A stretch of 64,000 nucleotides of DNA from Hyalangium minutum (GCF_000737315.1 NZ_JMCB01000008.1:124001-188000); one strand, 5' to 3'; positions 1 through 64,000 are shown, counted from the stretch's first letter. Notes: generated from the letters alone by a model not told the origin. A program made the numbers and translations.

Positions 1-138
1 AGACGGCCTGGTGAGTAGAACCGCCGTGGCTGGGCGGGGGGCGGAACGTGGTGATGGGGCACGCGAGGACAACTGGCCTTCGAGGGCATATGCCCTGGGG
101 TGCAGGAGCCTTGTTGGAATCAGGCTCGGCTCCCTACC

Positions 139-351
139 TCATGGGTTTATCTGCACGGTGGGCTCTTCAACCTCCCTGCCCAACCCGGGGCGCAGATCGA
201 ACGCCCTGCAGCCGCTGGCTCCAAAGACCTTCAGCTCGAAGCGCGAGAGCTCTGGATGAAGGCACCGTGCTTCTTCGCTCGCCACGGGTCTGCGAGAGAG
301 ACTCGCGAAGTATTTGCAGTTCTGGCAGTGCCCCCAGTTTCGGTCGGTCAT
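139..351 (-). CDS. Small Cys-rich myxobacterial hypothetical protein (70 aa)
   Basis: C-terminal part of ORF 139..543; ATG at 351 gives MTDRNWGHCQNCKYF...RCLHP...SGCRAF with CxxC plus two further Cys. Confidence 0.6.
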   Translation of the reverse strand: MTDRNWGHCQNCKYFASLSRRPVASEEARCLHPELSRFELKVFGASGCRAFDLRPGLGREVEEPTVQINP

Positions 352-539
352 GGTTCTTGCCACCTCCTTTCTGCAAGCTGGACGGTGTGGGCGGAGGCGC
401 CAACTCGTGGCGGACAGGTCCAGCGGTCCCTCCTTGCACCTGCTCGGCACGATCCCACCCGCAAGCATCCGCGCGAACGGTCGCACGGCGCACCTCTCAC
501 GCCTCTCCAGTGCAGCTGGGCGGATCGCAACGCGCCGCC

Positions 540-1140
540 CCATGACCGAAGACCATGGCCGTCTGGCCCAGCACTTCGCGCCGCTTCATCTCCTCCCATA
601 GCTCTAGCCCCTCGCGTGAGCGCTCGCCGATGCCAGCAAACACCGCGACGCCACGCAGGTGCTCCACCGCATTGCGGATGAACTCCGTCAGGATGATTGT
701 CTTGCCGACCCCCGCGCCGCCAAAGACCGCCGCTCGCCCGCCGTGGGTGAAGGGAGAGAACAGGGCGATGGCCTTGATGCCCGTCGGGTAGAGCTGTCCC
801 GCCCGTTGGAGCTGCGATGCCCTCGGTGGTGCACGATAGAGCGAGGCCCGCTGGAGCCCCTGGAGCGGCAGGCCGCCATCGAGCACCCGTCCGTGGAGAT
901 CAATGACCCGGCCCAGCAGCTCGGAACCCACCGGCACAGTCAGTGGCGAGCCTTCGCTGACCACCGGATAACCCCGGCGCAGTCCTCGAGTCGAATCGAG
1001 TGCGCTCCATCCAGCTGACAATGAAGGGCCGATGCCAGCGGAGGCACCTGGTTCTGGAAGCGAACATCCACCACCGTGCCGCGCACCGCGACGACCTGGC
1101 CTTGGAACCGGGGGCTCTGTGAGGGCAGCTGGAAGGCCAT
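540..1140 (-). pseudogene. atpD: F0F1 ATP synthase beta-subunit remnant (frameshifted, truncated)
   Basis: N-terminus MAFQLP...GQVVAVRGTVVDVRF is in one frame; Walker A GGAGVGKT and VFAGIGERSREG are in another. Similarity stops at AMVFG, well short of a full beta subunit, and no other atp genes are adjacent. Confidence 0.8.
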
Positions 1141-1168
1141 CGACACACCCGTCCACTCTTCCAATGCC

Positions 1169-1846
1169 TCATGCGCTCACTGTGGCTTCCATGGGCTTGT
1201 CGAGCCCGGCCTCCAAGGCTTCCGCGCGCTGCCGGATGCCCAACAACATCTTCCGCTCCATCAAGAAGTGAAGAGGGCCCAGGAAGAAGGCAACGAGTGG
1301 ATCTCCCGGTCTCCAGAAGTAGCTGGTGCGGACGCGGGAGACCATGCGCGTGAACCCGTTTTGCGGATAGAGCCCCAACGACCAGCTCACCTGGGACTGC
1401 CCTGGCGGCTCCTCGGGACGGGAACCGACCACCAGCGAGCCATAGGGCTCCACGGCCCTCACCGGCAAGTGCAGGCCGCGGCCCGTCGGAATCGTGTCTC
1501 CTGGCTCCAGCGTCTGGAACTCGGGCAGCAAGTGCTCCACGGTGGAGATGCGAAGCCCCGCCAGCCGCTCCATCCACTCGTAGCTGTAGAAGCCCTGGGA
1601 CCCCACCCCAAGCCGAACCAGCCAGGGCCAGATCGCCTCCGGTCGCGCGCGGACGGTAATGGCACGGTTCGAGACGTAGAAGGGCCTCTGTACCAGCTCG
1701 TCGCCGGGCATGGGACGCGTGAACTCCTCCTGAGTGGCTCCCCATCTCAAGTGCCAGGGACGCAGGATGAGCCAGTAGGCGGCGAGTCCACCCGTGCCCA
1801 CGGCGGTCAGCACGCTGGCGAAGCGGAGTCTCTTGTCGCGGCGCAT
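1169..1846 (-). CDS. Conserved protein, SRPBCC-like, with N-terminal hydrophobic segment
   Basis: 225-aa ORF; motifs RWGAT..E...MPGDELV, RAITVRARPEAIWPWL and GFYSYEW resemble a widespread SRPBCC-like family. Confidence 0.65.
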   Translation of the reverse strand: MRRDKRLRFASVLTAVGTGGLAAYWLILRPWHLRWGATQEEFTRPMPGDELVQRPFYVSNRAITVRARPEAIWPWLVRLGVGSQGFYSYEWMERLAGLRISTVEHLLPEFQTLEPGDTIPTGRGLHLPVRAVEPYGSLVVGSRPEEPPGQSQVSWSLGLYPQNGFTRMVSRVRTSYFWRPGDPLVAFFLGPLHFLMERKMLLGIRQRAEALEAGLDKPMEATVSA

Positions 1847-2177
1847 GGCATCCTCCTCGGCACGTCGAACGAGCTGCCCTGAGATTGGGAGATGGCTTGC
1901 CTCCCTGCCATGGGACGAGGGGGAGGGTCAGCCGGCCTGGCGCATGGCGCTGTCCCTCACCCTGGAGTACGAGCCATGCGTCGACCGTGGATGCGCCCGC
2001 GCTCGATGCGTTGAGACTCGTGAGTTCGCGCTGAAGAAACCTGGAGCGAGGAGCGAGATTGCCGCAGGGTGCCGCTCACGGCGCCGTGGAGCAGTTCCTG
2101 GGCCTGCCGCCTGTTCCGTGTCAACGGCTGGCCATCCGCGCCACCGACGGGTCCGGAGCAGCGCCTGAGAGGAGATC

Positions 2178-2639
2178 ATGCCGCAGCCCCTTCCGCCCCT
2201 CGAACAGCACCCCTTCCTGCGCGGGCTCTCTCCCGAGCAACTGAGCGCCATTGCCTGCAAGGTCCGCGAGCAATCCTTCCCGGCGGGAGCCCTCCTGCTG
2301 CGCGAGGGCGATCCGGCGGACACGCTCTACCTGGTGCGCAGTGGGAAGGTGGTGCTGGAACAGAACGTGCCTGGCAGGGGCCCCACTTTGCTCGAGACGT
2401 TGAAGGCCGGCGACATCCTCGGCCTGTCCTGGCTGTTCCCACCCTTCCGCTGGCATCTGGATGCGCGGGCGGTAGAGTCCGTGGACACTTTCGCGCTCGA
2501 TGCCTCCTGCATGCGCGGCCCCTCGCCGGAGCACCCCGTGCTGGAGCCTGCGCTGGCCATGCGCCTGCTGCGTCAGCTCTACGACCGGCTGGAGCGCGTC
2601 CGGCTGCAGCGGCTCGATGTCTACAAGGCGGGAGCATGA
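2178..2639 (+). CDS. Stand-alone cyclic-nucleotide-binding domain protein
   Basis: HPFLRGLS..., LLLREGDPADTLYLVRSGKV and GDILGLSWL form a cNMP fold with no HTH; GGAG RBS; ATGA overlap with next gene. Confidence 0.85.
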   Translation: MPQPLPPLEQHPFLRGLSPEQLSAIACKVREQSFPAGALLLREGDPADTLYLVRSGKVVLEQNVPGRGPTLLETLKAGDILGLSWLFPPFRWHLDARAVESVDTFALDASCMRGPSPEHPVLEPALAMRLLRQLYDRLERVRLQRLDVYKAGA

Positions 2640-3493
2640 GCCTCGACGTTCCACACGTCCCTGGCGTCGCCGGCCCGCTGACGCCCGAACCGCTCCGCGT
2701 GCGGAGCCTCCGCCGCGAGACGGCCGACACGTGGACTGTATCGCTCGATGTCTCCTCACGCCCGGGTGGCTTCCCGTTCCAGCCGGGCCAGTTCAACATG
2801 CTGTACGTCTTCGGCGTGGGCGAGGTGGCCATCTCCATCAGCGGAGACCCCAGCCGGCCGGCCGAGCTGATCCACACCGTCCGAGCCGTGGGAGCCACCA
2901 CCCGCGCGCTGTGCCGAGTGGGCCGAGGCGGCATGCTTGGCGTCCGAGGTCCCTACGGCCGGCCCTGGCCACTGGAGGAGGCACGTGGCCAGGACGTCGT
3001 CGTGGTGGCCGGCGGACTCGGCCTTGCCCCCCTCCGCTCCGTCATCCTTCACCTGCTGCGCCACCGCGAGAAGTACGGCCAGGTGTTGCTGCTGGTGGGG
3101 GCCCGCACACCGGAGGATCTGCCCTTCCGCCGGGACCTGGAGCGCTGGCAAGCGGACTCGCGGCTGCGGGTGCTCGTCACCGTGGACAAGGCGAGCCCTG
3201 GCTGGAAGGAACACGTAGGCGTGGTGCCTGCGCTGCTGCGTGACGTGGCGGTGGATCCAGCGCGCACAGTGGCGCTGATGTGCGGCCCCGAGGTGATGAT
3301 GCGCTTCACCGTGCGCGAGCTGGAGCGGCTGGGCGTGCCCGACGCGCGCATCCACCTGTCGCTGGAGCGCAACATGAAGTGCGCGGTGGCCTTCTGCGGG
3401 CATTGCCAGCTCGTGCCGTACTTCCTCTGCAAGGACGGGCCGGTGTTCTCCTACGACCGGCTCCGGTCCTTCATCAGCCTCCGCGAGGTGTGA
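2636..3493 (+). CDS. hydG: Group 3b (sulf)hydrogenase gamma subunit, FAD/NAD(P)-binding with 2Fe-2S motif
   Basis: [34 protein letters not shown] and C-terminal [15 protein letters not shown]...LCKDGPVF; start at ATGA overlap 2636. Confidence 0.85.
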
Positions 3494-3494
3494 G

Positions 3495-4274
3495 ATGGCG
3501 CGCAAGCGGAAGCGACCCACACTCGCGGTCTGGAAGTTCGCCTCGTGCGATGGGTGCCAGCTCACCGTGCTGAACCTGGAGGACGAGCTGCTCACGCTGG
3601 CGGACTCCGTGCGCATCGTCCACTTCGCCGAAGCCACCAGCGTGTCCCTGAAGGGAATGTACGACGTCTCGCTCGTGGACGGCTCCATCACCACACCCCA
3701 TGACGCCGAGCGCATCCGCGAGGTGCGGCGGCAGTCGCGCCGGCTGGTGAGCATCGGGGCCTGCGCCACCGCGGGTGGCATCCAGGCGCTGCGCAACTTC
3801 AAGGATGTCCAGGGCTTCCTCTCCAGCGTCTACGCGAAGCCCGAGTACATCGAGACACTGGCCACCTCCACAGCCATTGCGGACCACGTGCCGGTGGACT
3901 TCGAGCTGCGGGGCTGCCCCATCAACAAGCGGCAACTGCTGGAGGTGCTGAGCGCCTTCCTCCAGGAGCGGCGGCCCAACGTGCCGAGCCACAGCGTGTG
4001 CGTGGAGTGCAAGCTGCGCGGCAACGTGTGCGTCATGGTGACGGGTACACCGTGCCTGGGGCCCGTGACGCATGCCGGCTGCGGGGCACTCTGCCCTACG
4101 TACCAACGCGGCTGCTACGGCTGCTTCGGGCCCATGGAGACACCCAACACCGCCTCTCTGGCCCGCGCCTTCCAGGCCGCGGGGCGCTCGGAGGCGGAGC
4201 TCGTCCGGGCCTTCCGCAACTTCAACGCGAACGCCCCGGCATTCCGTGAGGAGAGCGAGCGCCATGAAGAATAG
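3495..4274 (+). CDS. hydD: Group 3b hydrogenase delta (small, Fe-S) subunit
   Basis: [25 protein letters not shown]...C...CLGPVT..GC...CP....GCYGCFG. Confidence 0.88.
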
Positions 4275-4480
4275 GACGCGAACCCTCCAGGTAGACTCCC
4301 TCACGCGCCTGGAGGGAGGGCAAGGCCACGAATGTGCGCCTGGCCATCTGCGAGCCGCCACGCTTCTTCGGAGCCCTGCTGCGCGGGCGTTCGTACCTGG
4401 AGGCGCCCGACATCACCTCGCGGATCTGCGGCAGTACCGCGCTCATGTCCATCCTGGGTGGCCCATCCATCCATCCGCCT
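4264..4480 (+). pseudogene. hydA: [NiFe]-hydrogenase alpha (large) subunit remnant
   Basis: [18 protein letters not shown], then frameshift to [27 protein letters not shown] (4421-4432, second Cys of RxCGxC missing), then LGGPSIHP; most of the gene, including the C-terminal DPCxxCxxH motif, is absent. Confidence 0.8.
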
Positions 4481-4550
4481 GAGGCCACCGCCGCCGTTCC
4501 CCGCGAGGCAGAGCACATTCTACGGACCCTCACCCTCTCGAAGCAGGAGC

Positions 4551-4715
4551 GGAGCCTTCCACTTCGCCGCCCATGCGCGGGGCACCAAGGCGGAGGGGGC
4601 GCGGCTCTTTCTGGAACTCATCCACGTGAGCGCACGGTGCCGGGCTCTTGTGGACACACCTACGCCCCGGAGCACCACGTGCTGCGATGCCCGGCTTGTG
4701 GCGGCACGGAGGGAG
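4551..4715 (+). pseudogene. hypA: Hydrogenase nickel-insertion protein HypA remnant
   Basis: [29 protein letters not shown], frameshift, then [20 protein letters not shown] (two CxxC pairs typical of HypA); N-terminal MHE absent. Confidence 0.7.
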
Positions 4716-4733
4716 TGGAGGGAGGAGCCGAGG

Positions 4734-5100
4734 GTGATCCGGCTGGCCATCACCGTGCAAGGCGTGGTGCAGGGCGTGGGCTTCCGCCCCTTCGTCCACG
4801 CCGCCGCCATGGGCTGGTGGGATGGGTACGCAATAGCACCGACGGGGTCCGCATCGAGGTGGAGGGGCCAGTTCCCAGGGTGGAGGACTTCCGGCAGTCC
4901 CTCGAGCGTGAAGCTCCGCCCGCCGCCCGGGTAGCTCGCGCAGCAGTCCCCCGGACACGATGAGGACCTCCGCATCCTCGACAGTGACCCGAGCGCTCCT
5001 CCTCGGCCCATCATCCCGGCGGATCTGGCCACCTGCCCGGAGTGCGCCCTCAAGTCGCACCGGCACCTCCGCGGGCCGTTCGTCTTCTGCGATGCCCAGG
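4734..5100 (+). pseudogene. hypF: Carbamoyltransferase HypF N-terminal remnant
   Basis: Acylphosphatase motif [16 protein letters not shown], frameshifted [19 protein letters not shown]...APPAARV, and zinc-finger start IIPADLATCPECAL (5010-5051). Confidence 0.78.
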
Positions 5101-5112
5101 GAACCTCCCTCA

Positions 5113-5290
5113 AGCCTCAAGAACGACGCCTGCCGGGACACCCTCCTCCGAGCCCACAAGCGGGCGGGCCTACGTCCCATCGGCTGGCACACGATGCGAC
5201 ACACGTTCGCCGGCCACTGGGTCATGCGGGGGGTACCTCTCAAGGCCGTCCAGCGCGGACGTCAAGAAGGACGCCGTCCGGGCGCTCAAG
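5113..5290 (+). mobile_element. Tyrosine-recombinase (phage integrase) C-terminal remnant
   Basis: KRAGLRPIGWHTMRHTFAGHWVMRGVPLKAVQ, then a deletion/frameshift to ADVKKDAVRAL; lies next to the tRNA 3' end. Confidence 0.75.
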
Positions 5291-5354
5291 GGTCGCACTG
5301 GGGCACCTGGTGCGGGACGAGGAGAATTTCCCAGTGAAGTCCGGTGGTTAAGAA

Positions 5355-5440
5355 TGCACGAGCCGGGGATCGAACCCGGACGGCCCTTACGGGCCAGCGG
5401 ATTTTAAGTCCGCTGCGTCTGCCTGTTCCGCCACTCGTGC
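5355..5440 (-). tRNA. tRNA-Leu(TAA)
   Basis: Reverse complement GCACGAG-TGGCGGAACAGGCAGACGC-AGCGGA-CTTAAAA-TCCGCT-long variable arm-CCGGGTTCGATCCCCGG-CTCGTGC-A; CCA not encoded. Confidence 0.95.
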
Positions 5441-5540
5441 CCGAGCGCCACAACGGTGTCGGGACCATCTCTCAACTGCTGGACGGCCGCAATGCGCTCA
5501 ACGGTCGATTCCGGCCCGCCCTTGTTATAAAGCGCCCGCC

Positions 5541-7184
5541 ATGCTCGAGACTGTCACCAAGGGCTTCCGCTCCGCCAAGAACCGCCTCGCCGGCAAGAGC
5601 GAGCTCACGCAGGATGTGGTGGATGAGTCACTGCGCGACATCCGCGTCTCCCTGTTGGAGGCGGACGTCGCCTTCGATGTGGTGAAGAAGTTCGTCGCCC
5701 GCGTCCGCGAGAAGACCGTGGGCGAGGTGGTGCAGACGACCATCACGGACAAGTCCGGCCAGAAGCGGAAGGTGAGCCCGGCGGACTACTTCGTGAAGAT
5801 CTGCCACGACGAGCTCGAGGCCCTGATGGGGCCGGTGGACACGAGCCTGAAGCTCAAGCCCAAGGGGCAGCTGAGCGGCATCATGATGGTGGGCCTGCAG
5901 GGCTCAGGTAAGACGACGACCACGGGCAAGCTCGCCAACCGGCTGCTCCAAGAGGGACGCAAGCCGCTGCTGGTGGCGGCGGACATCTACCGTCCGGCCG
6001 CCGTGGACCAGCTGAAGGTGCTGGGCGAGAAGCTGAAGGTGCCGGTGTACTTCGAGCCCAACGTGCCGCCACCGGAGCTGGCGGCGCGCGGGTACGCTGC
6101 GGCGCGGGACCAGAAGTGCGACGTGGTGCTGATCGACACGGCGGGCCGGCTTGCCATCGACGAGGCACTGATGGCGGAGCTGGAGTCCATCAAGGGCAAG
6201 GTGCACCCGGACAACATCCTGCTGGTGTGCGACGCGATGATTGGCCAGGACGCGGTGCGCACGGCGGCCGAGTTCGACCGGCGGTTGACGCTGGACGGCT
6301 TCATCCTGACGAAGCTGGACGGTGACGCGCGTGGTGGCGCGGCGCTGTCGATCAAGGAAGTGACGGGGAAGCCGATCAAGTTCCTCGGCATGGGCGAGTC
6401 GATGGACAAGCTCGAAGAGTTCCGGCCGGACGGGCTTGCGGGCCGGATTCTCGGGTTTGGCGACATCGTCGGCCTGATGAAGGACTTCGAGAAGGTCGTC
6501 GACGAGAAGAAGGCCGAGGAGGACGCGCGCAAGCTGCTGTCCGGCAACTTCTCGATGAAGGACTTCGTGGAGCAGATCCGGATGGTGCGGCGGATGGGGC
6601 CGCTGAAGGACCTGCTGGAGAAGTTCCCGTTGTTCGGGGATCTGACGGAGCAGCTGAACCCGGACGAGAAGGAGCTGACGAAGATCGAGGCGATGTATGA
6701 CTCGATGACGGAGAAGGAGCGGCTGCGGCCGGACCTGATCAACGCAAGCCGGGTGGAGCGCATCGCGAAGGGCAGTGGGCGCAAGGCGGAGGACGTGCGC
6801 GAGCTGCTGCAGAAGTTCGGGATGATGCAGCAGGTGATGGGGACGATTGGTCAGAATCCGGGGTTGCTGGGACGGATTCCGGGGTTCAAGCAGCTGGGGC
6901 AGCTGTCTCAGATGAAGAACATGGACCTGTCGGGCCTGATGGGGAACGACAAGCTGATGCAGCAGGCGATGAGCGGCATGGGAGGCATGGGAGGCATGCC
7001 CATGCAGCTGCCGCAGATCGCGCCGGGCTACACGCCTCCGATGGGCCAGGCGGCGATGGCGAAGGCGCGGCTGATGGGCTACGCGCCGCCGTCGGCGGCG
7101 GGCAAGCCGGAGGACAAGGACGCCATCAAGGAGCGCCGCAAGCGCGAGAAGGCGAACCGGAAGAAGAACCGGAAGAAGAAGTAG
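5541..7184 (+). CDS. ffh: Signal recognition particle protein Ffh
   Basis: GLQGSGKTTT, DTAGR, TKLDGDARGGAALS, Met-rich M domain. Confidence 0.97.
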   Translation: MLETVTKGFRSAKNRLAGKSELTQDVVDESLRDIRVSLLEADVAFDVVKKFVARVREKTVGEVVQTTITDKSGQKRKVSPADYFVKICHDELEALMGPVDTSLKLKPKGQLSGIMMVGLQGSGKTTTTGKLANRLLQEGRKPLLVAADIYRPAAVDQLKVLGEKLKVPVYFEPNVPPPELAARGYAAARDQKCDVVLIDTAGRLAIDEALMAELESIKGKVHPDNILLVCDAMIGQDAVRTAAEFDRRLTLDGFILTKLDGDARGGAALSIKEVTGKPIKFLGMGESMDKLEEFRPDGLAGRILGFGDIVGLMKDFEKVVDEKKAEEDARKLLSGNFSMKDFVEQIRMVRRMGPLKDLLEKFPLFGDLTEQLNPDEKELTKIEAMYDSMTEKERLRPDLINASRVERIAKGSGRKAEDVRELLQKFGMMQQVMGTIGQNPGLLGRIPGFKQLGQLSQMKNMDLSGLMGNDKLMQQAMSGMGGMGGMPMQLPQIAPGYTPPMGQAAMAKARLMGYAPPSAAGKPEDKDAIKERRKREKANRKKNRKKK

Positions 7185-7432
7185 GACTCCCCTCCTTCAG
7201 AGCCTCGGACGCGCCCCTTCCGTTTCAGGGACCGTCCGAGGTGTAGCCAAGGCCCAACCGTCTCGCGGCGTGGACTCCTCGTCTACGGCGGCGGACGGTG
7301 TGAGCGCCGGACGGAACAGCCAGCCACTGGCATTGGCGTCCAAAACCGTCTTTTCTGCTGAGAATTGGGCCCTTTAGCGGGCGAGGCATATCCACGAAGG
7401 GAGTGGACCGCCTTTTGCTCTGGAAGCGTGGC

Positions 7433-8779
7433 ATGACCCTTCTCAATCGTTTCATCCCCTTGGTTGTGGCTGTTCTGATGTCTGCCTGCATCAATGTTCC
7501 CGAGGTAGGGGACCCCCTTCCGAATCCGGAAGTCCCGGATGGGGGCACCAAGCCGGACGGAGGAGTTCCTGCGGACTCGACCCCGCCAACCCTCACTGCA
7601 ACGGTGCCAACGCACGGCTCGACCAACGTGACCACGAGCCCTCAGTTCCAGTTCACCTTCTCCGAGCCCATGAATGTGGGCACGGTGCAGGTATCAATCG
7701 CACCTATGGTGGCGCTCAGCACTGGAGTTTGGACGAGCAACAACACCCAGCTCACGCTGCAGCCACTGGCGGCGCTGGCCCAGAACACGACCTACATGCT
7801 GTCGGTGGACGGCAAGGACGTGGCGGGCAACGCGCTAACGGACCGAAAGCAATTCTCGTTCGAGACAACGGGGCCTGCGCCCGACACCACACCGCCAACC
7901 ATCCTCGCCATCAGCCCGTCCTACGGAGCCATCGGGGTGGCACAGAGCGCGACCTTCACCGTGACGTTCTCAGAGCCGATGGACAAAGCCTCGGCCCAGA
8001 CCGCTTTCGCCATCACGTCGCCTTCGGGGTTCAACGCTGGCGTCTTCACCTGGAGCGCGGAAGGAACCGTGATGACGTTCAACCCAGACACGGACTTTCC
8101 TTACGGAACAACCGTGGGATGGCAAGTCTCGATGGCCGCCAAGGACTTGGCTGGAAACACACTGGAGAGCGCCACGGCCGCCTCGTTCCGCGCCATTCGA
8201 GTGAACACGGTTACGATTGACTTCGATCCTTACACAAGCGGCTCTGCACTTGCTCCCGATTACGCCAGAACAAGTGCCCTCTACAATCTTGAGAACGTTG
8301 GCGACAATACCCAGAATCGCGAGGTGCGGCTCTTTATCGGCTTCAAACTCGATGTCCTGCCAGAAAATCTAGCCCGCATCGCTGACTGCAGACTCAAATG
8401 GTTCACATCAAGCCAACAGGGCAGCCCTTTCTCTTCCCTTGGAAGACTCCTTCTTGAAAGAGTCTTCATTGGCGAATCGATTGCATTTTCAACCACGGAC
8501 ACAACCAACCCAAGCTCAAAAGGTCAATATGAGTCAGCCGCTTTAGGCTCGCCCATTATTGTCCTGAACAGTGCCATTCCTGCCACCCTGACTTCCGAAG
8601 TCACATCGCTCGTGGCGCTTGACTGGCTTGAGAGAACCAACCGCAACTCCAAGCGTTCTCAGTTCAGACTGCGCTTTGAGGTTCCAAGCAACAATGATGG
8701 CCTCCGTGACACCATCGTCTCGGACGTGGAGCAAACCCCCAAGCTGGCAGAACTTCTCATCACCTATGAATACCCTTAA
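7433..8779 (+). CDS. Lipoprotein with two Ig-like (Big_5-type) domains and a divergent C-terminal domain
   Basis: Lipobox LMSAC; two repeats D(S/T)TPPT....P..G...V.....F..TFSEPM...L..DGKD/AKDLAGN; ATG 7433 preferred. Confidence 0.8.
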   Translation: MTLLNRFIPLVVAVLMSACINVPEVGDPLPNPEVPDGGTKPDGGVPADSTPPTLTATVPTHGSTNVTTSPQFQFTFSEPMNVGTVQVSIAPMVALSTGVWTSNNTQLTLQPLAALAQNTTYMLSVDGKDVAGNALTDRKQFSFETTGPAPDTTPPTILAISPSYGAIGVAQSATFTVTFSEPMDKASAQTAFAITSPSGFNAGVFTWSAEGTVMTFNPDTDFPYGTTVGWQVSMAAKDLAGNTLESATAASFRAIRVNTVTIDFDPYTSGSALAPDYARTSALYNLENVGDNTQNREVRLFIGFKLDVLPENLARIADCRLKWFTSSQQGSPFSSLGRLLLERVFIGESIAFSTTDTTNPSSKGQYESAALGSPIIVLNSAIPATLTSEVTSLVALDWLERTNRNSKRSQFRLRFEVPSNNDGLRDTIVSDVEQTPKLAELLITYEYP

Positions 8780-8824
8780 GATTGCGGTATTCGTGCATTC
8801 TTCGAGTGCAATTCGATGCTTTGG

Positions 8825-9925
8825 TTAACCCTGTCGCTTCGGGACAACCAAACCGCGTGCGAGACGGCGCAGCACACGCCGTTTCTGGCGCCTCTTATAG
8901 AGTTTGTGAGCATTCTCGCCCTCTTCATTAAGGCGAGCCGTCTCTTCATTCATGATCTGAAACTCAACCAGACAAAACACCACCCTCCCCTTGCGCGGAC
9001 GAATATCTTTCTCAGGGGGAGGCAGATACGCATCCATCCTCAATGGCATATCCACGATGAAGTTGAGCGCGCGGAATGTGCTACCAGAGAACTGATTGCT
9101 GGTGCGGTCTTCTCGGTCTTCGTAATCACGATCCAGATGCAGTTGTGTCGCGTACTGTTCGAAGTGCGGGTGCTCGGCCAGTACTGACTTGAACGGGAGC
9201 AGTGAGTTTTCTGTTTGCCCAGGAACCACGAAGTTGAAGGGGAACAGGCGCTGGGTCAAGAAATAGAGAATCGGGAGAATGTCTTCGTGACGCTTCGTGA
9301 TGATCCTGAACCGCGTGCGATCATAGACCTGCGCAGCCACCGTCTCCTTCTTCGCAATCAGCTTGGTGACCAACGAGTCACGCGTCTTGATGGAATGCGC
9401 GAACTCCAGCACAGGCAGACCTTTGGCCTGAATCTCCTGGGCCACACTGAGAACCTTCGCTGTCACCAAATCCGCCAGTTCCGCCTCGGAAACAGGCAAC
9501 TGGAAGAGAAGGTCACGTCCTTCAATGTGCTGGATCACGTGCATGACCTTCAGGACGATGCAGGCGATCCGGCGATACTTGGGCAGCCCCTTGGCTCCGG
9601 AGGCATATAGGAAAAGATCGTGAATCTCCGCTGGGTTCGCCACGGCCTCGGCAACCCGATAGTTGAACGTCTTGCGGAGGTACTCCACAGCGTCCGCCAG
9701 GACCGCGCGCGCCCAGGCATCGTCATACAGCCGCGAGACGTCCAGTTGGCAGAGCCGCAGGAAATGATCCACCTCGTCCCGCGATTGGAAGTGCATCCGC
9801 CGCCAATCGATAACGGACCCCCCGCGCAAGATGAGCCGCAGGCGCTCCAGTTCTCGAAGGCCCATCTCCTCCACGGTGCAGATCGGGAGTTCGGGCAGTT
9901 GGGGGATGAGAGACACGACCTTCAC
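8825..9925 (-). CDS. Myxobacterial TIGR04552-like protein with RelA/SpoT-type nucleotidyltransferase motifs
   Basis: GTG start 9925; SIKTRDSLVTKL...YDRTRFRII...VEFQI; family name is from recall. Confidence 0.7.
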   Translation of the reverse strand: MKVVSLIPQLPELPICTVEEMGLRELERLRLILRGGSVIDWRRMHFQSRDEVDHFLRLCQLDVSRLYDDAWARAVLADAVEYLRKTFNYRVAEAVANPAEIHDLFLYASGAKGLPKYRRIACIVLKVMHVIQHIEGRDLLFQLPVSEAELADLVTAKVLSVAQEIQAKGLPVLEFAHSIKTRDSLVTKLIAKKETVAAQVYDRTRFRIITKRHEDILPILYFLTQRLFPFNFVVPGQTENSLLPFKSVLAEHPHFEQYATQLHLDRDYEDREDRTSNQFSGSTFRALNFIVDMPLRMDAYLPPPEKDIRPRKGRVVFCLVEFQIMNEETARLNEEGENAHKLYKRRQKRRVLRRLARGLVVPKRQG

Positions 9926-9975
9926 AGCGGCGCTTCTAGCCGAGCCCGTAGGCCGGGGCAATGCAGCGGCGAAAC

Positions 9976-10006
9976 AAAAGGCCCTCCTCCGCTTGGAAGA
10001 GGGCCT
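9976..10006 (-). terminator. Probable intrinsic terminator after the MORN-repeat gene
   Basis: AGGCCCTC...GAGGGCCT stem with a T-run on the minus strand. Confidence 0.55.
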
Positions 10007-10077
10007 CGGTGCTGGTGCAAGGAGGAGGGCAACTTTTTCTCTGCCCGCTTGTCGTCGCGGGACCTTGCTCGCTCCGT

Positions 10078-10563
10078 TTACTTGGCCGCAACCTCACGGT
10101 TGTTGCGGTACTCCACCTGCTTCACAACCCGGCCATCCTCGGAGAACTCCTTGGCGGTCCCCTCACGCAGGCCCTCCGAGTACAGGTCCACCTTGCGGAC
10201 CTTGCCGCTGGGGTAGAACTCCACGACTTCACCGTGGAAGTTGCTGCCCTTGAACATGGCAGTCCCGGTCTTGTTGCCCTTCTCATCAAAGGAGGTCCAG
10301 AGGCCAGTGCGGAAGCCGTTCTCAGACTGCCCCTCCGCCTGCTTGGCGCCGTTCGGGTAGAAGTACACAGTGGGACCGTGAGGCTTGAACCCCTGCTCAC
10401 TCTTCTTCACGCACGCAGTGATGTCGTGCGTCGCGTCCGAACCGCCTTTCTGAACCGTCCCCGCCGGGCAGTTGAGCTTGATGGGCGACGACGCAAACGC
10501 CGCAGGGGCTACCGTCATCACAACCATCATCCCGAGAGCCTTGGTCCACTTCTTGGTCAACAT
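10078..10563 (-). CDS. Exported MORN-variant repeat protein (YwqK-like)
   Basis: Signal peptide ending AAFA; repeats HG...FYPNG....EG....G...G.W, HGEVVEFYPSGK, REGTAKEFSEDG. Confidence 0.8.
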   Translation of the reverse strand: MLTKKWTKALGMMVVMTVAPAAFASSPIKLNCPAGTVQKGGSDATHDITACVKKSEQGFKPHGPTVYFYPNGAKQAEGQSENGFRTGLWTSFDEKGNKTGTAMFKGSNFHGEVVEFYPSGKVRKVDLYSEGLREGTAKEFSEDGRVVKQVEYRNNREVAAK

Positions 10564-10688
10564 GAGGTCTTCCTTTCATCCGCAGTTCGACGGCCTCACC
10601 GTCGCTGCCTAGATCAACGGGATCAATTCGGCATTATTCACGAAACTGTTCCCGCAGTTAGCTCACCTTAGAGCACTTTGAACGACAA

Positions 10689-10721
10689 GACCCCACTCCC
10701 GGCAAATCCGAAAGTGGGGTC
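10689..10721. terminator. Stem-loop downstream of the Cys-rich lipoprotein gene
   Basis: GACCCCACT...AGTGGGGTC inverted repeat. Confidence 0.45.
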
Positions 10722-10766
10722 ATCGATGTCACCAGCAGCGTTACACAAGCTGCTGCTTATCCATGA

Positions 10767-11663
10767 CTACTGATTGAAGCTCGCGCACACGGGATTGCCA
10801 CCCGTGAAGTAGTAGCCAACCTGGATGCTCGACAGGTTCGCGCACAGGTAGGTCTGGAACTCGGCGTCCTTCAGGTTGGTCGTGCTGCGGTTGTAACCCG
10901 TGTTGGGCAGCAGGAGGCCCGAGTTGACCACGTCGAGCTTGGTCGTATCCGTCTTCACGTAGAAGAAGCCAGACAGACCATTGCGGGTGTCAGGCCAGTT
11001 CGCATCGGTCCGGTAGGCCCGGATGCTGAACACGTAAGCACCGCCGCTCGTGCAGAAGCTCGAGTTCGTCTCGTAGCGGAGCTTGGTGATCGAGTAGATC
11101 ACCGGGCCGTTGCTGGTGGTCGCGCTCCAGTCCGGACGGTTGCCGGACGGGAAGTTCTCGCAGGTCGTCGGAGCAACCGGAGCCGCCGTGCACGTGGAGC
11201 TGGAGCAGAACTGACCGTAAGAGCAGGTCGACTGCGCGGTGCCCGAGCAGGTCGTACCCGGGTTGGAGCCGGCCTTGCACTGGCCCGTCGCCGTGTCGCA
11301 GGTGCGGCCCGTGCCGCAAGCCGAGTCCGAGGTGCACTTCGGCGTGCAGACCTTGTCCAGGTTCGAGCACACCAGGTCCGTCGTTCCCTCAGAGTTGCAC
11401 AGCACGTCCGTGGAGCACTGGCACACCTGACGGTTGTCCGAGGTGCTGATCGCCGCGCACGTCTTCGCGCTCGAGGGACAGTCCGATCCCGCCGTACAGG
11501 TCTTCACACAGACCTTCGAGGACGGGTGGCAGATCTCGCCGTCGAGGCAGTCTCCATCCGCCGTGCACGTCAGGCTGGTCTCCTCATCCGCCGGGCAACC
11601 AGTCATCACCACGCTCAGCGCGCTCAGCGCGGTGAGCATCATCAACGTTTTACGAAGCTGCAT
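10767..11663 (-). CDS. Cys-rich lipoprotein
   Basis: GGAGG RBS, ATG 11663, lipobox VMTGC; repeated CxxDxxCxxGxxC units followed by a non-repetitive C-terminal domain. Confidence 0.85.
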   Translation of the reverse strand: MQLRKTLMMLTALSALSVVMTGCPADEETSLTCTADGDCLDGEICHPSSKVCVKTCTAGSDCPSSAKTCAAISTSDNRQVCQCSTDVLCNSEGTTDLVCSNLDKVCTPKCTSDSACGTGRTCDTATGQCKAGSNPGTTCSGTAQSTCSYGQFCSSSTCTAAPVAPTTCENFPSGNRPDWSATTSNGPVIYSITKLRYETNSSFCTSGGAYVFSIRAYRTDANWPDTRNGLSGFFYVKTDTTKLDVVNSGLLLPNTGYNRSTTNLKDAEFQTYLCANLSSIQVGYYFTGGNPVCASFNQ

Positions 11664-11885
11664 GCTGGACTTCCTCCTGTGGGTGCCTCGCATGGGGCTT
11701 CCGGCCTCACAAGCCCCCATCCCATTCTTGCGAGCGGCGGTCGCTTTAGCCCCGCCTGTCTGGATGTGTCAACGAATGTTGACGCCCCCTCGACGCACTC
11801 CCCACTGGGAAATTCAGCGCGAACGAAAGCGGACAGCAGCACGGCCTTTTGTTACCGCCGCGCCACTGTCCGCTCGCAATCACTT

Positions 11886-13928
11886 CTAGAAAATGAACGG
11901 GAAATCGATGGGATCGCCCTGCTTCTTGTGCTTCGGAAAGTTCCAACCCTTGATGAGCCCGGAGATGCAGGTCGCCATATAGGTCTTCTTGAACTCCTCC
12001 GACTTCACCGAGACGCCCGTCGTCTTGCCGTTCGTCTGGATGACCCACCTCATCACCAGACGGCCCGTCAGGCCCGGATCCTTCTTCTTCTGCTCGTTCA
12101 CGCACTTCACGATGGCCGGCTTGTTCGCCACCACCACCGACATGATGTCCGATTGACCGAGCCGCTCGGGCACGTCGCCGCCCGGCGCGGGCGGAATGTA
12201 CGTGGACGGCGTCTTCTCGCCGCTGGCCGTCTTCCCCGCCGCAGGCTTCTTCGTCCCGAACAGATCATCGAAGTCATCGCCCAGGCCATCGTCCGACTGC
12301 TTCGACGGCTTCGACACGGCTTCGGACTTGGACGAACTCGAAGAACTCGAAGAGCTCGGACGCGAGGACTCGCCCGAAGACGGTTTCCGCTCCCCCGTCT
12401 TCGAGGAAGGCGTCACCTTCGCCACGGCCTCGGCCGCCGCAGGAGTCGCCGCCGGTGTCGTGGGAGGAGGCGTCGGCGTCGCCGCAGGAGTGGCCGCAGG
12501 CGTGGCCGGAGCCGTCCCCGCCGCAGGAGCCGCAGGTGGCGTGGCCGCAGCAACGGCTGGCGCAGGCGTCGGTGTCGGCGGGTTGGCCGCAGGGGCGCTC
12601 GGAGGCGGCTCCACCTTGGCCACCGGCGGAGTGGCCGGCTCGGGCTCCTTGGGCTGGGGAGCCGGCGTCACGGCTGCCACAGGCTCGGAAGGCGGAGGCG
12701 GCGGGCTTCGGAAAGCGAAGAAACCGCCCACCACCAAGAGCAACACCACCACGCCTCCAATGGCCGCGAACATCACGGTCTTGTTCCCACCCCCCTGAGC
12801 CGCAGGCGCCGCCGGAGGCGGATATCCCGGGTACGCGGGCTGCGGATACCCCGCCCCCGCATAGGCCGGCTGCCCGTACGCAGGCGCAGGCTGCGCGTAC
12901 GCAGGCGCAGGTGCCGGAGCAGGCGCGTACGGCATGGGCGCAGGCTGTGATGCACGCATCGGCTCGGCCGCCGCCGCCATCATCGGCGCCGCACGCGCCG
13001 CAGGTGCCATCGCGGGCTCGGGAGGCGGCAGATCCAGCAGACCCGGCGCCGAGGGCTTCTCCTCCACCGCAGGCTTCGGAGGAGGCTTGGACAGCGCGTC
13101 GTTCTCCTCCTTCACCAGCGAGGCCAGCACGCTCGCCGCCGAGGGCTTCCAGCCCGACGACGTCGGCTCCTGGCCCAGCGCCGGAGCCGCCGGAATCTCC
13201 GGACGGTTGTTCTTCGACGCAGCCCCCGCGCTGAAAGCGGACTCCACCGGCGCAGACGGAGCGGACGATGCCGCAGCCACCGATGCAGGCGCGACGATCA
13301 CCGGCTTCGCCGGACGCGGCGCGAGCACCGAGGCCAGCTCCTTCGCCTCGGAGAGTGGGATCCAGTCACTGAAGCCCGCGCGCCAGCACAGGCTGTCCGG
13401 ACCCACCTCGCCGCGATCCCAGTGCTCCTTGATCTTGTCGACGGTGAGCGGCCCCACCTGCTTCTCGTCGATGGCGACGAACCAGTCGTTCGCGGATGCC
13501 GTGGCCTTGGGATCGTCCGGCAGTTCCTCGGCCTCGGCCAGCTTGCGCATGGCCTCCGCCGAGGCCGCCTTCGCCTCCTTGGCCTTGTCATCACCCGAGC
13601 CGATCTTTTGCGAGCCCGAGTTGAGGACCTGATCGAATACCGCGCCGATCTCGTCCTCCTCGACATCCGTGAAGAGGCCACCCTCGGGCGGCGTTCCCAA
13701 CGAGGCCGGCAACGCCGCAGCGTTGGCGTTCGCGGCCCCATTGGCCGTCGTGGTGGCCGTCACAGCCGAAGCCTCGGACGAGCCATCATCCTTCGGCGCC
13801 GCGGCGCCGGCAGGACGCACCACAATGGTGTGGCCGCACTTCTTGCAACGAATCTTGACGCCCTTGGCGCCAATCTTGTCGTCGCTAATCATGTACTGCG
13901 CGCGGCAGCTGTCGCAGACGAAGCGCAT
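11886..13928 (-). CDS. gltJ: Gliding motility protein GltJ (AgmX)
   Basis: N-terminal zinc ribbon CDSC...CKKC, GYF_2 domain (QVGP...CWRAGFSDW), Pro/Ala linker, TM helix, TonB_C-like C-terminus; last gene of the glt cluster. Confidence 0.9.
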   Translation of the reverse strand: MRFVCDSCRAQYMISDDKIGAKGVKIRCKKCGHTIVVRPAGAAAPKDDGSSEASAVTATTTANGAANANAAALPASLGTPPEGGLFTDVEEDEIGAVFDQVLNSGSQKIGSGDDKAKEAKAASAEAMRKLAEAEELPDDPKATASANDWFVAIDEKQVGPLTVDKIKEHWDRGEVGPDSLCWRAGFSDWIPLSEAKELASVLAPRPAKPVIVAPASVAAASSAPSAPVESAFSAGAASKNNRPEIPAAPALGQEPTSSGWKPSAASVLASLVKEENDALSKPPPKPAVEEKPSAPGLLDLPPPEPAMAPAARAAPMMAAAAEPMRASQPAPMPYAPAPAPAPAYAQPAPAYGQPAYAGAGYPQPAYPGYPPPAAPAAQGGGNKTVMFAAIGGVVVLLLVVGGFFAFRSPPPPPSEPVAAVTPAPQPKEPEPATPPVAKVEPPPSAPAANPPTPTPAPAVAAATPPAAPAAGTAPATPAATPAATPTPPPTTPAATPAAAEAVAKVTPSSKTGERKPSSGESSRPSSSSSSSSSKSEAVSKPSKQSDDGLGDDFDDLFGTKKPAAGKTASGEKTPSTYIPPAPGGDVPERLGQSDIMSVVVANKPAIVKCVNEQKKKDPGLTGRLVMRWVIQTNGKTTGVSVKSEEFKKTYMATCISGLIKGWNFPKHKKQGDPIDFPFIF

Positions 13929-14068
13929 CGTTCCCCGCAAGTCACAGAAAAGACGGAAGAAATCCCGCCAAACCAAAATCGTAGAGGTGCTCACCGGGGG
14001 GGTCAAGGATGCGTCCCAAGACCGCCCGGTTGCCTTTCAACGGCTGAACCCTCCCCCCGATCTAACCG

Positions 14069-17000
14069 CTACTTCCTCACCTGCACCTCCACGTGCGTCC
14101 CTACGGCGACACGCAGATCATGCAGGTCCTCGGAGGTCGCAAACACCAGTAGATCCCGGAGCTTGGTGCGCGGCGGCACGCGGAAGGAGGATCCGGTCTC
14201 CCCAGTGACCATCCGCTTGGCCGGCTCCATCTCGCCCGAGGCGAAGAGCCCCGCGCGGGCCGCTGTGAGTTCTACGCCCTCCAACCAGGTGCGCACGTCC
14301 GTCGGAGTGGCCGTGGGCAGGTAGGCGCGAACCACCTTGGCGAGCGCCGCCCTGGCCGGCTCGCTGAGGTTCTTCTCCAGCAACTGCCGCGCCTCCGCAA
14401 AGTGCCGCGGATCCGCCGTGTGCCGGATCTGCACCACCATGGTCATGGCCGCCTGGAGCAGCGCCTCGAGCCGATCCGGCGCCAGCCGCTGGCTGAAGGC
14501 GAGCTCCGAGCGCGCCAGCGCGAGCGTGCGGCCCAGCAGGTAGTAGACCTCTTTCTGTCCCTGCTCCGCGAAGAACTTACCGCCCACGCGCACGCAGGCC
14601 GGGTGGGTCTGCAGCAGCTCCGCGTTGATCATCGGCTCGGGAGCGGGCTCGTTGGAGCGCCGGCTGAGCCGCTCGCGGGTGGCCATGAGGAACGGCGAGT
14701 AGAGCTCCACCGCCTCCATGCCCAACAGCCGCGCCACGTAGCGGTAGTGGTGGACGTGGTACTCCTGCGAGGTGCCGACGTCGATGCGGTGCTTCTTCGG
14801 GACGATCTGGTACTGCTGGAAGGGCACCGCGTACAGGTGCCCCACCTGCTCGAACAGGATCCCCATCAGCTCCGAGAGCGGCGTGCGCACCTTCGGGTGG
14901 AACAGGTGCGTCTGCCAGAGCCGATCCGTCAGCGCGCGCTGCGCCACTTCCTTGCGCTTGGCGTAGGGCCCCAGCTTCGTGAGGATCTCCTTCTCGTCAT
15001 CCCCCGGATCACCGATGAGGCCCCCCACCGCCTGCGCGGCCAGCCACGCCCCGTCGTAGTCCTTGCGCACCGCCAGCAGGCGCACGAGGTGGCCGCACAC
15101 CTTGCGCGGATCCTCCGTGTTCGGCAGCGCCCGGCGGAGCGCCGCGATGGCCTCCTCCTCCTTGCCCTGCACCTGGCCCGCCACCTCGGCGAAGGTCTCC
15201 TGCACCTTCGCATCCTCCGGCAGGCCCTTGGCCACCACGCCGTAGGCCGCCACCGCGCCCTCGGTGTTCTTCAGCACCTGGAGGTACAGATCGCCCAGCG
15301 CACGCCACAGTGCCATGCGCGCCACGTGGGTGTCCGGCGTCTTCGGGATGCGAGAGAGCATCCGCGCGTAGTTGTCCTCCAGCGCCTTCCACTGGCTGGC
15401 CTGCCCCAGCATCGCCTCGAGCGCGCTGAAGGCCTCCACGAAGCGGTGATCCAGGTCCAGGGCGCGGTTGAACGCCTCGGCGGCGCCCTCCACGTCCTTC
15501 GCCTCGTCACGGCGGATCTCCGCCAGCGCGAACCACACCCGCTTGGCCTTGTGCGGCTCGGCGGCCAGGGCGGGCAGCGACAGCATCCGCTGCAGCACGT
15601 CCGCCGCTTTGTGCCCCTGGCGCGTCTCGCGCAGCAGCACGTACAGCTTGTCCATCACCTCGGGCGCATCCGGCTGCTCCCTGAGGGCGCCGCTGAACGC
15701 GTCGATGGCCATGTACGGGTCCTTCAGCATCTCCCGCGCGATCTCGCCCAGTTCCAGCAAGACCTTTGCCTTGGCCTCGCCGTCCAGCACGTTGACGAGT
15801 TGCTGGCGCAGTTCGGCGGACTTCTCGTACTGGCGCGCCTTGTCCATCAGCGCCACCAGGGCCCGCAGGGACGGCTCGTGCCCCGGGTCGATGGCCAGCG
15901 CTTTCTCGAAGTGGTTCTGCGCGCGGTCCGCGTGGCCCAGCGCGGCCAGCACGTCACCGAGCTGCCAGTAGACTTCCACCACTTCCAGGTCCGTGAGGCT
16001 CTCGCGGTGGTGGATGAGGATGGCCTGGAACACCTTCAGCGCGTCGTCGTAGCGCTTGGACTGCACCAGCAGGTTGCCGAAGCTCTCCAGGTTGGCCAGG
16101 TACCGTGAGTCCAGACCGTAGGACTTCTCGTACGCATCGAGCGCCTTCTCGCGCTTGCCCAGCTTCTCCGACACGTAGCCGAGCCGGTACAGCTGCCGCG
16201 ACAGATCCACCGTCACGGCGCCGTCCTTCTCCGCGATGGCCTTCTCCGCCATCTTCCGGACGACGATGTCCAGCATCTTCTCGCCGAGCATCCAGTCCTC
16301 GCGAGCGATGTAGACGTCCGCCAGTGGGCGCGCCGCCTCGAGGCTGTCCGGGACGTGCTTGAGTACCTCCTCGAAGTAGTGAGTGGCTGTCTGCTGATCC
16401 TGCCGCGTCTCCGCGTGGTACTTCGCCACGTCCAGCAGCGCGCGGGCCTTGGCCTGCGGATCATCGGAGCTCTGGGCCTCCTGGAGCAGCGTCTGCTCGT
16501 AGCCGCCCCAGTCCTGATCCTGCTCCTGAATGCCCTTGAGGGCGCGGATGCTGGGCAGGTACCCCGGGTCGATCGCGAGCGCCTGCTGGTAGCTGGACTT
16601 CGCGCTCCCCGTGTCCATCAACATGTCTTCGTTGATCTTGCCCATGCGGTGGTACAGCTCCACCGCCTCCGGCGACTGACCGAGCACCTGCGCCTCGAGC
16701 CGCAGCATCTCCAGCGCGTCCGGCCAGTTGCCGCTGCGCTCGTACAGCTTGCCCAGGGCGTTCAGCGCCGGCCGGCACGAGGGCTCCACCTGCAGCGCGT
16801 ACTGGTAGCTGGCCACCGCGCGGTCCACCGCCTTGAGCTGCTGGTGATAGACGGTGCCCATCTCCACGTAGAGCTCGGCCTGCTCCTTCGGCTCGGTCGT
16901 CAGCGACAGCTGACGCTCGTAGGCGACGATGAGATCCTCCCAGCGCTCCTGCATGCGCCGCAGCCGGATCAGCGTCTTGATGGCCTGCATGTTCGTCTGG

Positions 17001-20000
17001 TCGATGGCCAGGATGGCCTCGACGCAGGCGTCCGCGTTCGCCAGGTTCTGGTACTTGTCCTCCCAGATGCCCGCGCTGCGGAAGAGCACCCGGACCCGCT
17101 CCCGGTAGTCCGTGCTCAGCTCCAGCATGCGCTCGTAGACCGCCAGCAGCTCCGCCGGCTGGTCCATCTTCGTGTGCAGCCGCTCGAGCGACTCCAGCGC
17201 CTCGCGGTTCTCCGGGTTGAACTCCAGCGCTTGCCGGTAGGCCACCACCGCGGCCTCGTCATCGCCGATGTCCCGCTCGTAGACGCCCGCCACTTCAACC
17301 TGGATGCGCGCGCGCTCCTCCGCCGTGCCCATCAGGTCCCGCTTGCGCTGCAACGTGGCAGCCACGTCCGAGTGCGCGTTCTGGCGGCGGTACAGCGCGG
17401 CCAGCACGTCCAGCGTCTCCACGTCCGGCTCGAGCTCCAGGGCTCGCAGCAGCGCCGTGGCCGCCTCCTGCGGATCCCCCACCCGCTCGTCGTAGATGCG
17501 GGCGATCTCCTTCAAGATGCTCTTGCGCGACTCGATGGACGCAGCGGCCTCGAGCTGCTGCTCCAGGGCCACCACGTACTCGCGGTCCCGGCCGCGCCGC
17601 TGGAACATCCCCGCCAGCCCCTCGAGCGCCGTGGCGTTCGTCGGGTCGAACTCGAGGATCTTCCGATACGCCGCCTCGGCCGCAGCCGCGTCATCCAGCT
17701 TCTCGTCGTGGACGCGCGCCAGCGTGGCGTAGAGCCGCTCGGCCAGCGGTCCCTTGGGCAGCGAGTCCGCCACCTCCTCGTAGACCGCCGCGAGCTCCTC
17801 ATGAGAGCCCGTCTCGTTCGCCAGCCGCTCCACCTGCTCGCGGATGGTGTCGTCCGCCGCGTCGATCTGCAGCGCACGGCACATGGCCAGGAACGCCACG
17901 TCCTTCTGACCGAGCCGCTCCTCCTGCACCCGCGCCAGCTCGCGCAGCCAGGTGAGCTTCTCCTCGTCCGTGACGAGGTTAGGCATGTACCGGTCCACCA
18001 CGCCGGCGTAGGCACGCCAGTCGTTGTGGCTGCGGTACAGCGCCGACACCCGCTCGAAGGCCGTGCGGTTGGCCGGATCCAGCTCCAGCACCTTCTCCAG
18101 AGCGCCCGCGGACTGCTCGGGCTTGGCGCCCGGGCCTTCCCACATGTCCGCCACCGCAAAGTACGCGGCCACCGCCTGCTCGCGCTCCTCCGTGCCCAGG
18201 TGCACCTGCACCTTGAGTTCCAGCGCGCGGACGGCGTCGTTATAGGCACGCAGGGACACGAACAGCGCCTGGACGCGATCCAGGTCCGGCACCGTGTGCG
18301 GCTCCACCTCGAGCGCGCGGCGGGCGGCGTCCAGCGCCTCCTCGCGGCGGCCCATCTCTGCCAGCACCTCCGCCAGGCGGATGCGCAGCGCCTTCACGCC
18401 CTCCGAGGACTCCTGCAGCGGCACGAGCCGGCGCAGCACCGCCACCAGCTCCTCACGCTGGGCCGTCTCCTCGTACAGCTCACGCAGCGTGTCCAGCACC
18501 ACCCGGTGGCGCGGGTCGCGGTCCAGCGCGGCCTTGAAGTACGGCACCGCCGCCTCGGGCTGCTTCAGCAGCCGGTACGCCACCCGGCCCAGCCGCTCGT
18601 TGAGGCGCACGACCTCGCGCGGATCCAGCGTCTGCGCCAGCCGATCCGCCAGCAACGTCCGCAGCTCTTCCGGACGATCCGCGCGCTCCAGCAGGCTCTC
18701 CAGCGCGGAGAAGGCCTGCTCGTTGCGCGGGTTCTTCGCCAGCAGCTCGCGGTACAGCTCGATGGAGCGGCCCAGGTCCGCCAGCCCCTCGGCCGACACC
18801 TGCGCCATCTTGGAGAGAACGCGCTCCTTCTCCGCCCCGCTCACGCGCTCCAGCTCGTGCTGCAGGATGGCGTACAGCTTGTCGGACGCGCCCGCCGCCT
18901 CGTACAGGCCCTCCAGGAGCCGCGCGGACGCCAGGTGCGCCGGATCAATGGTCAGGATCTGCTCGTAGGCCGACGCCGCCCGGTCCATGCTCTCCAGGCG
19001 CTCCTGGCACAGCTGGCCCAGGCGGAACAGGAAGCCCGTCTTGTCCGCCGGTGCCGTGGCGCCCGTGGCCAGCTGCTCCAGCACGCCCGCCAGCTCCGGC
19101 CACGCCTCCAGCCCCACGTAGAGCCGATCCAGCGCCAGCAGCGCCTTCTCCTGCACGGACGCGTGCAGCGTGCGCGCGCGCTCGTAGTAGGTGATGGCGC
19201 GCTCGGGCTCGCGCAGCTTCGTCTCCAGCATCTGCCCGAGCTTGAGGCACACATCCGCCGCGTCCTCCGCCTCGGCGATGCGCGGCAGCGCCTCCTCGTA
19301 GGCCGCCACCAGCTCGTCATACGTGCTGGAGGCATCCGTCGCGCTCTCCAGCCGGTGACGCAGGTCCGCGTCGTTCGGGTCCTCCTTGAACGCCCGGAAG
19401 AGCGCCAGGAACGCCAGCTCCGCCTCTCCCTGCGTCTCGCGCAGCGTGGCCAGCTCGCCCAGGAGCGCCTTCTTCTCGAAGGCGTCCGTGGAGGCGCCCA
19501 CGCGCACCTCGATGTACTGCGCCAACTTGGTGATGTCGCCGCTGGCCCGCAGGGCCTTCAGCAGCGTCTCCACCGCGAGCAGGTTCTGCGGCTCGCGGCT
19601 CACCCACGCCTCCATGCGCGCCACCGCGCCCGCATGGTTCGGCTGCAGCGTGAGCACCTCGCCGAAGAGCGCCAGTGCGCCCGGCTTGTCCAGCAGCTTG
19701 CCCTCGCGCACCGTGGCCAGCCGGAACTTCAGCTCCAGCGCCTGCTCCGGCGGCATCAGCGCGATGCGCTTGGCCAGCACGTCCGCGAGCTCCGGCCAGC
19801 GCTCCTGCTTCTGGCACAGGCTCTCCATCCGGCCGAGCGCCGCCGCGTCATCCGGCTTGAGCTCCAGCAACCGCCGGAACGTCGCGAGCGCCCCGAGGGT
19901 GTCCTTGAGCTGATCCTCCTGCAGCACGCCGATCTGGAAGAGCACCACGGCACGGCGAACCGGATCCTCGGCCATCGCCAGCTGGCGGCGCAGCACTTCC

Positions 20001-31728: not shown

Positions 31729-33168
31729 CTAGAATTCGTCAGTGGGCTCAGCAGGATCCGACTGCGCTGGATTCTTCTGCCCAGGCGCCGCCTTCTGCGG
31801 TGCAGGTGCGTTCGGAGCGGAGGCCGGGTTCGGAGCGAGATCGCCGGTGGTGGGATCCTCCATCGGCTCGGACTTGGCGCCCGCGGGGTTGGCCCCCTGC
31901 GCGCCTCCGTTCTTCTTCATCTCCGCCTCCTGCTTCTTCTGGAGCTCCTCCATCTGCTTGGCCTGATCCTCCGCCATCTTGGCCTCCTTCTTGGCCTGGA
32001 CGACGGCCTCGGCCTCGCGCATGAGGCCGAACACGGGAGCCTCGGCGCTCAGCGCCACTTCATCGCCGGCCATGGCGACGTACTTCTTGTAGAGCTCCAG
32101 GGCGCGCTCGGGAGCGTCCTTCGCGCGGTGCAGGATGATGGCGCGGTTGAGGAAGATGGCGGCCATCTTCGGATCGAGCTTCTCCGCCTCGTCGTACTCC
32201 TGCATGGCCTTGTCGTACTGGCCCTGGCCCTTGTAGGCGACGCCGAGGTTCAGGTGCGCGGCGGCGTTGTTGCCACCGGCCTGGAGAATCTTGCGAAGGT
32301 GCTCCTCGGCGCCCGGGTAGTCCTCGGCGTCCAGCGAGAGCTGGGCCAGGAGGATGTGCGCGGGCAGATAGTCCGGGCGAACCTCCAGCGCCTTCTTGAA
32401 CGCGAGCATCGCGCCGTCCGGATCGCCCTCACCCTGGATGATGAGGCCCACGGTGTGGTGGAGCTCGGGATCATTCTCGTCGAGCTTCAGCGCGCGCAGG
32501 GCCACCATCTTGGCGATCGCGGGCTGCTTGCGGTCCACATAGGTGCGCATCATCACCTTGAGCGCGGTGGTGGACTGAGGGTCCCGCATGAGCGCGGCGC
32601 GGGCGAACTCGAGCGCCTTCACGAGATCTCCCGTCTGCCGGTAGATCTCCGCCAGGCGAGCGCGGCTGGCCGCGTCGTCCGGGAAGCGCTTGAGCACGTC
32701 CGTGTAGAGCGCCACGGCTCCGGGGATATCACCCTCGTTCGTCGACATGACGGCCAGGTTCTCGGAGGCCTGGCGCAGCGTGGGCTTCTTCTTGAGCGCG
32801 GAGCGGTACCAGTTCTTGGCCTCGTCCTTCTTGCCCTGGCGCTCGGCGAGGACGCCCAGGTTGTAGTCGGCCTCGGCCAGGTTGGGGTCCGCCTCCAGGG
32901 CCGTCTTGAACTTGCGCTCCAGCGACGGGTAGTCCACCGCCTTGGCCTTCTTCTGGGTGTCCATCGCCTTCACCGCGTCCTCGAAGAGGAGCTTGGCGCG
33001 GTTGGAGATGTTCACCGGCTCGGCCTTGGCGGGCGTCTTCGGGCCTGTGTTCTGGTTGGCCGCTGGGCCATTGGGGCCCGCGGCCGTGGAGGAGGTGCAG
33101 CCGGAGGCCAGCAGCGCCGCCGCCACGAGCCCCAGCGAGGTACGCAGGAATCGGGTGTGGTTGATCAT
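31729..33168 (-). CDS. gltE: TPR lipoprotein GltE (AglT)
   Basis: Lipobox LASGC, TPR repeats, 4-bp overlap with gltD. Confidence 0.88.
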   Translation of the reverse strand: MINHTRFLRTSLGLVAAALLASGCTSSTAAGPNGPAANQNTGPKTPAKAEPVNISNRAKLLFEDAVKAMDTQKKAKAVDYPSLERKFKTALEADPNLAEADYNLGVLAERQGKKDEAKNWYRSALKKKPTLRQASENLAVMSTNEGDIPGAVALYTDVLKRFPDDAASRARLAEIYRQTGDLVKALEFARAALMRDPQSTTALKVMMRTYVDRKQPAIAKMVALRALKLDENDPELHHTVGLIIQGEGDPDGAMLAFKKALEVRPDYLPAHILLAQLSLDAEDYPGAEEHLRKILQAGGNNAAAHLNLGVAYKGQGQYDKAMQEYDEAEKLDPKMAAIFLNRAIILHRAKDAPERALELYKKYVAMAGDEVALSAEAPVFGLMREAEAVVQAKKEAKMAEDQAKQMEELQKKQEAEMKKNGGAQGANPAGAKSEPMEDPTTGDLAPNPASAPNAPAPQKAAPGQKNPAQSDPAEPTDEF

Positions 33169-36100
33169 TGCAGGAAGTCCTCCGGCTCCTGGTCGTCGTT
33201 GGACGCCTTCTTCGGAGCCGCGCCGTCCTGAGCGACCGGCCGCTTCAGATCGGTCTCGGTCTGCTCACGCAGCTTCTTGGTCAGGTCGGTGAGATCCTCT
33301 TGGATCGCCTCGGTCTTGGCCTGCGCGGTGGACTCGTCCTCCACCACCGGCTCGGGAACGTCCTGGATGGCGGCCAGCAGATCGAGGCCCAGGGCCAGGT
33401 CCGCGCCCTTCTTCAGCGCGGCCTTGTCCTCTTGCACCGTCGGGTACTGCTCCGGAGCGTAGGTCTCGCGCAGCATCTTCAAGCTCTCGCGGGTGCAGTC
33501 GTTGAAGAAGTCCAGCTCCTGGCTCTTGGCCACGGCGCTGGCGAAGGCCTCGGTGGCCTTGGCCTTGATGGGCTGCACCTGGTTGTTGAACTCGTCGCGG
33601 ATGGCCTGCTCGGTCTCCGCGTCGATGCCCGGAGGCATGGGCGCGTTGGACACCTTGTCGGCCATCTCGTGGTAGGCGAGCCCGATGCGGTGCAGCGCGC
33701 AGATGGCGGGCTGCGGGGCGCCGAAGGACACCGTCTGGATGTACTTCTTCTGGACCACCTCGAGCGCGCGGCCCTTGTCGGCCAGCGAGTCCTTGAACTT
33801 CTTCGGGTCCGCCGGGCGGCCCCACGTCAGCTTCAAGCGCAGGTACTCGCGCCAGTCCGGATCCACGCTGAGGAACTGGGCCTGGGCCACGGGGGCCACG
33901 GCCGTCTTCTCCAGCCCCTGCTGCGTCCGCTTGGGCAGCTTCTCGTAGTACTCGAGGATACGGGTGTAGAGGCGGGCGGTGTCCTTGGCCTTCTTCAGCC
34001 TGTTCTCGAAGATGTTGACGATGCGGCCCTCGGCGGTGAGCACCTTGCTGGGCGAGCGGAGGTTGTCGCGCTCGTAGTCCTCCAGCATCTTCATGGCCTT
34101 GCCGTAGTTACCGCTCTTCTCGTAGAGCGACACGATGGACAGGAAGATCTGCTCCGCGTCCTTCGTCTTGGGCCACAGCTCCAGGAAGTGCTCACGGTTC
34201 TTGAGGGCCTGCTTGTACTGGCCCAGGCCCTCCCGGTAGGTGGCCGCGTTGAAGAGGGCCACCTGCGCCTTGGACTCGTCCCACTTCTGCTTCTCTTCCT
34301 TCTTCTCCTCGCCCTCGTCCTTGCCCTTGCCCTTCTTGGCCTTGGACTTGGGAGCGCCCTTCTCCGCGAGGCTGCGCTCGTAGCCCTTCACGTACAGCTC
34401 GTAGGTGCTCGAGGCCTGCTCGAAGTCGCCCACGGCCTCCTGCGCCTCGGCGTTGGCGTAGATGGAGTCCGGCACGAAGCGCGAGCGCGGGTACTTGGAG
34501 ATGAGGTTCTGGCGGACCTGGATGGCCTTATCCAGCTGCTTCGCCTTGTAGTAGTCGACGGACGCATTGTAGAGCGCCTGGTCGGCGATCGTCGTCTGCG
34601 GGAAGTCCTGGACGAAGTTCAGGTACGCCTCGGCGGCCTTGGAGAACTGCTTCTTCTCCTCCAGCTGGGCCACCAGCGCGAACGAGGACTGCTCGATGAG
34701 CTTGGACAGGTCCTCGCGGAACTTGCCCTTCGACAGCTGATCGTTGGCGTAGAACTTGCGGGCCCACTCGTTCACCTTCGCGAAGTCCTTCTGCAGGTTG
34801 TACGAGTCGAGCACCAGGTTGGCGGCCACCTCGCCGGCGCGCTCACCGTTCTCGAACTTGTAGTCCGCGTGGTTCAGCGCGATGTCGCTGAAGCGCGCCA
34901 CCGCGTCGTCGAAGTGGTTGTAGCGGTAGTAGAGGTTGGCGGCCTTGAAGGAGATCTCCACCCGCTTGTCGCCCTTGGGCAGGTACTTCAGATAGCGCTC
35001 GCACGCATCCAGCAGACCCTTACGGGGCTCGGGGATGGTGAGCTTCTTCTTCATGTCCGAGGTGTCGGGCGGCTTGAGCGCGCCCTTCTCCTCGGCGGCC
35101 TTCACCACCTCGTCATAGGCGAGCACCGCGTTGTAGGCGGCGTTGGCCAGCCACTTGCCGGGCTTGCCGGGCTTGGGGTTGCCCTTCTCGTCCTTGGCGT
35201 CCAGCACCTTGGCGTCCTGGAGGACAACCAGGGTGTAGTTGACGGAGGCCTTCTCGTAGTTGTTCAGGTTGTCGTTGAGGAGCTCCGCCCAGAAGAACCG
35301 CATGTCGTACGCCTTGGGGTTCTCCGGGAACAGCGTGAGGTAGTCGCCGTAGATGGCGTCGGCGTACTTGAACGTCCCCTCGTCACGCGTCTTGCGCGCC
35401 TCGTTGTGCCAGGTGACGGCGAGGTTGGACAGGGTGCGCTCGGCCAGCTCGTTGGCCTCGTCCAGCAGCTTCTTGTCCTTGTCCTCCTTGACGATGCCGG
35501 AGGCCTCCACTTCCTTGGTGATCTTCACCAGGCGGCGCACCTGGGCGACGGTGCGCTCCTTGTTGCCCATGCGCAGCACGCAGTCGACGATCCTCGCCTG
35601 GAAGCCCGGAGACTCGGGCGACAGCGGCTTCTCCTTGATGAGCGCGTTGTAGGTGATGGCCGCCTCGCGGTCCTTGCCATCGCCGTAGTAGAGGTTCGCC
35701 AGCTGCTTCATCATCGCGAAGCGGTCTTCCGGCTTGGTGGCGACCTTGCTGAAGTCGTCCTTGGCCGCCATCACGTCGCCGTCGCGGGCGTAGGTGCGCA
35801 CGTAGTCGGCGCGGGCCTCCTTCACGAGGCCGCTCTTGCCGCTCTTGCCACCGTCCTTCTCCGCGGCAGCGCCGGCCAGCTCGCCATAGAGGACCACCGT
35901 CTTGTACTTGTCCTTGGCGGCCTGGTAGTCGCCCATGTTGAAGTAGCACCAGCCCTGCTTGTAGAGGGCGTAGGCGTAGACCTGGCTGTCGGTGAACTCG
36001 GCGGCGCGCTTATAGGCCTCGAGGGCGCGCTCCAGCTCCGGGCGCTTGCCCTTCGAGTTGTTGAAGTAGTACTCGCCGAAGGCCAGCCACGCGTCCGGCA

Positions 36101-36734
36101 GGTACTTGGACTTCGGGTACTTCTGGACCAGGCGCTTGTAGGCCACCAGCGCCTTGCTGTCCTGGCCATCCTCCATGAGGAACTGGCCGAGGAAGAAGAG
36201 CACCTCGTCGGTGCGCTCGAAGTTCGGGTACTGCTGGACGATCTTCGTGTACTGCTCCAGGGCCAGCTTGCCGTACTGCTTGGACTTGGCCAGCAGCTCC
36301 GCCTTCTCCGCCTTGGCGCGCGACTGTGCTGCCGCGTCATTGCGGTTCATGGCCTTGATGAGGTCGTCGTCCTTCCGGTTCGCCTCGAACTCGTGGAACT
36401 TGGCCTCTTCCCAGTAGAGCTCGCCCAGGCGGAACAGCAGGCTCGGGGCCTCCGTCTGGTCCGGGGACAGCTCGATGATCTTCTTGAGCGAATCGATCTG
36501 CTCGCGGCGCTTGGAAGCCACCTGCGTCTCTACGCCCAGCCGGAACTGGTCGTAGTTCAGCGCGGGGGCATCCGCCTCTTTCTCCGCCTTCTTGCGGGAG
36601 ATGTCGCCGGCGAGGGACTTGTCGATGGTGGTGGCAGACTTCTTGCCGAGGTCCGCCTCGCGCGGGTTTTTCTTAGTCTGCGCGGACGCGACCGACGCCA
36701 GAAGCGTCAGGCAGATGAGGAGCGAGCGACGCAT
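33165..36734 (-). CDS. gltD: Periplasmic TPR gliding protein GltD (AgmU)
   Basis: GGAG RBS, ATG 36734, signal peptide ending VASA; TPR/BamD-like repeats; first gene of the cluster. Confidence 0.88.
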   Translation of the reverse strand: MRRSLLICLTLLASVASAQTKKNPREADLGKKSATTIDKSLAGDISRKKAEKEADAPALNYDQFRLGVETQVASKRREQIDSLKKIIELSPDQTEAPSLLFRLGELYWEEAKFHEFEANRKDDDLIKAMNRNDAAAQSRAKAEKAELLAKSKQYGKLALEQYTKIVQQYPNFERTDEVLFFLGQFLMEDGQDSKALVAYKRLVQKYPKSKYLPDAWLAFGEYYFNNSKGKRPELERALEAYKRAAEFTDSQVYAYALYKQGWCYFNMGDYQAAKDKYKTVVLYGELAGAAAEKDGGKSGKSGLVKEARADYVRTYARDGDVMAAKDDFSKVATKPEDRFAMMKQLANLYYGDGKDREAAITYNALIKEKPLSPESPGFQARIVDCVLRMGNKERTVAQVRRLVKITKEVEASGIVKEDKDKKLLDEANELAERTLSNLAVTWHNEARKTRDEGTFKYADAIYGDYLTLFPENPKAYDMRFFWAELLNDNLNNYEKASVNYTLVVLQDAKVLDAKDEKGNPKPGKPGKWLANAAYNAVLAYDEVVKAAEEKGALKPPDTSDMKKKLTIPEPRKGLLDACERYLKYLPKGDKRVEISFKAANLYYRYNHFDDAVARFSDIALNHADYKFENGERAGEVAANLVLDSYNLQKDFAKVNEWARKFYANDQLSKGKFREDLSKLIEQSSFALVAQLEEKKQFSKAAEAYLNFVQDFPQTTIADQALYNASVDYYKAKQLDKAIQVRQNLISKYPRSRFVPDSIYANAEAQEAVGDFEQASSTYELYVKGYERSLAEKGAPKSKAKKGKGKDEGEEKKEEKQKWDESKAQVALFNAATYREGLGQYKQALKNREHFLELWPKTKDAEQIFLSIVSLYEKSGNYGKAMKMLEDYERDNLRSPSKVLTAEGRIVNIFENRLKKAKDTARLYTRILEYYEKLPKRTQQGLEKTAVAPVAQAQFLSVDPDWREYLRLKLTWGRPADPKKFKDSLADKGRALEVVQKKYIQTVSFGAPQPAICALHRIGLAYHEMADKVSNAPMPPGIDAETEQAIRDEFNNQVQPIKAKATEAFASAVAKSQELDFFNDCTRESLKMLRETYAPEQYPTVQEDKAALKKGADLALGLDLLAAIQDVPEPVVEDESTAQAKTEAIQEDLTDLTKKLREQTETDLKRPVAQDGAAPKKASNDDQEPEDFLQ

Positions 36735-37013
36735 GTCTCTCCTGTGCCGAAGCGTTCGATCCTGGATGCTTGCCTGGCTGGCAAGTAGCCGGGACTCTTT
36801 GGGAATTTCCATTTGAGGGGGGCCACTATGCGCAGGGTCGAGAGGGTCGGTCAACTGAACCTGCTCGGCCGCTTTGGGGGTACGCGCACGCCGGAAATCT
36901 TCCAGAAGTGCTGTCCGGAATGCGTTGGGTAGGCTGCCATGTCGGACGGGTAGGTTATGGGTGGGGTAGCGCTTGACTGCCTGGCTGCCCTACCCTGCGG
37001 ATCGATCCGGATC

Positions 37014-37658
37014 ATGAGTCTCCTGCCTGAAGGCGCCAGTTTCGAGGAACTGGTGCAGGACTATTTTCTCGCGGTGCGTGGTGCAGGGCTGATGCTCTCC
37101 GCGCTGGACACCGAGCTTCTGACATCTTGGGCCCGAGAGGGCGTTCCCTTCGAGGTGGTCGCCCGCGGCATCACCCGTTCGGCGGAGAAGGCGCTGTGGG
37201 ATGTGAGGCCCGGGGAGCCGGTGCTGCGCAGCCTGCGGGCGTGCCAGCGGCAAGTGGACGCAGAGATCAAGAAGTACCGGGAGCGCAACGCGGGGGCTGG
37301 AGAGAGCCCGAAGAAGCGCCGCTCGCTCAGCTGGGAAGAGACGCGGCATGCACGGCTGCGGGCCTCGCTCGAGAAGCTGGCGGAGCAGCGTCCCGAGTTG
37401 ACCGCCCGGGTAGGCCAGCTGCTGGAGGCAGTGCTCGCCCGCGCGCCTGAGGAGCCAGCGCAGTTCGACGCCCAGGAAGCGCGGGTCTTCCTGCTGTTGC
37501 TGCGCTCCCTGCCCTTCCCCGTGCGCTGCCAGCTGTGGCGCGAGTCGCGGGGAGGCGGAGCTGAGTCCCAGGGCATGTCCACGCGATCGCGGCGGGTGGC
37601 GCGGCGGTTCCGGTTGCTGGCGCTCGTGCGGCGCTCGCTCGAGATGAAAGAGGGTTAG
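37014..37658 (+). CDS. Hypothetical protein with DnaD-like helical N-terminal domain
   Basis: LSALDTELLTSWAREGVPFEVVARGI; 4 bp from the DnaC-like gene. Confidence 0.65.
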   Translation: MSLLPEGASFEELVQDYFLAVRGAGLMLSALDTELLTSWAREGVPFEVVARGITRSAEKALWDVRPGEPVLRSLRACQRQVDAEIKKYRERNAGAGESPKKRRSLSWEETRHARLRASLEKLAEQRPELTARVGQLLEAVLARAPEEPAQFDAQEARVFLLLLRSLPFPVRCQLWRESRGGGAESQGMSTRSRRVARRFRLLALVRRSLEMKEG

Positions 37659-37662
37659 GGCA

Positions 37663-38670
37663 ATGGGGACACCTGAACGCCTGCTCAGCAGGTCGTCCGG
37701 CGAGGGGACTGCTATGGATCGCGCCGACATGGGGACCAAGGGCAGCGGCGGTGCGTGCGGGGTGTGCGGTGGGCGGACGTATCTCATCGAGCGGCAAGGC
37801 GATCTGGCGCATGCGCGGATCTGCGAGTGCTCGGTGCAATGCAAGGTGTGCGGGGGGCGCGGGCACGTGCTCGGCCAACAGGAGTCGACCTTCAGCAAGA
37901 AGGTGGGGCCCCGTACCTATGACGTGCTCATGCCGTGCTCCTGCACCCTGAGGCAGAAGCGCGTGGCCCGCTTCAACGCCGTGGGACTGCCCGGCGTGGT
38001 GGCCCACTCGAGCTTCGACAACTACATCCCCGCGAAGACGCAGCAAGACAAGGCCCGAAGCGCGGCGATGCACTTCGCCCACCACTACGAGAAGGCCGGG
38101 GGCAACAAGGGCTTCGTGCTGAGCGGGCCGGTGGGCACCGGGAAGACGCACCTGCTGGCCGCCACCCTGGCGCACCTGGTGCTCGAGGTGGGCGTGGGGG
38201 CCCGCTACGTGGAGATCTCCCTGCTCTACGCCACCATCCGGCGCGGTTTCCAGGAGGGCAAGAGTGGCGGGGAGATCATCGGCCCGCTGTCCGAGGTGGA
38301 AGTGCTGGCCATCGACGAGCTGGGCAAGGGGCGCGGCAGCCCATTCGAGATGGAGACGATGGATGAGCTGATCGCCCGGCGCTACAACGCTCACCGCACC
38401 ACCCTGTTCGCGACGAACTACTCGCTGGAGCCGGAGCGCAAGGCGACGCGCGCGGTGGCCGGCTACCACTCCACGGACGACGCGAAGACCACGCTGCGAG
38501 AGGCGGAGCTGCTGCGCGAGCGCGTGGGCGAGCGCATCTATAGCCGGCTCTGTGAGATGTGCACCTTCGTGGAGCTGCCCAAGGACACGCCGGACCACCG
38601 GCGCACGCGGCACGAGCTGGAGCCGCGCGGGCACCACGCCCACGCGAAGATTCGCGCCACCGGCCGCTGA
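37663..38670 (+). CDS. DnaC/IstB-like AAA+ ATPase with N-terminal Cys-rich zinc-binding region (alternative start 37714)
   Basis: CxxC, CxC, CxxC and CxC motifs; Walker A GPVGTGKT; Walker B LAIDELG; ATN; ERIYSRL. Confidence 0.85.
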   Translation: MGTPERLLSRSSGEGTAMDRADMGTKGSGGACGVCGGRTYLIERQGDLAHARICECSVQCKVCGGRGHVLGQQESTFSKKVGPRTYDVLMPCSCTLRQKRVARFNAVGLPGVVAHSSFDNYIPAKTQQDKARSAAMHFAHHYEKAGGNKGFVLSGPVGTGKTHLLAATLAHLVLEVGVGARYVEISLLYATIRRGFQEGKSGGEIIGPLSEVEVLAIDELGKGRGSPFEMETMDELIARRYNAHRTTLFATNYSLEPERKATRAVAGYHSTDDAKTTLREAELLRERVGERIYSRLCEMCTFVELPKDTPDHRRTRHELEPRGHHAHAKIRATGR

Positions 38671-38691
38671 CCCCTCCCCCGAGGCCCGAAC

Positions 38692-39018
38692 ATGACCGAC
38701 GCCATCGTCGTCCTCGTCACCGCTCCCTCGGCCGACAAGGCCGCGGAGCTGGCCCGGGCCTTGGTGGAGGAGCAGCTGGCGGCCTGTGGCAATGTCCTCC
38801 CGGGCCTGCGCTCCATCTATCGCTGGGAGGGGAAGGTCCACGACGAGCCCGAGGCCCTGCTCATCCTCAAGACGCGGGCGCCCCTCTTCGAGGCCTTGAG
38901 GGAGCGGGTGGTGGCCCTCCACCCCTACCAGGTCCCCGAGGTGCTGCGGCTCGACGTGGCCGGAGGGCACCTGCCCTACCTCGAGTGGATTGAGGCCAGC
39001 GTCCGGCCGCTCCCCTGA
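38692..39018 (+). CDS. cutA: Divalent-cation tolerance protein CutA
   Basis: LVEEQLAACGN, SIYRWEGKV, HPYQVPEV, YLEW. Confidence 0.93.
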   Translation: MTDAIVVLVTAPSADKAAELARALVEEQLAACGNVLPGLRSIYRWEGKVHDEPEALLILKTRAPLFEALRERVVALHPYQVPEVLRLDVAGGHLPYLEWIEASVRPLP

Positions 39019-39167
39019 TACGTCCTCAGCTCCCCGGGTCCCACTTGACTCCAAGGGTCACCTTGGAGCCTGCTTCTGTTCGCTGTAAGCAGTTGTAGCT
39101 GGGGGCGGATTCTCTGCCCCCTTGTGCTCGCGATACGCTGACCTGGTCCCCCTTCGTCTCCTTCCTC

Positions 39168-40247
39168 ATGGCTCCCATCCGAATTCTCGTGGCGGAAGGT
39201 TCCGCGGTCGCCCGGAGGGAGATCTCCCAGATGCTGGGCTCCGACTCGGAGCTGGAGGTGGTCGCCATCGCGCCCACCGGGCATATCGCGCTGGAGAAAG
39301 CCGAGCAGCTCCGCCCCGAGGTGATGGTGCTGGAGCTGACGCTGCCGGACATGAAGGGGATGGACGTGCTCAAGGCGGTGCGCCGGCAGTACCCCCGCCT
39401 GCCCGTGCTCATCTTCAGCGCGCTGGCGGAGAGCACCGGGAACATCACCATGGATGCGCTCGCCAATGGCGCGAGCGACTACATCACCAAGCCGACGACC
39501 TCCGGCGGTGTCCCCTTCCTGGAGCAGGCCCGGGAGCAGTTGATCACGAAGATCAAGGAGCTGCACTCGCGCATCCAGCCGGAGCCTCCGAAGGCGGCCC
39601 CGCTGCGCAAGCGGCACGAGCTGGCCAAGGCCCCCACCCGGCAGCCTCGCATTGGCGTGGTGGTGATTGGCGCCTCGACGGGCGGGCCCAACATGCTGGT
39701 CGAGGTGCTCTCTGCAATCCCCGGGGACTTCCCGGTGCCGGTGCTCATCGCCCAGCACATGCCCCCCGGCTTCACGAAGCTGTTCGCCGAGCGCCTGGAC
39801 ACACTGTCCCCGCTGCAGATCCGCGAGGCTCTGTCCGGAGAGCAGTTGCGCGCGGGACAGGTGTGGATTGCTCCGGGGGACTATCACATGGCGGTCACCC
39901 GCGACGGGCCGATGGTGCGGCTGCTGACGCACAAGGGCCCGCTGGAGAACTCCTGCCGGCCCGCGGTGGATGTGCTGTTCCGCACGGCCGCCGCGGCTTA
40001 CGGAGCGGGCGTACTGGCCGTGGTGATGACGGGCATGGGCCAGGACGGGATGAAGGGCAGCCAGGTGGTGAGCCAGGCCGGTGGGCGGATCATCGTCCAG
40101 GACCCGGACACGTGCGTCGTGGGGAGCATGCCGCAGGCGGTGCTCCAGGCGGGGCTGGCTCACCAGGTGGTGTCCCTGAAGAACCTGGGCCCAGAGATCG
40201 TCCGCCGCGTCCTGCAGACGCTGTCTCCGCACCAAACCGCCGGCTGA
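39168..40247 (+). CDS. cheB: Orphan CheB methylesterase with atypical receiver domain
   Basis: GASTGGP, QHMP, RPAVDVLF and GMGQDG are intact; receiver has EG for DD and E56 for the phospho-acceptor Asp. Confidence 0.9.
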   Translation: MAPIRILVAEGSAVARREISQMLGSDSELEVVAIAPTGHIALEKAEQLRPEVMVLELTLPDMKGMDVLKAVRRQYPRLPVLIFSALAESTGNITMDALANGASDYITKPTTSGGVPFLEQAREQLITKIKELHSRIQPEPPKAAPLRKRHELAKAPTRQPRIGVVVIGASTGGPNMLVEVLSAIPGDFPVPVLIAQHMPPGFTKLFAERLDTLSPLQIREALSGEQLRAGQVWIAPGDYHMAVTRDGPMVRLLTHKGPLENSCRPAVDVLFRTAAAAYGAGVLAVVMTGMGQDGMKGSQVVSQAGGRIIVQDPDTCVVGSMPQAVLQAGLAHQVVSLKNLGPEIVRRVLQTLSPHQTAG

Positions 40248-40365
40248 AGTTCAGCCCGGGGCTTGGACGTCCTGCCGCGGAGCAGCCGAGAGAGCAGGCG
40301 CGCGCGTACTCATGCATACCTTCCCCCCAATCGTCCCCACTGACGGAGGACGAGTTGGTGGGGCG

Positions 40366-41349
40366 ATGGAGACCATTCAGGTTCCAATCATCGGGTGGAT
40401 TGCCTTCGGCGTGCTGGTGCTGGGACTGCTCGCTGTGGATCTGCTGGCCCACCGGAAGAAGCACGGCGAGTCCAAGCGCAGCGCCATGGCGTGGAGTGCT
40501 GGGTGGATCGCGCTCGGACTGAGCTTCAGCGTGTTTGTCTGGAAGATGTTCGGCGCGCAAGCCGCGCACGAGTACCTGGGCGCGTGGCTCATCGAGAAGA
40601 GCCTGAGCCTGGACAACCTCTTCGTCTTCCTCGTCATCTTCCGCAGCCTCAGTGTCCCCGAAGACGAGCAGCGGCGCGTGCTGTTCTGGGGCATCTTCGG
40701 GGCGCTGCTGTTCCGGGCCCTGTTCATCTTCGCGGGGGTGGAGGCGCTGGAGCACTGGCACGCCGTCGTCTACGTGTTCGGCGCGATTCTGCTCGTCACC
40801 GCCATCCGGGTCGCCTTCGAGGACCCGGCGCGCCAGCGCGAGAGCTCGGTGGTGCGGTGGCTCTCCCACCGGCTGCCGATCAGCGCGTCGGTGGATGGGC
40901 CGCACTTCTTCACCAAGCAGATGGGGAGGCGCATGGCAACGCCGCTGCTGGTGGCGCTGATCGCCATCGAGATCACGGACATCGCGTTCGCGGTCGACTC
41001 GGTGCCTGCGGCGCTGGCGGTGACCCAGAAACCCTTCCTTGTCTACACGTCGAACGTGTTCGCCATCCTCGGCTTGAGGGCGCTCTACATCGCGCTGGCA
41101 CATGTCATCTCGGAGCTGCGCTACCTGCACTATGGGCTCGCTGCGGTGCTGGCGTTCGCGGGGCTGAAGATGATTGTTCCGGACCGCTGGGTGCACGTGC
41201 CACCGCTGGCCTCGGCGCTGGTCGTCCTCGTGTGCATCGGAACCGCAGTCGCCGCGAGCCTCTGGTCCCGGGCCCGGAAGCGCAGGCGTGAACAGAAGCC
41301 CAAGAGCCCAGGGCCGGGAGAAGCTGGGCACCGCGAAGTCCCAGTCTGA
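40366..41349 (+). CDS. TerC/Alx family membrane protein
   Basis: EKSLSLDNLFVF, VLFWGIFGALLFR, IEITDIAFAVDSVPA, TSNVFAILGLRALY. Confidence 0.92.
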   Translation: METIQVPIIGWIAFGVLVLGLLAVDLLAHRKKHGESKRSAMAWSAGWIALGLSFSVFVWKMFGAQAAHEYLGAWLIEKSLSLDNLFVFLVIFRSLSVPEDEQRRVLFWGIFGALLFRALFIFAGVEALEHWHAVVYVFGAILLVTAIRVAFEDPARQRESSVVRWLSHRLPISASVDGPHFFTKQMGRRMATPLLVALIAIEITDIAFAVDSVPAALAVTQKPFLVYTSNVFAILGLRALYIALAHVISELRYLHYGLAAVLAFAGLKMIVPDRWVHVPPLASALVVLVCIGTAVAASLWSRARKRRREQKPKSPGPGEAGHREVPV

Positions 41350-41377
41350 AGCCCGGCACGGAGCCGAGGGACGCGCT

Positions 41378-41761
41378 ATGAAGAGGGGCATGAGGCACGT
41401 GTTCCAGAACGGCGAAGTGCTGGCGGCCAGCCTGCTCGTGGCATGCGCCGTGGGACCTCGGGAACTGCGCGACGAGGGCAGCGAGCGCATCGAGGAGGCC
41501 ATGCGTCCGGAACCGCACCCGGACGTGCTCCCAGAGGGAATCTTCCTGGGAGACGATGCGCCTCCGCTCGCGCCCTCGGAGTCCGAGGTAGCAAGTGCCA
41601 CGGGAGATGCGCCCTCAAATGCCGAGCCTCCGCAGCCTGGGTGGCTCTACGGCACCGTACCTGTGATTGTTCCGGGTCCGGTGTTCGGTCCGTCTCCCGG
41701 CGCCGTGCGCTACCACATCGAGCCCAAGCCCGGAGGCAGCATCCCAGGTTTGCTACCCTGA
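41378..41761 (+). CDS. Short lipoprotein-like hypothetical protein (possibly a truncated toxin N-terminus)
   Basis: Lipobox-like LLVAC, acidic Pro-rich body. Confidence 0.45.
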   Translation: MKRGMRHVFQNGEVLAASLLVACAVGPRELRDEGSERIEEAMRPEPHPDVLPEGIFLGDDAPPLAPSESEVASATGDAPSNAEPPQPGWLYGTVPVIVPGPVFGPSPGAVRYHIEPKPGGSIPGLLP

Positions 41762-41791
41762 GCCTCCCTAACATTCTGGAGAGGTCTCCCC

Positions 41792-41985
41792 ATGGTTTCT
41801 GAGGGGTCCTATAGCCCGCGTTTCTTCGTCCTTGAACAGGACATATTCGGGCCCCACGACACCAAGTTCGACACGACCGGGGCTGTCATTTTGGGAGACG
41901 CTCCGCGGTGCCCACGATGTGGTGCTCCCATCGGCATGCGGACGTGGCTGCCTCCCTATCGTGTCGAGCTTGAGTTGCACGGCCG
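41792..41985 (+). pseudogene. N-terminal remnant of a myxobacterial CxxCG-motif (immunity-like) protein
   Basis: RFFVLEQDIFGPHDTKF...GDAPRCPRCG..IGMRTWLPPYRVELELHG, after which the ORF loses protein-like composition. Confidence 0.55.
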
Positions 41986-42086
41986 CACTCCGAGAAGCCG
42001 ACCTCACTCGGCGTCAAATTGTCCTGGCATACTCCAGAACGGGCCACCCTTGACCCACGGCCCCGCTTGAATGAAAGGACGTGGCC

Positions 42087-43010
42087 ATGCGTCTCCGGAC
42101 GTGCAGCGCCCCCCTGCTCCTGCTCCTTCTCTCGGCCTGCGCAACGATGGATCCGATCCCGGGAGAACCGGAGGACCCGAGCCCGAGACTCACCAACCTT
42201 CAGCGGGCGGCGCTCTACCCCTGGACGGACGACGGGCATTGCGTGGTGCGCGAAGCCGCGAACGAATGGCCCGTCCTGGCGGAGCGGTGCTTTCACGCTC
42301 TTGATCGCGACAGAGTCAGGTTTCGGGACGTCACAAAAAGATGCGCTGTCGCCTCTGCGGTTGCGGCTGCCGTGCCCATGAGCGTAGCGCTCTGCATCTT
42401 CGCGTCGCCGGCAGTGGTAACTGGAGCGGTGATTGTGATTGGCGCGGTGGTGGTGGCAGCCGCCATCCAAGAGGGGATTGATACCTATCAACGAAACGCA
42501 TCCCGCGAGCGCGCGAAGACCAAGACTCAGACACAGCCCTCCAGTGAGCAGGAGCCCGTAGCGAACAGAGATCCCAAACCGAAGGGCTTGGGTCGAGACT
42601 GGCTCCCTCCCATTTCATCCGATCCCTCGGAGCGACCTGAGTGCAGGACGATCCCAGGACCTCCCCGTGGAGGAAACGAGCCGCATAACGAGTGTGCCAA
42701 CAAGGTTCCAGGCAACGATTTCCCCGGCCTGAATGTACTTATCACCGGCAAGAGCACAAGTAAGAGCTTCGATGCGCTGGTACTCGCTACGCGCACGCTG
42801 TGGGAAGTTAAAACCTACAACCTTGGCCACCAATCACCCCGCTCTCGGAAATTCCTTGTCGAAGTCAAATTGCCGCAACTCAGAGAAGAAGCCAAGCTTG
42901 CCAAGGAATGTGGCTATAACTTCGTCGTTGGCGTCACGAGCGCTGAGCACAAGGCGCTACTCCAGAGCTTGGAACCGAGCCTCGCGGTCGTTGTCATGGA
43001 TTGGTGCTGA
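42087..43010 (+). CDS. Lipoprotein with C-terminal PD-(D/E)xK nuclease-like toxin domain (DUF6310-like)
   Basis: Lipobox LLSAC; conserved N-terminus (LQRAALYPWTDDGHCVVRE), hydrophobic helices, FDAL...WEVKT catalytic-type motif. Confidence 0.8.
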   Translation: MRLRTCSAPLLLLLLSACATMDPIPGEPEDPSPRLTNLQRAALYPWTDDGHCVVREAANEWPVLAERCFHALDRDRVRFRDVTKRCAVASAVAAAVPMSVALCIFASPAVVTGAVIVIGAVVVAAAIQEGIDTYQRNASRERAKTKTQTQPSSEQEPVANRDPKPKGLGRDWLPPISSDPSERPECRTIPGPPRGGNEPHNECANKVPGNDFPGLNVLITGKSTSKSFDALVLATRTLWEVKTYNLGHQSPRSRKFLVEVKLPQLREEAKLAKECGYNFVVGVTSAEHKALLQSLEPSLAVVVMDWC

Positions 43011-43011
43011 C

Positions 43012-43773
43012 GTGGTGCTTGTTCGCAACGAAATTGTTATCAGCGTCTATGCGCCGACGCTCGTGGGCGACGAGACACGCCCTCTTGCCATCGCTCAAGG
43101 AATGGAGCGTGCGCTTCCTGGTCTGCGGCTGGGGTGGACAACTTCTGAAAAGGAAGACCTCATCCCATTGCCTCACCGCGATCAGGGGATAGCGACAGAC
43201 AAGGGAAACGGCGATTTTTTCTTCCTCTGCAACGATGACGAAGATCGCTTGGTGACCCTTAGCGGGTCGGTGAACCCTCTCGGCCTTGCAGCCGACGGTG
43301 TGTCGCACTTCGAGGTTCATGCGAGCCTGCCGCTCGACACGGCGAGTATTGCGGCGGCAGCGGATATGCTGGCAGCCATAGGGGAATTCGCGCTCGCGTT
43401 ATGGGGGCATGCGACGCCGTTCAACGCGGGTGTGGAGATCGCAAAGCAGACGAGTCCCACGTTGGCTGGGCCCCCGTGCCCTCCCCGGGGACTGCCAGCG
43501 CTCAAACTCCCCGACAAGATCCGCTCACCTGAGATTCCGCATCGCCTGGGGTGGCTGAACTACTGGTCGGCCGCTTCCGCACGAACCATCGGGTTCCCGG
43601 ACCCGGCCTGCGATGCCGATCTGCTCACGCGAGCGCGGCGCACGGCGTCAGGCGGGTGGGTCGTGCAGCTCACGGATGCGCCGCTCGATCTCGACAACCC
43701 CGCTCACCTGGACGCGCTGAAGCGGGCCTATGAGCGCTTCCCGGAGATCGGCGGACGCGCCGATCCACGCTGA
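43012..43773 (+). CDS. Putative cognate immunity protein (DUF5953-like)
   Basis: GTG 1 nt after the toxin stop; SVYAPTLVG, WGHATP, IPHRLGWLNYWS, GGWVVQLTDAPLDLDNPAHLDALKRAYERFPEIGGR. Confidence 0.8.
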   Translation: MVLVRNEIVISVYAPTLVGDETRPLAIAQGMERALPGLRLGWTTSEKEDLIPLPHRDQGIATDKGNGDFFFLCNDDEDRLVTLSGSVNPLGLAADGVSHFEVHASLPLDTASIAAAADMLAAIGEFALALWGHATPFNAGVEIAKQTSPTLAGPPCPPRGLPALKLPDKIRSPEIPHRLGWLNYWSAASARTIGFPDPACDADLLTRARRTASGGWVVQLTDAPLDLDNPAHLDALKRAYERFPEIGGRADPR

Positions 43774-43862
43774 CTGAGGCTAACGCGCGTTTCCCGGCGC
43801 GTGTCCACGAGGCCCGAGCTTGGGCGGCAGACGGTCATCGTCCCGGGCGCCGAATACGCAGT

Positions 43863-45059
43863 TCAAGTTCCAAGGAACTCGCGGTGCAACCGGGCCGTGA
43901 GCGGCTTCAGGTACGCCTTGTCCACCAGCAGCGACAGCTGCAGCGGCGAGGTGTGGACCGCGTGAACCCGCGCCCCCAGTTCCTCCGCCGCCAGCAGGGC
44001 GCGGCTCAGATACCCCCAGTCCGCGTTGATGCCCGCCCCCACACACGTCACCGTGCCCACCTGCTCCTGCAGCGACACGTCGTCACCGAAGCGCGTGGCC
44101 AGATCCTTCTGCACCGCCTCCAGCCCGTGCACGTCCTGCAGCGGCACCGCGATATAGGCCCGTGGCTCGCGGCCCAGCAGCCCGTCGAAGCTCAGCGCCC
44201 GGCCTCGCACGCCCCGCGCGTCCAGGAACTCGAGCAACTCCGGCAGCCGCACCCGCTCCGAGGCCGCTGACAGCACCGCCATCTCCTGCTCCGCCGTCAC
44301 GCCTTTCACCCGCGTGTCCGCTGGGCCCGCCAGTTCCTGCACCGCCGTGCCCGTCCCCTGCCCGTGCGCCGTGCGCGCCAGGATGACGATCCCCTTCGCC
44401 TTGGCGAACTCCACTGCCTGCGCGTTGAGCACCTTTGCCCCCGCGCTCGCCAGCTCCTGCATCTCATCGTACGTGAGCGACTCCAGCTTGCGCGCGTCCG
44501 GCACCACCCGTGGGTCCGCCGAGAAGATGCCATCCACGTCCGAGTAGATCTCACACGCCTCGGCCTCGAGCGCCGCCGCCAGCGCCACCGCCGTCGTGTC
44601 CGAGCCACCACGCCCCAGCGTCGTCACCTCCTTCTTATAGGAGACGCCCTGGTACCCTGCGACGATGACCACCTTGCCCCGATCCAGCTCCTCGAAGACC
44701 CGGTAAGGGCGTACCTCCACGATGCGCGCCTGCGAATGCGTGTCGTTGGTGATGATGCCACTCTGGCTGCCCGTGAAGCTGATGGCCGGCACTTCCAGCT
44801 CCTGAAGCGCCATGGACAGCAGCGCCATGGAGATGCGCTCGCCGCACGTCAGCAGCATGTCCAGTTCGCGCCGCGGAGGGTCGGGCGACACCTGCTTGGC
44901 CAGCGAGAGCAGGTCGTCCGTGGTGTCCCCCATGGCGGAGACGACGACCACTACCTGGTAGCCCGCCTCGCGCTTGGCTTTCACGCGCTGAGCCACCTTG
45001 CGAATCTTCTCCACATCCGCGACCGACGAGCCGCCGTACTTCTGGACCACGATGGGCAT
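43863..45059 (-). CDS. lysC: Aspartate kinase
   Basis: [45 protein letters not shown]. Confidence 0.95.
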
Positions 45060-45214
45060 ATCCGCCTCGTTACCTTGTTGGGCGTGGCCGGGAAACCACA
45101 CCGAGAGACTTCCATGCAGGACGCCGGCCAACAGCACGCACGGTCTGACCGAGCAACCGGCCGACTCCTTGACAGGTTGGGATCCCCCCATATACCCAGG
45201 CCGGAGGCTTCCCC

Positions 45215-45943
45215 ATGGCGATGATTGAGGTTCAGAACCTCACGAAGCGGTACCGGGACCGGAGTGCCATCGAGGGACTCACCTTCAGCGTCAACGAAGG
45301 GGAGATCCTGGGCTTCCTGGGTCCCAACGGAGCGGGCAAGTCCACGACCATGAAGATCCTCACCGGGTTCCTGCCCCCGTCCATGGGCACGGCCAAGGTG
45401 GCGGGCTTCGATGTCTTCGAGCAGCCGCTCGAGGTGAAGCGTCGCATCGGCTACCTGCCAGAGACGCCGCCGCTCTACCCGGAGATGACGGTGCGCGGGT
45501 ACCTGAAGTTCGTCGCCGAGCTCAAGAAGGTCCCCGGCCGCGGACTGAAGGCCGAGCTCGACCGGGTGGCGGGCCTCACCGGGCTGTCGGACATCATGGA
45601 CCGCGTCATCCAGAACCTCTCCAAGGGCTACAAGCAGCGCGTGGGCATCGCGCAGGCCCTGCTCGGCTCGCCGCCGGTCCTCATCCTCGACGAGCCCACC
45701 GAGGGGCTCGACCCTTCGCAGCGCGCCGACGTGCGCTCCCTCATCAAGGGGCTCGCGGGCAAGCACACCCTCATCCTCTCCACGCACATCCTGCCGGAGG
45801 TGACGATGACGTGTGAGAAGGTGCTCATCATCCACCAGGGGAAGATGGTCGCCTACGACGAGATCCAGAAGCTCGTCTCCGTGCACGGACAGGCGGCCAA
45901 CGTCTCGCTCGAAGAGATCTTCATCAAGCTCACGGCGGCCTGA
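45215..45943 (+). CDS. ABC transporter ATP-binding protein (GldA-like)
   Basis: [25 protein letters not shown]. Confidence 0.93.
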
Positions 45944-45976
45944 GGGCCCCCTCCCCCGTTCCCGAGAGGATTTCCC

Positions 45977-46780
45977 ATGCGCACCGCCTTGGCGATCGCC
46001 CGCAAGGAGCTGTCCATCTACTTCACCACCCCGTGGGCCTACGTGGTCTTCACGGCCATGGTGGCGCTGTCCTCGTTCTTCTTCATGGGCCTGCTGCAGG
46101 CCTTCCAGCAGGTGCAGGAGATGGCCCAGGCCGTCGGCTGGAACCAGCTGCCCCCAGACGCCGCCAGCTACCGCAACCTCACCGACGGCGTCGTCGTCCA
46201 GCTGTGGGGCGTGGTCCTCATCGTCACGCTCTTCGTGGCGCCCTTCCTCTCCATGCGCCTGTTCGCCGAGGAGAAGCGCAACAAGACCTTCGAGCTGCTG
46301 ATGACGACGCCCGTGCGTCCCTTCGAACTCGTGCTGGGCAAGTACCTGGGCGGGCTGGGCATCATCTCCGCCACGTTGGGGCTCACCATCGTCTTTCCGC
46401 TCATGCTGACGGTATTCGGAGCGAGCGAGACAGGCTCGGTGCTGGAGTGGCCCACGGTGCTGCTCGGCTATGGGGCGGTGCTGCTGTGGGGCGCGACGTG
46501 CATGGCGGTGGGCATGTTCATCTCCGCGCTCACCGAGAGCCAGATGGTCGCCGCGCTGCTCACCTTCGCGGTGATGCTGCCGTGGATGCTGCTGCGCGGG
46601 CTGGCACAGGGCGTGGAGGAGCCCCTGCACTCGCTCATCACCTACCTGGCCTTCGACTCGCAGCTGTCGAACCTCATCAAGGGCGTGCTGGATCTCAAGG
46701 CGCTCGTGTTCTTCCTGTCCGTCATCCTCTTCTCGCTGCTGCTCACCCATCGCACCGTGGAGGCTCAGCGCTGGGCGTAG
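45977..46780 (+). CDS. ABC transporter permease (GldF-like)
   Basis: IARKEL..YF, MRLFAEEKR..TFELLMT.P, VLGKY, multiple TM helices. Confidence 0.9.
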   Translation: MRTALAIARKELSIYFTTPWAYVVFTAMVALSSFFFMGLLQAFQQVQEMAQAVGWNQLPPDAASYRNLTDGVVVQLWGVVLIVTLFVAPFLSMRLFAEEKRNKTFELLMTTPVRPFELVLGKYLGGLGIISATLGLTIVFPLMLTVFGASETGSVLEWPTVLLGYGAVLLWGATCMAVGMFISALTESQMVAALLTFAVMLPWMLLRGLAQGVEEPLHSLITYLAFDSQLSNLIKGVLDLKALVFFLSVILFSLLLTHRTVEAQRWA

Positions 46781-46798
46781 CCCTGGCGCGAGGAACCC

Positions 46799-48370
46799 AT
46801 GAACTTCTCCTCTGTCGGAAAGATTCTCGGTGCGCTCGGGCTCCTGCTGCTGCTGTCGAGCCCGTTCACCCTGTTCTTCACCTCGGGCTCCGTGGCGCTC
46901 ACGGCGGCCAAGGCTGTGTCGGGCCTCGTGCTGCTGGGCATCTACTTCGCCACCAACTTCCAGCAGTTCGGCCAGTTCGCCACGCGGCGCTCCAGCTTCT
47001 TCTTCGCCACCTCCATGCTGATGGGAGTGGTGACACTGGGCGGGCTGGGCGCGCTCAACTACATCGCGTTCAAGAAGAACAAGAGCTGGGACCTGACGAA
47101 GCAGAAGGTCTTCACCCTGGCGCCGCAGACGACCACCACGCTCACCGGGCTCAAGGAGAAGGTGCGCGCCATCGGCTTCATGCCTCCCAGCCACCAGTAC
47201 TACGACATGGTGGAGCAGCTCTTCCGGCGCTACCAGGCTGCGGCCCCCGACAAGTTCGAGTACTCCTTCAAGGATCCCGCGCGTCACCCGGATCTGGCGG
47301 CCAAGTACCAGCTCAAAGAGGGCCAGACCACGGTGGTGCTCGTGCGCGGCGAGGGCGACAAGGAGTCGCACACCACCCTCAACATGCTCTCCGAGCAGGA
47401 CCTCACCAACGCCCTCATCAAGATCAACTCGGTGGGCTCGCAGAAGGTGTACTTCCTCACCGGCCACGGCGAGTGGCCACTGGAGGCCGAGGCCGCCGCG
47501 CCGGGCGATCCCGGTGGAGCGCTCTCGGAGTTCCGCAAGCACCTGCTCCAGGAGGGCTACACCGCCGAGGAGCTGAACCTGGCAGGGCAGAAGGAGGTCC
47601 CCCGGGACGCGTCGCTGGTGATCATTCCCGGCGCGAAGACGCCCTACACGGCGCCGGAGGCGGAGGCGCTGCGCCAGTACCTCGCGCAGGGTGGGCGGAT
47701 GCTCTACTTCGCGGACTTCAACGCCGAGCCGAAGCTGGACGCGCTCCTGGCCGAGTACGGCGTCGAGGTGGACAAGGGCATCGCCGCGGACCCGCAGTTC
47801 AACAGCGGCAACCCCTATGCACTGGTCTCCGCCTTCTACAGCGAGCACGAGCTGACCCGGCCCCTGCGCCAGCTCAAGCTCAACATCGAGTTCCCCACGG
47901 CGCGCAGCCTCACGGTGCTGCGCCAGGGCATGGCCGAGGGCGTCAAGGCCGAGCCCGTGGTGCTCTCCTCCCCCTTCGCGTGGGTGGAGACGACGCCGGC
48001 CGCGGACGCCACCCCCTCGGATGGCGAGAAGTCCGGCCAGCTCGTCCTGGTGGCCGCCGCCACGCGGGACACGAAGAACGCCCCGGACAAGCGCTTCGAT
48101 GAGGCGCGCGTGGTGGTGATGGGTGACTCGGAGATCCTCCTGGACGCCAACTGGGGCCACGAGGCCAACCGCAACCTCGTGCTGAATGCGCTCGGCTGGG
48201 CGTCGAACCAGGTCGAGAAGATCACCATCCGCCCGCCGGACCGCGACGTGTCCACATTGCAGATGGATCCGGACATGCTGGAGAACATCCGCTTCGTGTC
48301 CACGGACCTGCTGCCCCTGACCCTCATGGGCATGGGGCTGGCCATCTGGCTGTCGAGGCGAAACAAGTGA
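46799..48370 (+). CDS. GldG-like ABC auxiliary component
   Basis: TM helices, WDLTKQKVFTL, VYFLTGHGE, LRQYLAQGGRM, VVMGDSE, C-terminal TM. Confidence 0.88.
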   Translation: MNFSSVGKILGALGLLLLLSSPFTLFFTSGSVALTAAKAVSGLVLLGIYFATNFQQFGQFATRRSSFFFATSMLMGVVTLGGLGALNYIAFKKNKSWDLTKQKVFTLAPQTTTTLTGLKEKVRAIGFMPPSHQYYDMVEQLFRRYQAAAPDKFEYSFKDPARHPDLAAKYQLKEGQTTVVLVRGEGDKESHTTLNMLSEQDLTNALIKINSVGSQKVYFLTGHGEWPLEAEAAAPGDPGGALSEFRKHLLQEGYTAEELNLAGQKEVPRDASLVIIPGAKTPYTAPEAEALRQYLAQGGRMLYFADFNAEPKLDALLAEYGVEVDKGIAADPQFNSGNPYALVSAFYSEHELTRPLRQLKLNIEFPTARSLTVLRQGMAEGVKAEPVVLSSPFAWVETTPAADATPSDGEKSGQLVLVAAATRDTKNAPDKRFDEARVVVMGDSEILLDANWGHEANRNLVLNALGWASNQVEKITIRPPDRDVSTLQMDPDMLENIRFVSTDLLPLTLMGMGLAIWLSRRNK

Positions 48371-49911
48371 AGCAGACCCAAAAGAACCTCGTCACCCTGG
48401 TGCTGGCCACCGCCGCCGCTGCGGGCCTGGGCCTCTACGCGTACTTCGGAGTGAAGGAGCCGGAGCGGAAGGAGGCCGTGCGCAAGGAACAAGCCGAGAA
48501 GCTCTTCGCTCCCGAGACTCCCGGCGAGAAGCCCACTCAGGGCGCCACCGCTCCTGCGGCCGTCTTCACGCAGCTCACCGTCCAGTCCAAGGGCATCACC
48601 GCGACGCTGGAGCGCCAAGGCACCACGTGGTTCCTCACCGCTCCGGTGAAGGGCAAGGCGGACAAGCCCACCGTGGAGGGCATCCTCGCCCAGCTGCACG
48701 CCGGTAAGTTCAAGGCCACCGTCGAGGAGGCTCCCACCGACGAGGACCTCAAGAAGTACGGCCTCCTGCCTCCCGTGTTCTCGGTGGCGGCGAAGGCCTA
48801 TGTCCCGGACGCCTCAGGCGGTGGTCAGGACGATCCCGCGCGCCAGCGCACGGTGACGCTGCTCGGCGGCATCGAGAACACCTTCGATGGCTCCCTGTAC
48901 GTGCGCCGCGATGGCGACCCACGCGTGTACTCCGCGGATGGCTCCGTGCGCTACGCACTGGAGAAGGATCTGTACGCGCTGCGTGACAAGGAGTTCCTGG
49001 GGTTCGAAGAGGCCTCGCTGAAGGCGATCGAGGTGAAGACCCCAGCGACCAGCTACTCGCTGGAGCGGGAGGCGGATAAGTCCTGGCGGTTGACGAAGCC
49101 CCTGACGGTGCGCGCGGACGGAGAGCGCGTGAAGAAGGCCCTTCTGGCCCTCAAGGAGCAGCGTGCGCTCTCCTTCCCCATGGACTCCGCCGCGGAGCGC
49201 TCGAAGCTGGGCCTGGACAAGCCCGTGGTGGAGGCACGCTTCACGCTCGACCCGGGCGATCCCGTGCGGCTGCGGTTCTCCCTGGTCCCCGAAGGCTCCG
49301 GAGCGAAGGTGTATGCGCTGCGCGAGCAGGGCTCGGAGGCGACGCTCGCTGAGGTCCCCGAAGGCGCGCTCACCGTGCTGAACCTGAGCCTCCCAGAACT
49401 GCGGACCAAGACCGTGCTGAGCTTCAAGCGCGAGGACGTGAAGCGCATCGTCTTCTACCCGGGCGCTGGGGCACCGCCGGCGGTTCTGTCCAACAAGAAC
49501 CCGGCCGCGAACGCGCTGCAGGGCTGGGAGCTGGAGGAGCCCATCACGGGCAAGGTCGAGGGGCTCAAGGTGGCCTCGCTGCTCAGCCTCCTGAGCAGCG
49601 TCAAGGCCTCCAGCTTCGGCGAAGCCAACCCGAAGTGGGAGCAGTACGGCATCACCGACAACGCTCGCAGCTTCTCGCTGCAGGACACGAGCGGCAAGGA
49701 GCTGGCACGGCTGTGGCTTGGCGGCGCGGTGCCGAACAAGGAAGGATCTGTCTACGCCCGGGGATCCAACCCCGAAGTGGCCGAGGTGGAGGCAGCGTGG
49801 CTGGCCCACCTCCCCGAGCGCGCCGAGGACTTCTTGCAGGCCTCCGCCACCGCTGGAACGGACGGTGGCACCCCCGACACGGACGGTGGAGTTCCTGAGG
49901 ACTCGCCCTGA
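48367..49911 (+). CDS. DUF4340-repeat periplasmic protein
   Basis: N-terminal TM; repeated LER....W.LT.P....AD, L..YGL..P units; 4-bp overlap with the GldG-like gene. Confidence 0.82.
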   Translation: MKQTQKNLVTLVLATAAAAGLGLYAYFGVKEPERKEAVRKEQAEKLFAPETPGEKPTQGATAPAAVFTQLTVQSKGITATLERQGTTWFLTAPVKGKADKPTVEGILAQLHAGKFKATVEEAPTDEDLKKYGLLPPVFSVAAKAYVPDASGGGQDDPARQRTVTLLGGIENTFDGSLYVRRDGDPRVYSADGSVRYALEKDLYALRDKEFLGFEEASLKAIEVKTPATSYSLEREADKSWRLTKPLTVRADGERVKKALLALKEQRALSFPMDSAAERSKLGLDKPVVEARFTLDPGDPVRLRFSLVPEGSGAKVYALREQGSEATLAEVPEGALTVLNLSLPELRTKTVLSFKREDVKRIVFYPGAGAPPAVLSNKNPAANALQGWELEEPITGKVEGLKVASLLSLLSSVKASSFGEANPKWEQYGITDNARSFSLQDTSGKELARLWLGGAVPNKEGSVYARGSNPEVAEVEAAWLAHLPERAEDFLQASATAGTDGGTPDTDGGVPEDSP

Positions 49912-49912
49912 G

Positions 49913-50443
49913 TCAGACGCGGAAGGGACCCATTGAGCCCTCGGGCCAGACGACCCGAGGCTCCGCCCCTTCCGGCACGTGGGCGATGATGGCGCCCTCC
50001 AGGTAGCCCTCTTCCTCCAGGGCCTCGACGAGGGTGCGGACGGCGACCTCCGGCACCATGACTCGGCAGAAGACGTTCATCCGCCCAGGCTGGGTCTCAC
50101 CCCCCTCGACTTCGCCGTTGCCCGTCCAGCCGAGGATGTCGGTGAGCAGTTCCTCCACGGCGTTGCGCTTCTCGAAGTCGTGCCCCGTGCCCTTCCCCTG
50201 CACGGGGTACTGAATGACGAGCGGCGCCATGGCCTCCGGATCGGGCTCGTCGTAGCCCTCGTCCACGAGCGGCCCGGCGGCCTCCGCGAGCACCATGTCC
50301 GGGTCCTCTCCGGCGGGGGCTGAGATCGTCTGGTGCTGCCCCATCTCCCCGACGATCCCGTGGTGCACGGACAGCCCGTTGTCGTCCACCCACGCTTCCC
50401 AGTAGCGAAGCGTGTCCCCGTCCTTCTTGTAGAGCCTCAGCAC
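49913..50443 (-). CDS. Hypothetical protein with WGR-like N-terminal domain
   Basis: LRYWEAWVDDNGLSVHHGIVGEMGQ resembles WGR (FW.I...G..V...WGRIG..GQ); acidic C-terminal domain. Confidence 0.7.
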   Translation of the reverse strand: MLRLYKKDGDTLRYWEAWVDDNGLSVHHGIVGEMGQHQTISAPAGEDPDMVLAEAAGPLVDEGYDEPDPEAMAPLVIQYPVQGKGTGHDFEKRNAVEELLTDILGWTGNGEVEGGETQPGRMNVFCRVMVPEVAVRTLVEALEEEGYLEGAIIAHVPEGAEPRVVWPEGSMGPFRV

Positions 50444-50468
50444 ACGAGCACCCTACCGCTCCCGCGCC

Positions 50469-51203
50469 TCAGATCTCCAGCAGCGCGAACCGTTGATCCG
50501 GCGTGTGCTTGGCCATCAGCGGCATGGCCACGTTGTAGACGGGGATGCCCGCGCGCGTCTTCCCCTCGCGCGTCCCGTGATGCGCGTGGCCATGGAACAC
50601 CGCCTCCGCCCGGTAGTGGTCAATCGGCATGGCGAGCCGGCTCGTCCCGAGGAAAGGCCGGATCTCGATGTTCTCCCCCTCCAGCGTCTCCGGAATGGGC
50701 GAGTAGTGCATGATGACCACCTTCTTCGGCGTGTCGAGGTGGCTCAGCGCCGCTTCCAGCTTGAGCGACTCGGACACCGCCTCCTGCACGAAGGACTTGG
50801 TCTGCCCCTCGCCGAACGCCTGCAGCGTGGCGTTGCCGAAGCCGCCGCCGAACCCCTTCACCCCCGCCACTCCGAGCACCTTCTCGAAGATGAAGTGGTC
50901 CCCATCCAGGATGTGGATCCCCACCTTGGCCAGCTCGGCGCAGATCTCCTTCACCTGGCCGTGCTCGTAGTCGTGGTTGCCCAGCACGGCGGCGCACGGG
51001 ACTCGCAGCGCAGAGAGCTCCTCGGCCAGGACCTTGCCCTCCTCCACCATGCCGCGATCCGTCAGATCGCCGCACAGCACGAGCATGTCCGCCGAGGCGT
51101 TCACCTGCTTCACGAGGAGCCGGAAGCGGCCGTGGTGGTCTTCCCGGCAGTGAAGATCACCGACTGCTGCCAACCGAATCTTCGAGTTGGGATCGCGTGC
51201 CAC
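50469..51203 (-). CDS. Calcineurin-like metallophosphoesterase
   Basis: GDLH, CGDLT, GNHD, MHYSP and HGHAH motifs are all present. Confidence 0.92.
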   Translation of the reverse strand: MARDPNSKIRLAAVGDLHCREDHHGRFRLLVKQVNASADMLVLCGDLTDRGMVEEGKVLAEELSALRVPCAAVLGNHDYEHGQVKEICAELAKVGIHILDGDHFIFEKVLGVAGVKGFGGGFGNATLQAFGEGQTKSFVQEAVSESLKLEAALSHLDTPKKVVIMHYSPIPETLEGENIEIRPFLGTSRLAMPIDHYRAEAVFHGHAHHGTREGKTRAGIPVYNVAMPLMAKHTPDQRFALLEI

Positions 51204-52014
51204 GCTCTCCTCCGTCCTTTCGCTCGTGTTCGTCCCACTGCCGCCCGTCGCGGAATCCCCAGTGGTGGATGTCCACGTGGTAGTTCACCCGCGAGATCAG
51301 GTTGCCCCGGCAGATGCGCTCCTCCCAGTTGCCATCGCGCACCGTGTCCAGCGTGCGCGCCATCAGCTCCGCCATCACCCAGTCCGGGATGGTGTCGCGC
51401 TCGGACGGGTAGGCGTACCGGAACATCATCAGGTGGCTGAACAGCACCTCCCAGTACCGGTCGAAGCGGCGCATGAGCCGCTCCCAGTCCATCTTCCGCC
51501 CGGCCTTGAGGATGAGGTGGTTCACGTCCGATCCGTCATAGCGCTCGCGCTCGTTGACGAAGGCCTTGGACCAGATCATCTCCTCGGCGGGCGCCACCAG
51601 GCAGCGGTGGCCGAACACCGTGGAGGTAGGGGCGTGCTCGAACCACTCGTCGTCCACCACCGCCACCCCGTTGCCGGAGCTGAAGATGAAGTCGACGAAG
51701 TACTCGCCCTTGAAGGCCTTGTAGAGCCACACCTCGTCCGTGCGTTCGGTGCGCCAGCCGTCCAGTTCCAGCACCTCGAGCGCCCGGCCCGCATCGCGTT
51801 TGCGAGGGAAGAGGTCCAGGTCCTTCGTGTCGCGGTAGATGCCCGTGTACGTGGCGTAGGCGTAGGCTCCGCCAACGACGAACGGCACGCCCGCATCCAG
51901 GAGCAGCCCGACAGCCCTGGCCCTGGCGTTGATCTCGTCCGGGGCCCTGTCGCGCTCCGCCAGCATGGCATCCACACCCAGCTCTCCGGGGTGGTTCGGG
52001 TGTCTCTTTTCCAT
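51157..52014 (-). CDS. Pol-beta superfamily nucleotidyltransferase
   Basis: ATG 52014; VVGGAYA...TKDLDLF...VDFIF; overlaps the phosphoesterase start by 47 bp. Confidence 0.88.
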   Translation of the reverse strand: MEKRHPNHPGELGVDAMLAERDRAPDEINARARAVGLLLDAGVPFVVGGAYAYATYTGIYRDTKDLDLFPRKRDAGRALEVLELDGWRTERTDEVWLYKAFKGEYFVDFIFSSGNGVAVVDDEWFEHAPTSTVFGHRCLVAPAEEMIWSKAFVNERERYDGSDVNHLILKAGRKMDWERLMRRFDRYWEVLFSHLMMFRYAYPSERDTIPDWVMAELMARTLDTVRDGNWEERICRGNLISRVNYHVDIHHWGFRDGRQWDEHERKDGGERGTRSQLEDSVGSSR

Positions 52015-52029
52015 AGGGCATAAGCTAGG

Positions 52030-52049
52030 GACGGGGAAATTTCCCCGTC
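52030..52049. promoter_or_regulatory. Perfect 20-bp palindrome in the divergent intergenic region
   Basis: GACGGGGAAATTTCCCCGTC equals its own reverse complement. Confidence 0.6.
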
Positions 52050-52234
52050 GTACCAGACGGCGCGGAAGCCCGGTGAGCAGCCGAGCAGCCTCCAACTCAT
52101 CGGTTTTGCTGGGGATTTCCTCCCAGAAAATCGGCCAGAAAAGGCCGCTTTCTGTTTTTCGAGGGGGCTGTGTCCATGGGGACGCAAACACGCTGCACGG
52201 CCCCGCCGAGGGCCTCACTCGAAAGGAAGACCCC

Positions 52235-53230
52235 ATGTTCCGCAAGACCCTGATGCTGTGCGCCTCGCTCGCGATTGTCGGTTGTGGCAACACCCAGGAG
52301 GACGAGTTCCGCGACGGCCTGCCCTCCAAGGAGATGGTGACCGTGAAGGAGCCGGGCACCAGCGCGGGCCAGAAGCTCGAGGCCGAGGGCGGCGCGGTGT
52401 TCGCGTTCGACAAGGGCCAGACGAGCGACTTCTACAAGCTGACCCGCGGCGCCACAGTGAGCGTGAACCTCGGCACCGCGTTCGTACTCAACCTCATCGA
52501 GGAGGTGACGAAGCACACGCCCACCAGCATCGAGGGCGACGTCGCGGTGTGGGGCCCGTACACGGACGCGCTGAGCCCCAACACCTTCAAGGTCACCGTC
52601 ACCAAGACGGCCGAGAACGCCTACAGCTACAAGGTCGAGGGCAAGGCGAAGACGGCGGCGGACACGGAGTTCAAGACGATCATCTCCGGCTCGCACACCA
52701 TTGCCACGGACGAGCTGGGCAACCGCCTGCGCAACTACGGCTCCGGCAACATCCAGCTGGACTGGGACGCGGCGCAGACGCTCCCCGAGCACGGCGATGA
52801 GCTGGGTACCGCCGCCATCCGCTACTCGAGGCCGGACGCCAAGGCACAGGCCACGGTGGAGGCCGACTTCCGCAACGTCGAGGATGACGAGCGGCCCGGC
52901 ACCCGCGTGAACGCCGACTACCGCTACAAGGAGACGCCGGGCGCTGGTGGCGAGTTCGAGTTCGGCCTGGACAAGAACTTCGACACGGAGCCGGCCCGCT
53001 CGAAGATCGAGCACCTGACCATCAAGAGCCGCTGGGCTCAGACGGGCGCCGGCCGGGCGGACGTGAAGATCTCCGGCGGCGACTACCTGATCGCCTCGGC
53101 CACGGCCAGCGAGTGCTGGGACGCCAACTTCGCCAGCCAGTTCCTGATTGCGAGCTGGGTGACCGCGCCCGTGTACGGGGACGTGTCCGCCTGCGGCAGC
53201 TTCTCGGTGGCGCTCTACTCTTCTCTGTAA
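52235..53230 (+). CDS. Lipoprotein of unknown function (paralog A)
   Basis: AAGGA RBS, ATG 52235, lipobox IVGC; beta-rich; ECWD motif. Confidence 0.88.
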   Translation: MFRKTLMLCASLAIVGCGNTQEDEFRDGLPSKEMVTVKEPGTSAGQKLEAEGGAVFAFDKGQTSDFYKLTRGATVSVNLGTAFVLNLIEEVTKHTPTSIEGDVAVWGPYTDALSPNTFKVTVTKTAENAYSYKVEGKAKTAADTEFKTIISGSHTIATDELGNRLRNYGSGNIQLDWDAAQTLPEHGDELGTAAIRYSRPDAKAQATVEADFRNVEDDERPGTRVNADYRYKETPGAGGEFEFGLDKNFDTEPARSKIEHLTIKSRWAQTGAGRADVKISGGDYLIASATASECWDANFASQFLIASWVTAPVYGDVSACGSFSVALYSSL

Positions 53231-53254
53231 TCCGCGCATTAGACTGCGCGCGCC

Positions 53255-53794
53255 ATGGGAACGAGCCAGCCGGTCCTGAGAGTCATCCAGGGTGGTCCTA
53301 CCGAGGACCGGCGGGCGTTTCTCCAAGAGCTGTACACGAAGTATGGCGGCAGCGTCCTCGGGCGCTGCCGCTACCTGTTGAAGGACGCATCGAAGGCCGA
53401 GGACGCGATGCACGACGTGTTCGCCCGCGCCCTCACTCACTCGGACGGGTTCCGCTCCGAGGCCTCGCCGCTGACATGGTTGATGAAGATCGCCACGAAC
53501 CACTGCCTGAACCAGATCCGATCGGAGCGTGCGGGCTGGCGCAGCTGGTTCCAGCGGGAAGAGGCGGCGAAGCCAGAGGGGCACGGGGGCCCCCAGAGCA
53601 TGGAGACGCGGGACCTGGTGCGGAGGTTGCTGTCGCGGGTGGATGTGGAGACGCAGGCAGCGGTCATCCACTACCACGTGGACGGGATGACGCTGGAGGA
53701 AGTGGCCGCGGCGTTGGGGCGCTCAGTGCCCACGGTGCGCAAGCGGCTGGAGAGTTTCGCCGAGCTGGGCGGAGAAGAGTTGAGGGTCCGATGA
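53255..53794 (+). CDS. ECF sigma-70 factor
   Basis: Region 2 AEDAMHDVF...WLMKIATNHCLN; region 4 GMTLEEVAAALGRSVPTVRKRL. Confidence 0.93.
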   Translation: MGTSQPVLRVIQGGPTEDRRAFLQELYTKYGGSVLGRCRYLLKDASKAEDAMHDVFARALTHSDGFRSEASPLTWLMKIATNHCLNQIRSERAGWRSWFQREEAAKPEGHGGPQSMETRDLVRRLLSRVDVETQAAVIHYHVDGMTLEEVAAALGRSVPTVRKRLESFAELGGEELRVR

Positions 53795-54576
53795 GCGCGC
53801 ACCTTTCAGAGCACCCCTCCGAGTGGACGCTGCGCCGCCTGCACGCTGGCGAGCTGCCAACCCCAGAGGCAACCCGGGCCCGAACCCACGCCGCCGAGTG
53901 CGAGCAGTGCGGCGCCGTGCTCCGCGCGGCCGAGGAGGCCCAGCGCCAGTTCGAAGCCGCCACCCCCTTCGAGCGCTTCGAGGAGGGAGTGAAGCGGGCG
54001 GAGGAGAAGTCCCGGAAGGAGGAGTTGGCCCGCCGGGGCTCGGCTCAGCGGTGGATGGGGCCGGTGGTGGCCCTGGCAGCCACGGTGCTGCTGGTGGTGG
54101 CGGTGCGGCCCCTGCTGGCGACGAGCACGGGGTCCGGGGTGCGGACGAAGGGCGGCGCGGTGGCGGAGCTGCGCATCGGTGGCGGCGAGGGCACGCAGCG
54201 GATGGCTCGGACGAACACTCCCGAGCCGCTGGCCCCGGGCGAGCGCGTGCGGATTGGCTACACGCCAGACACGCGCCGGTACGTGCTGGCGCTGTCGATT
54301 GACTCGGCCGGTGAGGTGACGCCGCTCTACCCCGAGACGGGCGAGAGCCTGCCAGTGAAGCCGGGAGCGGGCACGCACTGGCTGCCGGACAGCATCGAGT
54401 TCACCGGCTCGGGCGCCGAGCGCGTGGTGGTGCTGCTAAGCGACGCTCCGGTGAAGGTGGAAGATGCCACCGCGGCGGCGCGCGAGGCCTTCGAGGCGGT
54501 GGGGAGGGACGTGGCGAAGCTGCCTCCACTGAGCGTGGACGGCGACCAGACGCACTGGATGCTGCTCAAGCCATGA
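53791..54576 (+). CDS. Zinc-binding transmembrane anti-sigma factor with periplasmic DUF4384-like domain
   Basis: HAAECEQC (HxxxCxxC), TM helix, RTKG, LAPGERVRIGY...SIDSAGEVTPLYP; ATGA overlap with the sigma gene. Confidence 0.85.
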   Translation: MSAHLSEHPSEWTLRRLHAGELPTPEATRARTHAAECEQCGAVLRAAEEAQRQFEAATPFERFEEGVKRAEEKSRKEELARRGSAQRWMGPVVALAATVLLVVAVRPLLATSTGSGVRTKGGAVAELRIGGGEGTQRMARTNTPEPLAPGERVRIGYTPDTRRYVLALSIDSAGEVTPLYPETGESLPVKPGAGTHWLPDSIEFTGSGAERVVVLLSDAPVKVEDATAAAREAFEAVGRDVAKLPPLSVDGDQTHWMLLKP

Positions 54577-56177
54577 GGTGCTCGAGGCGACAGCTGGGCG
54601 CCCTTACCCTGGGGTTGCTGCTGGCCACCGCCGCGCAGGCGGAGCCGCTGCGCCGCTTTGCCCTCATCATCGGCAATGACGAGGGCGGCTCGGACACCCG
54701 GCCCCTGAGCTACGCCCGAGAGGACGCGCGCAAGATGCACGGGCTCCTGTCGCGGCTGGGCGGAGTCTCCCCCTCGGACTCGCGGCTGCTGTTGAACGAC
54801 GACGCCCAGGACGTGCTCTCCGCGCTGGCGAACCTGGAGGCCCGCATCCAGGCAGCCCGGACCCGGGGCGAGCGCACCGCGCTGCTCGTCTACTACTCGG
54901 GCCACGCGAAGGACGGCGCGCTGCGGCTGGGAGACACACGGCTGCCCTTCGACACGTTCAAGAAGCGGCTGGCGGACGCTCCGGCGGACATCCGCATCGC
55001 CATCCTGGACTCGTGCCGCTCGGGCGCACTGACGCGGACCAAGGGTGCCCGGCGCGCGCCCGCCTTCGAGATCGACTCCGGGGCTACGCGGGACGCACGG
55101 GGCCTGGTGATCCTCACCTCCAGCTCAGCGGACGAGGACTCGCAGGAGTCAGATGTGATCGGCGGCAGCTACTTCTCCCACCACCTGACGAGCGGGCTCC
55201 TGGGAGATGCGGATCGCTCTGGCGACGGGCAGGTGACGCTCTTCGAGGCGTACTCGCACGCGTACGATCGGACGGTGGCGGACACGGCGGGCAGCAGCGC
55301 GGGGCCGCAGCACCCCACGTTCAGCTACGACCTCGCGGGCAACGGGGACCTGGTGCTCACGAACCTGCGCACCTCCGAGGGGCTGGTGGTGCCTCGCTCG
55401 GCGCCAGGAGGGGCCTATTACTTCGTGAATCCGAGCGGACTGGTGGTGGCGGAGCTGGAGAAGGCGCCAGAGACAGAGCGGCGGGTGGCGCTCGCGCCGG
55501 GCACGTACCGGGTGAAGCGCCGCCTGGAGGATCGGCTGCGCATCGGCGAGGTGGAGGTCCGTCGCGGACAGGAGACCGTGCTGGAGGAGTTCCGGTTTCG
55601 CGATGCGCCCTTCTCGGACGATCCGGTGAAGGGAGGCCGCGGACGGGGCTCCTTCTGGACCGTGGGGCTGACGGGCGGCTACCACTCCTTCTTCGATCGG
55701 GACATCCGCGAGTCCCTGTTCCTCTCCGTGCCCCTGGTGGGCGGCGAGGTGAACCTCCACAACTACTTCCGCGAGGACTGGGTGTGGGGCTTCGACGTGG
55801 CGCTGGGAGGCCGCGCCGCGAAGCTGAGCCTGGAGAACCTGTCGGGCGCGAGCTACCGCTACTCGGTGCTCAACCTGGGCACCTCCCTGACCGCCGAGTG
55901 GCACGTGGGAGACCTGGCTCCCTTCGCGGGCGCGCGGCTCGCGTACCTTTATATGGGCCGCAAGTTCGACGGCGGGGTGTTCCCGGATCAGTTCTACGCG
56001 ACGTTCTCTCCCGGACTGGTGGCGGGCCTGCGCTATCGGCTGCTGCGCAGTCTGCACCTCACCGGGCGCGGCCGGCTGCACTACCTCACCTATAACGTCC
56101 ACGAAGAAGGCACCGAGAACAGCAACAGCTCCCTGGGCTACTGGGAGCTGTCGGCCCTGGTGACCTATGAGCTCTAA
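54573..56177 (+). CDS. Exported caspase-family (C14) protease with C-terminal beta-barrel-like domain
   Basis: Signal peptide ending AAQA; RRFALIIGN, YYSGHA, ILDSCRSG, SSSADEDSQES...SYFSHHL..GL; LAPGTYRV; amphipathic strands at the C-terminus. Confidence 0.88.
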   Translation: MRCSRRQLGALTLGLLLATAAQAEPLRRFALIIGNDEGGSDTRPLSYAREDARKMHGLLSRLGGVSPSDSRLLLNDDAQDVLSALANLEARIQAARTRGERTALLVYYSGHAKDGALRLGDTRLPFDTFKKRLADAPADIRIAILDSCRSGALTRTKGARRAPAFEIDSGATRDARGLVILTSSSADEDSQESDVIGGSYFSHHLTSGLLGDADRSGDGQVTLFEAYSHAYDRTVADTAGSSAGPQHPTFSYDLAGNGDLVLTNLRTSEGLVVPRSAPGGAYYFVNPSGLVVAELEKAPETERRVALAPGTYRVKRRLEDRLRIGEVEVRRGQETVLEEFRFRDAPFSDDPVKGGRGRGSFWTVGLTGGYHSFFDRDIRESLFLSVPLVGGEVNLHNYFREDWVWGFDVALGGRAAKLSLENLSGASYRYSVLNLGTSLTAEWHVGDLAPFAGARLAYLYMGRKFDGGVFPDQFYATFSPGLVAGLRYRLLRSLHLTGRGRLHYLTYNVHEEGTENSNSSLGYWELSALVTYEL

Positions 56178-56187
56178 GGAGCGCGCG

Positions 56188-57144
56188 ATGCGAAACCTCT
56201 GGCCCGCACTCCTCTGTCTCCTGGCCGCGTGCGGCGGCAACTTCTCCAACGAGGACCTCGAGTATCTCAACGCCCTGCCCTCGCGCGAAGCGCTCGCCAG
56301 CAAGCTGCCCGAGAGCAGCGCGAGCACGATCGGCGGAGGCCTGGCGCAGCGCCGGGATCAGCTCGCGCTGGGAGACGTCTCCCAGCTCTACGTGGACACA
56401 CGGAAGGCCTCCACGGACTTCAACGCCTCGGTGGATGGGCTGCTGAGCCTGCTGGAGAACATCCGCACCGTGCCACCCACCACGCGCGAGCCAGACCGGC
56501 GTACCTGGGGCCCGTGGAGGGACGACGCCCATCCAGGCAACGACGTGCGCTTCGTGATGGATCGCGCGGGAGATTTCTTCGAGTACCACCTCGACTACAA
56601 GCCCTCATCGGCCTCCGCTGAGGACGCCTGGTGGACCTTCCTGGAGGGCTCTTTCAAGGCGGACGCGGGCATCCGCGTGGGCGAGGGCAAGTTGCACCTG
56701 CTCATCGATGTCGCGCTGGCCCATGGCCTCAACGTGGGCGAGCTGCGGACCCTCAAGCGGCTGGACATCGACTACCAGAACAAAGCGCTCCCCACGCTCG
56801 TGGAGATGAGCTTCACCTCGCAGCCTGTGCCGCCCCTGAGCTCCCAGCAGGTTCGCTACACCTACCGCGAGCTGACCGGTGGCCTGGGGGAGATGCGCTT
56901 CCTGCTGAAGGAAACGGACGCCGTGCCGGGCAATCTGCTCGAGGACGTGGAGATCACCAGTCGTTGGACGTCAAACAGTGGCGGTGTGGCCACCTTCGTC
57001 ATCCTTCGCGGGGACCTCATGGGCGCCAGCTACAAAGAATGCTGGGACGCCCAGAACCACATCACCTTCGCCAAGAGGAGCTGGGAGTTCTTCGGGATTG
57101 GCAAAGCCAGCGATTGTCCGAACCTTTCAGCCTTTGACAATTGA
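56188..57144 (+). CDS. Lipoprotein of unknown function (paralog B)
   Basis: AAGGAG RBS, lipobox LAAC; aligns by eye with 52235..53230. Confidence 0.88.
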   Translation: MRNLWPALLCLLAACGGNFSNEDLEYLNALPSREALASKLPESSASTIGGGLAQRRDQLALGDVSQLYVDTRKASTDFNASVDGLLSLLENIRTVPPTTREPDRRTWGPWRDDAHPGNDVRFVMDRAGDFFEYHLDYKPSSASAEDAWWTFLEGSFKADAGIRVGEGKLHLLIDVALAHGLNVGELRTLKRLDIDYQNKALPTLVEMSFTSQPVPPLSSQQVRYTYRELTGGLGEMRFLLKETDAVPGNLLEDVEITSRWTSNSGGVATFVILRGDLMGASYKECWDAQNHITFAKRSWEFFGIGKASDCPNLSAFDN

Positions 57145-57289
57145 GTGGAAATTGACGCGGAGCGGCACTGTTGTCTGAGAAAAGGTTGGCTGTTGTCAGA
57201 GGCGCTTGTTAGGCAGGCAGCCCCCGCGCTCCATGCCCTTGCCTATGGCACCCCTAGTTGGCGCTGGGACAACCTCTGGAGGTTACACA

Positions 57290-57739
57290 ATGAAGGCGAA
57301 TCGTCTTTTCATCGCGTGTGTGGCGGCCCTCTCTCTCGTGGCGTGCGGTGGCGGCACCGAGCTGACCGCAGTGCTGTCGGGCGCGGCGGAGAAGCCCAGC
57401 GCGGTGACCACCACCGGCAGCGGCAGCACGGACGTCACGGTGGACGGCAAGAAGATCGAGGTGACTGGCAGCTTCAAGGACCTCAGCGGCAACGCCACGG
57501 CGGCCCACATCCACGGCCCGGCCGATGCGAGCAGCACCGCGGGCGTCTTCTGCAACCTGACCGTGCCGGCCGCCGCCAGCGGCTCCATCACCACGGACAA
57601 GAACGCCGGTTCTTGCGGGGCCATTGAGCTGACCGAAGCCCAGGTGGCCGACTTCGAGGCCGGCAAGTACTACATCAACATCCACACCGCCGCGAACGCG
57701 AACGGCGAGATCCGCGGCCAGCTGATCAAGAAGGAGTAG
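57290..57739 (+). CDS. CHRD-domain lipoprotein
   Basis: GGAGG RBS, lipobox LVAC, LSGAAE, AAHIHG, YINIHT....GEIRGQL. Confidence 0.9.
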   Translation: MKANRLFIACVAALSLVACGGGTELTAVLSGAAEKPSAVTTTGSGSTDVTVDGKKIEVTGSFKDLSGNATAAHIHGPADASSTAGVFCNLTVPAAASGSITTDKNAGSCGAIELTEAQVADFEAGKYYINIHTAANANGEIRGQLIKKE

Positions 57740-57815
57740 CGGAAGGGGGCCTCCTGGCCCCTCTGGGGCAGGCCGGGCTGCCGCTTGCTCGCCTGCCCCA
57801 CCCCGTTGTCCTTCC

Positions 57816-57844
57816 TTGACTCGGCCTTGCCTGCTCTTTAGGTT
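57816..57844 (+). promoter_or_regulatory. Sigma70-type promoter of rpoZ
   Basis: TTGACT-17 nt-TAGGTT. Confidence 0.55.
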
Positions 57845-57879
57845 CCGGTCCTTCCTCAAGAGAAGCCTGAAGGATCGCC

Positions 57880-58170
57880 ATGGCCCGTATCACCGTCGAA
57901 GACTGCCTCCCCCTCGTCGACAACCGCTTCGCCCTGGTGCTGCTCGGCGCCAAGCGCGCCCGCCAGCTCATGGCCGGCGCCCGCCCCATCATCGAGATCT
58001 CCAAGAACAAGCCCCCCGTGCTCTCCCTCCGGGAGGTGGCCACTGGCCGCGTGAAGTTCGACCGCGACGTGCGCGAGGCGCTGTCCGGCAAGTACTCCGC
58101 GGACGAGGCCAAGGCCGCTGCCGCTCCGGCCGCTCCTCCGGCCGCGCCGACGCTGCCCCCCTCTGTCTGA
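57880..58170 (+). CDS. rpoZ: RNA polymerase omega subunit
   Basis: [10 protein letters not shown]...[16 protein letters not shown]. Confidence 0.95.
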
Positions 58171-58197
58171 GCCCGGCTCCCTCTGGGAGCCCTTGAC

Positions 58198-58644
58198 TCA
58201 CTTGGGGGGAATCGAGTCTCCCGCGCGCAGCAGCTTCACCGCGCGCGCGGCGATGGACTTCTCCCCCTTGTAGCCCAGCATCGGGACGAGCTGTACCAGC
58301 GGTACCCACCGCGCCTCGTCCACCTCCACACGCGGCCCCGGCGGCAGCACTCCCAGCTCCCCGGACAGGTAGCGGAAGAGGAAGAAGTGGACGCGCTTGA
58401 AGATGCGCTGTCCGCGGAACTGGTAGACGTAGCGGATCTCCCCCAGTGACGAGAGGAGACTGGCCGTGAGGCCCGTCTCCTCGCGCACCTCGCGGGTGGC
58501 GGTCTGCTCGGGCGTCTCGCCGGGATCCACGTGTCCCTTGGGCAGCGCCCACAGGGAGCGGCCGTGGGGGCGGATCACCGCCACCTCCCAGCTCCCCGCA
58601 TTCTCGCGGATGACTATTCCTCCGGCGGACGCCTCGCGCGGCAT
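58198..58644 (-). CDS. NUDIX hydrolase
   Basis: Nudix box GHVDPGETPEQTATREVREETG. Confidence 0.93.
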   Translation of the reverse strand: MPREASAGGIVIRENAGSWEVAVIRPHGRSLWALPKGHVDPGETPEQTATREVREETGLTASLLSSLGEIRYVYQFRGQRIFKRVHFFLFRYLSGELGVLPPGPRVEVDEARWVPLVQLVPMLGYKGEKSIAARAVKLLRAGDSIPPK

Positions 58645-58682
58645 ACGGGGAGCACCCTACCCCGAAGTGAACCGCCCGTGGC

Positions 58683-59330
58683 CTACATCCCGCTGGAGAA
58701 GTGCCGCAGCTTCGCCTCCGCACCGAGCCGGTAGGCGTACCGAAGGTCGGACAGCAGCCTATCCAGCCGCCGTCCGGCCACATGCCCCATCAGCCGGGTG
58801 CAGAACGAGCGGGACAGCCGGTTGGCCTCCTCGTACCGCCAGCGCTCCTGGGTGGACAGCCGGGGCCGGTAGGAGACGCGCTCGAACAGGCGCCGCCGCA
58901 GCTCCTCGGACCAGGCCTTCACACCCTCGCCCCAGCGGTGCAGCAGGCAGACGGCGAACTTGTCCACCTCGGCCTGGGCCTCCAGTTCCAGCAGCGACAG
59001 AGCCCGCCCGTGGGCTGCCGTATGCGCCACATAGAGGAAGTGAGAGACACCCTCGGCCAGCTGGCAGTACCCATCGAGATCGCCATCGAGGATGTGGCCC
59101 ACGGGGCCCGCCTCGTAGGGCTTGAGCCGATCCAGCAGCGAGGGCGCCAGGTAGAGGGCCAGCTCCAGTTCCTCCTCCCCAGCCCCTCCGGCGACCAGCA
59201 GCTCCTCCTCCGCGCGCCCGGTGGATCCCAGCTGCACGGCGGCCTCCCGGTCCACCACGAAGGTCTCTGCCCGCGCCTCGCAGGTGATGCCGTAGATGGC
59301 CTCCAGGTGCTCCTGGATCCGACCGATCAT
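58683..59330 (-). CDS. Conserved hypothetical protein
   Basis: 215-aa ORF with coding-like composition; EGVSHFLY and ELEAQAEVDKF motifs; 12 bp from the upstream gene. Confidence 0.78.
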   Translation of the reverse strand: MIGRIQEHLEAIYGITCEARAETFVVDREAAVQLGSTGRAEEELLVAGGAGEEELELALYLAPSLLDRLKPYEAGPVGHILDGDLDGYCQLAEGVSHFLYVAHTAAHGRALSLLELEAQAEVDKFAVCLLHRWGEGVKAWSEELRRRLFERVSYRPRLSTQERWRYEEANRLSRSFCTRLMGHVAGRRLDRLLSDLRYAYRLGAEAKLRHFSSGM

Positions 59331-59342
59331 GCGTGCTCCCGG

Positions 59343-59939
59343 CTAGTTGGGCAGATTCCCTTTGGGCGTCAGCATCCCCGCGTCCACCAGCACCCGCTCC
59401 AGCTTGTTGCTGCCGGTGCGCACCCACGTCTCGTACACCTTCAGAGTGCCCGTGGGCCCGCCCTGCACCATGCCGCGCGCGGAGATCTCCTCCAGCACGT
59501 CCACCAGGGCCCGGAACTTGGAGCACAGCTCGCGGTACACGTCCGCGAACCCCGCGCCGGGAGACAGATCGGCCACCTGCCCGTATGCCGTCCCGCCCAT
59601 CTGGATGTAGTAGTCCGGCCCCACCACGCTGCTCTGCAGGGCGCCCGCGAAGAACCCGGCCTTGTAGAGCGAGACGTCCCCCAGACGCCTCAGCGTCCGG
59701 ATGCGCTCTTCGCGATCTTGCTGCAGCGCCCGGTGGTACATCACCGCCAGCGGCTCGTGGTCCTTGCGCCCCTCCTGCTCCTGGCTGAACAGCTTGTCAC
59801 TGGCCGCAAACTCGGAGAGCAGGTTGACGAGGTAGAACTCCGTCATCTCCGCGATGACTACGCGCTGACGGCGAATGACTTCGCCCAGTATCGACTTGAA
59901 GAACTCCTTCAAAGAAGAACCAGTCACCAGTTCACTCAT
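59343..59939 (-). CDS. Conserved hypothetical protein
   Basis: GGAGG RBS before ATG 59939; YLVNLL, LRRLGDVSLYKAGFF, YYIQMGGTAY. Confidence 0.8.
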   Translation of the reverse strand: MSELVTGSSLKEFFKSILGEVIRRQRVVIAEMTEFYLVNLLSEFAASDKLFSQEQEGRKDHEPLAVMYHRALQQDREERIRTLRRLGDVSLYKAGFFAGALQSSVVGPDYYIQMGGTAYGQVADLSPGAGFADVYRELCSKFRALVDVLEEISARGMVQGGPTGTLKVYETWVRTGSNKLERVLVDAGMLTPKGNLPN

Positions 59940-60039
59940 CGACATCACCTCCGTCTCCCAGTGACGGGAGCTACCCCAAAAGGGTAGCAGCGGACGTTTT
60001 TGCCCGCAAAAGAGACCCCAGTCTTTTCAGACACTTACG

Positions 60040-60066
60040 CTGGCACTCTCCCTGGGAGAGTGCCAA
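60040..60066. promoter_or_regulatory. Variant CIRCE (HrcA operator) near the divergent genes
   Basis: CTGGCACTC-N9-GAGTGCCAA. Confidence 0.7.
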
Positions 60067-60178
60067 TTCCCGCAGGTGTGACCGGCGCGCGGCCGAGGCG
60101 GCTCCGAGCGGTGGCCTGCTGAAAAAAGGCAGTCAGGACGGCTGGTTAACGAAGCACAAGGACTCGCGTCGGGGTCGC

Positions 60179-60206
60179 TTGACGAGGTGACTTCCCTGGT
60201 TATTAT
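60179..60206 (+). promoter_or_regulatory. Sigma70-type promoter of groES-groEL
   Basis: TTGACG-16 nt-TATTAT just upstream of the consensus CIRCE. Confidence 0.6.
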
Positions 60207-60222
60207 CCGGCGCGCTTGAGCC

Positions 60223-60249
60223 TTAGCACTCGGCAGTAGCGAGTGCTAA
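60223..60249. promoter_or_regulatory. Consensus CIRCE element
   Basis: TTAGCACTC-GGCAGTAGC-GAGTGCTAA, exact consensus. Confidence 0.95.
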
Positions 60250-60328
60250 AGCCCCCGGGCCCTCAGGCCCCTATCACCCCAGGCGCACGGCCCTCCCGGG
60301 CGCCTACTCGCTAGCAAGGAGACTGACC

Positions 60329-60619
60329 ATGAAGATTCGCCCCCTGCAGGACCGCCTCATCATCAAGCGCGTGGCTGAGGAGAACAAGACCAAGGGAGGT
60401 CTGTTCATCCCCGATACGGCCAAGGAGAAGCCGCTCGAGGGTAAGGTAGTTGCTGTCGGCAACGGCAAGGTGCTCGAGGACGGCAAGATCCGCCCGATGG
60501 ACATCAAGGCCGGCGACACCATCCTCTTCAGCAAGTACGCGGGCACCGAGATCAAGATCGACGGTGAGGATCACCTCATCCTCCGTGAGGAGGACGTGCT
60601 GGGTGTGATCGAGAAGTAA
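60329..60619 (+). CDS. groES: Co-chaperonin GroES
   Basis: [31 protein letters not shown]. Confidence 0.98.
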
Positions 60620-62308
<1,689 letters not shown>

Positions 62309-62345
62309 TCGCCCCCTCGCCTGGCGCCTCGCGCGCCTGGTGGGC

Positions 62346-62389
62346 ACGGCCTCCGGTTCCTTCGTGGAGCCGGGGGCCGTCTGCTTTTT
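62346..62389 (+). terminator. Intrinsic terminator of groEL
   Basis: ACGGCCTCCGGTTCC-TTCGT-GGAGCCGGGGGCCGT, then TTTTT. Confidence 0.75.
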
Positions 62390-62454
62390 CGGGGAAGGTG
62401 GCGCGCCGCTGCCCTGCCTCTTAGCTTTGCTGGAAGACGAACAGGAGGACTGCC

Positions 62455-62712
62455 GTGAAGCCGGTGAAGATCTACACCACCAACTACTGTGGCTACTGCG
62501 TCCGGGCGAAGGACCTGCTCAAGCGCAAGGGCGTGAATTACGAGGAAGTGGACGTCACCGGCAACGACGACATGCGCACCCAGCTCGTGGAGATGAGCGG
62601 CGGCCAGCGCACGGTGCCGCAGATCTTCATCGGCGACACCCACGTGGGCGGCTACTCCGACTTGGCAGAGTTGGACCGCAACGGCCGCCTGGACCCGATG
62701 CTCCAAGGCTGA
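62455..62712 (+). CDS. grxC: Glutaredoxin 3
   Basis: CGYC active site, RTVPQIFIG, GGYSDL. Confidence 0.92.
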   Translation: MKPVKIYTTNYCGYCVRAKDLLKRKGVNYEEVDVTGNDDMRTQLVEMSGGQRTVPQIFIGDTHVGGYSDLAELDRNGRLDPMLQG

Positions 62713-62801
62713 GCAAGCAGACAGGCAGTCAACCCCCTCGGCACGTCTCCGGGCGTGAATAGCTTCCTGGGAAGGACAAAAACCTACCCAGGAGGAAGCA
62801 C

Positions 62802-63197
62802 ATGGCCGGTGAAGAGCGACAGACGGGGACCCGTGACGAGCACTACAACCTGATCAGCGCGCTGTACCACCTGCTCAAGGGTGCCTCGACGGCGGAGCAG
62901 TACATCCAAGACGCCCAGGAGGCAGGCGATCAGGAACTCGTGCAGTTCTTCAAGGATTGGCAGGACGAGCAGCGCAACTTCTCCGAGCGCGCCAAGAACC
63001 TGCTCAGCGGCCGGATGACCCATGCCCGCGCCGGCGTCGGAGCCGGCAAGAAGGCCGCCGGTGCCAAGCGCGAGACGCGCGAGATGAGGGACGTCACCAA
63101 CGCCAACGTGAGGTCCGGCGGCAACGCGAAGGACGACATCGTGGACGAGCAGTCCAAGGAGTCCTTCCCCGCCAGTGACTCGCCCGCGAAGTACTAG
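62802..63197 (+). CDS. Small hypothetical protein, helical N-terminus and SFPASD C-terminal motif
   Basis: GGAGG RBS; YNLISALYHLL...EQYIQDA...ELVQFF; DEQSKESFPASDSP. Confidence 0.78.
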   Translation: MAGEERQTGTRDEHYNLISALYHLLKGASTAEQYIQDAQEAGDQELVQFFKDWQDEQRNFSERAKNLLSGRMTHARAGVGAGKKAAGAKRETREMRDVTNANVRSGGNAKDDIVDEQSKESFPASDSPAKY

Positions 63198-63262
63198 CCC
63201 GAGGGCTCGGCCCGCGGAGTCCTGCTGGATTCCGCGAGGCCGATGGTCTTGACTCACCGGCC

Positions 63263-64000
63263 GTGAACCGTGCCGGACCGCTTCTCGTGGGTGCCCTCCT
63301 GCTGCTGGCCCTCACGGGTGCTGCGTGCAGCTCGGGGTACAAGATTCAGCGTGATGTGCCCGCGGAGCTGTCCGCCTCCGCGGTGATGGTCTACCCCTTC
63401 CAGTTCCGGTGGCCGGAGCGCGCGTATCGCTCCTTCGAGCTGTCCCAGCGGCTCATCGACGTGGCCCTTGCCGAGGCTGGTGAGAGGGCCCTCTTCTTCG
63501 GCCCCTCCGAGTTCAAGGTCTACCGTCCGGACGACAACAACGCCTGGGCGGCCAGCACCGCCGTGCCCCTGCTGGTGCCCTACAGCGTCCGCCCCGAGCA
63601 GGCCTTGGTGCTTCGTTCCTGGGCGGAGCGCCGCGTCCAATCGGGGCAGCGCGAGCTGCTCGACGACAAGGGCCGCCCCATGGGCCAGAGCACCGTGGAG
63701 GAGACGACGTACCTGGGCCACGTGGAGGTGCTGCACCCCTCGACTCAGCGCCGGGTGCTGGAGATCTCCGGCGAAGTCCAAGCAGATCCCTTCGCCGAGC
63801 GCACGGATGACGGCGCGGATCCGGCGCCCGAGCTCACCGTCCTCATGGAGAAGCTCACCCGGCAGGCGCTGCAGGCCCTGAAGGAGCACCTGCACGCTCC
63901 CCGAGCGCCCTCCCCTGCCCCCGCCACGGTGGCGAGCATCCCCTGGCAGGCCTTCGAATATGCAGACGAGGGGCGCCCGGCCCACGTGGGGGCGCTGGCA
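63263..64000 (+). CDS. Partial lipoprotein running off the window end
   Basis: Not in the ORF track. GTG 63263 gives VNRAGPLLVGALLLLALTGAAC (lipobox), and the frame stays open to 64000 with GC-rich third positions. Confidence 0.75.
   Translation, partial: MNRAGPLLVGALLLLALTGAACSSGYKIQRDVPAELSASAVMVYPFQFRWPERAYRSFELSQRLIDVALAEAGERALFFGPSEFKVYRPDDNNAWAASTAVPLLVPYSVRPEQALVLRSWAERRVQSGQRELLDDKGRPMGQSTVEETTYLGHVEVLHPSTQRRVLEISGEVQADPFAERTDDGADPAPELTVLMEKLTRQALQALKEHLHAPRAPSPAPATVASIPWQAFEYADEGRPAHVGALA

Follow-up and report, generated by a model that had tools for sequence, protein, structure and literature searches.

We tentatively propose that five genes at positions 52235 to 57144 of the window, by which we mean the whole 64,000-nucleotide stretch of Hyalangium minutum DNA analyzed here, form an autoregulated trans-envelope ECF module in which an outer-membrane caspase homolog would cut the anti-sigma factor, a possibility we take seriously without yet holding it probable. 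Gene calls place all five on the + strand. The first gene, lipoA (52235-53230), encodes a 331-aa protein with the lipobox LAIVG/C and is followed by genes for a 179-aa ECF (group IV) sigma-70 factor without extensions (53255-53794), a 261-aa single-pass, zinc-type anti-sigma factor with a DUF4384-like periplasmic domain (53791-54576), and a 534-aa C14 protease matching PF00656 (54573-56177); lipoB (56188-57144; 318 aa, lipobox LLAA/C) closes the operon. In gene order, the junctions are a 24-nt gap, ATGA, ATGA, and 10 nt, so that direct reading of the sequence bears out the co-oriented, tightly packed arrangement given in the preliminary description. The last junction reads TAA GGAGCGCGCG ATG, and an AAGGAG 7 nt upstream of lipoB is its ribosome-binding site. 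Since GC3 in the called frames is 0.86 to 0.95, we take these to be the coding frames; long antisense ORFs were rejected as high-GC artifacts.

The complete five-gene order was found in 67 of 80 fetched related loci, with a further 10 interrupted by contig ends and three (L043 to L045) missing lipoA alone. It is also kept in distant metagenomic relatives (L082, L086, L089, and L090) whose caspases are 40 to 55% identical and whose outer flanks differ; L090 has lost lipoA, and its anti-sigma and caspase genes are still adjacent. The sigma and anti-sigma genes overlap by ATGA in 71 of 74 loci, and wherever a locus extends far enough, all four distant ones included, lipoB follows the caspase gene. 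An ortholog is present in M. xanthus, and the cassette occurs in many uncultured Myxococcota. Judged by gene order, the arrangement is far beyond chance, which supports regarding the five genes as a genuine unit of function that has been conserved. Gene order elsewhere was one of the points on which the preliminary description had agreed in advance that its reading could fail, and it proved to be conserved.

Identification of the sigma/anti-sigma pair is secure. The sigma factor consists only of sigma-2 and sigma-4 regions, as in ECF proteins (Sigma70_r2, E of 3e-14, aa 26 to 92; Sigma70_r4_2, E of 1e-8, aa 120 to 165), scores 70.7 bits against TIGR02937 (cut-off, 42.9), and is the best-conserved protein of the cassette, at 59 to 68% identity in loci where the anti-sigma factor is at 31 to 35%. 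The adjoining gene product has the hallmarks of a class I (zinc) anti-sigma factor, namely, H33-x3-C37-x2-C40 and a single hydrophobic helix at approximately aa 92 to 110 (the hydropathy maximum), and alignment of orthologs adds a conserved H8. These features agree with the pair, the HxxxCxxC motif, and the transmembrane (TM) helix as first described. A distant relative, that of L086, is without the Cys residues. We aligned 58 anti-sigma relatives at 24 to 43% identity, the window protein included. Pfam zf-HC2 matches 17 of these 58, and its E value for the window protein is above 0.01. DUF4384 (PF14326) scores 21.8 bits (E of 2e-4) against the window protein, under the cut-off of 27; because it matches 32 of the 58 aligned proteins, with a best E of 1.8e-16, the ectodomain very likely belongs to this family, and the periplasmic domain proposed earlier can now be described as DUF4384-like.

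The caspase homolog comprises a signal peptide ending AQA/EP, a C14 domain (aa 27 to ~245), a beta-sandwich (aa 261 to 345), a PFSDDPVKG linker, and an eight-stranded barrel (aa 361 to 533). It matches PF00656 at 51.9 bits (cut-off, 21.4; E of 1e-13) and, with a caspase/hemoglobinase fold and a His-Cys dyad, falls in peptidase family C14 of clan CD. The dyad stretch spans 54903-55016 on the + strand, with the codon for His111 (SGH) at 54903-54905 and that for Cys148 (DSC) at 55014-55016; both residues are invariant in 87 of 87 homologs and are also kept in the four distant loci. In alignment, Asp51 coincides with the Asp of C-I-N-D-A, a metacaspase motif, and a profile search gave a weak match to metacaspase-1. 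In Foldseek searches of the PDB with the AF2 model (pLDDT of 81), the N-terminal domain matched pro-caspase, Yca1, C. glabrata MCA1, and AtMC9 (E of 1e-5 to 1e-4), and the barrel, where pLDDT is mostly >90, matched OmpA, NspA, Ail, and OmpX (E of 2.5e-9 to 1e-6). Eight modeled strands, a signal peptide, and a C-terminal beta-signal (Y-E-L here, Y-[DE]-F in relatives) are together the features of an OmpA/OmpX-like barrel, and the model thus predicts that the protein is anchored in the outer membrane with its C14 domain in the periplasm. The "exported caspase" of the preliminary description therefore stands with respect to its signal peptide and intact SGH/DSC dyad, but not as a free periplasmic enzyme.

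Two short basic motifs connect this protease with the anti-sigma factor. Behind the catalytic Cys lies a loop (aa 150 to 175; 55020-55097, +) with pLDDT of <50, taken as disordered, which carries T-R-T-K-G-A-R-R-A-P-A-F; across 80 loci its motif, TR[TSR]KG[AV]R[RK]AP, shows almost no variation, and its position would correspond to the intersubunit linker at which caspases and metacaspases autoprocess. The same R-x-K-G core occurs in the anti-sigma factor at R118-T-K120-G-G (54142-54156, +), outside the TM helix and ~8 residues past it, after a linker of variable length. Prokaryotic caspase homologs are reported to cleave after basic residues (PMC6426788, PMC3501461), and by analogy with the family specificity (PMC6426788) the cassette enzyme would be expected to cut after Arg or Lys, making the juxtamembrane motif a candidate site-1 cleavage site. 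The consensus N-R-x-K-G-G-A is near-invariant in anti-sigma orthologs, and across the 58 relatives at 24 to 43% identity only seven positions, K120 among them, reach 90% conservation or more. Both orphan DUF4384 relatives without a caspase neighbor (L084 and L088; n = 2) have lost the Lys; L088 further lacks both the sigma-binding N terminus and the sigma gene, while L084 keeps its N-terminal region and misses only the adjacent sigma gene. The Lys is not strictly required, since one protein with a caspase neighbor (P0462) has Met in its place (NRTMGA), and the motif abuts the folded domain, where its role could be structural. As far as sequence can speak to it, a link from caspase to anti-sigma factor is favored by their co-inheritance to the limit of detection, the resemblance of their R-x-K-G motifs, and the loss of the Lys in orphans.

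The preliminary description had the cassette flanked by two lipoproteins. Lipoboxes are present in both, and the two turn out to be duplicates of one gene (29% identity, E of 2e-23). LipoA has no match in Pfam or NCBIfam. Its AF2 model (pLDDT of 89, pTM of 0.84) contains a long helix (aa 65 to 92) and ~14 strands, with no match to a PDB fold in Foldseek (best E of 0.15), and the protein carries a conserved cysteine pair (ECWD...C).

Upstream of lipoA lies a promoter-like bipartite motif, TTTCTGTTTT-N-GTGTC (TTTC-N17-GTGTC; 52149-52174, +), 61 nt before the ATG. Of 66 loci, 63 have it at this place, 58 of them with a 17-nt spacer, and the remaining three show variants with one mismatch; near-matches occur in distant L089 and L090, and in the three loci without lipoA the motif precedes the ECF gene. 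Its -35 half is TTTC/TGTTTT, unlike the usual ECF GGAAC, and we regard it as the candidate promoter of the cassette sigma factor. Given a conserved ECF-style bipartite motif ahead of the first gene, autoregulation of the cassette, as had been suggested, is plausible.

Taken as a mechanism, our tentative proposal would run as follows. The single-pass, zinc-type anti-sigma factor, with its DUF4384 domain in the periplasm, would hold the sigma factor at the inner membrane. The OmpA-like barrel would anchor the metacaspase-like Cys protease in the outer membrane, and its catalytic domain would therefore hang in the periplasm. An envelope signal would activate the protease, with the lipoprotein pair probably taking part as sensors, adaptors, or inhibitors, and activation may include self-cleavage within the R-x-K-G loop and at the barrel linker (P-V-K-G). 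Once active, the protease would cut the anti-sigma factor after basic residues of the juxtamembrane R-x-K-G-G (site 1), general site-2 and cytoplasmic proteases would clear the remaining short stump, and the freed sigma factor would transcribe the operon from the TTTC-N17-GTGTC promoter, together with any other targets. We infer localization, Arg/Lys specificity, cleavage, the role of the lipoproteins, and the signal in this scheme. It is made plausible by conservation of the unit, tight or overlapping junctions, the invariant dyad, the predicted topology, the shared R-x-K-G, the loss of the Lys in the two orphans, the recurrence of DUF4384 beside caspase-fold proteases, the conserved promoter-like motif, and the precedent of DdvA (PMC11506125). 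Against it, a site only ~8 residues from the inner membrane could lie out of range of a protease tethered in the outer membrane, barring release of the enzyme or a change in envelope geometry, and cotranscription fits the protease as an output of the sigma factor equally well.

The latter point leads to a possible, though rather unlikely, alternative, in which general site-1 proteases or a DUF4384 ligand mediate an ordinary signal response, and the caspase and lipoproteins are the main regulon, serving as an inducible protease system for envelope remodeling, protein quality control, predation, or development. Many ECF operons include their own effector genes, and only 19 further matches to the bipartite motif were found in 926 kb of DNA on both strands; since in the DNA examined the motif occurs essentially only ahead of the cassette, this operon may itself be the principal target. 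The distance between the predicted outer-membrane anchor and the membrane-proximal motif of the anti-sigma factor, and the tolerated loss of the Lys in P0462, also suit this alternative. However, anti-sigma and caspase genes are strictly adjacent, often overlapping, even where lipoA is gone (L043 to L045 and L090), both caspase-less orphans are also without the conserved Lys, and DUF4384 is repeatedly found alongside caspase-fold proteases (bioRxiv 10.1101/2022.08.17.504292), all of which count against this alternative.

We consider it improbable that the barrel-anchored caspase homolog instead joins the anti-sigma ectodomain in a nonproteolytic trans-periplasmic complex, with DUF4384 docking on and perhaps inhibiting the caspase until a signal dissociates the two, altering both protease activity on other substrates (e.g., the lipoproteins) and anti-sigma stability. 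The combination of a barrel carrying a periplasmic domain at its N terminus with an anti-sigma factor in the inner membrane and an ECF sigma factor does mirror cell-surface signaling, R-x-K-G could serve as a pseudosubstrate, and the frequent fusion of DUF4384 to proteases fits a regulatory or docking domain (bioRxiv 10.1101/2022.08.17.504292); yet a Pfam search of the cassette proteins found no FecR or TonB-dependent transducer domain, and an invariant catalytic dyad argues for the importance of catalysis. It is very unlikely that the metacaspase serves programmed cell death in myxobacterial development as an autolytic enzyme under sigma control, as might be suggested by the presence of four of five M. 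xanthus metacaspases in sigma-factor operons and the link proposed on that basis (PMC3501461), given that the enzyme is predicted to be periplasmic and outer membrane anchored, away from cytoplasmic targets, that the cassette is kept in many uncultured Myxococcota of unknown lifestyle, and that defense and abortive-infection models are unmatched (PADLOC anti-phage models gave the cassette proteins only marginal generic matches: caspase, E of 8.6e-4; mad1, E of 4.5e-3).

Parts of our preferred reading, cleavage of the anti-sigma factor by the caspase homolog, resemble classical systems. In the Sigma-E system of E. coli, RseA is cut in the periplasm by DegS, which senses the state of the envelope, and then by the site-2 protease RseP, and the operon is autoregulated. 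The cassette shares a single-pass anti-sigma factor and, as proposed, a dedicated first protease and an autoregulated operon. DegS, however, is a serine protease with a PDZ domain anchored in the inner membrane, whereas the candidate here is an operon-encoded clan CD Cys protease of the outer membrane, and the cassette has no RseB-like protein but two lipoproteins whose fold is unmatched. FecA-FecR-FecI is likewise a trans-envelope relay, built from an ECF sigma factor, an anti-sigma factor in the inner membrane, and an outer-membrane barrel whose N-terminal domain is periplasmic. FecA is a TonB-dependent transporter, whereas the cassette barrel is small and the periplasmic domain attached to it is a protease; with eight strands and no FecR or TonB-dependent receptor domains, the cassette was rejected as a member of the FecA type.

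The idea is also less unprecedented than had been assumed. Sigma-metacaspase operons were reported by Asplund-Samuelsson et al. in 2012 from M. xanthus (four operons), Anaeromyxobacter, Haliangium, Sorangium, Ralstonia, and Fibrobacter, with programmed cell death as the reading offered when they were first noted (PMC3501461), and ECF54-type contexts contain CHAT, subtilase, or carboxypeptidase genes, ECF54 being described without an anti-sigma factor (PMC8999054). The likeness goes no further than a sigma-70/ECF gene sharing an operon with a metacaspase or CHAT gene; compared by description, no barrel, DUF4384 anti-sigma factor, paralogous lipoproteins, motifs, or mechanism are given there. 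What the cassette adds is a predicted barrel-anchored caspase, paralogous lipoproteins, an anti-sigma factor with a DUF4384-like ectodomain, the bipartite motif, and the shared R-x-K-G.

Plausible as the proposed cleavage mechanism is, it would not be wholly new, with DdvA as a fused and craspase as a cytoplasmic analogue. In M. xanthus DdvA, a caspase-fold (CHAT) domain is fused to the anti-sigma factor and is the proposed trigger of ECF release (PMC11506125). DdvS/DdvA come from the same bacterial group and likewise pair an ECF sigma factor with a single-pass zinc anti-sigma factor (PMC11506125, PMC6061681), and there the enzyme proposed to cut first, ahead of intramembrane proteolysis, is a periplasmic caspase-fold His-Cys module, as in our model. 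The TPR-CHAT of DdvA, however, is dimeric, is fused to the anti-sigma factor, and is proposed to cut itself in trans, whereas the cassette has a separate C14 protein predicted in the outer membrane, a small DUF4384-like ectodomain, two lipoproteins, and no defense island behind it; with a 261-aa anti-sigma factor whose only ectodomain is DUF4384-like and a protease encoded by its own gene, it was rejected as a DdvA-type member. In type III-E CRISPR craspase, Csx29 (TPR-CHAT) cleaves Csx30, which together with Csx31 holds the ECF sigma factor RpoE (bioRxiv 10.1101/2022.08.17.504292). There, too, the substrate of the caspase-fold protease is a protein that sequesters a sigma factor, and the cut falls in a flexible linker, as we propose for the cassette. 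Craspase is a cytoplasmic, RNA-activated part of a CRISPR system with a CHAT protease, whereas the cassette is an envelope system with a C14 protease and without CRISPR genes. DUF4384 adjoins caspase-fold proteases and ECF-binding proteins both in protease fusions and in some Csx30 C-terminal domains (bioRxiv 10.1101/2022.08.17.504292), and those Csx30 domains are of the family to which the cassette anti-sigma ectodomain very likely belongs.

The cassette comprises five genes on the forward strand, encoding a lipoprotein (LipoA, 52235-53230), an ECF sigma factor (53255-53794), an anti-sigma factor (53791-54576), a C14 protease of the caspase family (54573-56177), and a second lipoprotein (LipoB, 56188-57144). 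Direct reading of the sequence bore out the co-oriented arrangement given in the preliminary description, with junctions of, in order, a 24-nt gap, ATGA, ATGA, and 10 nt. GC3 was 0.86 to 0.95 in the five called frames, which confirms them as coding, and the long antisense open reading frames (ORFs) are the usual artifact of DNA with 65 to 72% GC. The sigma factor matched Pfam Sigma70_r2 and r4_2, the protease matched Peptidase_C14 (51.9 bits against a cutoff of 21.4), and the anti-sigma ectodomain matched DUF4384 below the Pfam threshold. NCBIfam agreed with Pfam, with generic matches only for the sigma factor; neither database returned a match for LipoA or LipoB. A scan for sigma-70 promoters and terminators found nothing convincing within the cassette.

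The five-gene order is conserved. With each species represented by a single genome, a scan found 241 loci encoding a relative of the protease, and the best 80 of these were fetched, all from Myxococcota. Sixty-seven of the 80 carry the complete order, 10 end at a contig edge exactly where the missing genes would be expected, and 3 lack lipoA only (two Cystobacter fuscus copies and Archangium minus). Among these best 80 of 241 loci, none with enough sequence misses the sigma, anti-sigma, or lipoB gene, and the ATGA overlap of the sigma and anti-sigma genes is retained in 71 of 74. The outer flanks, consisting of nucleotidyltransferase and metallophosphatase genes upstream and rpoZ downstream, are common to Myxococcaceae/Archangiaceae only and are missing in most distant metagenome-assembled genomes (MAGs; 57 to 61% protease identity), with the upstream pair persisting in a few (L053 and L069). 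Since the cassette stays intact where these flanks are gone, it is the unit that is conserved, not mere residual synteny. Remoter metagenomic relatives, reached through the anti-sigma ectodomain (protease 40 to 55% and anti-sigma 31 to 36% identity; GC, 58 to 69%), carry genes for the ECF sigma factor, the anti-sigma factor, a C14 protease of 525 to 550 amino acids, and LipoB, and two of them (L086 and L089) carry lipoA as well. The neighborhood search proposed in the preliminary description thus came out in favor of a conserved cassette. Myxococcus xanthus has an ortholog. Two copies occur in some Archangiaceae genomes; L043 and L044 lie on one chromosome of Cystobacter fuscus Cbf 10, both without lipoA, and several distinct Archangium violaceum paralogs were among the protease homologs listed. 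The cassette therefore duplicates within genomes. Next after lipoB, across a 145-nt gap without an obvious terminator, is a gene for a CHRD-domain lipoprotein (57290-57739), but it is found only in the closest relatives (L001 to L007) and so lies outside the conserved cassette. Downstream of it are rpoZ (57880-58170) and groES (60329-60619).

Cross-locus conservation also revealed a bipartite element upstream of lipoA, with the consensus TTTCTGTTTT-nnGnnnnnGC-nGTGTCCAT, at 52149-52174 on the forward strand, 61 nt before the lipoA ATG. Its core, TTTC-N17-GTGTC, precedes lipoA in 63 of 66 loci, with one-mismatch versions in the remaining three; in the three loci without lipoA it precedes the sigma gene, and in the distant loci L089 and L090 the corresponding position is occupied by near-matches. 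Elsewhere in 926 kb, both strands included, just 19 further matches were found. Its spacing is ECF-like, as is the downstream half with its GTC, while the upstream half differs from the usual GGAAC. This motif supports a single operon starting at lipoA, and we infer that the cassette sigma factor is its cognate factor; on the same sequence evidence, the cassette is probably autoregulated. The sole other TTTC-N15-18-GTGTC in the window, at 31221, was rejected as an extra regulon member, as it falls within a long ORF and is probably due to chance. Another conserved element, TAGG[GA]A[CT]G...TT...C[CG]GTC (52026-52049), contains the palindrome GGGGAAATTTCCCC (52033-52046). It sits between the promoter motif of the cassette and the start of the divergent nucleotidyltransferase gene (conserved TTTTCCAT; ATG at 52014, reverse strand). 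Loci of Myxococcaceae/Archangiaceae have this element in common; it is similar to GGAAC-N13-CGTC, but its spacer is short, and it could act on the divergent gene as promoter or operator. The 5' leader contains a GC-rich hairpin, GGCCC-N6-GGGCC (52199-52214), downstream of the promoter motif and ahead of the ribosome-binding site; its z score of -1.5 is not significant alone. Many Myxococcaceae loci have hairpins of other sequence at this position, but distant loci do not.

The protease is more elaborate than the exported caspase of the preliminary description. The signal peptide was upheld, but the protein is not merely exported, since a predicted outer-membrane barrel anchors it. An AlphaFold2 model (87 homologs as input; pLDDT, 81) places a caspase domain at amino acids 26 to about 245 behind the signal peptide, a beta-sandwich at 261 to 345, and eight long C-terminal strands at 361 to 533, the last preceded by a short invariant linker, PFSDDPVKG. 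In Foldseek searches against the PDB, the N-terminal part matched caspases and metacaspases, and the C-terminal part matched OmpA, NspA, Ail, and OmpX (E values of 2.5e-9 and weaker). Because both termini of an eight-stranded outer-membrane barrel are on the periplasmic side, the protease domain is expected to be suspended beneath the outer membrane, on its inner face, making this, according to the model, an outer-membrane-anchored periplasmic caspase. The dyad reported earlier is intact, with His111 and Cys148 invariant among the 87 homologs. A profile search gave a weak match to fungal metacaspase-1, pairing Asp51 with the Asp in C-I-N-D-A, a residue that we take to line the acidic S1 pocket of metacaspases. 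The caspase homologs inspected were the best 120 of 1,547. The middle beta-sandwich (amino acids 258 to 350) was considered as a second DUF4384 and rejected (hhalign probability, 0.8%).

The anti-sigma factor was described as having HxxxCxxC, a transmembrane helix, and a periplasmic domain, and alignment of its orthologs agrees: H8, H33, C37, and C40 are kept with ChrR-like spacing, and a hydrophobic helix spans about amino acids 92 to 110. A linker that varies in both length and makeup separates the helix from a near-invariant motif, N/V-R-x-K-G-G-A (VRTKGGA in the window protein, amino acids 117 to 123), beyond which is the ectodomain. When 1.84 billion representative proteins were searched with the ectodomain, 491 relatives emerged, nearly all of 250 to 290 amino acids with the domain C-terminal. 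In an alignment of 57 distant relatives plus the window protein, DUF4384 was matched in 32 of 58 sequences (best E value, 1.8e-16) and zf-HC2 in 17 of 58, and K120 is among only seven positions at least 90% conserved. Searches by sequence for PDB relatives of the anti-sigma factor gave spurious coiled-coil matches only. Fusion of DUF4384 to proteases has been described (bioRxiv 10.1101/2022.08.17.504292); Pfam found no C14-DUF4384 fusion among the 57 distant relatives, the top matches all having anti-sigma architecture, and the fusion claim is therefore that of the preprint alone. One aligned member, possibly P0409 (515 amino acids), also matches Sigma70_r2, which may reflect fusion of a sigma to an anti-sigma factor or two genes merged in calling. 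A distant anti-sigma factor in L086 (1367-2170) has an N-R-S-K-G motif and a full cassette and has lost its H-x3-C-x2-C ligands, so zinc binding is not essential in the family. At the extreme C terminus (...LLKP; 54571-54573), Lys-Pro is conserved, and K260 is at least 90% conserved even in relatives of 24 to 43% identity; a partner or a tail-specific protease may recognize this end as a tag.

The R-x-K-G core of the anti-sigma motif recurs in the protease. The loop directly behind the catalytic Cys (amino acids 150 to 175), which has a pLDDT below 50, reads T-R-[TSR]-K-G-[AV]-R-[RK]-A-P-A-F and is near-invariant across the 80 loci, and the barrel linker contains an invariant P-V-K-G. By position, the loop would correspond to the site of caspase/metacaspase self-processing, and prokaryotic caspase homologs cleave after Arg or Lys (PMC6426788, PMC3501461). 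The simplest reading of these sequences is that R-x-K|G is the preferred site of the enzyme and that the anti-sigma factor offers one about 8 residues from the membrane, where a cut would leave the short stump required by site-2 proteases. The residue at x did not covary consistently between the anti-sigma and caspase-loop motifs across loci. The Lys is missing in 3 of the 57 distant relatives (P0463, P0417, and P0462). Two of these are the only relatives found without a caspase neighbor: P0463, which adjoins a DUF4340 gene, and P0417, which lies behind a lipoA remnant and lacks a sigma gene, a sigma-binding N terminus, and a caspase. Loss of the Lys in these caspase-less orphans, of which there are only two, is suggestive of a link between motif and protease, but P0462 (NRTMGA) belongs to a complete cassette, and thus the Lys is not indispensable. 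The orphan beside DUF4340, at L084 (2037-2786), comes directly after that gene, has neither a sigma nor a caspase gene next to it, and lacks the Lys motif; it may have been left behind when the locus was rearranged. In the window, the DUF4340 ortholog (48367-49911) lies upstream of the cassette at a distance of only 2.3 kb.

LipoA and LipoB are paralogs (29% identity over full length; E value, 2e-23). Each has a lipobox, and an ECWD...C cysteine pair conserved in both would fit a periplasmic disulfide. In M. xanthus, Lys at +2 is the signal for retention in the inner membrane; it is found in neither protein, and both are therefore likely to reside in the outer membrane. The LipoA model (pLDDT, 89; pTM, 0.84) has a long helix packed on about 14 strands, for which Foldseek against the PDB returned nothing better than an E value of 0.15 and a TM score of 0.2, and a sequence search against the PDB gave no match. 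The lipoproteins may serve as sensor, adaptor, inhibitor, or substrate, and a confidently predicted fold without a solved relative makes them of structural interest by themselves.

With its observations confirmed, the earlier interpretation of the cassette is supported in part. We tentatively favor, at somewhat below even probability, a model that makes the outer-membrane caspase a site-1 protease dedicated to the anti-sigma factor. Its main difficulty is one of reach, since the enzyme is held at the outer membrane and its target site is beside the inner membrane; self-release at P-V-K-G or a changed envelope geometry would, we speculate, solve this and could itself be the regulated step. It is somewhat unlikely that the protease and lipoproteins are merely output of the regulon, in which case the ECF operon would be an ordinary one, although its outer-membrane protease is unusual. 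FecA/FecR-like docking or inhibition without cleavage seems quite improbable, and the programmed cell death role proposed in 2012 is very improbable, fitting poorly with an enzyme predicted to be periplasmic and membrane anchored. The site-1 protease model could be extended to a trans-periplasm proteolytic relay, which would be the first with a caspase-family ECF site-1 protease, although we consider the whole of it rather unlikely. The caspase would activate itself by cutting its own R-x-K-G loop, leave the barrel by a cut at the invariant P-V-K-G linker, and, once freed, cut the inner-membrane anti-sigma factor at the matching juxtamembrane R-x-K-G-G. The duplicated lipoproteins, with their previously unseen fold, would be the envelope sensors that gate the caspase.

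To our knowledge, almost none of the abundant bacterial caspase homologs has a known substrate or physiological role. Four of five M. xanthus metacaspases are in sigma factor operons, with the same association in Anaeromyxobacter, Haliangium, Sorangium, Ralstonia, and Fibrobacter (Asplund-Samuelsson et al., PMC3501461), so the bare sigma-metacaspase association is already published. ECF54 has been linked to neighboring CHAT, subtilase, and carboxypeptidase genes (PMC8999054). DdvA of M. xanthus is a zinc anti-sigma factor with a fused periplasmic TPR-CHAT, for which a self-cut has been proposed before RseP acts (PMC11506125). In type III-E CRISPR (craspase), the CHAT protease Csx29 cuts Csx30, the holder of an ECF sigma factor, and some Csx30 C-terminal domains are DUF4384 (bioRxiv 10.1101/2022.08.17.504292). 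Compared with DdvA and craspase, the cassette is a split, trans-envelope version of a recurring theme. Our literature search found no description of its barrel, DUF4384 anti-sigma factor, duplicated lipoproteins, or motifs. Pfam domain content ruled out membership in the DdvA type and in cell-surface signaling, and PADLOC gave no support for a known defense system among the cassette proteins.

The cassette offers a concrete substrate-protease candidate pair with a built-in transcriptional readout in genetically tractable hosts. If the protease cuts the anti-sigma factor, a clan-CD cysteine protease would join the short list of ECF site-1 proteases, DUF4384 would gain a function, and fused (DdvA), cytoplasmic (craspase), and split trans-envelope systems would share one logic of caspase-fold control of ECF sigma factors. 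Its main interest is that it provides a bacterial caspase homolog with a candidate substrate that can be tested, suggests a possible DUF4384 function, and includes two lipoproteins of unmatched fold. In UniRef, caspase and anti-sigma orthologs (P0021, P0159, and P0369; Stigmatella aurantiaca and Myxococcus fulvus HW-1) are called "ActD," "ActD, putative," or "ActD-like," a name borne by a gene of the M. xanthus act operon, a timer of C-signal production, and some anti-sigma orthologs are mislabeled "ACP synthase."
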